A stretch of DNA of 60,139 bases, counting the filler, from Hausera hauseri (Eukaryota): assembly GCA_046269625.1 (NCBI GenBank). It is 11 parts of 11 records of this genome, joined end to end, with 100 filler letters (N's around TTAATTAATTAA, not from the genome) between each part and the next. Parts side by side here need not be neighbours in the genome. Positions count along the whole stretch, not along the records: positions 37,045 to 41,459 come from JBJURY010593111.1; 10 more parts are not named here. One strand, given 5' to 3'. This document shows positions 1 to 60,139 of the stretch, one piece after another (positions within the stretch are counted from its first letter, which is position 1; each line of letters opens with the position of its first letter). The position numbers and the translations under genes were made by a program. Under the pieces are notes generated by a model. The model worked only from the letters and a program-made list of their open reading frames with translations. It was not told where the DNA came from and did not search any database.

Positions 1-12727: not shown

Positions 12728-15612
12728 TTACAATAATGCAACATGCCCGTGAGGTAGTGTGCTGATTCCATCGTCCATAATTTGCCGCTTGTCATCAAAC
12801 CAGTCCAGGCTCTTCTTTTGCGCGTTTACTGTTAGGATCACATGAGCCTTAGACTGGATCCTTCGCATCTCTGATATGAGATGAATCTTCTCATGCAGAG
12901 CTGTCATATAGTCATCGAAGCTTATTTTCTTAGCTAAGGTCGCACTTTGAACCCCTTTTGCCCGCTTCTCTATTTGACCACATACGTCAGTCGCATACAT
13001 TTTGGATCTAAGAGCCATAAATCTCGAAATGATTGTCCCATTCACTTCGTCTTTGAATTTCACAAGGACCTTCTTATTGACTATTGAATAAGTGGGATGC
13101 TCCTTTGGATAGTCAGACGTATTCATATGCTGTGCCAATTGAGCAAAGTCAGCATAAATATCATCTGTATGGATCTAATAGATGAAACTATCAGTATCCA
13201 TATACATCACCTGCACAACTTGAATGTGGGGACCATGATTTCATACTGGAATTTGTACATCAGGGTCTTTGATAAGTTCAAAACGGATATACCCACATAT
13301 ATGGGCTTGTTGAATATCAAGGATGTTTTCATCATATGGATGCCAACCAAGTTCTCTGTATATATCGTACTGCTATGGGAGTTGGGCTTGGCAATGAGCT
13401 TCTTTGCTCGCTTCCACTCAGAGATCAACTCGATGTTAATCCTGTTAAGGATATTCTCCATCGTCTTACCAAAAACGTTGTTGTTGTACAGTTTAAATTG
13501 ATCTTCCTCAAAGTCGTTTTTAGCCTCGGCCCTCAACTTTGTGTTAAAGTCGATGTATAGCTGAAACCACATGGATTGGCTAAACTGCACAGCCCGATGG
13601 ATCTTAGTAATGCGAAGTACATTCCTGACTACTTGCTGGAGATTTATGTAATGGTCTACATATCTTTCCCGATTTTAAGATGGTACAGTAACTTTTCTAA
13701 TTCCCCATTCGGCGGTCTTTTGCCTTCAGGAAGGAAAGGCAGCTGCTCATGCCTTGTGTGGATGGAAGCTGGATATTCAACACACACATCCAGTATGTAA
13801 CCCGTATCTCCACCGGGATCCAGGTACAGTATAGAAATGTCTTCCGGATGATGAACCCACTTGAAGTAATCATATGGCAATGGAGTGCTCATTGCCCATC
13901 CATACAAGTTGTTTGCATCCAAGTATGTGATATACGAGGATGGCTTGGATGAGTCATAATCTGTCATGTACTTGTTGTTGGCCTCACTATACCAGTGAAT
14001 TACCTGGCATATTCCTCCTCTAATTCTTCTCTCGATCATGAGGATCATGTCATAATCCTTTATTATCTGCAGCCCAATACTGATATATCGCAGCATTACT
14101 GCCCAGCTCATCCCTGGAGCTGTAATAAAATGAGCCGGATCCAATGCATGGCTCTTCACTGTAACATTTCTGAAGCTCTCAAAGACATCCGTCAGCGGCA
14201 GCACATCCGTCTTGAGGTATATATCGCTGTATTCTCCCAATGTTCGGCATTGGAATACATCCCAGATATTTTGAGCATTCTGGTAATCAGCACCACTGGT
14301 ACTGCAATCAGAGAGGATATTGTAAAAGCTCTCCTTAGCCGGCAGTGAGGTCTCATCCAGTGTTTCCCATGAGGTTATGTAGTCATAGGGAAACAAACCT
14401 TTCCTTTTGACTAAGTCGAATGTGTTTAGAAAGTGTTTCTTAGTTTCCTTCAGTTCGTCTTCCGGAAGGTTCTTGACAAGGCTATTAAGAGACAAACTCA
14501 TGAACCGGAAACTATCTATAAATCGGAAACTTGTTTTACCTACATGCTTGGTAAAATGATGTACTGTTCCTCACAATTAGGGATCACTTTAATATTGCCA
14601 TCAATGTTCCCAAAATCTCTCACTATGAAGTGGCTGTCATAGCCACTAAAATTATGGAATATTATGGGTACATATGTCACCATTTTGCAACGCAGATTGC
14701 AATTGTTGCATGCTGCGCCTCGATATTCGCCTGTAAAATGGCATTGATCACGTACCTTGTAATTACCCTTTGCGAATGATTTTTCACACAAGTAACAGAT
14801 TGTTATCTTTCTCCATTTACATTCTTCTTCCTGTGATATAAGCATATCATTTTTATGCTGCTGAAGCATATCTCTAAGCCTATGAGCCATGTTTTCAAGT
14901 CTCTTCATGAAATGAGCTGCTGCATATAGAACCCTATATAAACATGGCTCCTTGTCCATTCCTTTTGCATACATGCAATATCACGATAGTTCATGATCTC
15001 GGTAGGCTGTCGTATTACTTTGTTGCGGATTCGGATTGCACATCTGTACTGGCCTAAAAATAGCCTCAAAGTCACAATATACGACAATGGGCACTTTATG
15101 CTGTTTTTTAACCTCTGAATTCTATATAGTCCTCCTTAAGAAATTCAGTTCTTATACAATAATTGCTGTTACAAAAAATTTTATGCTCCTTTAACTTCTC
15201 GATAGCAGATTCACCACCAAAATGTGACAGACATCTTTTGCAGATATCAATTCTGTGCCAATTTTTTGTTATTTGGAATCTGATGAAACGACCAAAGTTC
15301 TTAATCCAGATGTAATGCCTCTTTTTACCATCATCTAACATCAGCAGATCCCTATGGTCCTCCAATTCCTCTTTGCATATATGGAAAGGATAGAATTTAT
15401 CCGTTTCATCCGCTCCGAAGATATTGATGGATATCCTATTAACTCGTTCAAATCTTTCGATGTCATCTATTTCTGGTTGGAATTCAATACAATTGAAATC
15501 GTAATAATGCTTTAACCTCTGATATACTGAAACTCGAGAAGCATGTTTTTGATCCTTTACATATTTTGAGAGAATCGCGTACTTGAAGCACATGCTATCT
15601 TTATTTTTCACA
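12728..15612 (-). pseudogene. Maverick/Polinton protein-primed family B DNA polymerase (DNA_pol_B_2 type), frameshifted and 5'-truncated
   Basis: Motifs in collinear ORFs: CFKYAIL; CYLC...VRDQCHFTGEYRGAACNNCN (endonuclease VII-like Zn module); IFHNFSGYDSHF; RKGLFPYDY; YLDANNLYGWAM; KLYNNNVFGKTMEN; KFKDE; SLDWFDDKR...TLPHGH. Confidence 0.93.
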
Positions 15613-18600
15613 NNNNNNNNNNNNNNNNNNNNNNNNNNNNNNNNNNNNNNNNNNNNTTAATTAATTAANNNNNNNNNNNNNNNNNNNNNNNNNNNNNNNN
15701 NNNNNNNNNNNNAATTTATGTGGTCTAGCGTCCTCACATACTTGTAAATCCATTAGAGAATATTTCTGTCCTAGTTTAAACTTATCGCAGTCGTAGACGG
15801 TAACAGCACCTATATGCTTTATTAGCATCATCAAAGTGAGTAAGCCAATTAACCAATTGGATTTGTTTTTCCGGTTACTATTATCCGTCGTTGTCAAATT
15901 ACGTAACATATCTTCCCGTCTATTGCTATTTCCGGACCGTTTGTTTTCTTCCTTATCGAATAGTCTCGACCAGTTTACCTCGCAGGGTAGTTTTCTTGCC
16001 GCTCTTTGTGCTACGCTTGTAGCTCTATTAATTTCATTCTCTCGATTAGGGTTTATTTTGATAGCTAAGTACAGTAGTACTTTTCTTAATTCTTCAGTGG
16101 TGTTTTCCACCATAATTTTTTCGATCACTGATTCATTGGTTAAGCTACTTTTTGATAATTTAAAACGTGAACATATCCTAGCTGCATTGAATATCGCTTT
16201 CTCTTTGTCGTCTAATGCATCTCCTCGAAGGCTTGAATAATTCACAATACGTATTAAATTCTTCATTAATTCGCTTAATTATTCACTGTCTGTACTAAAT
16301 GTCGGAATCGGCATGTGTCTCAATTCTCTAATCAATTTTCCATTATAGTCAACTTCGTCTCGTGTCTTCTTAGGTCTACCAACTGGGCGTTTCTGTCTTG
16401 GGGCATTGGTTATCGTTTCACTTAGTGGTACTAAATTCTTATTGTATTGTTCCTTGTCTTCATCCGTTTGTAAATATTCGAAATACATGGCAGCGTCTCG
16501 GACTCCCATGATTTATCCTACGCATTGTTTTGTCTTAGCCTTACGTGTGGCCTCTTTAGTTTGTTCATTGGTTACTATCACTACTATTCAATTTGTGTCG
16601 TAGGAAATAATCCCGACGTCTATTAACTGTTCCAAATCGTCCAGTATTTTACCTGTAAAATAGAATCTATAGTTTAACTCGTTTGTTCCGCCATTATTTA
16701 TCAACCATTCCCTTACATCAATTACATAGGAATACGTAGTTAACTCACATTCTTTTTCGTCCATCCACTCGGATGGTATGCTTACTTTCATTGTTACTTC
16801 AGGTTTAGCCTTCACGATTTTAACGTATTTCCTTATCAAAAGTTTCTGCACCGCGCTATTAATTGTGTTTTCACTGGATAATTTAGTCAAAGTCGGAATA
16901 AATTGTTTTAACTTACTTTCGGTAATGTTTACGTTAATTAGTTCAATTAAATCTTTTTCAGTTAGCGCGGAATCCAGGAGCATCTCCACATTGAATCCCC
17001 TGTTCCATTTCATTTAGGTGTACTGGAGTCACAGGATTTTCGGCCATTAATGCATCTAAATACGTATCCCATTCCGGTTCATTTTCAATGTCTCGAAGTC
17101 CATAGTCTACTAGTGATGTAGTCGTCCTTTGTACATTCTCTCGAATTTCTTTCAGTCTCAGTTGTATTTCTTTCATCTGCGTAGTTCGGAATCCTATCCA
17201 GTTTCGAAAGGCATACTGAATCATTTTCAGTAATTCTCCTAATTCATTAGAATGTATGAATCCTTTTTGGTGATAATCAGTTAGTTTGGTAATTACATCG
17301 CCTTTCCATCTCTGTACAAATTCACGCTTATTTTTGATTTCTGAATCCGTAAAAGCATATTTGTTCCAATAGACCTCAAGTTCTTTTATTAATTCGTCTA
17401 ACTTTGTTGCCCTTTGTTTAGTTCTAATGCATGTTTCTTCCACCTGTCATATTTAAGGCATCAATTATCTCATCTTCTCATCATTAATTTCTGCCATTTC
17501 TACTAAGAGAAAAGCTAACTCATGCATCTCATTGATGATTTTTGAGTCGGAGTCTATAACATCAAGCAATCTCTTTACGAACTTAGCTTCCTCGAAACTA
17601 AGATGGTGGTCTTTTCGTATTTTTGTCAAATCCGTATGACAATTATGATCCGTTCCCTCTATACATTCTTATGGTTTATGTATGAATCTCATTGCTTCCT
17701 CTATAGCTATTTTATGTTCTGGGCAGATCTCTAAGGTTTCAATATCCTGGGTCGAAATTTCATTGATAGGTTTCGCTGTTAAGTGTTGGACTCCTTCTAG
17801 TCGGATGCTTCTTAATCTTGGATAAAATTTGCAAGTCATGTTCTGCTTTTCCGTAAAATTTGTTTCTTCGATCATTTTATATATTTCTTCCAATATCGTC
17901 ACTTCTGGCTTCTTCATAAAATTTAATTGTCGTGGTGCTTCAAATTAAGTACAAATATCTATTTCTGCTCGTATTGTATCCAAGTTACATGTACTTTCTT
18001 CTAATTGTTTCTTGATAGAAGGTTTGCTCTCTGGAAATTCTTTTCTACGATCTTCCACTAATTTACTTAGTCTTACTACTAATTCGGACCATTCCCGGAG
18101 TTGATTAGCTATTATTGGCTTTGCTAATATAGCCTTGTTTAGCACTTTATACGCATCTTTTAATTCATCATCTGGATCTTTTATGAAATTCATAATTTGG
18201 CTAACATAACTAAACTCATCCTTATATTCATCAAATTTTATTATGCAAGCTTTTAATATGTATTTGGTTTCTTCATTATTTAGAAACATAATTCAATTTC
18301 TCAAACCACAAATTTGTTCTCGTTTTTCATTTCCCATTTTGATACGATTCTCCAGGTTTGTATATTGCTTGGGTACAGCGAAGGCGATTTTTATCATTTC
18401 CATTAAGGGAGGAATGTCTAATGGGTCTATACCCAATATCCCTAAATCAATATCATTTCGATTGCTATCCGGTTTTTTTTCTAACGCTCTAAATTACGGA
18501 CTACTCTTCAGTTTTGAATTTGTTTCAAAGGTAGACAGTAGCATCTGAGCTTTAGGGATTTTTACATCTATACTATCTTCGTTTTTACTGCATCCTTCCG

Positions 18601-21045
18601 AAAATTCGACTCCGCTTTTAATCCATGATTCTAATTCATGCTTCCATTTTAGCAACGTTTCAGGTGATACCTCTTCGGGTGTCTTAAGTCGATTGCTTCA
18701 TCGAGCTTCCCTTCACTACATAATTTTAAACTTTTATATAACCTCTCAGCGAATTGTTGCTCTTTACCGGATATATCTACTTGTTCGCTAATCTGCTTGA
18801 GCCTTTCTACATTTCGCTGTAATATTTCTGGATCGTGACATCTAATTCCCATTTTCTTCAATTCATCGGCGTTTTTCCACGAACGTCGGACTTTCCACTT
18901 TCTTGGATCAAAATCATCAATGTTTCCCATTTTTTCCTCACTATTGGGAGGTGGGCAAATGTCGTTAAGTTCATTAATTGACTCTACAGATTCTTTTATC
19001 TCGATAGGTGCAAATGGACCAATTTTAGGTGTAATTAACTTTGGCTGTACATCGCATCCTACAGCGATGTTTGTATTTTTTGTTTCTTCGATTTTCTCTT
19101 TAGTTACTTGCAAACGCGAACGACTTCTGCGTTTCGTTTTCAATGAAGGGTTGCGGCCTCCATTTTTCGTAATTTTAAGTATTATTGGTTCCATAAATTC
19201 TTTTTCAGCTATATCACCTTCAGTAATCTTGTCTACTTTTTCAACCGTGAACTCAGGTTCTGCGTCTAAGTCGACTTTTGTTGACGTTTCTGGTTTATCT
19301 CCTGTTTTATTACTCGTCGGAACACTCGTTTTTCGTGTAATATCAATTTGCTTGGGTGCTATCGCATGTTCATATTAAGTTTCTGGATCTGCTAAACCAT
19401 GATACACTTCTAATAGTCTCAGCTTATCTCTATATTCTTTTCTAACCATAAAAATTTATGGATTAGTAGTTACAGGTTGGACATCTAGAAATCTTCGCAA
19501 ATCTTGTATGTCAATAATAGTACCTGTATCTCCACGAATACCATATTTCTCTTCTAAGTTTTCGTTGACTTTAGTCATACTAGTCTTATTTGGCTCGGTG
19601 AATGAAACGCTATATGTGCTCGGGCATGACCTTGCAATATGTCTTTCTCTACCGAACGTAAAACAAATTAAATTTCCGTTTCTGCCATCTCTGCCGGCCG
19701 TCTTCATTCACAGGTGATTTGGATCTATTCGCATTCTTGTTGTACTGGTTTGACGAACCTTGCATACCCTCTACGTTTCGTCGACTATCATGATTTGGGT
19801 AATTAGAACTTTTGTAGTTTCCTCGATTTCTATCCGTATTAAGATTCGGCTTATACATATTTCGGTCGTTACCATAATTATTGTTCCGGTTATTCCTGTA
19901 GTCATTGGTACTATTTTTATTTCAATAAATTCTATTACCGTTAAATCGTCTTTCGTCTTTTTCGCGATTATCACTGCGGTTTCTATCGCTACGATCACTT
20001 CGATCGTCATTTTTATAATTTAGGTCTTGTGCTTGGTATATCTGTCAAGTGCCATTTCTAAGTCTTGGACCAATTGCAAGGTTTTTTCAAAGTTTTCAGG
20101 CCTGGACACAATCAACTATTTTACTAAATCTTGGGACCAAATACCGTTAATTAATTGGGTCGTCATCATGACGTCCAAATCTGGTGGGGTTGTCTTTTCT
20201 GCATGTTCACGTTATGCTTCGGTTTTAGATTTTGCTACATTAACTATTCTCAATGTGCTCACGTAATTATTAGCAAGTTTCTTCAATGCAAATGCAAACT
20301 GGTTTACAGACTCACCCTTTTGTTGCACCCTATTCTGGAATGCTATGAGCTTTTTTGCGGCGTTACTGTCAGCAATATTTTATGGTTTAATGCTTCTACC
20401 AGAGAGGGCCAAGATTTCTTCTTGTAATTAGTGAGCTATCTATAAGCATCTGCGGCTAGATTTTTCAAATATAACGACAATCGTTTAATCATCACTTTCG
20501 GAGTAAGACTAGCTCCTTCTGTGTGCAATTTATAAGTTCTCAAGAATTCATTTAATCCATCTGGATCACAATCATATGCCGGAAGATTCAGAGAATCGAA
20601 AGCAAAAATGTCTAATTTCTGTGCCACGAGCGGGTTATCTGCTGCCATTTTATTTACGTGATTTATATCAAAATTTGCTTTACTGGCTTTAGGTTTCACA
20701 ATAGGAATTTTAAACTTATCGGTTTGCTCAACTGCGGTTAAATCTATATTAACTTAGTTTATTCTTGTTTCAGAAAACGAACGTTTATCCAAATTCCTAT
20801 TATTTCTATATGTATTCCTACGCGTCTGGCGTATAGGCGAGTTTTCTTTATGGTTTAAATCAAAGTTCACTTTTAGCCTCTCAATATTTGTTCTCTGACA
20901 ATCTTATTTTTTAACCTCACCCAACTTATAACCGGAATTTTAAATCTAAACTGTATTCGATTACTTATTGTAAGTGGCACTGATCGCCGGTATGTAGTTA
21001 ATTAACTATCGGCTGAAGTAAAGTCCAACGAGGCACTGATCTGTC

Positions 21046-21060
21046 CTGCTAGGGTCGCCA
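21046..21060 (-). other. Primer-binding site of the LTR element
   Basis: TGGCGACCCTAGCAG begins 2 nt after the terminal CA of the LTR. Confidence 0.7.
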
Positions 21061-21062
21061 AA

Positions 21063-21426
21063 TGTTATATATTGGGGGTGGTCCTTATGCAATCTCCTAC
21101 TATATAACAATGATTATACTTAAATTTAAAGTAGTATAAAAATGCGGGTTCTGGATCAACCCCCCTGCAGCCAATGCGAAGCGTGTTTGATGCCGAAACA
21201 CACACTGGCCTGATAGATTTTGACACAGAGAATACAAGAAACATCCGTACACCGGTGCATGGTGCACCTCGGAAGCAGGAGAAGTGCACGAAAAAATGCG
21301 GATGTAAGAAGGAAGTGGTGCACGGCCATGTGTAGCACACAGAAATGATGGGGGCGGAAGACGCATCGAATGGTGAAGGACCGAAGTCGATGGGGTGTCG
21401 GGGGAAAGAAAGGGGAAGGGGCAAAA
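21063..21426 (-). repeat. 5' LTR, truncated by the contig end
   Basis: Non-coding block ending in CA immediately before the PBS and gag; second LTR not in contig. Confidence 0.6.
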
Positions 21427-21844
21427 NNNNNNNNNNNNNNNNNNNNNNNNNNNNNNNNNNNNNNNNNNNNTTAATTAATTAANNNNNNNNNNNNNNNNNN
21501 NNNNNNNNNNNNNNNNNNNNNNNNNNACGAGATAATTGATCAACACTGAAGCGAAAGTCGCAATGAATCCATTTACAGTTGAGCTATCAAAGACAAGATT
21601 TTCCTAGTCGTTAGTAGTATATAATATTGATTACGAGTAGCATTGTTCAGGCGGCGCACAAGCGGCGTAGTCGGCGCAGTATGGCTTATATAAGCTAAAT
21701 GTGGCGCAAGGCTGGCGCAGCCTGGCGCAAAGAGGGAGCAAGTGAAGCAAGGCTGGTAATTATTTGGGTGAGTGGGTTAGGTCTTCTTTATTCTTATGTA
21801 CTCTGAGCGACAGTTGGAGGCCACACTATTGTTCTTAATTATAA

Positions 21845-22330
21845 TTATCATCATCATTCTTTTTGGTGACGTGTGTAGCTAGTTAGGGGTGATGACACGA
21901 GGGTGGTGATAGGAGTGATGGGTAGTGGTGTTTTCATGTACCTTATAAGGCTTTATTGTTTTTTTAGTGACCAAGACCTTCCAGTAACGTTTTTTTTAAA
22001 AATGTTTTCACCAACATCATTATTTTTATGACATGTGTAGTTAGTTTGGAGTGAAGAGTGGAGATGGTGGTAGAGGTGTGGGTAGAGGTGTTAGCATGTA
22101 CCTTATAAGGTATTATTGTGTTTTAGTGACCAAGACCTTCCATTAGTGGTTTTTTGTTTCATTTTTCGTCATCATCATCATTCTTTTGATGACATGTGTA
22201 GTTAGTTAGGGGTGATGAAGCGAGGGTCGTGGTAGAGGCGTTGGGGTGATGTGTTATGTGTGGGTACTGTGTAGTTAGAGTAATTAGGGTCGATGGAGCG
22301 GGGGTGGTGGTCGGAGGGATGGATCTCTGG
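21845..22330. repeat. Three imperfect ~160-bp tandem units
   Basis: CATCAT(C/T)AT..TTTT..TGAC.TGTGTAG.TAG at ~21848, ~22014 and ~22172; CATGTACCTTATAAGG...TTTTAGTGACCAAGACCTTCCA occurs twice. Confidence 0.8.
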
Positions 22331-22872
22331 CGTGTTGCCTAAGTATATTTTCCTTTGGGTCTATCTTTTTAATCATCATGTTCCTTTGTAGAGGTCGTCA
22401 TGTATAAGAAATATGGGAAACTATTTAGAGGTCGGGAGATCCTATGGTTCTTTGTGGTATTCGTTCGTAGATGTTAGTCATCATCAGGTGCAATAAGGCG
22501 ATGCTACCAGTAAAGTTGGGCGCGTATGGTTCGTTCTTATGGAATCTGAGATGGAGGTGTAGGTTCTTATGGGCTAGGAAACGGGTCGTCAGAAGAGGAT
22601 AGATAACAATAATTGATAAATTTTGTATATTTGATATTAAACATTGACAAGAACGAGGGTAAACGTCAGCAATGTAGGGGGTAACCAGTGATAGGACTCG
22701 TTTTGTTGCAGAGAATTAGGAAGGCAGAGTCGAAGATAGGCGTAGCAAGGATCCGCGTGGGCAAAGTCAGGCGGTGCAGGTGGCATAGGGGCAGAGTCAG
22801 GTGATGTCAGGTGTAGGTGTCCGGTCATGGAGTCAGTCAGCGTAGGTGGCACGGGGTGTCGCATGCGTGTGC

Positions 22873-23204
22873 CCGGAAGTTAAAGATGAGGGGAGAAATC
22901 AAGATGGCGGCTGAAGGCGGATGTAGGGGATGACGGTTATCTAAGTTGTTAAGGCACAAGATGGCTGAAGGGGGACGTGAATGTCACACATTCGTCCAGA
23001 GGGGGAAGTCGGAGATAGGCGTAGATAGGTGGAGTCAAGATGGCGGCTGAAGGGTCCTCGATTAGATAAGGGGAGCTCGTATATACAGATAGGAAGACGA
23101 AAGTATATAAGCGCTCTTTCTTTGTCCAGGTGGACTGGCGTGATTATTGCTTGAAACGTTTATAGCACACACATTTTATTATAGTCCGTGCAACAATGGT
23201 AAGT
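22873..23204 (+). promoter_or_regulatory. Promoter with ETS site, YY1 sites, TATA box and ATG|GTAAGT
   Basis: CCGGAAGT 22873-22880; CAAGATGGCGGC at 22900-22911 and 23036-23047, variant CAAGATGGCTG at 22957; TATATAA 23104-23110; ATG-GTAAGT 23196-23204. Confidence 0.6.
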
Positions 23205-23327
23205 ACATTTTATTATATACACCTTTCATAAGGAAAATAGTACATTTTATTCACATAAGGCAAATAGTTCATGTTTTATTATAACTTTATTCGAGAAAGC
23301 ACATTTATACAATATGTGTAGTGTTCT

Positions 23328-24119
23328 TCAACATATAGGAAAGTCGTTCAAGTGGTAAATATAATAACTTGATGACGGAAGTGCATCTACGTTGTATTTG
23401 GTCTTTGGCCCATTATGTAAGGCAAAACTAAGGGCATCGTCTTCTCCTAAATCCCTGACAAAATCATTAAAAACATTTAAAGTCCTTCCTATTGTTTATG
23501 AATTTAGGTTTCTCAAAAATACAGGTATTGTTTGACGATGCATGAAAAAAAATGAAGCTGACCTGTTTCGCGGTGTCTGAGGGTAATGTGATGGCCTTAG
23601 TTGATCTTGAAGCGGTTTGTTTGACGTATGAATATATTGTTCAATAGACAGCTCCAGTCTGTTTTGTGATCTTGTTCTGGTCTGTGAAAATATGTGTATG
23701 TTGTTACTGTGCATTTTAATTGCTAGCCAGTTATCTTTGTACAATTTATATAATTCTTCTGGTAAAGAAGCCAAAGTGTCAGCTTCATCTTTCTGTCGTT
23801 TACAATCAATAACTTACTAAAGCTTAGAATCAGCCGATGTTTTCCCCCTTCATCTAATTTAGGCTCAACCGAACTAGTGGTGTTCTCCTCTCAGGGTGTT
23901 GGATTCTTGATGGAGGTATGCTCTTTCTTCATATGTCTGAAAATTATTTGTTCGGGTGAAAACCCGACGACAAATTTGACACGAGTGAAGTATTTTCCCA
24001 TGTTCAGATTCAATATGACGACGAATATTTGTAGCTCGTGTGACAATTGTACCGCATTCAACACAACTGTGTCTTTGTTTATTTGAAGGCATCTGTGGAT
24101 TATAAAAATCCATTATCAC
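23328..24119 (-). pseudogene. C2H2 zinc-finger protein with Polinton polB-associated N-terminal domain, frameshifted
   Basis: CVECG...RRHIESEH and CQICRRVF fingers; then LYKDNWLAIK...QTNRFKIN..HITLRHRETGQLHFF(H)ASSNN..FEKPKFINN...HLNDFPIC*, the pattern I recall from the N-terminus of Polinton-like polB proteins. Confidence 0.65.
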
Positions 24120-24339
24120 TAAACATAAATTCTTTTACAAATATACATTTTCATTCTTTTTCTTAACACTTTGATCTTAACAGTAGTAAATTTCAGTGAC
24201 CTTGGATGTACAACTTGTTTGTAACAAGACATTGTTTCGCATACGGTCAAAGTAATGATAAAGCTGAGTCGGCGTTTTTTGCACACGACACTAAACCTTT
24301 GCACACAGCACCAACGGCCGATGACTTGTACAAAGCAAA

Positions 24340-24500
24340 CATTTGATCTGTTTGTCTTGACCTTTATCAGCAATCTTAAAACATTGAACCTGTTTTTCTA
24401 AGGGTCGTGACCTTTGTCAAAGTGTCGTGACCTTTATCAGCAATCTTAAACCATTTGACCTGTTTGTCAAAGGGTCGTGACCTTTATCAGTAATCTTAAA
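24340..24500. repeat. Tandem ~50-70-bp repeats rich in TGACCT and TTTATC, upstream of the ZnF gene
   Basis: TGACCTTTATCAG(C/T)AATCTTAAA three times, plus additional GTCGTGACCTTT copies. Confidence 0.8.
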
Positions 24501-24589
24501 AACCAAGAGGAAATATTTTTGTTACGACTTAGTTTGACGACCAGCAATCCCTAACGACATACAAGTCTGCCGTATACGAACACGAAGAT

Positions 24590-24780
24590 TTTTTTACGGG
24601 CCACAAAGCCGCATTATAAAGGCACGACGTTCGTTTCTTAACGGGATAAAGTTTGCACTATACGGCAACGACGCCCGTTTGTTAACAACACACGAGTTCG
24701 CATTATACGGCCAACACGCCCGTTTGTTTACGGGTACGAATCTGCATTATACGGACAACACGCCCGTATGTTTACGTCAG
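24590..24780. repeat. Four ~43-bp imperfect tandem repeats
   Basis: GCA(T/C)TATACGG..A..ACGCCCGTTTGTT recurs at ~43-bp spacing. Confidence 0.75.
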
Positions 24781-24829
24781 AAAAGTCGGGTAAACGTCAC
24801 CACAATCAAGCCGTTGTTCCAGCCGACAA

Positions 24830-25558
24830 GCGATGATGATGATCGCTAATGGAACAAGTGACATTTCCCCAAATCCATCGAACGTCTGTTAAGTTTCCGT
24901 TAATCAGAGTCCCACGACACCTGATGATGATTATATGGGAGACAAACGATGATGATGATTGCTAACAGAACACGCGATGATGATGATGATCACTAATGGA
25001 ACATTTCTCATATACAACTATCAATACAACTCTACAGAGAACATGATGGTCGAAAAAGAAGAAGAAGAAGAAGAAACACGTCCTCAACCACGGCACATGA
25101 TAGTGTTGACTGATGTAACAACAAGAACAAAACAAGCAACATTTCTCCTATACAGCTGTCACTACGAGTCCAACTCTACAGAGAACATGATAAAAATATT
25201 GACTGATGGTCGAAGAAGAAGAAGAAGAAGAAGAAACACGTCCTCAACCAAGGCACATGATATTGTTGACTGAAAGAACAAAACAAGCAACATTCTCCTA
25301 TACAAATGTCACTACAAGTCCAGCTCCGAGCCATCAACCAACTCCCATGATACCTGATGATGATTTTTTGGGCGACCATGCGATGATGATGATTATTAAT
25401 AGAACAAATGATGATGATGAGCACTAATAGAACAACAAAACGCAAAACATGTCCCCAACAATTATGTCCCTATCACTACAAGTCCAACTCTACCAAGGAA
25501 CATGATAAAAATATTGACTGATGGTCAAAGAAGAAGAAGAAGAGGAAGAAGAAAAACA
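24830..25558. repeat. Composite tandem repeats containing (GAA)n and (GAT)n tracts
   Basis: CAACTCTAC..GAACATGAT...GATGGTC.AA(GAA)nAAACAC occurs three times; ACGTCCTCAACCA.GGCACATGATA occurs twice. Confidence 0.85.
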
Positions 25559-26399
25559 NNNNNNNNNNNNNNNNNNNNNNNNNNNNNNNNNNNNNNNNNN
25601 NNTTAATTAATTAANNNNNNNNNNNNNNNNNNNNNNNNNNNNNNNNNNNNNNNNNNNNAAACGATAAAATTTCACGGTAGAAGAAACATCAAATCTAAAT
25701 GATAGATTCTGACAAAAGAACAATCCCGAATACAAATAAATAATTCCGTTTGATCAACTGGAAAATTAATTTTATGTTCTCTTCTATAAAGGTATAGAAT
25801 CCACAAAAGTATAGTTGGAACACTTCCATACACAATATATACACGAGGCTGTTCATTCTGGGTTGAATAATGAACAATGAAAAATCCAATTGCCATGCAC
25901 GAGAAAAGTACACCATTAGAAAATTGCATAAAAGAACTTTTTCGATCTTTGTACTAAATGAATCTTTTGATAGAAAATATCTAAATAACTGACGCTTTCT
26001 TTTTTTGGAGAAAAAAATTCTGCCTAATAATCATAGTTCTAGGAAAATTTTGCATTTCAACCGGTAATTAAAAGACGTAGGAAATGGAAGATTCCGAATT
26101 TGACTTCTTGTCATCCTTCTGCGTAACGAAAGTATTGCGACTTGTAGAAATTTCCGTTTCTTGATCGTTAATATTGAGAAATGGGATGTTTGTTTTGAAA
26201 TCAAAAGAAAGTCAATCAAATGCTGGAATATTTTTCGTTGTGTATCCAATTGGATTTACAGTGATCGTAATGATAAATTTTCAGGTGAAAATTTCCTCAC
26301 CGATCTACTAACCCCTCCAGCGCAACCACCCTTCAGGTACTCTATCACCCACGTGGCAAAAGTAAAGACTATAAAGAAGAAAATTAAACATTGAGTGTC

Positions 26400-29300
26400 A
26401 TTAGAAAAGGAAGGGCTTGTACCTATTCAGTTTTGGTATGCGTCAGACATTGGATTCCATCTATGAACTTCTCCATGCTGTAAGTACTAAATGTCACATG
26501 ACGCGATCTGTTAGATGTTGCTGGTGCTTGTAGAGTTGTTTGAGTGGAAAATTCGGGAGATATTGCTATGTTTTGTGAGGATGTTTTAAGAAGAGGTGAA
26601 CGTGGAGGAAAAACGGATAAATGGAAAAGGTCACACTAAGAGGGCCAGATTGGAAATGAAATCGAATTGTGTGATGAAGGTGAAGTGAGTAGTGAGTTTG
26701 TATACGATGGCGGCAAAATACGTGGTGAAGGAGCGGTGGACTAGGAAGGAGGTGAAAAAATTTGACTGTAATGCAATAGTAATTGCTTCGACGGATAAAA
26801 GACCTCGAGGAAATTGCATGATGCCCGAGGAAAGAGAAGTTAGAGTTGGGATTTGAAACAGTGCTGTTATCCTGGCCATCGTCAAAGAAGAATGCTGGCT
26901 TAAGATTAAAAATGTGTACATTTTGAGGTATATTCTTACGTGAGATAGTAGCGGAATGCGAAGAAAGATTGAGTAGTTTATAAGGGCCAACGTACTGAGG
27001 CCGAAAACCAAAAGGTGACGGATCCTTCAGCCATACAAAATTGGCTGAGTATAAGTCCTCTGGAATATAGAATTTGTCTTTATTTATAAGGCGGCAAAAG
27101 ACGTTTGAGTTTACATCTACAAAGTGGGACTGTGCAGCACGAATAACTTCATATGACGGACTTTTATCGAGATTGGAGAGCTTAAATAGGACACGAATTG
27201 GTGTCCCAAACAGAGCCTCAGATGGTGCACAACCTGTGTTGGTGGATGGCGTGATGCGCCAACCGAGTAGGACAAGAGGAAAAACTGAGATCCAGTTATG
27301 ATTGTTGTTTGCCACGATTTTTAAGATGTTCATGGTACGGTGAAACGTCTCAAGAAGACCATTTGCTTGGGGATGGTACGGCGTTGTATGAAAATGGGCT
27401 ATCTCCAAGTGTTTTACCAGAGATTTAAAGAGATCAGCTTCAAATTGCGGACCCTGCTCCGTTATGATGTGATGCGGTGAACCAAAACGGCTGATCCATA
27501 TTTTGATAAAGGCATCTGCTGCCGAGTCGGTATTGGTTGATCAAAGAGGAACGGCTTCCAGCAAGCGAGAAGCGCAATCCATCATAAATAAGATGTATTG
27601 GTAATTGTTGCCGGATGGCAAAGGACCGACAAAATCCAAATGAACGATGCTAAACGAGACGTACAAGAAAAATGGTTAAGTGGTGGTTTGAGGTGTTTAT
27701 GGACCTTATATTGCTGATATGTTACACATCCCTTAATCCAGATCTGTACATCTGAACACATAGTCGGCCATACACCATGCCGTTGCAGTAAACGGAATGT
27801 GGCTTTTGAACCCGGATGATGAAGAGAGTGAAAGTGAGTGAAAGCTGTCTTTTGTAGCGATGGAGCACGAATGATTTTTTATTAGTCGACTTGGATGTGT
27901 TATAGGCGATTCCATTGATGATCTCAACCAATTTAGCAGCTTGGAGAATATCAGATAATGGCTAATTACTTCTCAAGACTTCAGAGGAGAAAATTGGCTG
28001 AACTGTAATTGAGTAAACCGACCGTGACAGAAAATCTGCTACTAAATTTTCGGTGCCTGAGATATATTTCATGGAAAAACTAAATGTCGACAGGTATGAT
28101 ATTTGTCGTTCTTGTCTGGATGATGGCTGTTTCAACGTCATGATATGAAGTAGAGGCTTTTGGTCGGTTTAGATGATAAATTGACGTGATAGAAACAAAT
28201 GCTTGAAATGCTTTACGGCTAGAACTATATCCAGGGATTCAGGATCGAATGTTGGGTATCAACTTCCTGGTTACATGAGCTTTCGGGAATAAAATTCTAG
28301 CGGCTCGTTGACAACATTGTATATTTGGTGTAATATCGCACAAGTGGCTGTGGTTGAGGCATCAGTAGTTAATATTAGTTCCGCGTTTGGTTTTGGAAAG
28401 CCAGGATTTCAACGGTTTTCAGACCTTCACGAAGGCGATCAAATTAATTTACTAGATCGGGAGTCCAGTGGATCAATTGTCTTTTCTTCCCGGATGAGAG
28501 GTGTGCGAAAGGTGCCGTTAGTTCGGAGCAGTGTGGCACGTATTTGTGTAAGAAATGCAATGTCCTTAGAAATCTCCTCATATCGGTAGTAGTAGTTGGT
28601 AACGTCACATTTTTTTTAATTGTTGTAAGCGATCAGGCTTCGGCGAATGAACTTGGTGAGTAATTATGTGGCCTAAGAAGTTGACGCGTTTCTGGAAGAA
28701 ATTGCATTTGGAAAAATTAATTTGCAGGTTGCTCTGATGCAATCTATGGAAAACAATTCTAAGGTGTTCATGATGTTGTTTGATGGAGGTGGAAGCGACT
28801 AATATGTCATTTATGTGTAGGTGAGCAAAATCTAGTTGTGACATAACGGTGTCAATGTGGCGTTGAAAGGTCTGATATTTGTTGCGTAGGCCGAAAGGCA
28901 TAAAGATGTATTCATAAAGACCAAATGGTGTGATGACCGCAGTTTTAGGAACGTCATCAGTTGTAACAGGAATTTGATGATAGGCCTTGTGCAGATCAAT
29001 GGTAGAATAGGTATTGTTGTTATTGAGGTTATGAAGTGTATCCTTAATGAGCGGTAGTGGATAAGCATCTGTAATAGTCAGGTTGTTTAAATGACGATAG
29101 TCGCCGCATGGCCTATAGGTACCATCTTTCTTTACTTCTACATAAAGAGGAGAACCCCTAGGTGAATTCGATCTCCAAATGATGCCAGATTTTTCAAGTT
29201 AATTGAATTCCTGCTCCACAGCTTTACGTCTGCGTGACGACAAGGGTCTGACCTTTTATTTGATCGGCCTCTGATGTTCTGTTACTATATGATGATAAGT

Positions 29301-31625
29301 CAAGGATGGAGGCTTGAAATTGATGTCCCTCTGAAGTATGTCAAAGCAAGACGTTGTGATGAATGATTTAAGATCGAAGTCTAGAGATAGGAATGGTTGA
29401 GGCATTTTATCAGAAGAAACAGTTGCAGTAATTGACGAAAAAACTGGCATTGTCACTGTCAGGACTCAATTTGGAATTTTGTTTTAATACCGACTTCATC
29501 GAAGGTTTTGTCAACAGTTGACAAAGCGTTCCACATATTTACAGATGAGTGCAATGAATTGCTCGCTAAATTGTTTGCGAGACATTTGACTGGATTTGCG
29601 ATTGAATTCCTTCGCAGCAGACAGCCGTGTTTGCAATCAACCAATAGATCATGTGCAGCAAGAAAATCGGCGCCCATTATGGGATATTTAATATTGGCTA
29701 CGTGGAACCTCCAGACAAACGTATCTGACAAGTTAGCAAATGTGAAAGTCAGTTTCCTGGTTCCTGTAACGTGCAACGGTTGCCCAATGGAAGTGGAGAG
29801 CGGTGGACAGAAAAGTATAGTGGATATAGGAACGAAGAATAAGGGAAGGAGTGAAAAGGCAGCTCCTAAATCTATTAGGAATTCGATATGTGAGGTGTCT
29901 CTGCATAACATTGCAGCTTTTAACAGAATAACTGCAGAGGCGGTGTTCAAATGGCCAGAAGATTGAGCGATATTGCCTACGCCATAATATGCCGTAAAAT
30001 CTGGCGACAATATTAGTTTTTTGAAGGATTTGGAGAAAAGGAAGAAGAAAAAATAGGAAATTTATCTTTGTAGTGTTTACAACCAGCACACATGACCTGG
30101 CTCGTGACTGATATTTGTTGTGGTATATGCAAATAGGGTTGTTCAAAACATCGCTCGCTATAGAATCGACAGCCCAAAAAGCATTTTCTTGCATCCTTTT
30201 GAAAACGCGTGTGATAGAAGCAAGTCATACGTCCGCCAGGTGAAATAGGTCAAGTCGAATGTCTTGAAGTGATTCACTCCTTTGAAGGTCTGGTGTCCTT
30301 CGTCGAGGCCCATTAAAATTGTTTAGTTGGGTAGTAGTGGCCGAAATTGACTGCTGTAACTTGTCAAATTGTTGCTGCATCATTTGCAATTATTAAGTTA
30401 ATAATGTTGTGTCTGTAGTTGGAGCACATATGGTTTCAGCCGAAATTTGGAGAGAATTATTGGTATAGAGAATATCAAAAGATTTGTCAGCCATTATGGC
30501 CACTTTTTCAATAGCAGTTGACTCGTCGACGACGGTGAGCAAGGCTCTGATTGAAGTGGGCAAAGACGAAAATAACGGCGAATTAAATGCGCGTTATTCG
30601 TAGGTGTTACTCTTAATGCGCTAAGCTGCAGAATGGCCGTTTAGAGAAAATCGGATGGCTTTTGGTTTCCCATAGCATTATCGTTAAAGTATTTTCGTAT
30701 AATGTGATCTATCGAGGGATCAGTGATATTGAGTACGGCTTCACAGAGTGTTTCGGATGGTGTCGATGATTGGAGCAGTTCGGAGATCTTACTGGTCTGC
30801 TGCTTGACATTGGCAGGCAGAAGTAGTAAAAGACTAGTGACTCGGACATAGGAGTCGGTGATGTTGTTGGATTTTAGCCACTGTTGGCGGAATTGGCGCC
30901 ATGTTTTGCTGCAGTTGTTTTTATTAAGAAAAAATCCACACAAGGTAGATTTAACGAAGCTCGTGTTTGTTGACAGTTTGGTACACGATAGATATTGTAT
31001 GTATTTGTGGATTTATCATCCGAGAAAGATGGATTTGGGTCCGATCCACCCGAAGTCGGAATTGGAGCATGAGATAGATGATTGGACGTTCGTGGCATGC
31101 GAGACAAAAGGGATTCGGAAAGATGTACAGTGACACTTCGATATGAGATAAAAGTCTGAAGTGTTGAGTGAGGAGTATAAAGTTGTATAAGACCTCACTG
31201 TGGCGTTGAGTGGAGCTCTAATGGTTTTAATGTGTTGATTATTGCTGAAGACCAGGAAAGAAAATTGCAATGAGGTAATCCCAGGGGAACGTTGAAATGC
31301 ACAGGAGGCTTGGGCGTTTACCTTTTGAGTTAAGAGGTTCGAGCGTGCAGCCAGGAAAGTAGTGGCAAATATTAATTGTGATAAGATAATATCCAGTTTT
31401 TGAACTTAAATGCCTTTTTAAATAAAAGTTGGTGTCAGCCACGAAGGATTTGCATGTGCGTAAAAAATGGTCGCACTGGTGGGTGCAAATCAGCAAGAAA
31501 AATCTCACCAACCTGTTTCCGAATGAGGTTGCCATTGGCTTGCGGTACGTCCAATGAATCGTCAGTATGGCATTGTCCAGAAAATTTGTAATTGACGAGA
31601 GCTCCGAATAAGGCTTCTGACACCA
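26400..31625 (-). mobile_element. Degenerate near-full-length Ty3/Gypsy element, CsRn1-like clade (gag-PR-RT-RH-IN)
   Basis: PBS-like TGGTGTCAGAAG 31625-31614; gag ...MGNQKPSDFL; CHCC motif CFYHTRFQKDARKCFLGC; protease FLIDLGAAFSLLP...IMGADFL; RT MPFGLRN..QTFQR, HINDILVAS; integrase TTPYHPQANGLLETFHR and YVGPYKL. Confidence 0.92.
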
Positions 31626-31739
31626 TGGGCAGGTATTTTAATGCAATTGTATAAGATGTCCGCTGATCGAATAATATCTACTTATTCAGCAACAGTTGAG
31701 TTCCGTGGGCGTAATGCTGTTTCTATAACTCAAAGGAGT

Positions 31740-34700
31740 CATATAAAATCACAATATACTGAATTCGTGACCACTGTTTACTGAAGCATTCAATAACGAA
31801 AATATAAAAACAGGATCGTTTTCCAGACTGTCGATGTGGATTAGAGCTATTTTCTAAAACGGACGAACGAGATTTGTTGACAATAGACGAATACATCTGT
31901 GATATGACAGATCGAATTTCTCTGCCTTGGAAATGACCGTTTATCAAATAAGATTTGAACAAGGTCCGTTGCACTAGTTACCTTTTCGATTGTCTCAATA
32001 TCTTCGGATCCAATTGCTGAACATAACAACAGCGTTATTGTGATTCCACTGAAACCATTTGAATGATGATATAACAGTGGATAATTGAGTGTTGTTCGCT
32101 TGAATCCAATTTCGCAAGTTTTATCCAATTTCCGTATTGCAATGGTTACATTTTCAGACTTCGGAATCCAATTCAACCAAACTGCCAATTATTCGATGAA
32201 AAAAATCCGAGAATCCATCGCCATCATCATGAGAATATTTATCGGCAATATCAATCAATACCGATGAGGCAATATTACTTATCGTCAGGATATTGCGAAT
32301 ATTCGATCGGGGAAAACACCCCCATAGTTTGATGGAGAATTGTTGTAAATCAAATGTAATATTCGTGTCATTACAGTTGGCAAACAGAAATCCAAATAAA
32401 TCATGTGATGAACTAAATTCATCGGTTGAATGGGATAAAGATGAGGCGAATTGAAACAGTACCAATTCGAGTTCAGCAATTGATTCTGTAACTAATTTAT
32501 CGATAGTAAGTTTAATAATCGTTATGCGAAATTCAATAAGACTTGATATTGGTAACGTAATTAGCATTTGTATTACATTCTGGCGGGCAAATACCAAATA
32601 ACGTATACTCCATCAATAAACGGAATAATACCACCAAATAGACGACTTTCTCTTTCGAATTGTCGATGGACTTTGTAGCCGAATTACCCGAACATAATGC
32701 TGTTTTAGCTACAGTTCCAAATGCTTTACATGTGCTGCCATTATTGGACGTATTTTCATACAGATTACTATGTTGACAATTTTTTTAATCTGAAAAGCCT
32801 CTGAATGTATTCGCCAATGCAATAAAATTCCAATTATTGAAGAGGAACTGGCGTACATTTCACCACAAAAACTATTGATATCTACTTTTACTTAACGAAA
32901 ACGTTGACAAATGGCGATAGGTCAGTATGAAATAGTTGTTTAAAACGTGTTCCCAAAATGAATTGTGATTCTCCAAAAAAACATCCACATCGACACGTGA
33001 CCATAATTGCCCGGCGAACTAAAAGTTTGACACACATGATTATACTTTAATGAAACGTCTTTAAATCGCATTGAGCATTTAGAACAAAAGTATGATAAAC
33101 CCCCAGAAACAAATAATCCAGCTTCAACAGTTCTAACATGCTATCCGCCTGTTCTCCAGGAAATTGGAATTGTATCAGAAGATCCGAAGGTCGGGACTTT
33201 TGCGCTACGTGGAAATCAAGAGAAAAATTAAACATTTCTTGTAATTCAAAGAAATATAAATCAAAATCCGTACTGAAACCATTCATTATTTCGAGATTTC
33301 CCACGGCAATCCGATTACGCAATCGCGATGAACAGATTGTTAGATGGACACAAAAAGCATATTTGATTGTGAGTATAAGACATTTCACGACCTTTTCATA
33401 AGCAAACGTACACTTGTATCCCAAATGATATAACCAACTAAAAAATCTTTTGAATGTTTGGTGGAATTTGTATTTTCATTAGCATTACACTCAACACATG
33501 AAAAACATTCATAATTTGAGAAAGTCTCATTTGAACATTGTGCTGGCATTAGAGCAGTGAAAAGCCAAAAGAGCGTTGTCATTGGACATGTTGGTAAAGG
33601 TAACTCATCGAAAAGCAACTCGGACACGGGTAAAATGTGATTTATAAACATGTGATTGGGGAAATTTGTTCCACATGGATACTGAAGTTGTGGGGTTTCT
33701 ATAGATTTTTGTCCAGAATCATGGTCCGAAAAGAATTGTTTGTCTTTTACCTTATTAAGGTCCATGGGATTAAAAGTTTAAATAAAATTGTTCAATACCA
33801 TCCACATTTCTTTTCCATTCATTGGACATAGTTTCATATTGCCAATCAGTTGAAGGTCAATATGACAAATCTTGTATAAATCTAAATTTCAAATGTTCTT
33901 TACCAACCGTACCCCGTGTTGGTAAAGTGACCAAATGTAGCTTATGTAACATCGAACAGTACTTTTCATTGATAGAACGCACCGAACACATCAATCTGTA
34001 GAGAAATTTCTTGAACATTTTTAGACAATATAAAATTGCTGAATGAATTTCTTTAGCAATGTCAATGCCGTTGTTGTTCCATTCGTGAGTAATTTTCCAA
34101 ATACTGACAGACAACAAGTACACAATTGTAGCAATACTGTCGACGTTATCGAACTTCATCAAATTTCCCTTCTTGCAAATGTATGTCCGTAAGCATTTCA
34201 CAACCAAAAAAGTACGACCTACAAAGCACTCATCAAAGGAAATCACTAGTTCGTATAAAATAGATAGTTTTGTGTGGGAAAGTTGACAGAAGTCAATGAT
34301 CTGTTGTAAGGAACTGGAGAAGGTAAAATTAATAGGCATAAATGCTTTGTACAATATTTTGTTGATTATAACTTCACAAAACTGATTGAGACTTGATGAG
34401 GTTCAGTAACAAGCTGATGATGACATTCGTCGAGGTCTTACTGAGTAATTTGTTAACCGTCGTACTGGATGTTGTATACATATGGTTCCAGTTAGGGAGG
34501 ACGTTGAATAACCATGGACCTTCATTAAGAATACCAATCAACGTCTCACTGTTGACCTTGGATTGTAATTTGACAAAAGTCGAATAAGTGCAAACAACGA
34601 AAAATGAAGATTTGTCGTACCAGCAACGATTTGAAAACGATGGTCCCACCATTGGTTAACTAAAAATACATCTAGTTTATGCAATACCAATTTCGACGAG

Positions 34701-35990
34701 ACGGGCTTGTTCAGTCGCGAGAATGCGATTCACCAAATTATTACATGAAATGTCGATTATCATAGTTCCTTCTGAATGAGTCATTGTTTCGAATTCTTGT
34801 TGGTGAACAGTGAACCAAAAGTTATTTGTTTGTCGCAACAGAATGACATCAACTTTCAAACTAAATTCCCGCAATGATTTCAAATTAAAAATAATTTCCT
34901 GAATCAGCATATCACACGGAAGTGTCAACGTTAACGAAACGTAATTTTCATGCGGATAAAAGTCATATATCCAGGCGGTATCGGCGAATTTGGTTTTATT
35001 CGTTCTAAATGCCGAACTCTTCGACAGTTGACTCGATAACAATTTCTTCAACAATTGCATATCGCTTCCTTCATTTCCTTGACAGGAAATTTGACCAAAT
35101 GGTGCAACATTCAGTCCAGTGTTACTAGTAAACTCCCCTTTGGCATTAAATGTATCATACTCCGTGCGGATACTGTTACACATCTGGGAAACCGCCAATC
35201 GAAATGCCCCAGTGTGGACTGGAAATGACGGTAATCTAAAGTCCCATATTTGAATAAGGTTATTTAACAAGGAACAGATTGTGCTGTTTGATTTGGGTGT
35301 GAAAATGTGATTCATTGGAAACAGATTAAGAGTCCAGATGATCAAAAAATACAAAGATTTTGGAATGAGTGGAAGGGCTTCTTCGAGAATTTTGAACAGA
35401 CACGTCAAAAAAGCCGGAGACTGCTCGTCAATAACAACAAGAGTCTTTTCATTTAGCAATACGATTTGCCTCCGAATCAAATCCGCTGTGGATGTGGAAT
35501 TGTGATGCAAAGACAGCCGATTTGATATAAGGATAATGTCACTACATTTAGACGTTTCTAATATTCGACTTTCAAACAGCGACAATGACTTTAGCATGTT
35601 CAACACCAACGGTTTTGTAATAACGGACAAAATATCATTGTCACAGCAGAATATTAAGTGACACAGAGTTGAATTCAACATCATTAACAACGATTTCTGA
35701 TTGAAGGAATCACAAAATGAATGGGAAAATACGGCTTCATCAATTTCCAATAAATTTGATTTTAATGAATTAATGAGAACAACGGCCAATTAAACTTTAT
35801 GATTCTTTTCAGACGCATTTGTAGAAAAATCCCATTTATCCAAAATATCATAAAGTAACTCAATAATTGAAATTCGATTAGACACTAACTGAATCAGATT
35901 CTATATCCCACTTCAGACATCATTGTGAGTCCGGAATCATATGAGCAAAGTCCAAATCGCGCAAAGGTGAATCCAGATGATAAGATTCAA
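31740..35990 (-). pseudogene. Fragment of a very large divergent protein, probably BIRC6 (Bruce/Apollon)-like, with many frameshifts and stops
   Basis: ORF 34677-35789 has NVAPFGQISC...TAWIYDFYPHENYVSLTLTLPCDMLIQEI, resembling (from memory) the BIRC6 segment AWSY.F.P.E...DLT..LP...LLKEI; collinear ORF pieces continue to ~31740; no BIR or UBC domain seen. Confidence 0.5.
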
Positions 35991-37044
35991 CCATAACAAC
36001 AATTTATTTGTTTCAAAATTTTTAAGCTTTTACAAAATTAATCAATTCAATTTTATACAATTAAAATATTTTATACTCCCAAAGTAAATATCTTAAATCA
36101 AATATCTTAATGCTGCTGAACATGACGATCAAGTAAGTCATAATACCACCAAATGATAAAATTTCACGGTAGAAGAAACACCAAATCTAAAGCAATCACA
36201 ATAAAATAAAACAAACTATTTATACAAAACAATCAAGCATAATAAGTACATTAAAACTTCCAACAGTTTTAATCCCCTTTTGTGAATCTTAAGGAGAACC
36301 AAAGAACGGATACTATCAACTAAGGCCTCTTTAAAGACATTGAATGTACTAATATGAATATTCATGTAAAAGGAATTTTCCATTCAGGATTTCAAAAAAA
36401 GTACGACCAACAACAGCTGTAACTCATATCATCCAACAACTCAGGATCCTCATAAGTAAAAATCAGTTACAATAAATCAAGATGTTTAACGTATAATAAG
36501 ATAGATACAAAGTTTACTGATGATTAATAATACAAAAGAACCTTTTTCAGTCGAAGCGATTGGAACTTTTAAATATGACATTATTTCGCACTTGTTCGAG
36601 TCTACTTCAACTACGTTTAAAAATTTTCAACTATGACAAAAGTTTCGTTCTTTTCTCGAATATTCGATTTCTAGTATTTCCCTGAGGTCCCGCAGAAATA
36701 ACAATATCCATTTAAGATATTCGGCATATAGTCTGTGGTAACTCATGTACATCGCTAAAATTTTTACATGAGAGCGAATGTAATTGTTAATTAGACGAAT
36801 ATATTTTGGTTTGATAGAACTACCAGAAGACACTATAAATCGAAAATAATAAAACATTTGTACAAGAAAGGGGACGAAATTTTTTCAAAGTCGGAAGAGA
36901 TTTGGACAAGCATGAAATGCTGAAATGCGTTATTTTAGCTTCGTNNNNNNNNNNNNNNNNNNNNNNNNNNNNNNNNNNNNNNNNNNNNTTAATTAATTAA
37001 NNNNNNNNNNNNNNNNNNNNNNNNNNNNNNNNNNNNNNNNNNNN

Positions 37045-37550
37045 GGACTGTAGTCATGTGACTGTATTCCGCCATCTTCAACCAATGGGGAAAGTGCAGA
37101 GGTTCGGCGGTTTTCTCGTTTTAGAATGATAATTTCATCATGAATGACATGAATCGTTCCGGACGACCAGTAAATCTCGACGAGGACCGTTTAAACCAAC
37201 TGATCCAGGAAGACCCTCATCAAACGGCTGTAGAATTGGCTGAGCTGATGGACTGTAGTCATGTGACTGTATTCCGCCATCTTCAACCAATGGGGAAAGT
37301 GCAGAGGTTCGGTGTTTTCATTCCACATATTTTGACTGCAAACAACAAAAATCAACGTTCTACAATTTCTGCTGGTTTCCTTGAGCGTCACCGAACTACC
37401 CATGACCACAAAGAAAGGTTTCTTTACTGCATCATTACAGGTGATGAAAATGATGTCTTTATATAGAACCCGAAGCAGCGGAAAGAATGAGTAAACCGTC
37501 ATCAACAAGCAAAACTCAGAGCAAAACAAGAATTATGATCGATAAATCGA
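37045..37550 (+). mobile_element. Mariner transposase remnant
   Basis: DMNRSGRPV...ELAELMDCSHVTVFRHL..MGKV....IPHILT...FLYCIITGDEN (HTH, WVPHEL-like motif, first catalytic D); 37045-37110 duplicates ~37249-37315. Confidence 0.85.
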
Positions 37551-37599
37551 AAATGAAACATGGTCTTGTAGTATCTAAAGACTAGTAATTCCAAAAATA

Positions 37600-38122
37600 A
37601 GAGGAAAGATTTCATTGGGAAGATACATATGGATCTACACCATCTAGGTATGAAGAAGACAAAACTATATAATCAACATCACTTTGCAGTTTCCGGTTTA
37701 TCAAAAGAAGTAGAAGATGTCATTGGAAAGTGTGAAGAATAATCAAGTCAATCTTGACCGACCTCGGTAAGTTTTTCAAAGAATACGACATTAATCAAAT
37801 ATTTAGCAGTCCGTTTCAACATCAATTTGACGAGTTGGCAAAAAGATTAATCCGAACTGTTCGGGATATGTCGGTAACCAGTGCTGCAGGAACGTTGGGT
37901 AGAGCATGGTAGAAGTCACTACCGGAAATTGAATTTTCGATAAATGCCACAGTACAAAGCACAACGGGACACTCACCGTTTGAAATAGTTTTTAAACGAG
38001 AAATCAACTTGCACGCAGCTGGAGGAGTCACAAGGCAGACAGATAATGGAAAACTGGCACAATATATTACAAGACATATTACAGAAGCAGCTAACAGAAT
38101 AAAAAATTTCGGGGGGGGGGAG
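37600..38122 (+). mobile_element. Ty3/Gypsy integrase remnant ending in a polypurine tract
   Basis: HLGMKKT...VIGKCEE; FSSPFQHQFDELAKRLIRTVRDM; LPEIEFSINATVQSTTGHSPFEIVF; G10-AG tract at 38111-38122 followed by TG. Confidence 0.8.
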
Positions 38123-38379
38123 TGTAACGCCCACATTCACCCAATTAATGATCTGCATGATTGTTGAATATTACAGAACATTTTGTTTTTTTGACCTCTT
38201 CAAATTGAACCTGATCTGTGAATCTAAAAACTTCAGTTGGATAGTTTTCTTTGGATTTTTACTACGGAGTCATTTTCATCCGAGCAATTGAGTTCTGATT
38301 TCGATTTTGAGTTTATTGTTAATACTACAAAATTTGTGATCTAAATCCGATTTTTAATTTGTCGTTATTGCTTCAAAAA

Positions 38380-38870
38380 CCTTGTTTTGGAATTTAAAAG
38401 TCGCATTCGGCGATTAATTGTTACGGCAATGGAAGAAACGAAGAAAACATTGGAGGTTGACGATAGCAAAACAATTGCAGAATTGATTTCACCCGTCTGT
38501 AACAAAATGAGCATAAGCAATCATGAAGAATATTCATTGATTTACGAATTGGACGAAAAAAAATGAAAACCCTAACGTTGAAAAAAGGCGAAAACCAAAT
38601 CAGAGATTTTGAAAAAGATGAATTGTTACTTCGACAAAAATACTTTTTCTCCGATCAAAATGTCGACGCGAAAGATCCGATTCAGTCAAATCTACTCTAT
38701 GCTCAGTTAAAAACGCAATTATCGATGAAATGCATCCCGTCAACATTGACGAAGCAGTCCAACTGGCCGGTATCCAATGTCAATTGGAACTCGGCAAATA
38801 TTCCCCAGACAAACAGAAAACAGTTCATTCGAACATCAAATATTATCTACCAAAAGAATACGTTAAAGTA
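38380..38870 (+). pseudogene. TLN: Talin head (FERM F1-F2) fragment, frameshifted and internally deleted
   Basis: KTLEVDDSKTIAELISPVCNKMSISNHEEYSL, LLLRQKYFFSDQNVDAKDPIQSNLLYAQ, HPVNIDEAVQLAGIQCQLELG and YLPKEYVK match talin F1/F2 (VDDSKTV..ITNHDEYSL; RKFFYSDQNVDSRDPVQLNLLY; FLPKEYVK). Confidence 0.9.
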
Positions 38871-39346
38871 GAGTCCCATACTGGTGTTAGAAGTCCCCAC
38901 ATGTATGCAGTCCCTATACAGCTAGGAGATGCTCAATATTGCATTACAATCACAGATCAATTAGTATCAACCGTTTTCCATCAACCAGTTAATCCAGGAG
39001 AGACTGGTTGTCTCAGTCGAAGAACAACTGTTGGAGTTTTACATTCCATATCTACATCTCGTCGAAATCCAGGAGTTATTTTATTTCTCCATCGACGACG
39101 CAGGCGATACATCAGATACCTTCGGCGCTGCTCCTGTCGATTTGAATGATTCCAAGAAATGCTAATCATCACAACTTACACAAATAGGTCTCTTTCACAA
39201 ATCTCAGCACAAAAGATCTGCCTTCTCACAAATCTCACAAACGTTCTCGTGAATCCGATTGTGATGATAGCGATTCGTCGTTCGATCGGCCAGCGAATAA
39301 AATGTTAAAAACCGACGATTGTTCAAACGATTCTCATCGCACTTTC

Positions 39347-39620
39347 TCAGCAGAGTATATTCGTCAAGATATCGAAGGACACAATGCATACAATCACAAA
39401 AAATCGGCATATGATTTGATCAAAACACTTTTTAAGCTCATCCAAGGAGAAATTATCGAACATTTTGTGGCCCATATCCAGAGCTCATTAAATCGTTCTT
39501 CACGAAATATCCGAGTCAGTTGGAAGGAAAAGGACTGTGCACTGTTTTTAGCTATGTTTATCGTATCGCGTAGCGGTGACGAAAGATGCGGCGTTGCCAG
39601 TGCCGGCTTCACCAACATTG
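39347..39620 (+). pseudogene. CSE1L: Exportin-2 (CSE1/CAS) internal fragment
   Basis: EYIRQDIEGHNAYNHKKSAYDLIKTL...WKEKDCALFL matches CSE1 EYIRRDLEGSDxxTRRRAACDLV...WKxKDxAIYL. Confidence 0.75.
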
Positions 39621-40209
39621 CTTTGTCCAATGGTGGTGGGGTAGAGCAGTCAATGCCGAACATAATGCTTCTCGGTTGCAGTCCGCCGGTGTGTTGGTCA
39701 CCAGATGACGCACATTGGGTCTTGCCTGGCAAAACTGACTTTGCAAGGGGAGGGGGTAATGTGGTGCCCACATTCACCCAATTGTGGATCTGCATGTTGA
39801 GTTTGTGAAGGAGACAAAAACTAATTGTTTAAATAAAAAACATTTTTAGGCGGAGTTCGACTTTTTAAAGTTATTGAAGTTTTTCATAAATTTTCTTTTT
39901 ACAATAATTCTTTTATATTCATATTGTTTCATATGAAATTCCATGGCTTTCCAATTCACGGATTTTGATGTAGTGGATATAGATTTAGATAATGACGAAA
40001 ATGATTGTTCAAACAATGCCTCACTCAATTCAATTGAAGATGAAATTAGTCAGTTATCATTTACCGACTGAGATCTTCATGAATTTAACAAAATGGAACG
40101 AGATATTTATGGCGAAGAGAATTCAGTCGATGAGATATCTAAACCTAATGATGATATTACGGATGAACAAACGGAATCTTTGGAGTTTACAAGACTTAAT
40201 CACATACTA

Positions 40210-40365
40210 ACAACCAATAAATCAAAAATCAGCGCAATGCATGCAATCTGGTCTAAGGCACAAGTGATAGCAAGAGTGCAACTCAGAAAAATCAGTTTGG
40301 ATCAGTTTGACAATAAACGCGTTATTCTAAATGATGGCATCCGTACTCGAGGTCATGTTTTATAA
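40210..40365 (+). pseudogene. C-terminal tip of a Maverick pPolB
   Basis: MHAIWSKAQVI...KISLDQFDNKRVILNDGIRTRGH aligns by eye with MRRIQSKAHVI...KKSLDWFDDKRQIMDDGISTLPHGH of ORF 12728-13138. Confidence 0.8.
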
Positions 40366-40899
40366 ACATGATAAATACATGTATAAAGTTTATATTTTTG
40401 TTAAATTAAATAATAGCAGTTGGTGAATTTGAACCTGAAAAATGTTGAATATCTCAGTTAACTTGCTAATCCAAATCCGGGATTTCGATGTTTGCGATAC
40501 AACAAATCATCCCCAAGGTGAAACATGGAATGATATCTTTTGATTGACGAGTACTACACTCTTTTTTCGGAGTTACCCACTATACAAGCAATAAAAAGCT
40601 TCATTTTTCCCACGGATGTAGACATTCCGTTGTACGAGTGTAGAGTACAAACGCAATGTTGGTAGAAAGTTTACGAACAATTACATTTAAACCTATTTTT
40701 CTCTCCTTTTTGAACAGAGATCGATTTTCATATTTATTCGAACACGTCAGAACGGATACTATACACTAGGAGATCGACTTGAATAAAGGAATTCTATTCT
40801 TTGGTTACACGTTCGATTAACTGATGTTCGTTTGTCGGATGAGGAAGCTTTAGAACGGCATCATGCAGACTCGCTCATTAAGTACTCCATTCGTTTTAG

Positions 40900-41400
40900 A
40901 TCATGTGATGACCTTTATCAGTTTGTTCACATTGCTAGAAACAGATTCTTAATCCTTTGGATGGTTGCTCTGGAAATGTGAGCTCACACTCAATCTGGCA
41001 TCATTGAATCAAGTTTCTTCTGATAAACACTACAAAATCTTTGAAAGAAGTTGAAAACGTTGGTATATATTTTTAGAATCAAAAGTTTCCCTTCCACTCT
41101 GTATTGTCATTGCGTAGGAGAATAACTTAAAGGCTGTTTAAATTGGCTCATGGACTAATGCAGGGTGAGTTTTTAAATCCTGAAAAATCAGCCCTTTCTA
41201 TGGCTATCATCATCAAATAAAAATGGGGCGTATTTGGGTTTATATGGATGGAAATGACTCTTCTTCCATATGAGAGAAATCCAGATTAACAGAGGTGACC
41301 ACTCTTCGCTGGTTTTCAACTGTTATTACTGTACCAGATCTTCCAGTATGGGGCCGATCTTTTACCACAGTATCTGTTTCTAAAAGTTTTCTTTTCCAAT
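40900..41400 (-). mobile_element. Tc1/mariner-superfamily transposase remnant
   Basis: KLLETDTVVKDRPHTGRSGTVITVEN (F.ETGSV.D.PRSGRP-type) and AHISRATIQRIKNLF. Confidence 0.6.
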
Positions 41401-41559
41401 TAATGGAGGTACAACTTTCGTGAATTAATTAACAAATATTCTACAACACTTTTCAATACNNNNNNNNNNNNNNNNNNNNNNNNNNNNNNNNNNNNNNNNN
41501 NNNTTAATTAATTAANNNNNNNNNNNNNNNNNNNNNNNNNNNNNNNNNNNNNNNNNNNN

Positions 41560-43950
41560 GCATTTACAATGATTAATACTATTTCGAGGACGTCTGCTCC
41601 TATTACGATCTTATCCGTTAGCACTTCAGTAATTTTTCGATAGAATTCGTTCGTATCCATTTGATTGTTTATGTTCGATTTTGCTAGACCTGTTAGATGG
41701 GTGTCAAAATTATTGATTCTTTGTCGAGGAGAGATAACGCTATAGAAGAATGTTTGACCGTCTAGCGTTATAACTGAACATTCTATCGGTTACATTTGAT
41801 TCCATTGGTTATATGCCAAATTGACGGCAGCTATAACTATATCTGTATTCATAACATTCTGAATCCGTCTATAGGGGATCGTTTTATATCGTAAGTAGTC
41901 GGGTTCTGGAAGATGGAAGCATTTACCTTCTGGTACTGGAGGTTGAAATATCTTGTGTTTGATGATTTCAAAGGCTATCATAATTCGATTAGAAAGAGAG
42001 CGGATTTTTAGCGTATTTTCTCTTATGAATTTGTATTCAAACGCTAAGGCATGGTCGGAGTCCATATTGATTAGATCTCCTTGTATTGAGGTCTTGCGAT
42101 TAGTAGACTTAATATGAAACTTGCCTGCAATATTATATATTAATGGAGTGGAATCTTTCTGGCAAGATTATCAGGTCTTGGAGATGAAAGAAAATGGCCT
42201 TTGTCAGTTGAATTAGGTCTAGAGATCGACTACCCATGCTGTATCCTTTTAGATTGTTGAAATCTGTGGTGTTTGTGGGTAATTCAAGCTGTAGGTGTAA
42301 TCGTTATGAGTCACATAATATTGATTGGCTGGAACGGCATTGATAAGATGTGTCTTAGCATTGCTGAACCAATGCTTTGATCGGGTAATCGATTGAATCT
42401 GGTAAGGGGTTGAGGATGACACTGTAAAGAGAAATGTCAATAATAGTTCATTGTAGATATCTAAACACAACACAACGGTTATCAAACACACAATGGTAAT
42501 CGTTGTAGTTTTATATTTCAATTTATTTCTATAGGTAACCTGATGACATGTGGTTATCTCTACTGAAAGGGTTGCATAAACAGCAATCCCTACACTTAAT
42601 CTTCAGCTGGGGTTATCAGTTGCTAACGGGTTCGTTAGCTCGCGTAGGTTAATTCGTATCCAGCTTTGTTTCTTCTTGCGTCGTCGTTGTATCAATTTAA
42701 ACAATATCACTACTATTATTACGACTGCTGTCGGGATTATGGACCCTATGAGGATTATTTCTAGGCTAGAATACTTATATACCGCTCGTGATGGTTGTTT
42801 AGTTGTCTATTTGGTTACTTTTTGTGATAGCGGACACTACTTTGGTAGAAGTTATTTTGTCATTATCATCTAACAATTGTAGAATGATCGTATATTTTAT
42901 GTTAGGCTCCAAAGCCGCATACGGCACTATCAGATCATCAGGGGTTATGATTCCTTTTGCTATTATGGTATCTTGTTTCTTACAGCTAAATTTAATTTTT
43001 ACAAAATCAAGATCTGGTTTAACGGCGATAATTAGTGCGGTGGGGGCTGCTATAACTGTTACGTTATCCCATATGGAACGTTTTTGACGATAATATGAAG
43101 CGTAAGGTTTAATTAAGATAGTCATCTCTTTTTTGTCAGCCGAGAACCGCACAGATGGCGTCGTGATATTTTTTTGTATGCCATCGTATTCTTTCTGGTT
43201 TCTGTATCGTATGAACATCGTTAGCCCTTTTCTTTTCATTCTATTTTTGAATTTTCCGTGTTCCTTTCGTGACAGAGTGTATTTTACATCGTATATTTGG
43301 CCTCTTGTTACGTCACAACAAACTTGTTGTTGTTCATTTGTTATTTCACACTTTGATGGTATTTGTTTGCCTCCTGCTTCTTTTGTGGATATTGTTATCC
43401 ATCGGATATATTCTAATTCTCTCATACTCGTAATTTCTAGACAACGTCGTCCACTTTTAAATCCCTTTGGTCTTATTATTAGTTGTGCAAGTATTATTTC
43501 ATCTAATAATGTTTCATTCATTTCATGTTTATTGGGAACTCGTATATACTTGTAGAATTTGGTATATAGACTATAATAATAGTCTCCCTTTTTCTTTATG
43601 ATTGTAAGATATACTCCATGTGTCCCTGAAGAGTCTATCAAACATCATGTTTCATTTGTTAATGAGTGGTGCATACAATCATTATCGCGCTCATAACCAT
43701 AATTTGGGATCATCTGTATCCTTATAATATATCCGCCAGGCATTCGTCTTGTGGTATACCAGGTAATACACTTTTGACCTTTCATGGAGTATGTTATTTG
43801 GTACTTTAAACTTTTTAACCATAGGTCCTCGTTTATGGCCGTGGCATGTTGTATCTTAGCTTGTTTGACTTCTGAATTCGTCATCTGTCCGACTACTCTG
43901 GAGAATAAAAAGATGATCATTAGCCAATACAAGCTGTAGTTTGTACTTTT
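41560..43950 (-). pseudogene. env-like region downstream of the integrase, with an FN3-like module
   Basis: Signal-like YSLYWLMIIFLFSRVVG right after the integrase; Cys-containing segment; furin-like RQKR; LEPNIKYTIIL (FN3-type Tyr corner); further hydrophobic segments IVCLITVVLCL and IVIGADVLEIVLIIV. Confidence 0.55.
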
Positions 43951-45505
43951 TCTCTTTACTTTTTCTTTAATACTTAGTAAGACTTCCTTTTCATTTTTCC
44001 TCAGTTCACTTCTTCGAGGTGCTGGTTCGCATCTGTTAATGTGAACCTTCATGGATATATTATTTTTCTTCAGACAAATGTTGGGTAAATCTACTTTTTC
44101 TACTTCATACGGTCCTTTGTATGATCTATCTAACTTATATGTTTTACCCTTTTTAATTGCCGATAAATATAACATTAATTGATCATCGACCTTAATCTTA
44201 GGCTGTTTGGTCTTTTTATCATAATACTTTTTATACTTTGATTTATAATCCTTCTGGTTATCACCAATCATTTTATATGCTAACTGGAGGCGTTCCTGCA
44301 TTAACTGCTTATAGTCTTCTATTTCCATTAAATGTGAAATTGGTTTCACATTAAAATCTAGATCAATCGGTAATCTTGCGTCCCGTAAATACATTAATTA
44401 GAAAGTAGTCTCTTTAGTAGCTTCGTCAACCGATGTCCGATTTACAAAAACACATGCATTGATGTATTCGTCCCAATCGTCTTGTCGAGTGTTTGCCACT
44501 GTTTGCAATTTCCCTTTAAGTCTCCAATATATCTCTCAATCATTCAATTATTCTTCGGATGTCCCGGCGTGGATCGCAACTTTAGTATCTTCAAAATGTC
44601 GTATATGGACTGCATGACGGTTCCAGTTAAATTTGGTACTTGATCGGTTAAGAAGATTCTTGGGGCTCCATAATTGAATACTATATTTTCTACGAATTTC
44701 TCAGCGATGGTGTTTGCCTTTATATCCGGCATTGGTAAGGCGACAACCCATCTTGTAAAGTAGTCAATGAAGACTAAAATGTATTTATTTCCGTTTTGTG
44801 TTAACGGTAATGGCCCCGTTATATCCATTGCGGTAAACTCGAATGGTGCTGAAGAATTATCCCATACCTTTAAATGTGCTTTAAATTTTGATTCCGTGTT
44901 TTTCGGGGTAGCACACAGCTTGCAGCTCTTGCACCATTCCTGTACGTCTTTCATTATCTTTGCCAAAAGTATTTCTGTTTTAGTTTGTTTAGTGTCTTGT
45001 TGGCCGATTGGTGTCCGCCAAGTAATCCATCATGATACTGAGTCAGTAAAACTGCTCTATTTTTTCTAGGAATTACTAATGCAGGTTCGTTTTTGGTAAT
45101 AAAATATAGAAATCCTTCTTTTTCCTCGTAAGCTTCACTGAATCGGGCCAAGTAACGAGTTAGCTCTTTATCAGATGGTATAGTTTTGTCTTCTATGTAC
45201 TTTTTAATAGCCCTTATTTCTACATCTTCATTTTGATTTGCCTTAATTTTCACAACTGATCCATCCATGCTCCATACGGCTGCGACTACCGCCTTTGTTT
45301 CTTATTTTTCGGGTATTCTCGATAAGTAGTCGGCGTTGGCATTTCGCGATTCCGGCTTATACTGGAAATTCAATGTATACGGTTGTAACTTTAGAGCTTA
45401 TCGTAGTAGCCTGCTGTTTAGATATTCGTGTTGCTTTAGCCATTGAAGCCGTCTGTGATCCGTATAAATCAAGAGCGGTTTATTCTCACTACTATAAGGT
45501 GCAAA
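43950..45505 (-). mobile_element. Ty3/Gypsy pol 3' half (RNase H, integrase, GPY/F), frameshifted
   Basis: NANADYLSR (RNase H end); YHDGLLGGHQSANKT..KYFW and WCKSCKLC (HHCC); AMDITGPLP..GNKYILVFIDYFTRW; LTDQ; YKGPYEV. Confidence 0.93.
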
Positions 45506-45899
45506 NNNNNNNNNNNNNNNNNNNNNNNNNNNNNNNNNNNNNNNNNNNNTTAATTAATTAANNNNNNNNNNNNNNNNNNNNNNNNNNNNNNNNNNNNNNN
45601 NNNNNTGAAAATTTTATTGGCATGTTTAATAGCATTTGTACAGTCATTTTATCCGATTTGGTCGTTTTTTGGTTGTAAAAAACAATTTGTTTAAATTTGG
45701 TGATGTAAAAAACACATGGTTTCTAAAAAAGGAAGTTAATGTTTTGTTTGATACAAAAAAAACCTTTCAATAAACCTGGTATTACGGTTGTTATGAATTT
45801 CTACAGTTAAAATGACATCGATAATGTGGGGTTTGCTGCAGAAGAAACGCGGATATTTACTAGTGGTGTCGGATAATTTGGTCTGTACAGATCAAGTCT

Positions 45900-46930
45900 G
45901 ATGCGCACAAACGTTGGTTTCTTGTTCAGTTAATCTTTTTCCTTACGTTTTTGAAGTGGAAAAATGGAACGTGAACCAACACTGGTGTAAGAAGTTTTCA
46001 CTGGAATATAACTTTTCTCTTGTGAAGCCTGATGACTATCGATGTATCCCTAACTCGCCTAGTCAAAGCTGGGGCCGAGGTTTACATTTATTTCGCTTTT
46101 ATTTAGACAATAATATTCTTATTAGTTATCGTCATGCACTCATGTCACAATTTTTTGACCAACTTTTAAGTCATATAATTTTTTGTATGTAAATTATCTT
46201 TATGTTCGTATGCTATGTCAATGGGAAGAATCGGATTTGTGCTCCTCGGTGCATTGTCCTTGGGAATGGAGTGTCGAGATTACCCAGAAATGTTAAAGCA
46301 CATTGGTTTAATGATGATATTTTGTGCTGTCACAATTTTTCACGAAAACAATAGTGGGTTTTGCACTATATACAACTACTATAAAACCCACATCAGATAT
46401 GAATTCCTATACAAGCAGTTGGTCGATATTAGAAATATATATTAGAAATATTTAGAAATATTTACAATTGTCAGTCACTGTTTGATATTCATCCAGATAA
46501 AACAATGCTGCTATCCGATTTGTTGACGTTTAAAATTTACAGACAAAATGATACGAGTGACGAATGTAATCAATTGCAAAATGTTGTCAATGTCTACAAA
46601 GAAGGTCTTCACTTCGTAGAACCCGATTTGAAAAATGCGTCTGGATGGACACATTGTGGGTTGAAATGGATTTACTTACAAACACGAAAGAAAACTTTAA
46701 AATAATATTAGGAGTTTTCAAAGATTCCACGATAAAAACTACTCATCCAGATGCTTTATTATGGAAATTAGATAATAAAAAAGTAGCAAGTGCCATGGAA
46801 GTCCTTCTATTAAACAGATACAACAAAGGCTTTAAATCAAAATGCATAAAACATATCCGTGGTTGTCAATCATCTTATCAGAAGTGTAACATTAAGAAAC
46901 CTTCGGATATTTTATTCCATAACTGAGATG
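45900..46930 (+). pseudogene. Degenerate coding-like sequence, family not recognised
   Basis: Series of short collinear plus-strand ORFs with protein-like composition. Confidence 0.25.
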
Positions 46931-47164
46931 AATACAAAGCAATATTAAATTCAAGTTTTATTCGAGATTTTGGTCGTCACGATTTTAATTATTTTACCGG
47001 AGAATTTAAACATAATGTTTTGAAAGTTTTTATCGAACATTTTAACGCAACAAATTCAGTTCATAGTATAAAAGATATCAGATGCATTTATTTCAATATA
47101 GTCGTTGAAAAGGCAGTTTGTGATTATGTTTACTGGTTAATTTTGATTCATTCTGAATGCTTCA

Positions 47165-47933
47165 ATGAATGTCATTAATATTCAAATTGCTTCTCAAAGT
47201 TTTTGCCCGTTTCTGACAAATTTGTTTGAAATGAAAACAAGCGAAAATTTACTTCAAAATTGTAAAGACGTAATTAATGAAGATAATTTATCGAAAATTG
47301 CCCTTACAAATCACGATATTGTTTATTTCAAATCAGAAGTTGCATTTAAAATGGGAAACTATCAAAAATGTTATAGCGTAAAGGTTAACAGCGATAGGTT
47401 GTTTATGTTTATTTCTCATAAATATGCACCTACTCATTGTTCAACTTTATCGTGCTTTAAAACTGCTCCGAAAAATAACGAATCTTCTACCATCTTAAAA
47501 ACCAAACATCTAGTCAAGTATCAGGTTTTCATGACATCAATCGAAAAATTAAATATTCCTCCAAATTCGTGAAAACAGGTTTCTAATGAACGAATAGACG
47601 ATTCCGACGGAAAGCGTACAACATTGTTCACCATGCGACCAAACTCTTGAATTTATTTTAATTGTCGATAATCAAGAGTGCTTCAGCACAGAGCAACTAA
47701 AACAGAAGTTGTGTTCAAAACTCCATGCAAAGGTTGTAAAATTTGAAAACCGTGTTCTTTCAGCTGGTGATTTTCTTTGGAGTACCAAAGAAAAGTCTGG
47801 TCGAGAAACCATACTTGATTTGTTGACTAAAATAAAAACATTTGATTTGTGGACTTGTATAAAAAATCGTCGTTCTTATGATCATAAGTCACAATCTCAA
47901 GTCCGACATATCAAAACAAATTGTACTTCTTGA
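47165..47933 (+). pseudogene. MUS81: MUS81-like ERCC4 nuclease fragment, degenerate
   Basis: LIVDNQE at ~47658, then FENRVLSAGDFLW..KEKSGRETILD...FDLWTCIKNRRSYDHK, resembling MUS81 R.L.VGDF.W...E.VLD.IVERK..DL..SI.DGR..EQK; the ERK motif is decayed. Confidence 0.6.
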
Positions 47934-48769
47934 AAAGTGTCCTCGTATGAACAATTTGTCAATACCGATTGAAACTTTAAAACTAAATTACATTTGGTTT
48001 AAAAATATATGTTTACTCTCTATCCCTGTATCCAACTAGGATTTTCTTAACGTCCCTGATAATCTTGTTGATGATCCGGTTTTGTTATTTGCAATTGATA
48101 TTCTGTTTAATATAATATTACCATTTAATACATTTATTAAAATATGTTATGAAACACATTTTGTTCCTACTTCTGCTCCATACGTTCGATCATTTGTAAC
48201 ACCATGGTTTCCAGGTTTCCTTAAAAAGCAAAAGCTACTGCTTTATCTACTGTGAGTTTGTATTGTGACGTTGCCTTTCTTTATCTGCAACACACATCTG
48301 GTAACAAAGAAATGGAATTAAATTGAATGAAAATGTTCATAATATATTTCACTGTATTTAATTCTCAAGGTGGACTGAGTTGTAATGTTAATAGGCTTAT
48401 GAAATTGTCGGTAAATAGTGTTAACTCACTATCGTACCTGACACATCAATCTCTGAAAGATCTATACGTATCCCTCACGGCACTTACAATATCACATCAA
48501 AACCTACATGTAAGCTTCCTCATCTTTGTTACCTTCAAAAACATCGATTCTGACAATTGTGTAATCATTATTTTTACCAATCTAACGCCATGCAAACCTT
48601 TTAATTTCTTGCATTCTTAGATTAATCCATAAAACCAGATGGCCTGTGAAGAGGCCTTGCGTGCGTGTGCAATGCGGAAAAGCAATGTCATTCATTTACT
48701 GTTTAATTGGTTCCCCAAGGGCATTGTATGGTGTGAAAAAAGACAAGGTCCTAGTGTATTACTGAGACG

Positions 48770-49550
48770 GAGATGTGTTAAAACTAATCTGGAAAGCAGT
48801 TTTGGCTTCTTCCGACCAAATTATCTCGCGTTTATCCTTACCCTTGACTCCCTTTAAATATTCGTTCAGCGGTATTTGCACTTCCGCTATTTTTGGCAAA
48901 AAAGTATGATAGAAGTTAATCATCCCCAAAAACTGTCTTAGTTGTTTAATGGTTTCTGGAAGTTTGTAGTCAACAATGCTTTGCACACGGTTGGGTAAAG
49001 GACGAAATCCAAATTGATCGACTAGGTGTCCGAGAAATTCAACCTGTTTAACACCGAAAAGGCATTTCTTCTGATTAATTTTTAGTCCATAATTTTGAAG
49101 ACGTGAGAACAAAATGCGAAGGTGTTCTTCATGTTGTTTCTCGTTAATACTAGCGATCAAGATATCGTCAATATAGGCGAAACAAAATTGTAGACCACGC
49201 ACTACCTCGTCAATGAACCGTTGAAACGTTTGGGCGGCCCCACATAGACCGAAATTCATAAATGGAAATTCGTAAAGGCCAAAGGGGGTCGTAATGGCAG
49301 TTTTGGGAATGTCTGCATCGTTTACTGGAATTTGGAAATAAGCTTTTACGAGGTCAATTTTTGAAAATATGGTTGTATTGTGTAACTGTTGAACGAAATC
49401 ACGCAGATAAGGTAAGGGGTATTTATCCGGTGTAGTTATTTTGTTTAGCCGTCGGTAGTCACCCGTAGGACGCCACTCTCCATGGCATTTTGGCACCATA
49501 TGGAGAGGGCTAGACCAGTTGCTGTTAGATGGACGACAAATACCTAAATG
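48770..49550 (-). mobile_element. Isolated, well-preserved Ty3/Gypsy reverse transcriptase segment
   Basis: GICRPSNSNWSSPLHMVPK..GEWRPTGDYRRLN, FSKIDLVKAYFQIP, KTAITTPFGLYEF, YIDDILIAS, LRQFLGMINFY. Confidence 0.95.
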
Positions 49551-49776
49551 ACCCGTCTCTTAAGTTCGCAGGTTAAGTCGCTTGTCGGTGTATGGCTTTA
49601 CATATGTAGTGGTCATACTAAGGGATATGATTTATGGCCTGTCGTTGTCATAGGACACACAATGGGTATTCTGTCTNNNNNNNNNNNNNNNNNNNNNNNN
49701 NNNNNNNNNNNNNNNNNNNNTTAATTAATTAANNNNNNNNNNNNNNNNNNNNNNNNNNNNNNNNNNNNNNNNNNNN

Positions 49777-51200
49777 CGTTTTTTGCAGCATATCTAGCTA
49801 TCATAAATTCATTCCAGTACCTAACATATACGACGGCCACAGACAGGCCGACACTGTGCATTGCATGTTTCTTTTTGGCAGTCATTTGAAATTGAAGAGA
49901 TATATCTTTAGGGCATAGATTGCTTTGGTCATCTATCCGGCTTCATGGAACGGATCAGGTTCATGGATCGTGACAGAACCAATTGAAACTTCTCCCAGGC
50001 ATAGGAAAGTCAGTGGGATTTCTGTTGCAATGCGGACTTCAGATAGTTGACTGCTGATGTCTTCATCCTTGCAAGGTCGCCATTTTCCGAGAATCGTTGC
50101 ACAAAATCTTCATCCTCAATGACGGCAGATCATTGGGATTTGTCAATTAATTTACAGCTCTCCTGAAAGTGAACAAAGAGCTGAACATTTGGTTCTGTGC
50201 ATGTACCATAAGTCTCAGCGAAGACGTTACTCAAGACGCTTTCACAAACGTAATACCAACATGCAGCCCATACAAGTTCGCGATTCGGACCGCGTTCAAT
50301 CTTCATGCATGGTCCCTCGAATAGTTCGGTGTTTGAAGCTGCTGTGTCAAACACTATTCTTGTAATTTTCTCAGCAAAGTGGTTCTCACAAATCCGAGTC
50401 AGGCTGGAATCTGCCTGCGCAGTTCCAGTATTTCTAGAAACAGGTGGTACACCAAGCAGGCTTTTTTTATCTTCACCAGTAACCAGGATTGCAATAGGGT
50501 CGACTTTCTATGTTCCAGTAAGACTAGGTAAAAGCTTCGTATCCAAATGTATAAATAGAGGCATCGTAGATGATATATCGATTTTGTTGGCAGCAAGCAT
50601 TTCACGGTTCTTCATGCGATGGTGATGAATGGAACGTCTAGAAAGCGTCAGAGAACTCAAACTCTGACCAGTTGCCTTTGTCACTGCCCCGAGTGCAAAC
50701 ATAGTTTTCCTGTCAGACAAGTTCATGTGATTCAATGTTGACGGTACTGCTGGATTCAATAGAGTTTGATCATTGATCTTAGACATTTCTGTCAGATTTA
50801 CTTTTTGCCGCTGCTCTTAGATGAAGTCGGGAACACGTCTTTATTCAGGTTCGACACCTTCAGCATCCAATGATGATAAAGAGGAGAGGCCAACGATATT
50901 TGATGAGTCAACTGTCAGATTCCAAGTTTCCTTTTTTCTCATATTTTCCTGTCGCTTCTGCTGTGCGTTCATCCACTTGGGTTTCAGTTTACAGACGCCG
51001 TGATGTGCCTGATCGACACTTGCCATTGTCGAATGTGTGCAAACTTACTGTTGACTTACCAGGCAAGTTTGATTTTCCTCATTTGTCATCAGCATTTAAG
51101 CATCATGCTTGGACATGTCGAACAGTTTTTCAAAGTTTCCATTGAAGATTTTCTCATTCTGTAGGATTCTGAGTCCTTTAATCGATTTTCCTTCAATTTT
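49777..51200 (-). mobile_element. hAT-related (hATm-like) DDE transposase remnant
   Basis: LSDRKTM...SLTLSRRSIH.HR, IHLDTKLLPSLTG, FDTAASNTELFEGPC..IE...LVWAACWYYVCESVL (degenerate WDGK / FDTTASNTG / ACRHH pattern). Confidence 0.7.
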
Positions 51201-51499
51201 TCGTGCTGCTTCACAAAAGCAAGTAACTTTTTCTTATAATAACAGACAGTAGAGGTCGGAACGTGTGCTGCAGCCTAGAAGGAAATAACAGTTTTAATAA
51301 CTGCAGATGCATGCACTTTTTGATAGTACCCATCGGTGTTACTTTCTGTAATCCTTTTGAATCGATTAGAGATTTCGAACATTCGATGGTACTCCGTTGT
51401 GCTAAAAAGTCCAAAATTGGTTTCAAAAAATACTTTATTGACCACGGAAAACTCGGTTTTTATCACTTCTCGGTATTCTCTTCGCAGAAATGAAGATCA

Positions 51500-51850
51500 C
51501 TAAACCATTTCATTGTACGTTACCCCAATCCCCAGCCATATCTCGTTTCGGCTTCTTTATTACACGAGAGGGTTCTTCCAAACACATTCTTTGTTCGATG
51601 ATAAACCACTTTTCAACTGTGAACAAAATTGAATGATGTCTTCCATCGGCAAACTTTGCCTTCAACTTTTTTGAATGACAAAAGAATTTTTAACTTGCAT
51701 TGTTTTTAATAAGTTGATCTTTGATTATTTCTCTTGACTTCATTCCAAAAATCCTTAGAACAAATCTTCCGGATATAACAAATCCAAACTTTGTGACTGA
51801 CTGTTCTCTTAAAGTTTCACTTAAAGGCTTCCATGATCGTCATTCTGGGT
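51500..51850 (-). mobile_element. Tc1/maT-type transposase remnant
   Basis: KFADGRHHSILFTVEKWFIIEQ resembles the ILFTDEK.F first catalytic motif. Confidence 0.45.
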
Positions 51851-51879
51851 TACCCACTCCTTTTATTGATACCCACTGA

Positions 51880-52350
51880 TTACCTTAGTGATTGGGCCTC
51901 CCTGAAGATCCAATTTGACTATACCTTTCTAACGTATTTGAAACAAAATATTTTATATAAAGAATAAATGAAAAAAATTAAAATATGATCCGAACTTTTG
52001 CCATACCCTGTAAAGTCCTTCTATAAGTATAACTTTATTGAGAAGAGATCATATTGTTATAACACAAGCATCAGTCTACTTGAAATTCATCTGTATTCGA
52101 CGCCACTTACTTATCACAGGAATTTTCACAACCTCCGGCTTCAGTTTTGCAACCAGTCTGCAATTATCTCGCCAATCAGACATCCATCTGTTCATAGGAA
52201 ACATCCATTTCCTCTTTTCTCCTTTCAGTTCTTCAATGCCAATCCAGTCAACAAACCATTCGTCCTTTTCATTTTTAGTTTCAACCTTAAAATATACCAT
52301 TTAATTTTCTGATCATTTGTCTGTTTTCAATCATATTTTGCAACTGACTG
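51880..52350 (-). CDS. Exon(s) of a PLAT/LH2-domain protein (LOXHD1/polycystin-like), partial
   Basis: EWFVDWIGIEELKGEKRKWMFPMNRWMSDWRDNCRLVAKLKP fits the PLAT C-terminal half (W..D.I.I...FP..RW); GTAAGT donor at ~52110; further short AG/GT-flanked pieces to ~51880. Confidence 0.65.
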
Positions 52351-52566
52351 GTCTGTAACAAGATAAATTATATTTGAGAATACTGTACAACTGCCTGTGT
52401 TTAATGAGCAAAACAGAGTGACCCTTTTCAGGTGTTACTTCCACGGTTTTGTTTATTTTAAATTACTTATTTAATACTTTAGTTACCCATATAATATAAG
52501 GTACTATAATTTACCCATACAAGGCTTTAATCCGAACTAAACCTTTTACAAACGAACGGCTTAAAT

Positions 52567-53610
52567 TATTGGATTATTGCAAAAGTTCGCGCCCGATTTG
52601 AAAATGAAACACAAACGCTTATATTTTATAGAAAATAATTTTATTAATCGATTATCTAGTCATCACTATTTTCTACAATTGCCTCCCAACGTTTTACAAG
52701 CTTGCGGATTCTTTTTTCTTAAAAACTGTGTGGTTTGTCTTTAAAGAAGGTCGTGACGTAGTTTTCCAAAGCTTCCATGGAACGAAAATTCTTTCCATTT
52801 AAATTATTGTGCAAAGACCGGAATAGATCAAAATCTGTAGGATACAAGTTTGGAGAATACTGTAAATGTTGGAGGATTTCCCATTTTAACTCCTTCAGTT
52901 TTCGCAGCGTTTCGTGGATGACATGGAGTCTGGCATTGTCATGTTGGAAGATTACACCCTTTGGATTGACCAAAACCGGATGTTTTTCTTAATTTTTCTC
53001 ATTGAGTTTGGTGCCTTGCTCACAGTACTTGTTCGCCATGATTGTTTCACCGTGTGGAAGAAGCCCGAAGAAAATTATTTCTTTGCAATCCCACCAAGAA
53101 GATGGCAATACTTTCATTGGATGTAAGCCAGCTTTTGCCACAGGTTCTGCGCGTTCAGCTGCTTGTTTCCAGCTCCTTTTTTGTTGTACAGGATCCATTT
53201 TTCATCGCCTGTTACGATTCGATCCAAAAAAGATTCTTTTTTATGACAACCAAGTAGGGAAATGGCCACAGAGATGCGGTCCATCTTATTCTTTTCTGTC
53301 AAGGAATGCAGCACCCATGTATCGAGCTTGGAAGTGAATTCAAGTTTCTTTAAATGGCGAAATGCAGACGAATTGTCAATATTCAACCTCTTAGCAATTT
53401 CCTCAGTTGTAATTCTCCGGTTATTTTCCATTAAGGCTACCACAACATTATCATCAATGTCAGAAGACCGCCCACAGCGGGGCTGATCATCCAGAGTAAA
53501 ATCGCCATTGTGAAATCTGCCAAACCACTTTTTAACTGTTCTGAGAGCAGGAGCACGGTCCAAATAAATATCCCGAATATTTTTGTTGTAATTCCAACAA
53601 TAAATATAAA
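52567..53610 (-). mobile_element. Mariner (Mos1-like DD34D) element, 5'-truncated and frameshifted, with one probable TIR
   Basis: RTVKKWFGRF.NGDFTLDDQPRCGR; WVLHSLTE; IVTGDEKW; FQHDNARLH; YSPNLYPTDFDLF; TA-TTGGATTATTGCAAAAGTTCG at 52567. Confidence 0.92.
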
Positions 53611-53649
53611 ATAAGAATATCGCGTAAACGAATGTCAGTAAATGGTGCA

Positions 53650-54130
53650 TTGAGAAGGATTCTTGATGTCTGATGATGAGGTGTTTTCAGAAAATAATGA
53701 CGACAGAGTGACAGTATCCACAGACCAAAGTAATGATGATGGGTCAGAATCGAATAATGAAGATGAAGAGATATCTCAAAATGAAACAGAAGAAAGGACC
53801 AGTAATTTAGATGAATGAAGATTTGTCACACCTGCCTACATTTCGGAGCATATCCCTTTTACTGAAATTCTAGGTATCAATCCCGAGTTGGAACTGTCAA
53901 ACCGTAGTCTTCCTATTGAAATTTTTAGCTGTTTCCTAACCGATTAAATTTTTGGCCAATGGAAAACCGAAAAAAATATTCGCGCAACACTTCATAGATT
54001 CAAATCATTTGAAAGCTAAAAGCAGAGTAAAAAGTAGATAGCAACTGACGTAAATAAAATGAAAAAGTTGATTGAATTATTGTTGCATATGCGAATCATC
54101 AATAAACCTTCTATTGAAGACTACAGGTGT
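53650..54130 (+). mobile_element. piggyBac (PGBD-like) transposase N-terminal remnant
   Basis: Acidic leader followed by IPFTEILGI...PIEIFSCFLTD..., KSRVK.., MKKLIELLLHMRIINKPSIEDY. Confidence 0.75.
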
Positions 54131-54312
54131 AAATTCAATCATGTTTCGTGACCGCNNNNNNNNNNNNNNNNNNNNNNNNNNNNNNNNNNNNNNNNNNNNT
54201 TAATTAATTAANNNNNNNNNNNNNNNNNNNNNNNNNNNNNNNNNNNNNNNNNNNNATAGAATTTCCAGTTCATCGTCTTCAACCATCATAAATACGAACA
54301 CCACCACCAATC

Positions 54313-54753
54313 ATGTTTAAAATACATCGACCGCACATAAATGTTATGTCATTGCTGCTACAGCCATCCTCCATATTTAGTCCACGTTACCAACCCGAAA
54401 GAATCGGAAACTCATTTCCAGAATTACCACTACCAACAATTCCATCAATGCCAACTTCACACCAGCAAGAATTATTTCCTGTTTTAAACCGATGTTCAAT
54501 CGATCTAATAGCAGACCTCACCCCTCTCGATTTCTTAGCTACAACACAATCTATAAATTATCCTAATCTCCCTACTTATGAATGTACAATTTGTCTCTCA
54601 GCACGTATCACCGTAGTCCAGCTCCAATATAATCATGCCCCTTGTGCAACTTGTTTCAACAAATTACGATAACATTTCATCCAAAAACTTAATCAACAAG
54701 GTTCAGCCAACGTAGCCTTTCAGAGTGGAATCTCCTGTCCTTATTGTCGATAA
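54313..54753 (+). pseudogene. RING-finger ORF (degenerate) upstream of a PPT and LTR-like start
   Basis: CTICLS...YNHAPCATC...(stop)...ISCPYCR; AAGAGGGAGAAA at 54865-54876 followed by TGTTAA at 54877. Confidence 0.55.
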
Positions 54754-55464
54754 TTATTAATTTATTACCATTTTTCTTATACCTACGACAACCGTACCCA
54801 ACTTCTATGCCATTGGATTAATCCCTTAAATGATGCCACATTGACAATTAACCCCCGATTACTCAAGAGGGAGAAATGTTAAGGTTTTTTATTTAGTGTA
54901 CAGATTAAAATTACATATATAGAAAACATAGAAAGTAGTACAACACAATCCGGATCAGACCGAAGAACGCAAAACGGACGAAACAATAAACAATATACAT
55001 TAACGAAAATTTTTGTGATTAAAAATTGTGCAAATTCAGATTATTCTAACTATGAAAATGTGTATATATTTGTGATTAATAATAAACTTCTGTGTATATA
55101 AATGTCTTTCTCTTTTGATATTGTTGAGCCCCTGATGGGCATCTCCTCTACTCCTGTTAATGTATCTTATTGTGAGCAAGAAGCGGCAAATTAATAAATT
55201 AATTTAAGATATAATGATAAAGTTAAAAGCAAAATATGTAGGTATTAGTAATAAACAGAACATAATGAATAAGTGCCATTTTGAGAAGAGGTAAATATAG
55301 TAATAAAAACAAAAGAAAAAAAAATTTGTGGCTAAGCAACAAGTATAGTTTTGTTAATTAATTAATACAAAAGAAAAAGGTGGCCAACATGTTTGGTGAA
55401 ATTTTCTAACGTCATTTATGGCCCATGCCTTTCTTTATTTATAGAAACATCTTTATATACATCA

Positions 55465-58400
55465 TCACATTTGAAATAGCTGATGTAGCGGAAATAGACT
55501 AGAACCGACAATCCGTCCATCGTCAACGGAGGGAGCAATATCATTGGCTACAACCACCTCTGTAGGTTCCATTACATGGGTGGTTGTGGCAATGTCTGAT
55601 TGGCATCTGATAACATCCGTCTGTTCTTCATTCTGCCGTAAATAATGTTGAATTACTAACGGAACTAGTCTTATCAAAGAAACGATAGGATTTTTGATAT
55701 TTGTCAAATTATCAACTGGAACAGATGGATTAGGAAGTGGATTATCAATGGGGTCTTTATTAGTTTCTTCATCAGAATCAGATGACATGACGGGGACTAG
55801 TCCTAGAGAAAAGGCAACATGTCAATGCAACAATTATTATGTATAAAATGTATTATTATTGGATAATTGAGCAAAAACGATGATGAACGATAAACGATGA
55901 TCGACAGTGCAGCCATCGAGTCCCCAATCATGTAGATAAGTAACAAAGGAGACAGAAATAGTCCGAAGACGGCATAATCCATCTTAAATTGTCAATCATC
56001 GCGTCATATAAGAAAGCAAGGCAAAAGAAGGCAAGAAAAGCAGAAATGTGAACGGGACAAGTAACGCAAGGAAAATTAAACAAAATCAAAGTCATCGGAT
56101 CTTACTTCGTCGTCTGGATAAAGGAACTGATGATGAGGAGGAAGAGGAGCTGAAAGAAGAACTGTCGATAAATGCAGTGGATTTTTTGAATTTCTTCACG
56201 ACTGGAACATAGGCAACCCCATCATCGCCATCGTTATCACCGTCGTCACCATTTCCATCATCATTTGAATCTGAAGATTCACTTTTCTCCTTGTACATTT
56301 TCCTCTCCTGATTCAAAATCCGCGTACTACGTCGAGTTCCTGGCGTACGAGGCTTCGGCAATGCCTTTGGTTTCTTTTGACTCTTAACTTCATTGTGCTT
56401 CAGTAATGCTGGCCTGTCGACAGAATTGCCATAGAATTTATCCGACAAACCGGCAGATAGTTGCATCGGATGAAACACGTCTACTTTGATTGGTTTTGGT
56501 AGCAGGATGGTTCTACGGGCGCCATCGTAAACATCTGATGACAATGAAATAGTCGGTGCCAACGAACTATTCCCCGGTATAACGGAATTCGTCGGCGTTT
56601 GCATAAAATTCTGAAATCGATCAGTTGGACCAACGAGGCGATTATTTGAGATTGTTATTGGAGCATTGGAACACAACAAACTCGTCAATTTCTGATGGTT
56701 TCTGTTTGGCTGTATTGGCTGCCGTGTTGCCGCCCCATTCTGATTGATTACACCAGCGGCTGTCCGGTGATTCAGTAACCACATAGGCAGGAAATTCTGG
56801 ACATTAGTTCCGCCCATCTCGGAATTGGCCGGCACAACACGATGATAATTACCGAAATTGCCGTTGACCATCGATGATTTCGGATGAATTGGAATTTTCA
56901 ATGGATTATCGGCGGCCAATGTCTGCAATTTGGGAAAAATGAGTCTATTCTGTTGCTGCATTTGTTGGTTGTTATTGGGTAAAAATGGATTGTTGCAAAT
57001 CGACGGCATAAACAGTTTCTCACTGGTGAATTGCTGACTGGGTGCCGCAGGCAGCACGTTGACGTTGTGTGCGGCACTGCCACTGTCGCTGCCGTTGTTT
57101 CTTTCATCATCATCACCGTCGTCGTTGTCTGATGTTAGATCGATGGTTACTGTCGATGTGATTGGCCGTTGTGGTGGACGTACGACAGTTCGATGTTCGC
57201 TGTTGGCACTGGCTGATGACACAGTTTCTGGGCTAAATAAATAATGATCAATGGTAGATACAAGATTGCGTTTTTCCATTTATAATTACTGATGGAGGAA
57301 TAGTTTACAAGTACCACAATATTTAAAACATGAAAATTAAGGTCAAAGTAATCGTGTGCATACCATTAAACTTCCATACACACAAAATGCGGCATCAATT
57401 TCTTTACGCAGCGATGCACACATTCAATAATTCAGAACAATAACAAGAAAATTACTGACTAATAGTATTTGCCAGGAGGCCAGTCAATTACTCTCACTAA
57501 TACAGTCGCATTTGTTGCTATTTTTATCGTACGATGACAGACTAAAAAATCAATTATGTCATAAAATAATTAAATGGAACTGTTTATACACCAACAAAAC
57601 TGTCGATAGCAACGTAACAAATACAAAATTAATTTTACCTTTCTCCATTTGTGTGCTGTTCCCCAATTTCTGCTTGGCGATGAACTGTCGTGTCAGGAAA
57701 TTCTTCGTCACTCTCCAACAATATAATATTCTGATTTATCGGACCATTTTGTACATCCGCGCTCGAATCCGGACCGACATTCGTCATTTCTGATTCATCT
57801 TCATTCGCTTCTGCCTTGTTCTTCTTCGATTCTTTTGACTCCTTCACTGCAACAGAGACATACGATCCATCCGAATTAATGTTCACCTCCGTCACGTTGT
57901 CGCATGCAGCAAATTTCTTCAATATCTCGTCGAAATACTCATCAACGAACAATTCTTTCAATGTAGCCGGTCCATCACAAACAGGGCATTTCCACACAGA
58001 CCGCCTTTCATTCATCATGAGATACAACTCAGCATCGAAACACTGAAGATGTTGGCAATTGAGGCCGCGTAATGGACACGTAATTCGACTTTTCCCGACG
58101 GGACAAAGCAGCGAAACGGGCAACACAGACGACATGACGATATCGTCGTCCTGTGCAAATTGACCATTTGATCGAAATTTTTCATTGACCAGTGCAATTG
58201 TAAAACTGATCGGCCGCTGAATCGGATGCTGACGACTCTTGAATCGATCCAACAGCTCGATAACGTTAATTTTCCTCTCGAGATAAATTCCAGCGTAGTA
58301 ATACTGAAATACGCCCGGTGTTTGCCACCAATTGATGTGGACGAGCTGTCGATATCCGTGCTCGTCTGCTAATACGAATTTCATATAATCGCTGATATTA

Positions 58401-59338
58401 ACTGGTCGTGAATGTCGTTTGCCTTCCTTAGCAACGGTGTTGCTAGGCAGAACTTCCCAAAGCGGCACCGGCGAATTGTTCACGCACAACGACAAATAAG
58501 GCGGAATCATTTCCTCCATTTCCAGTACGTCGTCCAACGATGTTGGAAACTCTTTTGTCGGATCGTAAATACCAAACCGGACGTTGACTTGCCATTTATA
58601 GATTTTCTTGTTATTTTGCTGAATCCGATGGCCAAAAATCATATTTCTCGCACTCCTTGACAACGTGAATTGTAACTGGATTTTCGATGTGACTCGGTTT
58701 TGCTGGCCCATATTCGGCAAGGGTTTTGGAACGAGTAAAAAGAGCGGATGGAGAACAACCTGACAGCAATAAAATTCTGATGATTTGACAACTGCATTTT
58801 TCACACAATATGGCAAATGCAACGATGGTACGATGAATCGATTGTTCATGTTTGGCGCTGATGCTGGAACGGAACAAAATCCATTCGGGAATTTCGTATA
58901 ATTAGGAATGAATATCCGCAGTGGATCGACACCACTAATTATTTCCGATCGAATGTTGATCGGGCAACTGTCTACGAGATCGTTCGTGATACAGTACAAC
59001 CAGGAAATAAATGAATTCTGATTTGTTGGAACTTTCATTCCGTTAGTGAAATTTTGAAAAATTGACACAATTTGATGATCTTGTCGATCTGGCAGTACAC
59101 TCGATTCTAATTCTAAACATTCATTTCTCTGAGAAGATCGATTAATAATGTGCAAAATGTGGTGCAGCAAGTTAATATCATTTGCCATATGGATAGAATC
59201 TAATAAACCCTTCTGAATCTTGGTTCTACGTCCATTAGTCGGTAAATCAAAAATTTCACACAAAGTCGAAAGACCTCGTTGCGAAATGTTATTTAATATA
59301 AATCTCTTGATCGTTTGTTTTATATCCTCAATAATCAT
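55465..59338 (-). CDS. PIAS: PIAS/Siz-family E3 SUMO ligase, three exons: 59338-57639, 57232-56106, 55802-55465
   Basis: SAP-like LSTLCEIFDLPTNGRRTKI; PINIT-like HSRPVNIS; SP-RING VSLLCPVGKSRITCPLRGLNCQHLQCFDAELYL...WKCPVC; SIM-like IILLESDEE and VTIDLTSD. Intron 57638-57233 (AG|GTAAAA...TTTAG|C, phase 2) and intron 56105-55803 (A|GTAAGA...CTCTAG|GA, phase 1) both preserve frame. The start codon choice (59338) is inferred. Confidence 0.9.
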
Positions 59339-59473
59339 ATTTTTTGTATAATTCAAGTAATTATAAAACAAGTTTTGAAAAGACGAAAAAGAAAATGTTA
59401 CCTGGTATACTCTGACATTCAATGTGATATTCGAGATGTTGTGTGAAGAATTCGGTCAATTTCTCGGTAGCAT

Positions 59474-59902
59474 TCAATTTTTCGACTTCGTAAGCAAAAA
59501 CGTCGAAAGAAATAAATGCTTTTTCGTTTCAAATTCCTTTTCCGAATTCGATTTCAGGTCTTTTATTAAAATGGAAAGTGACTTTCTGATACTGTGTAAA
59601 TTGTTGTCCTCGGAAATATCCTGGAAGTATTTAATAACATCCACGCTGAGTTTTCGTTCAAATTCCTTCGTGTTTTTCGTGATTTCATGGAGAATTTTGA
59701 TGGACAAAATTATCGTTTCTCTAGTATAATTGTGGTTGTAAAATTTCTTTTCCGATTCAAATAGAGTCGTGAAAAATCTTTCCCCGGAAGTTCTTTGAAT
59801 TTCTTTTTCNNNNNNNNNNACTTTTGACTGATTGATATAAAACATCAGCAGATGCTGGTAATTTCGTATTATCTTCATTTTTCTCGAGCTTGAATCGTTC
59901 AC
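59474..59902 (-). CDS. Hypothetical protein or exon immediately upstream of PIAS (spans a 10-N gap at 59810-59819)
   Basis: 142-codon frame with helical-type composition; no motif recognised. Confidence 0.35.
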   Translation of the reverse strand: MNDSSSRKMKIIRNYQHLLMFYINQSKXXXXEKEIQRTSGERFFTTLFESEKKFYNHNYTRETIILSIKILHEITKNTKEFERKLSVDVIKYFQDISEDNNLHSIRKSLSILIKDLKSNSEKEFETKKHLFLSTFLLTKSKN

Positions 59903-60139
59903 CGATGTTTGTTATTTTTGTTTGATATATTTGCCTCATGTTATTCATCATTTAGTATGCTACGAATTTTTCCGATACCAATTGTTAGTTTAGTGATAAG
60001 TATCCGTCAATACAAAATCAGATAAATTCCAGATTTAAGTCCGAGAAATAGATCCAAAAATAAAATTCAAGAATAAAATTAAGATAATGTCAAGATGGCA
60101 AATTACTATTTACAAATTTAATACAGGATTATAAATATC

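Follow-up and report, generated by a model that had tools for sequence, protein, structure and literature searches.

Capture of gene fragments by LTR elements through template switching is already known, and in such captures the cargo lies between the two LTRs. In the LTR-mediated retroposition of metazoans (Tan et al. 2016, PMC5131818), the retrocopy sits between the two LTRs in place of some of the internal ORF sequence. The TRIMs (Gao et al. 2016, PMC4717578) also carry captured fragments internally; they measure 1.2–1.4 kb and are described as non-coding. Cassandra, a TRIM with cellular sequence in its LTR, holds a single 5S rRNA-like domain, which is fixed and has a pol III promoter (PMC7215508). 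BARE-2 and Veju are template-switch chimeras, and the LTR insert of BARE-2 comes from another retrotransposon (review PMC13317346).

The family described here comes from the genome of Hausera hauseri (GCA_046269625.1). It shares with the elements of Tan et al. partial host pieces, here probably of mRNA origin, the stacking of several genes, non-autonomous amplification and a template-switch model. It differs in that most cargo (talin, Rab6, TTC7, Nup35, LRR, GGA and ARP) sits inside the LTR, in dozens of LTR types, with the reading frame kept through the primer-binding site (PBS). The available text of that paper contains neither 'within the LTR' nor 'solo'. Only the CSE1L capture replaces internal sequence, and it fits the published pattern directly. 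Like the TRIMs, the family is non-autonomous and has 5-bp TSDs, probably exon-only fragments and tandem LTR-interior arrays, but its cargo is in LTRs of 0.2–1.05 kb (the longest 1043 bp), its elements reach about 1.3–3.3 kb, and it has ORFs of up to 454 aa. Tandem arrays and cellular sequence within the LTR are also found in Cassandra, whereas here the LTR holds a changing set of protein-coding pieces. Entry of foreign sequence into the LTR by template switch would be as in BARE-2, with host-gene pieces in place of retrotransposon sequence. The maize element Bs1 (PMC13317346) likewise has a multi-gene chimeric ORF, but it is a single low-copy element with internal cargo. The sequence-only reading had pointed to Pack-type DNA transposons as an analogy; those have terminal inverted repeats and capture at the DNA level, in contrast to the direct repeats, PBS and polypurine tract (PPT) seen here. 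The frame rule across cargo, LTR end, PBS and interior is the new element of the result. A literature search of limited coverage returned nothing about a frame rule or about LTRs that hold changing protein-coding cargo. Each insertion duplicates cargo that is placed within the LTR, and solo LTRs preserve it.

The window, that is, the whole stretch of DNA analysed (60,139 nucleotides), consists of eleven short contigs with N spacers between them, taken from an assembly of 869 Mb in 909,086 contigs. The element sits on one 4415-bp contig (37045–41459). Positions 38123–40204 are one copy of a high-copy non-autonomous LTR family, made up of LTR1, PBS, an 878-bp interior, PPT and LTR2. The features of this copy and its flanks are as follows.

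37587–38110, plus strand: decayed Gypsy integrase of a separate high-copy family, the left neighbour (Pfam Integrase_H2C2, E 4.6e-6).
38111–38122, plus strand: G-run where integrase and LTR1 meet; the integrase CDS has a homologous purine run.
38123–38880, plus strand: LTR1, 758 bp, a mosaic of a Rab6-type head (~66 nt), a talin-type body and a TTC7-type tip, ending CCCATA.
38374–38872, plus strand: talin F1-F2 fragment within LTR1, sense (Pfam FERM_N, E 6.4e-6; FERM_M, E 1.4e-6).
38882–38894, plus strand: PBS, one base past the LTR end, in the same place in 63 distinct LTR-interior junctions.
38882–39759, plus strand: interior of the 880-bp subtype, with an orphan N-domain, a ~50-codon insert, the CSE1L piece and a 3' cis region.
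39352–39622, plus strand: CSE1L fragment (parent CDS 1092–1362) in the interior (Pfam Cse1, E 9e-13).
39745–39756, plus strand: PPT; the same G-rich tract precedes the 3' LTR in family copies.
39760–40204, plus strand: LTR2, 445 bp, 'acidic' type, with its TG start at 39760; 87–93% copies end at the same base.
40205–40362, plus strand: C-terminal tip of a protein-primed polB, the right flank, matching a polB remnant at window 12877–12740.

Much of this had been named from the sequence alone. The Gypsy integrase remnant and the talin and CSE1L fragments were confirmed by the Pfam matches above, and the PBS-like motif at 38882, the PPT at 39745–39756 and the TG start at 39760 are all in the sequence. 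The PBS putatively matches tRNA-Leu. The two LTR-like starts (38123 and 39760), said to share only ~37 bp, are alike over ~31–37 bp.

The earlier reading of 38111–38122 as a PPT had to be given up, as this is a purine run of the integrase CDS. The integrase family (976 first-look candidates in the genome) runs on in other copies into a GPY-type C-terminus, followed by its own PPT and a non-TG LTR start; the flanking copy is cut ~70 codons short of its own end. Among the 29 copies tabulated of the 30 other top integrase matches, 27 visibly continue as integrase past the homologous run; of the other two, one diverges and one stops after a further 6 nt. The run is not the PPT of the Gypsy element either, since the real PPT of that family lies ~200 nt further on. 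Three A-to-G differences from the integrase sequence make the G-run resemble the G-rich PPT of the element family, and it is possibly a microhomology switch point.

LTR1 matches another LTR (L013) at 60/62 nt in its head and a solo talin LTR (L033, with the TSD ATAAT) in its body, and it has its tip in common with two further loci (L039 and L059). Other copies of the talin fragment are 92% identical. Longer talin cargo copies keep F0 and a 31-codon stretch of the F1 region (kept in L039 and L040) that is absent from the window copy. A-runs in the window fragment carry frameshifts. Its final 86 codons form an open stretch in the frame of the PBS and of the interior ORF, which is itself frameshifted in this copy. 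LTR2 ends at 40204, as most of the best genome matches stop at query base 445. Its tail (39983–40204) is also the tail of Rab6-carrying LTRs, and a solo LTR of the same type (L094) is flanked by the TSD TAAGG. The polB tip, proposed as cargo, was correctly identified (56% identity over 46 aa with the remnant at 12877–12740, E 6e-9), but it lies beyond the end of LTR2 and is flank. No second copy of it was seen among the fetched loci, and the ORF upstream of the remnant matches DNA_pol_B_2 weakly, below the cut-off. Of the idea that cargo lies within the LTR interval, the talin part stands; CSE1L belongs to the constant interior.

The window copy is a decayed chimera: its LTR1 has three parts, its LTR2 is unlike LTR1, and on the left it adjoins a foreign integrase. 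It shows no TSD (flanks GGGAG and TACTA). A contig from sequencing run X1, assembled independently, joins the talin end, PBS and interior with 0 differences from the window copy; X1 may itself be the source sample. The PPT-LTR2 join is covered with only 22 bases on one side, and nothing longer is spanned: X1 breaks the window stretch into 592 records, none spanning the whole. For this copy only, LTR1 and LTR2 may come from two separate insertions, brought together either when short reads were assembled or by ectopic recombination within the interior that both share. Otherwise the copy may be the right-hand part of a tandem, the left-hand unit having switched at the G-run into RNA of a Gypsy integrase. 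The missing TSD, the unlike LTRs, the flanks from different elements and the X1 records all favour such an origin. So does the occurrence of tandems in the family (two in the TSD survey, and also L080 and L309), and chimeric, TSD-less copies are common in plant non-autonomous families, according to a study of sugar beet (PMC13570524). Against such an origin, no other scored copy is more than 89% identical in the interior, and a sliding comparison shows no clear break. We regard it as a serious account of this copy, though less likely than not. The family-level result is unaffected, because it rests on TSD-flanked solo LTRs.

An 18-mer shared by the LTR starts has 117 exact matches in the genome, and its reversed control has 0. 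At each of the 30 loci looked at first, the 18-mer sits six bases past the LTR start, and upstream is either unique DNA or the 3' interior of the family with the PPT. The genome search that the sequence-only reading had proposed thus returned what it predicted: variable host cargo, PPT upstream, PBS downstream and 5-bp TSDs. An ordinary LTR with constant downstream sequence, caught in a one-off nest of deletions, is not what was found, as there are many copies with variable cargo. Copies are 80–95% identical to one another. The fetched loci contain 131 distinct LTR starts; where enough sequence follows the start, they group into 45 clusters, a few of them spurious singletons.

The LTR is a variable slot, in which a common head and a ...CACA end enclose talin, Rab6, TTC7, Nup35, LRR, GGA or actin-related pieces. 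All recognised LTR cargo is in the sense orientation. Among 95 sense ORFs behind the head, Nup35 RRM, TTC7_N, LRR, Ras (Rab6-like), RRM_1, HMG_box and GGA_N-GAT were found at or over the Pfam cut-off; matches to Actin and to a second talin FERM_M fell short of it. The RRM, HMG and second talin pieces lie behind an LTR head, but no LTR end could be placed for them. Of 77 antisense ORFs, which are shorter, none reached the cut-off. The cargo is amplified, with 114 TTC7, 110 non-parent Cse1 and 8 GGA matches. It is also stacked on shared tails: Rab6 occurs on the acidic tail that LTR2 has, and TTC7 on the Nup35 tail.

Of 32 solo-class LTRs, 12 have flanks that match at 4 or more of 5 bp (7 perfect, in 6 LTR types), compared with 0.31 expected in shuffles; the other 20 are without a TSD, some of them from mis-parsed ends. 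The expected TSDs of 4–6 bp are thus present in the family at 5 bp, but not at the window copy. As 5-bp TSDs surround whole cargo-bearing solo LTRs, these are real insertions. One whole element (L065) has the TSD CTTAT. Like LTR pairs were seen in six elements (L021, L065, L077, L081, L122 and L130), and unlike pairs in at least five, including the window copy, among 20 rows. A PBS follows the 5' LTR and a PPT precedes the 3' LTR, as in non-autonomous LTR retrotransposons.

The sequence-only reading was right about a non-autonomous LTR family with host cargo, PBS, PPT and TG...CA ends, but the family keeps more than cis signals, namely a constant interior of 0.73–1.3 kb with an ORF. The CSE1L-type interior (542 first-look candidates, the best 89% identical to the window copy) occurs in subtypes of 1301, 880 and 740 bp. 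All three derive from one 912-nt CSE1L capture (parent CDS 1092–2003), and the parent is an intronless ORF of 952 aa (L119). The piece is 76% identical to the parent in the window copy and 88–90% in the 1301-bp subtype. CSE1L is thus a single old capture fixed in the interior, not variable LTR cargo. The 740-bp subtype arose by deletion between two 11-nt ATTGAAGGATC repeats. In Pfam, the interiors match Cse1 only, and no gag-pol enzymes. A second interior type of ~1.0 kb (type B, 233 candidates) shares the LTRs and the 3' end and has neither CSE1L nor pol. Its size, the same PPT end and the absence of pol rule it out as the autonomous helper. The adjacent integrase family is unsupported as a helper, as its termini differ, and among the fetched loci no autonomous partner sharing termini or PBS was seen. 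For the N-domain, the Atlas gave no homologs; elsewhere one weak unrelated match and four weak matches to repeat proteins were obtained; on scanning, three of the four proved to be ankyrin, fn3 and Ig repeats. For type B, the only leads were TPR-like and below threshold.

The LTR end and PBS together read His-Thr-Gly-Val-Arg-Ser (the PBS itself Gly-Val-Arg-Ser) and lead on into the interior ORF, which is open to the PPT in intact copies of the 1301- and 880-bp subtypes. All three subtypes have copies that are open from the PBS through CSE1L. We set the frame of each cargo by homology and measured its phase against the LTR end, PBS and interior ORF. The modal phase was 0, that is, in frame, for 7/7 testable cargo types. 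In-frame copies numbered 6/10 for talin, 3/3 for GGA, 3/3 for LRR, 4/5 for Nup35, 2/2 for Rab6, 11/19 for TTC7 and 2/2 for ARP; one GGA row (L318) and 7 TTC7 copies without an end in view are omitted from this count. The chance of phase 0 being modal in all seven types is (1/3)^7 = 5e-4 if they are independent. Out-of-phase copies (8/19 TTC7 and 4/10 talin) exist, and several frameshifts are common to 2–6 copies, which argues against a strict frame rule.

The LTR cargo was likely captured as RNA, judging from its sequence. The Rab6 cargo is without the four clear GT-AG introns (46, 39, 47 and 731 nt) of a host Rab6 gene (L272), and the talin cargo is uninterrupted at positions where two paralog loci (L118 and L225) have ~45-nt introns. 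We grade this as likely only, since the Rab6 gene is ~75–85% identical to the cargo per exon and may be a paralog, and since no immediate intron-bearing parent was found for any LTR cargo: searches for talin, TTC7 and GGA gave only element copies or distant paralogs, and neither the 29 fetched TTC7 loci nor the 8 GGA matches included a parent. CSE1L cannot tell RNA from DNA capture, because its parent is intronless. Microsimilarity is clear at the deletion of the 740-bp subtype and at the head/body switch of LTR1; judged from the captured form only, the CSE1L junctions show no clear microhomology. The PBS-like word within the talin gene was considered as the primer of capture and rejected, as this word is also found behind unrelated LTR tails and at the start of other interiors.

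Cargo could instead have entered as DNA, by repair of LTR breaks or by gene conversion with genomic DNA or L1-type retrocopies, with the frame match arising from chance and the shared ancestry of a few tails. The intronless CSE1L parent and the missing immediate parents are compatible with this, as are the tails common to several cargos (Rab6/acidic and TTC7/Nup35), and an unrelated talin-paralog chimera retains an intron in one copy (L225). Yet the recognised cargo is all sense, no intron was seen in it although host introns are frequent and short, and the modal phases agree in all seven types, each junction being a separate event. We consider entry as DNA quite improbable, and favour capture as RNA.

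In 21/29 tail types, the PBS is preceded by an ATG that is open and in frame, compared with 1 and 6 in the other frames, a count that is biased by the TAA in many terminal motifs. An unbiased longest-run test with the last 8 codons skipped gave a weaker signal: the frame was preferred in 8/11 tail types (p=0.009), and in 10/17 at a lower threshold (p=0.027). We then compared singleton variants with variants shared by two or more copies, using a single-site stop test with frame controls in place of a looser stop count (p=3e-9). In ten segments, stop-creating changes made up 93/1789 singletons (5.2%) and 21/896 shared variants (2.3%; p=3.6e-4). Some shared variants may be alleles or recurrent mutations, and similarity, not random choice, decided which loci entered the comparison. 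The drop among shared variants was absent in the other five frames (p≥0.086). By part, the depletion is seen in the interiors (p=0.0035) and is borderline in the LTR cargo alone (p=0.055). N/S was 2.70 for singletons and 2.24 for shared variants, and similar shifts were seen off frame. Amino-acid change is thus near neutral while stops are depleted, which suggests selection for an unbroken ORF, not for the protein.

The same capture could operate with selection on the protein itself, if the interior ORF (Gag-like or silencing-suppressing) were needed in cis and the cargo only gave a start codon. The N-domains of different copies can be aligned (mean column identity 79%), in type B interiors the shared variants have a reduced N/S (p=0.013) and include no stops, and short LTR types without recognisable cargo still have an ATG a few codons before the PBS. 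Against these stand the two interior ORFs, which are unrelated (hhalign probability 0.5%), neither with a credible homolog. N/S also does not differ between singleton and shared variants in the CSE1L piece (p=0.58) or the N-domain (p=0.26), and large in-frame deletions are tolerated in the interior. Selection on the protein is therefore an unlikely source of the frame rule, less so than entry as DNA is of the cargo.

We thus favour, at a probability of roughly 70%, a non-autonomous LTR family that takes up sense host pieces into its LTRs, mostly in frame, by template-switch capture of mRNA together with selection for an open frame. Transcription would start near the LTR head, so that the cargo is transcribed and the start codon of the ORF lies inside the LTR. 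In yeast Ty1, the ORF start lies in the LTR. With such a start, an out-of-frame join would create an early stop. An autonomous helper element would supply Gag, RT and integrase, and would likely package the element RNA with host mRNAs. RT primed at the PBS would copy a few terminal bases, jump to a host mRNA or a sister RNA, and then jump back. The switched product would be duplicated into both LTRs, as only the head and the last few bases should be needed for integration. RNAs with an early stop would be copied less, through nonsense-mediated decay or translation-coupled packaging, so that in-frame joins win and the protein drifts.

In a broader reading, to which we give even odds, the LTR is a repeatedly overwritten host-mRNA cassette. 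Replication would filter for in-frame joins and mass-produce open chimeric ORFs without selection on protein function, as an exon-shuffling engine with a built-in frame filter. The order in such a chimeric ORF is host domain, host domain, element ORF and CSE1L. Cargo in the LTR would scatter units of promoter plus coding fragment genome-wide (114 TTC7 and 110 CSE1L matches), and gene annotation in such genomes will be inflated by cargo pieces. Should the frame rule hold, nature offers here an example of selection that acts on translatability and not on protein sequence, and a long-standing question of gene birth, how shuffled fragments get in frame before they have a function, becomes testable.

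The host CSE1L is ~39% identical to CSE1L proteins from many animal phyla by sequence comparison; the host is thus a divergent animal. Talin exons of vertebrate type are also present in the assembly (L115 and L228), which suggests foreign DNA.

The non-autonomous LTR family to which the main element belongs was found to carry a second interior, for which there are 233 candidates. It is listed here with remnants and an open frame from the window.

L162:1-957 and relatives, minus strand: second non-autonomous interior, approximately 1.0 kb, with an orphan ORF
Window 11135-15612: decayed remnant of a protein-primed polB, Maverick-type
Window 37046-37532, at the contig start: remnant of a Mariner-type transposase, containing an internal duplication of 69 bp
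Window 57638-59455, minus strand: one open frame, 606 aa long, that encodes a MIZ/SP-RING zinc finger

The L162-type interior has its LTRs and 3' end in common with the main family and forms tandems, and its ORF shows some amino-acid constraint. Additional interior starts lie 3' of the PBS, after talin, TTC7 and GGA LTRs, in five loci (L040, L043, L232, L256 and L317); these are candidates for other partners. The LTR tail peptide of L156, L138 and L172 resembles, by eye, part of the N-domain of the main interior (ITxTDPSG motif), and the two possibly have a common origin.

The high-copy Gypsy family flanking the main element on the left appears to have short LTRs that start with TAAT or TGAT, not TGT (downstream of the integrase in L188, L202, L191 and L208). 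The polB remnant served as the reference for identifying the polB tip beside the main element. The MIZ/SP-RING frame is a host-type ORF without interruption, as is CSE1L.

A talin-paralog chimera (L225, L229, L235 and L118) is distinct from the LTR-cargo family. Several copies have one unrelated downstream sequence in common, and an intron of approximately 45 nt is retained in L225 and absent from L229 and L235.

The 6.7-kb contig at window 4320-11034 is probably from another organism in the sample, because its GC content (53%) is unlike that of all other window contigs (34-41%). The single open frame on its minus strand is 2237 aa or longer and is made up of three repeats of approximately 700-800 aa; no Pfam match was found for it. 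The assembly also contains talin exons of vertebrate type with CA repeats (L115:1-578 and L228:594-731), which suggests foreign DNA, possibly that of the host.
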